NCBI GenBank assembly: GCA_038208905.1
Contig: JBBQYG010000101.1
Coordinates: forward strand, 1 to 14,126
Length of the DNA stretch: 14,126 nt
Reading direction: 5' to 3'
Origin: Candidatus Sumerlaeia bacterium
GTDB lineage: Bacteria > Sumerlaeota > Sumerlaeia > SLMS01
Shown here: in pieces, positions 1 to 14,126 of the stretch
How the letters are laid out: each line of letters begins with the position of its first letter
Numbering within the stretch: position 1 is the stretch's first letter
Notes under the pieces: generated by a model
The model's input: only the letters and a program-made list of their open reading frames with translations
Databases searched by the model: none
What the model was told of the DNA's origin: nothing
Translations under genes and position numbers: made by a program

Positions 1-569
1 ACGAGGTCCAGGTCGCTCTCCGCCGACTGCTCGCGGGTCGGGTTGATCACGAACTCGTCGTTGACCAGGCCGATGCGGACACCGGCGATGGGCTTGAGGA
101 AGGGGATCTGGGAAATGTGGAGGGCCGCGCTGGCGCCGATCATGGCGACGATCTCGGCGGGGTTCTCCTTATCGATGGAGATGATGGTGATGTAGACCTG
201 CACCTCGTTCTTGAAGCCCTCGGGAAACAGGGGACGGATCGTGCGGTCGATCTGGCGCGCGCGCAGCGTCTCGCCATCGGACGGACGGGCCTCGCGCTTG
301 AAGAAGCCGCCGGGGATGCGGCCGCCCGCGTAGAACTTCTCGCGGTAATCGACCATCAGCGGAAAGAAATCCTTGTCGCTCTTCTGGTCGGAACCAACAA
401 CGGCGACCAGGGCGATGGTGTCGCCAACGCGCGCCAACACGGCGCCTGCGGCCTGCTTCGCCAGCTTGCCAGTGCGAAGCTCAATCGTCTTGCCCGAGCC
501 GAAATCGAACTCCATGACATGCTCGGTGAAATTCAGTCCTTGGATGGACTGGTACTTGGGCTGACTCAT
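1..569 (-). CDS. pnp: Polyribonucleotide nucleotidyltransferase (PNPase), 5' part; runs off the left edge
   Basis: Not in the ORF track because it is truncated. Manual translation from the ATG at 569 gives MSQPKYQSIQGLNFTEHVMEFDFGSGKTIELRTGKLAKQAAGAVLARVGDT...DFFPLMVDYREKFYAGGRIPGGFFKREARPSDGETLRARQIDRTIRPLFPEGFKNEVQ, the diagnostic first RNase PH domain of PNPase. AGGAG RBS at 578-582. Lies downstream of rpsO, as is typical. Confidence 0.97.
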   Translation of the reverse strand, partial: MSQPKYQSIQGLNFTEHVMEFDFGSGKTIELRTGKLAKQAAGAVLARVGDTIALVAVVGSDQKSDKDFFPLMVDYREKFYAGGRIPGGFFKREARPSDGETLRARQIDRTIRPLFPEGFKNEVQVYITIISIDKENPAEIVAMIGASAALHISQIPFLKPIAGVRIGLVNDEFVINPTREQSAESDLDL

Positions 570-760
570 CGTGAGCGCTCCTGTGATTTGGTTTTCGTTC
601 GGTGGGGAGGATTCCCCTCGGGAACGATGACCCGGGAGTCTCGGAATTTCCATCCGCCATCCGCCCGCGTGGGTGATGGCGCATGCAAATCCCGGCTACC
701 GGGCCAGTGCCTACAAGATCGAATGCGGGGCGGGGCATATCCTCCGTGTGGTGGGTGAGA

Positions 761-803
761 AGTTAAAACAAACCAGCGCGGCGGAGTGATCCGCCGCGCT
801 GGT
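761..803 (-). terminator. Rho-independent terminator after rpsO
   Basis: Perfect 14-bp stem ACCAGCGCGGCGGA (772-785) / TCCGCCGCGCTGGT (790-803) with a 4-nt loop, followed on the minus strand by the T-rich run TTGTTTTAACT. Confidence 0.88.
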
Positions 804-865
804 GGAGATGCGCGATTGCCGGGCGGGGCCCGTGATGTTGGAACAGGGTGCGAAGGCCGCGGGCA

Positions 866-1144
866 TCAGCTCTTGATGTCGCGGATTTCGAGGCGCGCGA
901 TCAACGTCCGGTAGCGGTCGATATCCTTGCGCTTGAGGTACAGCAGCAGCGCGCGACGCTGGCCCACGAGCACCAGAAGCCCACGCTTGCCGTGGAAATC
1001 CTTCTTGTGGGTCTTGAAATGCTCGGTCAGATTATTGATGCGCTCGGTGATGACGGCGATCTGGACTTCCGGCGAGCCGGTGTCGGACTCGTGCGTCTTG
1101 TACAGCTCGATGACTTCCTTCTTGCGTGCGGCGGTGATGGACAT
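866..1144 (-). CDS. rpsO: 30S ribosomal protein S15 (92 aa)
   Basis: [71 protein letters not shown]... carries the S15 signature. The likely start is the ATG at 1144 with a GGAG RBS at 1150-1153; the 184-aa ORF call is over-extended. Confidence 0.98.
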
Positions 1145-1228
1145 GGACTCTCCAAGTGTTGTTAAGTAAGCCAATGGCAAAGATGTCCGCCGGAGAAGGA
1201 CGAGACCCCTTGCGCAAGGCCGATGGGG

Positions 1229-1257
1229 AGAGTGGGGACCCTCCCCCCGGGTGTCAA
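1229..1257 (-). promoter_or_regulatory. Putative sigma70 promoter of rpsO
   Basis: Minus-strand TTGACA (1257-1252), 17-nt spacer, then CACTCT (1234-1229), which keeps the conserved A and final T of the -10 element. Confidence 0.55.
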
Positions 1258-1349
1258 GGAGGGAGAGTGGGTCGAATCCAGAGTTGGATCGCAAACCGTT
1301 GACTGAACCGTGCCGTCCTGATGCCGCGCTCTGAAGGGCCGACCTCGCC

Positions 1350-1377
1350 TTGACAGGGGCCGACTGCGGGAGATGAT
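1350..1377 (+). promoter_or_regulatory. Putative sigma70 promoter of the toxin-antitoxin operon
   Basis: TTGACA (1350-1355), 16-nt spacer, GATGAT (1372-1377), about 37 nt upstream of the antitoxin ATG. Confidence 0.5.
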
Positions 1378-1414
1378 TGAACAGTGAGAGCAACCAGCGG
1401 TCCCAAGGTGCGTT

Positions 1415-1738
1415 ATGCAATCATTAAGGGCAGTCGAAATACAGACCCATCTGGGCGAGATACTTGATCAGGTGGAGGAAGGGGAGCGCGTGGCGATTAT
1501 GCGTGACGGGCGCCACATCGCGACCATCATCCCTGCGGAATCAGAGGCGTCAGCCCAGACGGAGGGGTCCCGGGAAATGTTGACCGGACAAGTTCACTCG
1601 TTCAATCCGATCGAGCGGAAAATCCGCGAAACAAAGGCCTTTGAGGGGGTTCTCGCCCTGCGCGAGCAGATCATGCGCGAAGGGAAGGGACTGACACTGA
1701 GCGAGATCCTTTCAGCGCGCGACGAGGGCCGAAGGTGA
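1415..1738 (+). CDS. Type II antitoxin, Phd/YefM (prevent-host-death) family
   Basis: N-terminus [40 protein letters not shown] fits the Phd/YefM fold. C-terminal [13 protein letters not shown] is typical of antitoxins paired with VapC. Overlaps the toxin start by 4 nt (GTGA). Confidence 0.88.
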
Positions 1739-2169
1739 GTGTACTGGTTATCGACGCATCGGTGTTTCTCGCCTGGGCGCTGCCGGATGAGTTGAATCCG
1801 GTGGCGGAATCCGCGATGGGGGAGCTTCGGCGCGGCGGCGGCATTGTGCCGGGCCTATGGCCGTTGGAGGTCGCGAATATTCTCGCAATCAAGGAAAAGA
1901 AGGGACGTCTTGAGACGCCTTTCGTGGAACGAATTGTGAACCACATTGGAGACCTTCCAATCCAGATCGATTCGGAAACGGCAGGGAGGGCGCTATCCGA
2001 TACGATGACCATCGCGCGGAGGACCCGCCTCACAGTTTATGATGCGTCCTATCTCGAGCTGGCAAGTCGCCGCAAGTTGGTGCTCGCGACCTTGGACACC
2101 GCCCTTGCGGCTGCCGCCGTCTCAGAATCGGTGGCGGTGTTTGCCATAGTCGATCCTGCGGCGCGATAA
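1735..2169 (+). CDS. vapC: Type II toxin, VapC-family PIN-domain ribonuclease
   Basis: PIN motifs with the acidic catalytic residues: LVIDASV, WPLEVAN, LTVYDASYLELA, LATLD. 144 aa, translationally coupled to the antitoxin. Confidence 0.92.
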   Translation: MSVLVIDASVFLAWALPDELNPVAESAMGELRRGGGIVPGLWPLEVANILAIKEKKGRLETPFVERIVNHIGDLPIQIDSETAGRALSDTMTIARRTRLTVYDASYLELASRRKLVLATLDTALAAAAVSESVAVFAIVDPAAR

Positions 2170-2187
2170 CGGAGACTGGCGCGGCTT

Positions 2188-4008
2188 TTGGACTCGCTGA
2201 TGGCATCTACTCCAAGCGGCGCGCAGCCGCATCCGCCGCTTGGTAGCTTCTGCGGCGCGGGGGCGCTGATGTGGTTTGCGCTCTCATTTGGCCTGTTTGC
2301 GGTCTCCCCCGTGTACCAGCTCACCGATTCGCGCTTCGTTTTCCTGCTCAGCGAATCGCTCATGTATCGCGGCGCATTCGAGCTGACCCCCATGATCGAG
2401 TCCAGCCAGCGGGTGACGCCGGAGCTGGGCCACTTCATCGCGCGCGTGCCGTACCAGCTCGAAAAACTGCCCGACGGACGTATTTTCCACTACTGGCCAC
2501 CCGGCGCGGCGATCCTTTCGATTCCCTATGTCTGGGTCGCGAACCAACTCGGCTACCGAACCTTCGATCTGGAGTCGGGCTATGATCCCGACATGGAGCG
2601 CGTGATGCAACTCCCCCTCGCTTGGGGGCTATCCGCGCTCTTTGTCGCCTGCGTTTGGATTTCGGCGACCTGGGCAGGGATGCGGCGCGGGCGGTGGTGG
2701 ATTTGCGCGGCGGTGACGGCGGCGACTCCCGTATGGAGCATCGCCTCGCGGAGCCTGTGGTCCAACACGTGGGTTCTGCTGCTGCTGGGCACGGCGATCT
2801 TGCTGCTGCAACTTCTTGAGGCAGGCCGCGGGCGCGGAATTCTGATCGGGGCGGCGCTGGCGACGGTGCTCTCCTGGGGCTACTTCATCCGCCCCACGAC
2901 CGCCGTGCCCATCGTCTGCGTCGGCGTGTTCCTCGCGATCCGCAACTGGAGGGCGCTGGCCGGGTATGCGGTGGTCGGGCTGCTGTGGCTCGGGCTCTTC
3001 CTGTGGTACTCCCACGCGAACTTCGGACAGGCATTTCCCTCCTACTCCAAGGGGAGTCGCCTCAGTCTCGCCATCTTTCCCATCGGCCTGGCGGGCAACA
3101 TGATCAGCCCCTCGCGCGGGATGCTTGTCTATACGCCGGGCATCCTGGCCGCGCTGTACCTCGCGGCGCGGCGGTGGAAGGTTCTGCGGCACGAGCCGCT
3201 GGCGATTCTGGCGCTCGCCGCCGCAAGCCTCCAACTGGCCGCGATCTCGTGTTTCCCGGTTTGGTGGGCGGGGCACAGCTATGGCTCGCGCCTGACGTTG
3301 GAGCTCCTCCCGTGGTTCGTGCTGCTGGCGATTCTTGCGGTGAGGGCGGGCGGGGCAATGCTCTCGCGAGGCGAAGTGATCGCATGCATCCTCGTCACCG
3401 CCCTCGGCGTCATCCCCAACGGACTCGGTGCGCTGCACACGCGGTGCTGGCTGTGGAACTACTTCCCCGAGGATGTGGAAGCGAGGCCCACGCGCAGCTT
3501 CGACTGGCGCTATCCGCAATTCCTCTCTCCGTTGTTAAGGCCGCCGCCGCCAGACACCTTTCCTCCGCTGCCATCCGGTGGCCGAATCTCCCCCACCGAC
3601 GAGGGCCAGCGCCCCTTGCTGTGGGAGGGTTGGACGCAGTGGCCCACGCCACCAATCCGCTGGACGGAAGGGCCCCGCGCCAGTGTGCGGTTTGGCATCG
3701 ACCAGGTCCCGCCAGCCGCAACCCTCTCTGTGCGCGCGGGGGCCTTCGTGCATCCACCCGCGCTCGCGAAACAGAGCATCCGCGTGCTGCTCAACGGGGT
3801 CGTCATCGGCTCCGGCGAATTCACCCAGCGCGGCCTTGTGGACCTGGAGTTCCCAATCCCCGATGGCGTCCTCGCAAAGGATAACTTCCTCCTCATCGAG
3901 ACACCCGACGCCGCCTCTCCCAAGTCCGTCGGCCTCAACGACGACGCACGAAAACTGGGCATTGAGGTCGAGTGGATTACGATCACCATGGGAACGCCGA
4001 TCTCCTGA
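2188..4008 (+). CDS. Polytopic membrane protein, probable GT-C-fold (PMT/ArnT-like) glycosyltransferase with a soluble C-terminal beta-rich domain
   Basis: Many hydrophobic segments, an acidic residue after TM1 (LTDSRF), and motifs HYWPPG, SRSLWSNT, IRPT, SPSRGMLVYTP and WWAGHSYGSRL. The C-terminal ~140 aa (WEGW...RWTEG...LLNG...SP...DDARKLGI) is soluble and beta-rich. Start uncertain (TTG 2188 or ATG 2200). Confidence 0.6.
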   Translation: MDSLMASTPSGAQPHPPLGSFCGAGALMWFALSFGLFAVSPVYQLTDSRFVFLLSESLMYRGAFELTPMIESSQRVTPELGHFIARVPYQLEKLPDGRIFHYWPPGAAILSIPYVWVANQLGYRTFDLESGYDPDMERVMQLPLAWGLSALFVACVWISATWAGMRRGRWWICAAVTAATPVWSIASRSLWSNTWVLLLLGTAILLLQLLEAGRGRGILIGAALATVLSWGYFIRPTTAVPIVCVGVFLAIRNWRALAGYAVVGLLWLGLFLWYSHANFGQAFPSYSKGSRLSLAIFPIGLAGNMISPSRGMLVYTPGILAALYLAARRWKVLRHEPLAILALAAASLQLAAISCFPVWWAGHSYGSRLTLELLPWFVLLAILAVRAGGAMLSRGEVIACILVTALGVIPNGLGALHTRCWLWNYFPEDVEARPTRSFDWRYPQFLSPLLRPPPPDTFPPLPSGGRISPTDEGQRPLLWEGWTQWPTPPIRWTEGPRASVRFGIDQVPPAATLSVRAGAFVHPPALAKQSIRVLLNGVVIGSGEFTQRGLVDLEFPIPDGVLAKDNFLLIETPDAASPKSVGLNDDARKLGIEVEWITITMGTPIS

Positions 4009-4082
4009 TCGGCGGGCGCACCCGCGCAATCCGATAGCCCCTCCGCGCCGTCTCCTCGCACGCTCTGCTCCGAGGCCAAGAG

Positions 4083-4838
4083 ATGCTCCTTCCCATCCAT
4101 CGCGACACCGTTGACTCGACCAATCTGGAGGTTCGGCGTCTGATTCGGGCGGGGTGGAATCGCGCGCGGTGCATCGGCGTGGTAGCCGACGAGCAGACCG
4201 ACGGCGTGGGGCGCGAGGGCCGCCCATGGCGGAGCCCCCGCGGCGGCCTGTGGATGAGCGTCGCGTGGCCAGCGACGCAGCCGCCCGGTGCCTATACGTC
4301 CTTCCCCCTGGCGGCGGCGTGGGCGATGCGGCGGGCGATGGCGGATTCGCTGGCACTCTCCACAGAGGTGAAGTGGCCCAACGACCTTCTGGTCCGCGAC
4401 CGCAAGCTATGCGGGATTCTGTGTCAGACGTTTCAGGAAGATGGCGCATGGTGCGTCCTGGCAGGAGTGGGTGTGAACGGCAACTATCCCGCCGCCGACT
4501 TGGGCAACGGCCTGCGCACTGCGCCGACGACGCTCTTTGACGAGCTTGGCCACGCGGTGGACATCATCGAGCTGGCGGGCGCCTCCTTCGCCCGGCTGCG
4601 CGAGGCATTCGATATTTTCGAGCGCGAAGGAGTGGAGACCTTCCTGCCGGAGCTGCGCGATGCGCTGGCGTGGCGCGGCATCACCATACGCGCGGGCGAG
4701 GTCACCGGCCGCATCGACGGAATCGGCGACGACGGCGCGCTGTTGCTGCAAACGCCCGATGGCCCGCAACGGTTCGTCGCGGGAGAGATCGGCTTGATCG
4801 AGAGAGTGCCATTGCAATCCACGGAGCATGAAAGATGA
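4083..4838 (+). CDS. birA: Biotin--[acetyl-CoA-carboxylase] ligase, monofunctional (no N-terminal HTH)
   Basis: Motifs DSTN, EQTDGVGREGRPWRSPRGGLWMS, KWPNDLL, KLCGIL, GVGVN and a C-terminal GIGDDGALLL...AGEI domain. Confidence 0.93.
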   Translation: MLLPIHRDTVDSTNLEVRRLIRAGWNRARCIGVVADEQTDGVGREGRPWRSPRGGLWMSVAWPATQPPGAYTSFPLAAAWAMRRAMADSLALSTEVKWPNDLLVRDRKLCGILCQTFQEDGAWCVLAGVGVNGNYPAADLGNGLRTAPTTLFDELGHAVDIIELAGASFARLREAFDIFEREGVETFLPELRDALAWRGITIRAGEVTGRIDGIGDDGALLLQTPDGPQRFVAGEIGLIERVPLQSTEHER

Positions 4839-6310
4839 AGCGATATCCTGTCCTGACCGCCGACGAAGCCGCGGCTTTCATTCCCAACGGCGCCCTTGTG
4901 GGCTTCAGCGGATTCACGCCCGCGGGCGCCGCCAAGGCCGTGCCCCGAGCACTGGCCGCCCGGGCCAAGGCGCTGCACGCGGCGGGGACGCCGTTCAAGA
5001 TTCGCGTGCTGACGGGAGCCTCCACGGGGAAGGCGCTGGACGACGCACTGGCCGAGGCGGAGGCAATCTCCTGGCGCGCCCCCTACCAGTCCAGCAAGCG
5101 GCTGCGCGACCAGATGAACCGCGGCGAGGTGGAGTTCGTGGACATGCACCTCTCTCACGTCCCGCAGGCGATGATGGAAGGCTTCTTTGGCCGCATGGAG
5201 TACGCGGTGGTCGAGGCGACCGAGGTCAGCGACGATGGGCGCGTCTATCTCTCCAGTTCAATCGGCGCGTCGCCCACCTACCTCAAGTGCGCCGACAAGG
5301 TCATCATCGAGGTGAACCGCGCCCACTCCCCGCGCGTGAGCGAGCTGGCCGACATCGCGATCCTTCCCGCTCCGCCCCATCGCAGCCCCATTCCCATCTA
5401 TCATCCGCTCGACCGTATCGGGCGTCTATACGCAAACGTGGATCCCGCCAAGGTTGTTGGCATCGTTGAGACCAACGAACCCGACGATGTGGCGGAGTTC
5501 GCCCCCATCGACGCCACCAGCGCCGCCATCGGGCGCAATGTCGCCGCGTTTCTGGAGGCCGAAATTCGCTCCGGCCGCATCCCGCGGGAGTTCCTCCCGC
5601 TCCAGTCGGGCGTGGGGAATATCGCAAACGCCGTGATGGCGAGCATCGGCGAAAGCGCGGGAATCCCGCCGTTCACGATGTACACGGAGGTGTTTCAGGA
5701 CTCGCTTGTCGGGTTGATGGAGAGCGGAAAGCTGCTCGGCGCCTCGACCACGAGCCTGACGCTCTCCGCGGAGAAGGTCGCGCGCGTTTATGGCAATATG
5801 GACTTCTTCGGCGCGCGCATCGTCATGCGGCCCCAGGAACTGAGCAACAATCCCGGCGTCGTCCGCCGCCTCGGCGTCATCACCACCAACACCGCCCTGG
5901 AGGTCGATATCTATGGCCACGCCAACAGCACGCATGTCTGCGGAACCCAGATGATGAACGGCATCGGCGGCAGCGGCGACTTCACGCGCAACGCCTACCT
6001 CTCCATCTTCATGTGCCCGTCGGTTGCCAAGGGAGGCAAGATTTCCTCCATCGTCCCCATGTGCAGTCACGTCGATCACAACGAGCATTCTGTGAACGTC
6101 GTCATCACCGACCAGGGCATCGCCGACATGCGCGCCCTCGGCCCCATCGACCGCGCCAAGCTCCTGATCGAGAACTGCGCCCACCCCATGTACCGCGACT
6201 ACCTTCGCAGCTACCTCGCCAACAGTCCCGGCGGCCACATCCGCCACGACCTGGCGAAGTGCTTCGAGCTGCACCGCAACCTGATCGAGAAGGGATCGAT
6301 GCTGCCGTGA
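4835..6310 (+). CDS. Acetyl-CoA hydrolase/transferase family protein (succinate CoA-transferase, ScpC/AarC/Cat1-like)
   Basis: Motifs SGFTPAG, TGASTG, DMHLSH, LQSGVGNIANAV, YTEV (catalytic Glu), NSTHV, MMNGIGGSGDF, IENCAHP. 491 aa. ATGA overlap with birA. Confidence 0.93.
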   Translation: MKRYPVLTADEAAAFIPNGALVGFSGFTPAGAAKAVPRALAARAKALHAAGTPFKIRVLTGASTGKALDDALAEAEAISWRAPYQSSKRLRDQMNRGEVEFVDMHLSHVPQAMMEGFFGRMEYAVVEATEVSDDGRVYLSSSIGASPTYLKCADKVIIEVNRAHSPRVSELADIAILPAPPHRSPIPIYHPLDRIGRLYANVDPAKVVGIVETNEPDDVAEFAPIDATSAAIGRNVAAFLEAEIRSGRIPREFLPLQSGVGNIANAVMASIGESAGIPPFTMYTEVFQDSLVGLMESGKLLGASTTSLTLSAEKVARVYGNMDFFGARIVMRPQELSNNPGVVRRLGVITTNTALEVDIYGHANSTHVCGTQMMNGIGGSGDFTRNAYLSIFMCPSVAKGGKISSIVPMCSHVDHNEHSVNVVITDQGIADMRALGPIDRAKLLIENCAHPMYRDYLRSYLANSPGGHIRHDLAKCFELHRNLIEKGSMLP

Positions 6311-6360
6311 ACGGCGGGAAAAGGCAAGGAATAGCAGTAAGAGGCAGGGAACGGCAGGTG
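6311..6360 (+). repeat. Five degenerate 10-bp tandem repeats (consensus ~ANGGCAGGRA)
   Basis: acggcgggaa / aaggcaagga / atagcagtaa / gaggcaggga / acggcaggtg, immediately after the CoA-transferase stop codon. Confidence 0.5.
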
Positions 6361-6372
6361 AGGTGAAGCGAG

Positions 6373-6410
6373 AGACCCCCGGCGAGCCAGGCTTGCCGGG
6401 GGTCTTGTCT
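6373..6410. terminator. Hairpin terminator between convergent genes
   Basis: 15-bp stem AGACCCCCGGCGAGC (6373-6387) / GCTTGCCGGGGGTCT (6391-6405) with one G-U pair, followed by a short T-rich tail on the plus strand. Confidence 0.75.
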
Positions 6411-6429
6411 ATACGCAACATGCTCAGCG

Positions 6430-9000
6430 CTACTGGTACAGATCCCATCCCTCTGCGTCGCTGGTGTTAATGCCGTCGAGGACGGCGAGATAGATGCGTT
6501 CCGATCCGAATGCAGGACCAGCGCCAACGGTGGGGCCCGTGCCGCGCGGCGCGGCGGCGTTCCAACTGGAGACGATGGTGCGGTCGCCGGTGGTGGAGTC
6601 CACGCGCAGGAGCGCTCCGCGACTTGAATCGAGGACGAAGTATTGGCCGCTGACGGAGCCGACGGCGACGGCCGTGGCGAACGCGAGGGGGAGGCCCCGG
6701 CCGATGATCGAAGAACCGTCGTACCCGGAGAGAACGGTTGCCGTGCCGGTGGTATCGTCGATCGTATAGACGGAGGCTCCTTGAGTGCCTGCGAGATAGT
6801 CTCCGCCCGGAAGCAGTGCCATGTCGGAAAGGCCAAGCGGCGCGGTACCCGGAAAGAGCGAGCGGTCCCCTGTAACGGTATCCACCTGATAGATGTTGGG
6901 CACTCCCAAGCCCGCGATCACGATTACCTTTCCGCTGGGGCCGCGCGCGATGTTCTCAAGCGATCCGGAGAAGCTGGGACCGGAACCTATCGGCGGCCCG
7001 CCGCTGCTCTGCGAGAGGATGCTCCGGGCGCCGGTGGCAATGTTCGTGGTCGAAATCGCGCCGGTGTGGCTGCACCCGTAGATGTTGCCTGTGCCGTCCA
7101 TGACCATACCATTCAGGCCTCCAATGGAAGGCCCGCTGCCCACGCTGTTGAATGGATCGGTCACCGCTGTGCGCCGCAGCGTGTGGCGGTTGATCCGAAC
7201 GACCAGATGATACGTTGCCTGGCCGACCAGGACGTTGGAGCCATCCTCCACCAGGATTCCTCCGCTCGCATAGATATTCGGATCTGAGAACGGAGCATCG
7301 TTCGATCCATTGATCACGCGGCGATTGCCGTTGGACATGTTGATTTCATACACGCTCCCGTTCCGGCTGATATACGCATAGCCATCGATACCCTCGCTCA
7401 GCGCCGTGAACCCCGTGCCCGTCAGCGCGACGGAGATCACCGGGGTGTCGGGATCGTTGGTTGTGACCTGCATCGTGGCGCTGCCAAGACCATCAGTCGC
7501 GGGGCTGAAGCGAACTACGATATCTCCCGTGCTGCTGGGGCCGACGACTGTCGGCGTCGCGCCTTCCACGGCAAACCTGCCGGCCTCGGGCCCGGAGAAG
7601 GCAACACCGGTGATCGTGAGGCCGGAGAATCCACCATTGGTGATGGTGATCGACCGCTGGCTGGAGCCACCGATCGCGGCGATGCCCAAGTCGCGCGAAG
7701 CTGCCGCGCTGCCGTCGGGCTGCATGCTGTATAGATAGACAGTTCCGGTGGAATTGCTTGCGAAAGAACGCACCGCGAGATCCTCGTTGCCGTCTGCTCC
7801 GAGGTCCGGAAGCAGGGTCGGCGGGCCAAATAGGCCGAAGGAGGAAAATGGCTCCGCGATACGGCCGATGTACTCCCGCGTGGCGCCGGAGTAGAACCGT
7901 GCCGAATCATCGAACCCTGTGATGTAACCGATGGCGATGTCGCGCACGCCATCATTGTCGAGGTCTGGGGTCTCGCTGACGCCGTTGCCAAAGATTAGTC
8001 CCACATTGGGGCTCGGGCTTCCGAGCGAGGAGAGCAGCGTCCGCGATTCCGCCGAGTAGATCAGCACGGTTCCGTCCACTAGAATGCCGGGTAGGCTGGC
8101 ATTCGAGAAAAGCGCATAGTCGTCCTTTCCCCCCCCGTCGATATCGCCAAGGCGAGCGACCCCCGACAGCCTGGCATCGGTCTCGGGCGATGCGGATTCG
8201 AAGCTGTGAATCAGCGAGCCGTCGGCGCTGGACATCAGATAGACGCGGCCTGCCTTGGCAAACCCCCCCACCGTCTCGTCGGGGGCCGTTATCAGCAAGT
8301 CATCGAGCGTGTCTCCATCGGCGTCGGGGACACTGAGGACGATCTGGCCAAACTGTCCGTTCGCCTCGGCATTCGGGGAGGAGAGCGTGCGGATGGCGCT
8401 GCTGAGTGTGGCGCCATTCATGACGTAAACTCGCCCGCGCCCGCCGTTCTCTCCGGGCGCGGAGACCGCGACATCCGCCACGGTATCGGAATTCAGGTCG
8501 GGCAGGGAGACGAGGTTGTAACCGTAGGAACCGTCTGACTCGGGGCTTGGGCTCCCCTCCGATTGAAAAGAGACGCCCGTTTGGGGATTGATGACATAGA
8601 TTCGACCCGCCCCGGCCAGCGTGGCGTGAGTGGTCCACGGCGCGGATGCAAGAAACTCCGGGACCGCCCCGCCGGTCATCTGACGCCACGGGATCACCGA
8701 GAGGCCGAAGAAACCGCCGGAAACACCGTCGGGGGCGTTGGCTGTGCGGATCAGAGTGCGGTCGCTGCCGCTCAGCAGGTGAACTTTCCCCCCTCCGCTC
8801 TCAAAAGGCGCACTGATGGCAAGATCGACGGCAGCGTCCGAATTGATGTCGGGAAGCGCAACGATGGTCGCGCCAAACAAGTTGCCGGTTGTTGCAAGGG
8901 GAGACGTGATGGTGGCGTACTGCGCCGACGCCGATAAGGCGCCGAGTGCGGAAATCGTGGCACAGATTGTAGCTGCAAATCGGGCATGGCGAACCATCAT
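6430..9000 (-). CDS. Secreted multidomain protein: signal peptide, FG-GAP (integrin-alpha-like) propeller, ASH/choice-of-anchor D Ig-like domain, second beta-propeller, C-terminal W-x-x-Y tail (~856 aa)
   Basis: Likely start at ATG 9000 (GGGAG RBS at 9005-9009), giving signal peptide MMVRHARFAATICATISALGALSASA|Q. Repeated FG...D-x-N/D-x-D-x-x-x-D-L-x-x-x-AP...G-R-V-Y units. ASH-like ITITNGG...LTITGV...VRFSP...TNDPDTP...LTGTG. Six D-x-x-T-G-x-R-type repeats. Confidence 0.85.
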   Translation of the reverse strand: MMVRHARFAATICATISALGALSASAQYATITSPLATTGNLFGATIVALPDINSDAAVDLAISAPFESGGGKVHLLSGSDRTLIRTANAPDGVSGGFFGLSVIPWRQMTGGAVPEFLASAPWTTHATLAGAGRIYVINPQTGVSFQSEGSPSPESDGSYGYNLVSLPDLNSDTVADVAVSAPGENGGRGRVYVMNGATLSSAIRTLSSPNAEANGQFGQIVLSVPDADGDTLDDLLITAPDETVGGFAKAGRVYLMSSADGSLIHSFESASPETDARLSGVARLGDIDGGGKDDYALFSNASLPGILVDGTVLIYSAESRTLLSSLGSPSPNVGLIFGNGVSETPDLDNDGVRDIAIGYITGFDDSARFYSGATREYIGRIAEPFSSFGLFGPPTLLPDLGADGNEDLAVRSFASNSTGTVYLYSMQPDGSAAASRDLGIAAIGGSSQRSITITNGGFSGLTITGVAFSGPEAGRFAVEGATPTVVGPSSTGDIVVRFSPATDGLGSATMQVTTNDPDTPVISVALTGTGFTALSEGIDGYAYISRNGSVYEINMSNGNRRVINGSNDAPFSDPNIYASGGILVEDGSNVLVGQATYHLVVRINRHTLRRTAVTDPFNSVGSGPSIGGLNGMVMDGTGNIYGCSHTGAISTTNIATGARSILSQSSGGPPIGSGPSFSGSLENIARGPSGKVIVIAGLGVPNIYQVDTVTGDRSLFPGTAPLGLSDMALLPGGDYLAGTQGASVYTIDDTTGTATVLSGYDGSSIIGRGLPLAFATAVAVGSVSGQYFVLDSSRGALLRVDSTTGDRTIVSSWNAAAPRGTGPTVGAGPAFGSERIYLAVLDGINTSDAEGWDLYQ

Positions 9001-9234
9001 GGAACTCCCAGAAAGAGATTTAGTAAGGCTGTTGGTCGGCATAATGACCGCAAATTCCGACCGGCGAATCAACCCATTTTTGATCCGATAAGGGGGTTAT
9101 TTTCCCCGAATGCTGCCGGCATTTTCCCTGCATGTTTTTGTGGACAGGGTGTCCCCGCCGGTGTTCGCCTCCGCGTTACCAATGGCAGCGCGCTGGCGCA
9201 CCATCCAGGACCGCAAGGGACGATACGATAACCT

Positions 9235-11676
9235 ATGGAAGCATTCGAATCCGCGCTGCTCCCCGTCTTGCCGCTCAAGGAAACCGTGGTGTTTCCCACC
9301 GCCGTCACGCCGCTGTTCGTCGTCCGGGCAGAGAGCATGGCCGCCGTGGAAGCCGCCCTGCGCGCCGACAAACGCGTGTTTCTGGCCTGCCAGCGATCCG
9401 CCGAGAAGGACGATCCCCAGCCCGGCGACCTCTATGACGTCGGCTGCGTGGCGGAGATGCTGCAAGTGCTGCGCGTACCCGATGGCTCCGCCAAGATCCT
9501 CGTCGAGGGAATCTACGCCGCGCGCGCCGTGGAGTACATGCCCCCGGCGCAGATGCTCCAGGCGCTTCTTGTGAGGCTGGAAATCTCTCCACTCGAGAAC
9601 TCGGGCGCGTCGGCCTATGTGCGCAGCACGCTCTCCCTCTTCGAGAAGTATGCGAATTTTTCCGACAAGGTCCCCGAGGATCTCTTCCTCTCCATCAAGA
9701 GCCTGGAGGATCCCCTCAGTCTGGTCTATGCCGTCGCCAGCTACTCCGGCATCAAGCCCTCGGAGAAGCAGCGCATTCTCGAGTCCCAGAGCCTCGAAGA
9801 GAAGTTCATGATCCTGAACGCGAACCTGGAGAAGGAGAACCAGATCCTCGCCCTTGAGGACCAGATCGTCTCCCAGGTAAAGTCCCAGATCGGCCAGACG
9901 CAGCGCGAGTATTTCCTGAACGAGCAGCTCAAGGTGATCGAGCGCGAGCTGGGCATTGGCGGCGACGAGCACTCCGAACTGGAGGACCTTCGCGCGGAGG
10001 TCGCCAAGGCCGACATGCCGGCGGAGGCACGCGCCAAGGCGGAGAAGGAGCTGACGCGCCTCTCGCGCATGGCGTCGCTCTCCCCCGAGGCCACCGTCGC
10101 GCGCAGCTATGTGGAATGGCTGACGGAAGTTCCGTGGAAGAAGCGATCCGAGGATCGCATCGACCTGACGGAAGCGCGGGCGGTGCTGGACGAGGATCAC
10201 TTCGGCCTCGAGAAGGTCAAGGAGCGCATCGTCGAATACCTCGCCGTGACGAAGCTCGCGGGAAAGGTGCGCGGTCCGATCCTGTGTTTTGTTGGGCCCC
10301 CGGGTGTTGGCAAGACATCGCTGGCGCGCAGCATCGCCCGCTGCGTCCACCGCGAGATGGTCCGCGTCGCCCTCGGCGGCGTCCGCGACGAGGCGGAAAT
10401 CCGCGGCCACCGCCGCACCTATATCGGCGCCCTGCCCGGCAAGATCATCCAGTCGATGAAGAAGGCCGGCACCGTGAACCCGGTGTTCCTGCTGGACGAG
10501 ATCGACAAGCTGTCGAGCGACTTTCGCGGCGACCCGGCTTCGGCGCTGCTGGAGGTCCTCGACCCCGAGCAGAACCGCACCTTCAACGATCACTATCTGG
10601 AGGTGGACTACGACCTCTCCAGCGTCATGTTCCTCACAACGGCCAACACCGTGGCGGGGATTCCCCCGCCGCTGCTGGATCGCATGGAGATCATCCGCAT
10701 CAGCGGATATACAGACATCGAGAAGGTCCAGATCGCGCGGCGATACCTGGTGCCCAAGTCCATCGCAGCAAGCGGACTGGATAAGCGCAGCCTCACGATG
10801 GACCAGGCCGCCCTCGGCTTCCTGATCCGCGGATATACACGCGAGGCCGGTGTCCGCAGCCTCGAGCGCGAAATCCAGTCGGTCTGCCGGAAGGTTGCCA
10901 CGAAGCTGGTTTCCTCCGGCAAGAAGCGCGGCAAGCCCGCCACCGAGAAAATCACCCCCGCCAAGATCCGCGAGTATCTGGGCGCGGAGCCGTGGAAGGA
11001 AAAGACCTTCGCCCGCAAGCGCGAGATCGGGAACACGATCGGCCTCGCATGGACGGAAGTCGGCGGCGAACTGCTCCACGTGGAGACACGCTCCATGGTC
11101 GGCAAGGGCCAGCTCCTCCTCACCGGCAAGCTGGGCGAGGTGATGAAGGAGAGCGCCCGCGCGGCCCTCAGCTACATCCGCTCCCGCGCCGCCGACCTCG
11201 GCATCGACCCCGACTTCCACAAGGAGATGGACCTGCACGTCCACCTTCCCGAGGGCGCCATCCCCAAGGACGGCCCATCCGCCGGCATCGCGCTGGCGGC
11301 GTCGCTCGTCTCCACGCTGAGCGGCGTCCCCGCGCGGCAGGACGTCGCCATGACGGGCGAGATGACGCTTCGCGGCCGCGTCCTCAAGATCGGCGGACTC
11401 AAGGAGAAGGCCCTCGCCGCCTATCGCGGCGGTATCCGCTACGTGCTCATCCCCGAAGACAACCTCAGCGACCTGTCCGAAATGCCCGCCGAGGTCCTCA
11501 AGAAAGTCACCTTCATCCCCGTCTCCGACCTCGTGCAGGTCATCGACTTGGTCCTCGGCAAAAAACCCCTCTCCGCCCACAAGGCCCCCACGCCCACCCC
11601 CCGACCAGCGGGCGCCAAAGCCACCCCGCGCAAACCCCGCCAGCCCTCCCGCCACGCCCCCGGCCAGGCAGGATAG
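9235..11676 (+). CDS. lon: ATP-dependent Lon protease (LonA), 813 aa
   Basis: N-domain LPVLPL...VVFP, Walker [23 protein letters not shown], Walker B LLDEIDK, catalytic Ser in PKDGPSAG and catalytic Lys in IGGLKEK. Confidence 0.98.
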
Positions 11677-11726
11677 CACGGTGGCATTCGCATCTGCCCA
11701 TGCCCCGCCAGCCCCGAATTAAACGC

Positions 11727-11765
11727 AATCTGGCTCCCCGCGATGGGGAGCCAGATTTGTATTTG
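11727..11765. terminator. Probable bidirectional terminator between lon and rpsN
   Basis: Perfect 13-bp stem AATCTGGCTCCCC (11727-11739) / GGGGAGCCAGATT (11745-11757). Followed by TGTATTT on the plus strand and GCGTTTAATT on the minus strand. Confidence 0.8.
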
Positions 11766-11790
11766 CAGTATTTCGTCCTACCCGGAGCTG

Positions 11791-12096
11791 TTACCAGCTC
11801 GACTTCGTCACGCCGACCAACTCCCCACGGTGGGCAAGGCGGCGGAACTCGTTACGGCAGAGGCCGAAGAACGTCAGGTTGCCGCGGCCACGGCCCGTAA
11901 GCAGGCAGCGGTTGCGGAAGCGCGTCTTGGAGGAGTCGCGGGGGAGCTTCTGGAGCTTGACGAAAGCCTCCATCACTTCCTCGGGAGATGCGGAAGCGCT
12001 CTTGATGACCTTCTTCAGTTCGGTGCGCTTCTCGGCAAGCCTCGTCGAAAGTGCGAGGCGCTTCTTGTTTCGTGCAAGCAGGCTGGTCTTCGCCAT
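11791..12096 (-). CDS. rpsN: 30S ribosomal protein S14, long zinc-independent (C-) form, probable paralog
   Basis: [13 protein letters not shown]...[25 protein letters not shown]...[25 protein letters not shown]. 101 aa with only 2 of the 4 zinc-ribbon Cys. Not within the spc operon. Confidence 0.96.
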
Positions 12097-12232
12097 GGGG
12101 TTGCGTCAGGTCCTTGATCGAATGGGCGAGCGCCTTTGCGGGCGGTCGCGGGGGTGAGAGGGGGCGCCAGCGGGCCCACGCCTGTCAAGGGCGAAAGGCC
12201 CGCCTTGGCCGTGAAACGTCGGCCTTGACTTG

Positions 12233-12256
12233 GTATTGATAAATCAATCTCAATAC
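12233..12256. promoter_or_regulatory. AT-rich palindromic operator, probable Zur (Fur-family) box
   Basis: GTATTGA-N10-TCAATAC with perfect 7-bp arms and an overlapping ATTGAT-AA-ATCAAT palindrome. Sits just downstream of TTGACT (12225-12230), between the divergent C- S14 and COG0523 genes, both classic Zur-regulon members. Confidence 0.72.
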
Positions 12257-12287
12257 GAAACCGATCCCCCTCCAAAGGCTACCCTCG

Positions 12288-13508
12288 ATGAGCTCTCCCA
12301 TTGCCCGACTTCCCGTCACGGTCCTCTCCGGATTTCTCGGCGCTGGCAAGACGACGCTGCTGAATCATGTGCTGTCCAACCGCGAGGGCCTGCGCGTCGC
12401 GGTGATCGTGAACGATATGAGCGAGGTGAACATCGACGCGGCGCTGTTGAAGAGCGGGCCCGCGGCGCTAAGCCGTGTGGATGAGCAACTGGTGGAGATG
12501 AGCAACGGCTGCATTTGCTGCACCCTGCGCGAGGACCTGCTGCGCGAGGTCGCCCGCCTCGCCGCCGAGAGCCGCTTCGACTACTTGCTGATAGAGTCCA
12601 CGGGGATCAGCGAGCCACTCCCGGTGGCAGAGACCTTTACGTTCGAGGACAGCGAGGGGCGTGGCCTCTCCCAACTGGCCCAATTGGACACGATGGTTAC
12701 CGTGATCGATGCCTCGACGATTCTTGAGCATCTGGCGGGCGCCGAGTCCCTCCGCGACGCGGGGCTGGGCATGGGCGAGGAGGACGAGCGGACCATCGGC
12801 GAGTTGCTCTTCGATCAGATCGAATTTGCCGACGTGCTCATCATCAACAAGTGTGACGTGGCGGAGGGAGAGGACCTCCCGCGCATCGAGGCGCTGGCCC
12901 GGCGCCTCAATCCCGAGGCGAAGATTCTCCGCGCGTCCCGGGGAGTGGTGCCGCTCGGCGAGATCCTGAACACGGGGCGGTTTTCCACCCAGCGCGCCGA
13001 GGCCCATAGCGAATGGCTGACGGAGCCGCGCGGCACCCACAAGCCCGAGACAGAGGAGTATGGAATCGGCAGCATGGTGTACCGCGCGCGGAGGCCCTTT
13101 CATCCCGAGCGGGTCATGGAGGCATTCGACTCCCTTCCGCTGAGCGCCGTGCTGCGGGCGAAGGGTTTCCTGTGGCTCGCGACGCGGCACGAAATGGTGT
13201 CGGTGCTGGCGCTTGCGGGGCGATCCATGGTGCTCGATCCTGGGGGCTTCTGGTGGGACAACACACCGCGGCACGAGTGGCTCGCCGACGCAGATGAACT
13301 CACCCGTATTAACGCGTTGATGCAGCGGCCTTACGGCGACCGTCGTCAGGAATTCGTCGTGATCGGGCAGCACCTCGACCAAGCTGCGATTCGCGCGGTT
13401 TTGGACGCGGCCCTGCTAACCGACGCCGAGATGGCTCTGGGCCCGAAAGGATGGTCCCGCACCCTCTCCGATCCCTTTCCCGAGTGGTCTGTGACTGAGA
13501 CTGCCTAG
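12288..13508 (+). CDS. COG0523 G3E GTPase, zinc metallochaperone (YciC/ZagA/ZigA-like)
   Basis: Walker [20 protein letters not shown], metal-binding GCICC, ESTG, NKCD, and a CobW C-terminal domain ([29 protein letters not shown]). Confidence 0.93.
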
Positions 13509-13673
13509 GCTGTGGTTGATAAATGGCTTCGAGCTGATCCGTTGAGCGAGAACGAGTCATGACGATGGCGCCATGACGAGGCGATGTGGTTCATCGTTGA
13601 GGAATCGCGACGCGTCAGGACGAAGGTTCGCAGCCATCGGAAAGCCGAATGCAATTGTCAATCAAACACAGCC
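13508..13673. mobile_element. MITE-like, internally deleted IS remnant (IS5-family-like ends), no transposase
   Basis: Terminal inverted repeats AGGCTGTGGTTGAT (13507-13520) and ATCAAACACAGCCT (13661-13674) match at 13 of 14 positions. The boundaries read CTAG (left, containing the GTPase stop codon) and CTGG (right). Confidence 0.55.
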
Positions 13674-13757
13674 TGGCCCGGAGTCGAGCGTCTGAGACGC
13701 CGTGCGGGAATTCGGCGGGGTGCTCCTCTTCGCCACGCCGACATGTCCCGATGGCGG

Positions 13758-14126
13758 TCAGTCGAACCACTGCCACTCCGGCACGGACGATCCCGGGAGC
13801 GGCGCAATGTACTCCATGCGGACGGCACCGGAGTAGAAGCGATTCCCCGTCACCGCGCCGTTCCCGACAACCACGTTCTGGGTGACCGCGCCCTTCGCGG
13901 GGCTGGCCTCGAACTCAAAGTTGCCGAGAGTCTGCCATGTGTTGCCGTTCCCCGAGACGTTCTGGTTCTGCGAGGACGTGCTGGCCCCGTTGCGGTGGTT
14001 CACGGTGTAGGTGACATTGGCGATGTTGTTGGAGCTGTAGGGATAGGCCACCTGAACCGTATAGACCCCGGAGACGTCGAAGATCGGGGCGAAGGTGGCG
14101 AAGCGGTTGGCCGTGCCCGCGCTGCA
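13758..14126 (-). CDS. 3' end of a probably secreted protein with a golvesin/Xly CBD-like domain and a C-terminal W-x-x-F tail; runs off the right edge
   Basis: The frame is open to the window end: CSAGTANRFATFAPIFDVSGVYTVQVAYPYSSNNIANVTYTVNHRNGASTSSQNQ...NTWQTLGNFEF...AVRMEYIAPLPGSSVPEWQWFD*. The pattern AxFxP...GxYxV...YxVxHxxG...NQ...WxxLGxF...AVR is characteristic of this domain. Confidence 0.75.
   Translation of the reverse strand, partial: CSAGTANRFATFAPIFDVSGVYTVQVAYPYSSNNIANVTYTVNHRNGASTSSQNQNVSGNGNTWQTLGNFEFEASPAKGAVTQNVVVGNGAVTGNRFYSGAVRMEYIAPLPGSSVPEWQWFD

Follow-up and report, generated by a model that had tools for sequence, protein, structure and literature searches.

A short tryptophan-containing C-terminal tail on exported proteins of Candidatus Sumerlaeota, a putative docking or routing signal

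The window, that is, the whole stretch of 14,126 nucleotides that was analysed, encodes two proteins that end in the same short C-terminal motif (Table 1), hereafter called the tail; proteins bearing it are called carriers. The source genome was confirmed as Candidatus Sumerlaeota. The initial annotation, made from sequence alone, had pointed to this lineage as one with similar tails on secreted proteins, and the lineage held. The reading frame of carrier 1 is open from position 9072, and its translation (window 6430-9072, minus strand) ends in ...DGINTSDAEGWDLYQ, followed by the stop codon at 6430-6432. The database copy, P0003 (855 aa), begins 25 codons later with MMVRHARF. The FG-GAP repeats of carrier 1 are N-terminal, residues 454-547 are a choice-of-anchor D / HYDIN Ig-like domain, and the C-terminal third might be an NHL-type propeller (Atlas scores 0.86-0.87), although this assignment is tentative. 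These are minor corrections to the initial annotation, in which the tail follows the last propeller blade of an FG-GAP protein. The translation of carrier 2 (window 13758-14126, minus strand) ends in ...APLPGSSVPEWQWFD before its stop codon. Its full form has 606 aa and consists of PF09992, Golvesin_C, a linker and the tail, and its N-terminus is signal-peptide-like, as judged by eye from the sequence.

Table 1. Coordinates of the two carrier genes and their tails in the window
Feature	Position	Strand	Description
Carrier 1 gene (P0001)	6430..8997	(-)	signal-peptide-like N-terminus; FG-GAP repeats; Ig-like domain; propeller-like region; tail
Carrier 1 tail, S-D-A-E-G-W-D-L-Y-Q	6433..6462	(-)	final ten codons; tail profile 16.0 bits
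Carrier 2 gene (P0002), 3' part, cut by contig end	13758..14126	(-)	full form P0015
Carrier 2 tail, S-S-V-P-E-W-Q-W-F-D	13761..13790	(-)	tail profile 17.7 bits

Counted back from the stop codon, both tails have Ser at -10, Ala or Val at -8, Trp at -5, Leu or Trp at -3 and Tyr or Phe at -2, as the initial annotation had placed them. It had also claimed that no cytoplasmic or inner-membrane protein of the window ends in this way. This held as well, since none of the remaining window ORFs, whose C-termini were all listed, has this ending. A CobW-like protein of the window contains PEW, but seven residues short of its end. Among the nine window ORFs scanned for the genes that had been named there, lon was found and rpsO and pnp were not.

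The source genome has 2975 ORFs; gene calls and signal-peptide calls were made with our own crude scripts. A regular expression built solely from the two window sequences matched 19 of these ORFs, where its internal frequency predicts 0.27 (about 70-fold enrichment). With a refined matrix, which like the tail profile was trained on the source genome, 53 carriers were identified where 0.15 would be expected. When the final 10 residues of every ORF were scanned without bias for gapped three-residue words, the same motif emerged; the top five words, enriched 16-31 fold, were all pieces of the tail. The consensus is P-[PT]-[ST]-[SA]-[VA]-x-[DNG]-W-x-[LM]-[YF], with at most one polar residue before the stop. 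Trp is the sole invariant residue, and Val/Ala at -3, Leu/Met at +2 and Tyr/Phe at +3 from it are conserved by class. The tail is preceded by a short Pro/Thr-rich linker and ends 3-5 residues past Trp, with neither a hydrophobic segment of transmembrane length nor a terminal basic cluster. In the source genome, 0 or 1 residue follows the aromatic in 47 of the 53 tails, and the aromatic is the very last residue in 20; what follows it is E, N, Q, D, Y or nothing, with K twice and R once. In tails from other genomes, the aromatic is last or second-to-last in 49 of 51. Twenty C-termini of the source genome do combine a transmembrane segment with basic residues, and they have no common motif.

The tail is enriched on exported proteins. 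A signal-peptide-like N-terminus was found in 36 of the 48 carriers with a complete 5' end, compared with 585 of 2703 other ORFs (odds ratio 10.9, p=1e-14), and by eye at least 6 more carriers, missed by our crude rule, appear signal-peptide-like. The 53 carriers fall into 49 unrelated families. Their domains are of extracellular type (GH18, M12B and M14 peptidases, trypsin, PAD, CotH, LTD, F5/8C, Golvesin_C and FG-GAP), and carriers also match families that in other systems depend on sorting signals, namely choice-of-anchor D/Q/Z, myxosortase- and rhombosortase-dependent M36, and MtsC. The tail is not general to exported proteins; the source genome has roughly 620 signal-peptide-like ORFs, and just 53 carry it. 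No sorting model in NCBIfam or Pfam matched the tail, and no enzyme recurred near carriers in the neighbourhoods examined (those of the source genome and 40 loci of other genomes).

Three or more matches to the tail profile were found in 42 of 75 Sumerlaeota genomes (3-25 matches in the 41 besides the source genome). Variants such as ...SPLWWVY and ...SAWWVVE are missed by this profile. Thirty genomes from other lineages gave 0-1 match each, none of which was a true tail. Within this sample, the tail is restricted to Sumerlaeota clades; its range beyond the phylum rests on these 30 outside genomes only. The FG-GAP protein of the window has no orthologues, because its 12 matches are itself and 11 partial relatives, none of them tailed, and the conservation of the tail was therefore tested on other carriers. 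In one orthologue group, Trp at -4/-5 is kept in 29 of 31 close relatives and in 0 of 89 distant relatives. Information content in this group is 4.3 bits at Trp, 3.7 at Val-3, 2.9 at the aromatic and 2.3 at Leu/Met, compared with just 1.2-1.7 bits at the linker and the variable tail positions. Homologues at 26-40% identity retain the tail, and the two orthologues of carrier 2 retain a variant of it, ...PEPSAWWVVE. The last strand of an AlphaFold2 model of a carrier, whose mean pLDDT is 89.2, stops at residue 437, and no secondary structure is seen in the final block, where pLDDT is 53; the tail is thus predicted by the model to be unstructured and to lie outside the fold. Taken as shown are that the tail is real, that it is enriched on exported proteins and that it is under selection. 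The initial annotation had listed three results that would refute its reading (too few copies, no enrichment on secreted proteins, no conservation in orthologues) and one that would remove its novelty, a match to an existing sorting model. None of the four applied, in view of 53 carriers by matrix and 19 by its own regular expression, the odds ratio, the Trp retained in 29 of 31 orthologues and by variant in those of carrier 2, and the absence of any match to an NCBIfam or Pfam sorting model.

The tail shares features with several known systems. LPXTG/sortase, PEP-CTERM/exosortase, GlyGly-CTERM/rhombosortase and MYXO-CTERM/myxosortase signals also lie at the extreme C-terminus in many copies per genome. 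Like the tail, these tripartite signals, whose attributes we took from bioRxiv 10.1101/2023.06.07.544157, are lineage-restricted and occur on unrelated signal-peptide proteins, including the same "choice-of-anchor" type families. Unlike them, the tail has about 10 residues, no membrane helix, no Arg/Lys cluster and a single invariant Trp. The search for a cognate intramembrane enzyme was negative, exosortase being absent from the source genome, and it is likely that the tail works outside the membrane. The type A T9SS C-terminal domain (TIGR04183) is likewise a C-terminal tag on a subset of signal-peptide secreted or surface proteins in a diderm bacterium. That domain is folded and 70-100 residues long. 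No model of it was among the NCBIfam matches of the carriers, and PorV is absent from the source genome. The earlier statement that the tail lacks the transmembrane helix and basic cluster and is far shorter than a T9SS domain thus held. C-terminal aromatics read by PDZ domains or chaperones, examples of which are the outer-membrane protein beta-signal and the DegS-activating YxF, are also short aromatic-rich motifs at a fixed distance from the free C-terminus. The spacing W-x-[LM]-[YF] is non-alternating, unlike the beta-signal, which calls for a terminal aromatic on a beta-barrel; the aromatic is terminal in only 20 of 53 tails, and the carriers are soluble multidomain proteins, not beta-barrels. 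The positional constraint would fit a PDZ-type ligand, which is bound through the free carboxylate of a hydrophobic last residue, yet about half of the tails end in an extra polar residue. We found no description of the tail in the open-access full text searched, including PMC8092238 (supplementary tables were not covered), and it is likely undescribed.

The closest positional counterpart of the tail is the type I dockerin (PF00404). Two unrelated carriers of genome G035 have homologues in genome G031 that end in Pfam Dockerin_1. No other genus of the phylum has as many dockerins as the tail-free g11 (33 and 24), and the pilin cassettes of g11 show the same arrangement with dockerin-ended proteins in place of tailed ones. 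The g11 loci were chosen for coordinates that suggested adjacency, and 6 of 10 is not a rate for this reason. Tail and dockerin are therefore positionally interchangeable, both on homologues and in pilin cassettes. Like the tail, the dockerin follows a linker and closes the protein at its extreme C-terminus, both on homologues and in the pilin-adjacent cassette, and the enzymes and binding modules that carry it are similar. The dockerin is folded and has about 60 residues with duplicated calcium-binding repeats; the tail is unstructured, has about 10 residues and no such repeats, and gives no Pfam match. Neither window carrier matched Dockerin_1, and Dockerin_1 was not among 25 of the 43 families matched by the 53 carriers. 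Across the phylum, tail and dockerin counts are not anticorrelated (Spearman -0.10, p=0.40); 19 Sumerlaeota genomes have neither, and G030 and G036 have both. At least 14 C-termini of the source genome are dockerin-like too, and none of these lies beside a pilin. One carrier family of g11 has kept a degenerate tail without a dockerin swap. In g11, a "dialect" tail, PPxEIxDH[LV]x[VIM]x, was also observed on four proteins. Its profile recovered only these four, weaker matches being internal, and it may be the decaying tail of a single family. Cohesin was considered as a receptor for the tail and rejected, as its matches were weak and mostly sub-threshold; one cohesin-like protein of the source genome is encoded at C80:9077-10522. 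Because canonical cohesins are nearly absent, the role of dockerins in Sumerlaeota is itself unexplained.

Carrier genes are also linked on the chromosome with type IV pilin-like genes, which is a new observation of this work. In the source genome, a pilin-like gene abuts 6 of the 53 carriers, compared with 16 of 568 other signal-peptide-like ORFs, and none of 2000 permutations reached 6. These six carriers are mutually unrelated; the other 47 have no adjacent pilin. In other genomes, a pilin gene lies directly upstream of the tail gene on the same strand in 8 of 40 loci, and no neighbour family other than the pilin-like genes truly recurs (13 of 40 loci). All 75 Sumerlaeota genomes, tail-free ones included, have the pilin-like family, with 11 to 42 or more matches, and it therefore does not co-vary with the tail. 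Pfam T2SSG and the pilin subfamily profile A3 were tried as phyletic partners and rejected as non-discriminating, both being found in all 75 genomes. When the soluble part of the C44 pilin was modelled in complex with the 40-residue segment that holds the tail of its neighbour, the score was 0.00 and the mark 0.32, which counts neither way. The T2SSE ATPase family has 17 matches in the source genome, which also encodes 4 secretins and some 36 pilin-like genes. A secretin cluster of the pilM/N/O/Q type has one carrier immediately downstream of it, and two carriers adjoin ATPase genes. PorV and exosortase were searched for in this genome and not found; a search for SprA was uninformative because its control was silent.

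Since the tail sits where relatives carry dockerins, we infer from distribution that it is probably involved in docking or routing at the cell surface. We favour the view that it is a lineage-wide C-terminal address tag, a peptide-sized docking or routing module, although we would not put this above an even chance. Many unrelated enzymes, lectin-like modules and adhesin-like proteins exported by Sec carry the tail on a short Pro/Thr-rich linker. In the favoured view, an envelope receptor shared by the carriers would, after export, bind the unstructured tail non-covalently at or near the free C-terminus and so hold or route the carrier at the cell surface, and the tail would be the functional counterpart of a dockerin. 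The receptor may have a connection with the type IV pilin-like proteins, which are abundant and frequently encoded together with carriers. Receptor binding, a non-covalent and uncleaved tail and the cell-surface destination are all inferred, and no receptor has been identified. The proposal of the initial annotation, an undescribed short secretion or surface-anchoring signal, is supported, although a sorting or docking role of any kind is itself inferred from distribution and still unproven. Its idea of beta-strand augmentation stays unproven. A bolder reading can be put forward, which is improbable at present. Exported enzymes and adhesins would be displayed on fibres of the 11 to 42 or more type IV pilin-like paralogues, and the tail, as a "mini-dockerin", would insert into a pilin-like subunit or into a protein riding on one. 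Tail and dockerin would then be interchangeable plugs of one pilus-borne apparatus for enzyme display, an undescribed diderm counterpart of the cellulosome.

A possible alternative is that the tail is a signal for export across the outer membrane, in which a component related to T2SS or type IV pili reads it in the periplasm and pushes the folded protein through a secretin. The wealth of secretins, T2SSE ATPases and pilin-like genes in the source genome fits this, as do the lack of PorV and exosortase there, the enrichment of carriers beside pilin-like genes, the positions of carriers near the secretin cluster and the ATPase genes, and the many carriers that are hydrolases needing access to the outside. 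T2SS substrates are not known to have a linear signal, however; dockerins, which homologues carry in place of the tail, serve docking and have no known role as export signals; the machinery, unlike the tail, occurs throughout the phylum; and only 53 of some 620 signal-peptide-like ORFs bear it. It is less likely that the tail is a processing signal, modelled on sortase or T9SS PorU, that a periplasmic or surface protease or transpeptidase removes, perhaps attaching the new C-terminus to an envelope polymer. The tail does meet four of the seven catalogued attributes of sorting signals (C-terminal, multicopy, signal peptides, unrelated carriers), the small residues [ST]-[SA]-[VA] precede Trp, and the strictly kept spacing from the free C-terminus would fit a C-terminal processing peptidase of the PDZ type. 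On the other side, there is no membrane helix or basic cluster to keep the substrate at a membrane enzyme, no exosortase, PorV or enzyme recurrent near carriers was found, and interchange with the non-covalent dockerin points the opposite way.

A periplasmic quality-control or chaperone tag, read as an aromatic C-terminal peptide by factors of the SurA, DegS or DegP type, is very improbable. The aromatic-x-hydrophobic-aromatic pattern at the very C-terminus speaks for it, and such a pattern resembles Ar-x-Ar and YxF ligands. However, the carriers are soluble multidomain proteins instead of beta-barrels, the additional polar residue follows the aromatic in about half of the tails, and both the dockerin interchange and the pilin linkage are left unexplained. 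That the tail has no function, and is merely an artefact of composition or phylogeny or the usual end of a shared fold, can be all but ruled out. This could be argued from the training of matrix and profile on the source genome and from carrier counts that rest on our own ORF caller. Nevertheless, the untrained regular expression is also enriched about 70-fold, carriers belong to 49 unrelated families, homologues as distant as 26-40% identity keep the tail, the tail is more conserved than the linker and lies outside the fold, and it is absent from the 30 outside genomes.

Sumerlaeota are widespread, uncultured polymer degraders, and to our knowledge it is not known how they place proteins on or beyond the outer membrane. 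With a tail on more than 50 proteins of the source genome, the surface or secreted proteome of the phylum can be predicted by a simple rule at the sequence level. As a short portable tag, it may also be of use in surface display. If the docking or routing reading is true, the tail would be the first bacterial address at the C-terminus to be this small and to function without a membrane helix. The dockerin interchange and the pilin linkage make the purpose of the large pilin expansions of these bacteria testable with a synthetic peptide.

Two proteins of the window end in a Trp-containing motif of about ten residues, the tail, and the initial annotation had inferred that this shared end is an apparently undescribed short secretion or surface-anchoring signal. 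The residues named for it, counted from the stop (Ser at -10, Ala/Val at -8, Trp at -5, a hydrophobic residue at -3 and Tyr/Phe at -2), are present in both proteins, and it was confirmed that no cytoplasmic protein of the window has the tail; none of the other window ORFs ends so. The window is the entire contig C101 of a 4.24 Mb assembly (301 contigs, 64.5% G+C), and its remaining genes are of cytoplasmic types (BirA-like ligase, acetyl-CoA hydrolase/transferase, Lon, CobW-type GTPase and Phd-like antitoxin). Carrier 1 has FG-GAP repeats and a choice-of-anchor D / HYDIN Ig-like domain (residues 454-547); the nearest Atlas clusters to its C-terminal third are NHL/YncE-type propellers (scores 0.86-0.87), which is a lead only. 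The complete form of carrier 2, P0015, is 606 aa long with PF09992 and Golvesin_C, and its N-terminus is signal-peptide-like by eye. Neither rpsO nor pnp, which had been proposed for taxonomy, was found among nine window ORFs scanned. Lon is present, and the assignment to Sumerlaeota held, as the six relatives nearest to it (52-66% identity) are without exception MAGs of Candidatus Sumerlaeota or Sumerlaeia; of the 80 relatives listed, the remaining 74 belong to other phyla (46-52% identity). Apart from the tail, the antitoxin ORF and the ORF overlapping it may be a toxin-antitoxin pair.

Features of the window and of its source genome, G000
Feature	Position	Strand	Description
Carrier 1, FG-GAP protein	window 6430-9072	(-)	ORF; C-terminus ...DGINTSDAEGWDLYQ, stop
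Carrier 2	window 13758-14126	(-)	ORF truncated by contig end; C-terminus ...APLPGSSVPEWQWFD, stop
Phd/YefM-like antitoxin ORF	window 1415-1738		27.6 bits, slightly below Pfam cut-off
144-aa ORF	window 1735-2169		4-base overlap with antitoxin ORF
606-aa ORF	window 2188-4008		good coding score; no Pfam family at E ≤0.001
Protein with dockerin-like end	C45:19033-22044		example
Protein with dockerin-like end	C64:14914-17121		example
Protein with dockerin-like end	C93:13332-15245		example
Pilin-like paralogue	C44:7435-8100		example
Pilin-like paralogue	C49:11151-11747		example
Pilin-like paralogue	C248:2363-3109		example
pilM / pilO / secretin cluster and carrier	C12:28991-39714		same strand
Cohesin-like protein	C80:9077-10522		481 aa, signal peptide

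The tail is abundant in G000. A pattern built from the two window sequences, proposed for a proteome scan, matched 19 of 2975 ORFs (a set from a custom codon-usage script) vs 0.27 expected from internal frequency. A Trp-anchored position matrix gave, once converged, 53 carriers scoring ≥12 bits vs 0.15 expected at C-termini, this score being reached 14 times in 1,100,209 internal positions. Ranking gapped three-residue words from the final ten residues of every ORF, without bias toward the tail, put V..W.M, W.LY, A..W..Y, V..W..F and V.DW in the first five places, enriched 16-31 fold; the rest of the top 25 were nearly all generic Lys/Arg-rich ends. The consensus is P-[PT]-[ST]-[SA]-[VA]-x-[DNG]-W-x-[LM]-[YF], followed after the final aromatic by no residue in 20 tails, one in 27 and two to three in 6. 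The 53 carriers are an undercount, since two variant tails (...PPDAWLLH and ...PTGENWEVN) scored below threshold. At least one of the 53 is probably a false positive, namely a circularly permuted ATP-grasp protein.

These carriers fall into 49 sequence families. Their Pfam domains are of extracellular type (LTD, Golvesin_C, FG-GAP, F5/8 type C, fn3, GH18, GHL10, M12B and M14 peptidases, trypsin, PAD, CotH and arylsulfotransferase), and 12 of 20 carriers scanned singly had no Pfam family. The predicted enrichment among signal-peptide proteins held: 36 of 48 5'-complete carriers are signal-peptide-like vs 585 of 2703 other ORFs (odds ratio 10.9, p=1e-14). The calls were made by a crude rule, and a signal peptide is visible by eye in six or more of the twelve carriers it missed. 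Only part of the exported proteins is tagged, 53 of roughly 620 signal-peptide-like ORFs. Carriers matched NCBIfam families that depend on sorting signals elsewhere (choice-of-anchor D, Q and Z, myxosortase- and rhombosortase-dependent M36 peptidases, and the MYXO-CTERM protein MtsC); no C-terminal sorting model was matched in the NCBIfam scan.

A search of 5.8 billion proteins with carrier 1 revealed no full-length orthologue, the 12 hits being the protein itself plus 11 partial relatives that lack the tail; therefore, conservation was examined on other carriers. Carrier 2 has two orthologues (58-62% identity) ending in ...PLPPEPSAWWVVE, in which Trp at -5, the hydrophobics at -3 and -2 and the acidic last residue are kept, as had been anticipated for orthologues. 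Among relatives of a PQQ-sugar-dehydrogenase-like carrier of genome G057, Trp was found at -4/-5 in 29 of 31 listed proteins of ≤460 aa vs none of 89 longer ones with other C-terminal domains. In the 29, the information content is 4.3 bits at Trp, 3.7 at the Val three residues before it, 2.9 at the aromatic and 2.3 at Leu/Met, compared with 1.2-1.7 at linker and variable tail positions and about 2-2.3 in the last domain strand. The AlphaFold2 model of this carrier (40-row alignment, mean pLDDT 89.2) places the last strand at residues 431-437, and the final block, 441-448, has a mean pLDDT of 53 without secondary structure. The model thus predicts that the tail is an appendage outside the carrier's fold.

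A profile of 22-residue tails (A1) had 46 matches in G000 at E ≤10. At E ≤1, across 75 Sumerlaeota genomes, it gave 40 in G000, 3-12 in its family f1, 4-11 in most of its order, 2-25 in family f15, 12 in G072 and 0-4 elsewhere; by our own count from the table, 42 of the 75 had at least 3. Counts are biased toward G000, on which A1 was trained, and variants were missed in some "tail-free" clades (e.g., ...SPLWWVY in G069). Among 30 genomes of other lineages, reached via Lon loci and including 4 Hydrogenedentota and 6 Ignavibacteria/Bacteroidota, A1 had no match in 21 and one in 9, and none of the nine was the C-terminal tail of a long frame. The best matches outside G000 were all at an open-frame end (11 of 11), 9 with at most two residues past the aromatic; in 40 further foreign loci, 49 of 51 tails have the aromatic as the final or penultimate residue. 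When 11 foreign carriers were compared with G000, the best hit was a G000 carrier in 4 (26-37% identity), a variant-tail protein in 2 and a tail-less protein in 1, with no hit in 4. G072 stands apart from its six mates in family f16, which have 0-1 matches; transfer or a misplaced genome could account for this.

The only real family recurrent beside carriers is pilin-like. It abuts 6 of 53 G000 carriers vs 16 of 568 other signal-peptide-like ORFs (random mean 1.08; 6 reached in 0 of 2000 permutations). The six carriers are mutually unrelated; five are on the same strand as the pilin (gaps 43-142 nt), which is upstream in four. It was present in 13 of the 40 foreign loci, the top of the A1 list chosen blind to neighbours, and in 8 (seven genomes, families f1, f4 and f15) lay directly upstream of the tail ORF on the same strand (gaps 13-220 nt). 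The next neighbour cluster, in 8 of the 40, was rejected because it looks like low-complexity spurious frames. Each of the 75 genomes has 11 to at least 42 pilin-like copies, the top being a lower bound. Three proteins scanned had solely the prepilin N-terminal domain above the NCBIfam cut-off; GspG and PilA models matched below it, on the N-terminal helix only. In a model of one (mean pLDDT 72.7), the pilin helix is long and the globular part ill-defined. G000 paralogues have 190-230 mature residues, a near-identical prepilin helix and the motifs TSPIAY and YDPTNGTISxGDIxR. Separately, a 992-aa carrier (Golvesin_C and fn3) on contig C12 lies just downstream of the pilM / pilO / secretin cluster, and between them is a 384-aa protein with an apparent zinc ribbon at its start, by eye.

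Dockerins take the place of tails on some proteins of genus g11 (G031 and G032), which has no tails though it lies within the tail-bearing family f3. Two unrelated G035 carriers have homologues there with a C-terminal Pfam Dockerin_1 domain scoring above threshold (L232, residues 416-465 of 472; L239, 939-988 of 1000), and a third carrier family keeps a degenerate tail (...PPEIPDHLSVR and relatives) not common to other g11 proteins. The sugar-dehydrogenase-like relatives there (L217, L218, L220 and L221) end in PPxEIxDH[LV]x[VIM]x, with the linker and Asp of the Trp tail kept and His or Arg for Trp; this end is either a tail in decay or a variant peculiar to the family. At six g11 loci a pilin-like gene is beside a dockerin-ended protein on the same strand, and Pfam confirms five; as they were picked for apparent adjacency by coordinates, they show that the cassette exists, not its frequency. 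The genomes richest in dockerins are those of g11 (33 and 24) and the tail-less G004 (23); few occur in the tail-rich f15 (0-1 in all 13 genomes) and G000 (3). Phylum-wide, the numbers of tails and dockerins show no correlation (Spearman -0.10, p=0.40); both modules occur in G030 and G036, and 19 genomes lack both. In G000, a lone dockerin-like repeat (DxNGDGxxDxxD) forms the end of at least 14 proteins, usually past a Thr/Pro-rich linker; of these, 3 are detected by Pfam Dockerin_1 and none is beside a pilin. Cohesins are almost absent. The C80 protein has two cohesin-like segments by eye (Pfam Cohesin 22 bits, below cut-off) and lies in a same-strand block containing a PilT-like ATPase; weak hits of similar size occur in G031, G032, G004 and G065. 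It is a tentative candidate for the tail receptor, without binding data.

One rival, which remains possible, is that the tag directs export across the outer membrane by a pilin/secretin machine. G000 has four secretins, 17 T2SSE ATPase family matches and about 36 genes for type IV pilin-like proteins; Pfam T2SSG and a pilin-like subfamily profile (A3) each occur in 75 of 75 genomes, tail-free included, which counts against a simple pilin-tail partner model. A cleaved processing signal is unlikely. Compared with tripartite C-terminal sorting signals (seven attributes as per bioRxiv 10.1101/2023.06.07.544157), the tail meets four (C-terminal location, many copies, signal peptides and unrelated carriers), lacks the membrane helix and basic cluster, and is doubtful for three invariant motif residues; a search of G000 found neither exosortase nor PorV. 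Full-text literature searches and passages in PMC8092238, a genomics paper on Sumerlaeota, revealed no description of the tag, supplementary files not covered.

Outside the fold and under selection, the tag keeps a fixed distance to the free C-terminus and is exchangeable with a dockerin on the same proteins and in the same cassette. A tag marking proteins for quality control is very improbable, and an end without any function is all but excluded. With no receptor found and no binding data, the simplest account is about as likely to be right as wrong: the tail would be a docking or routing address the size of a peptide, recognised by an envelope receptor that the carriers share.
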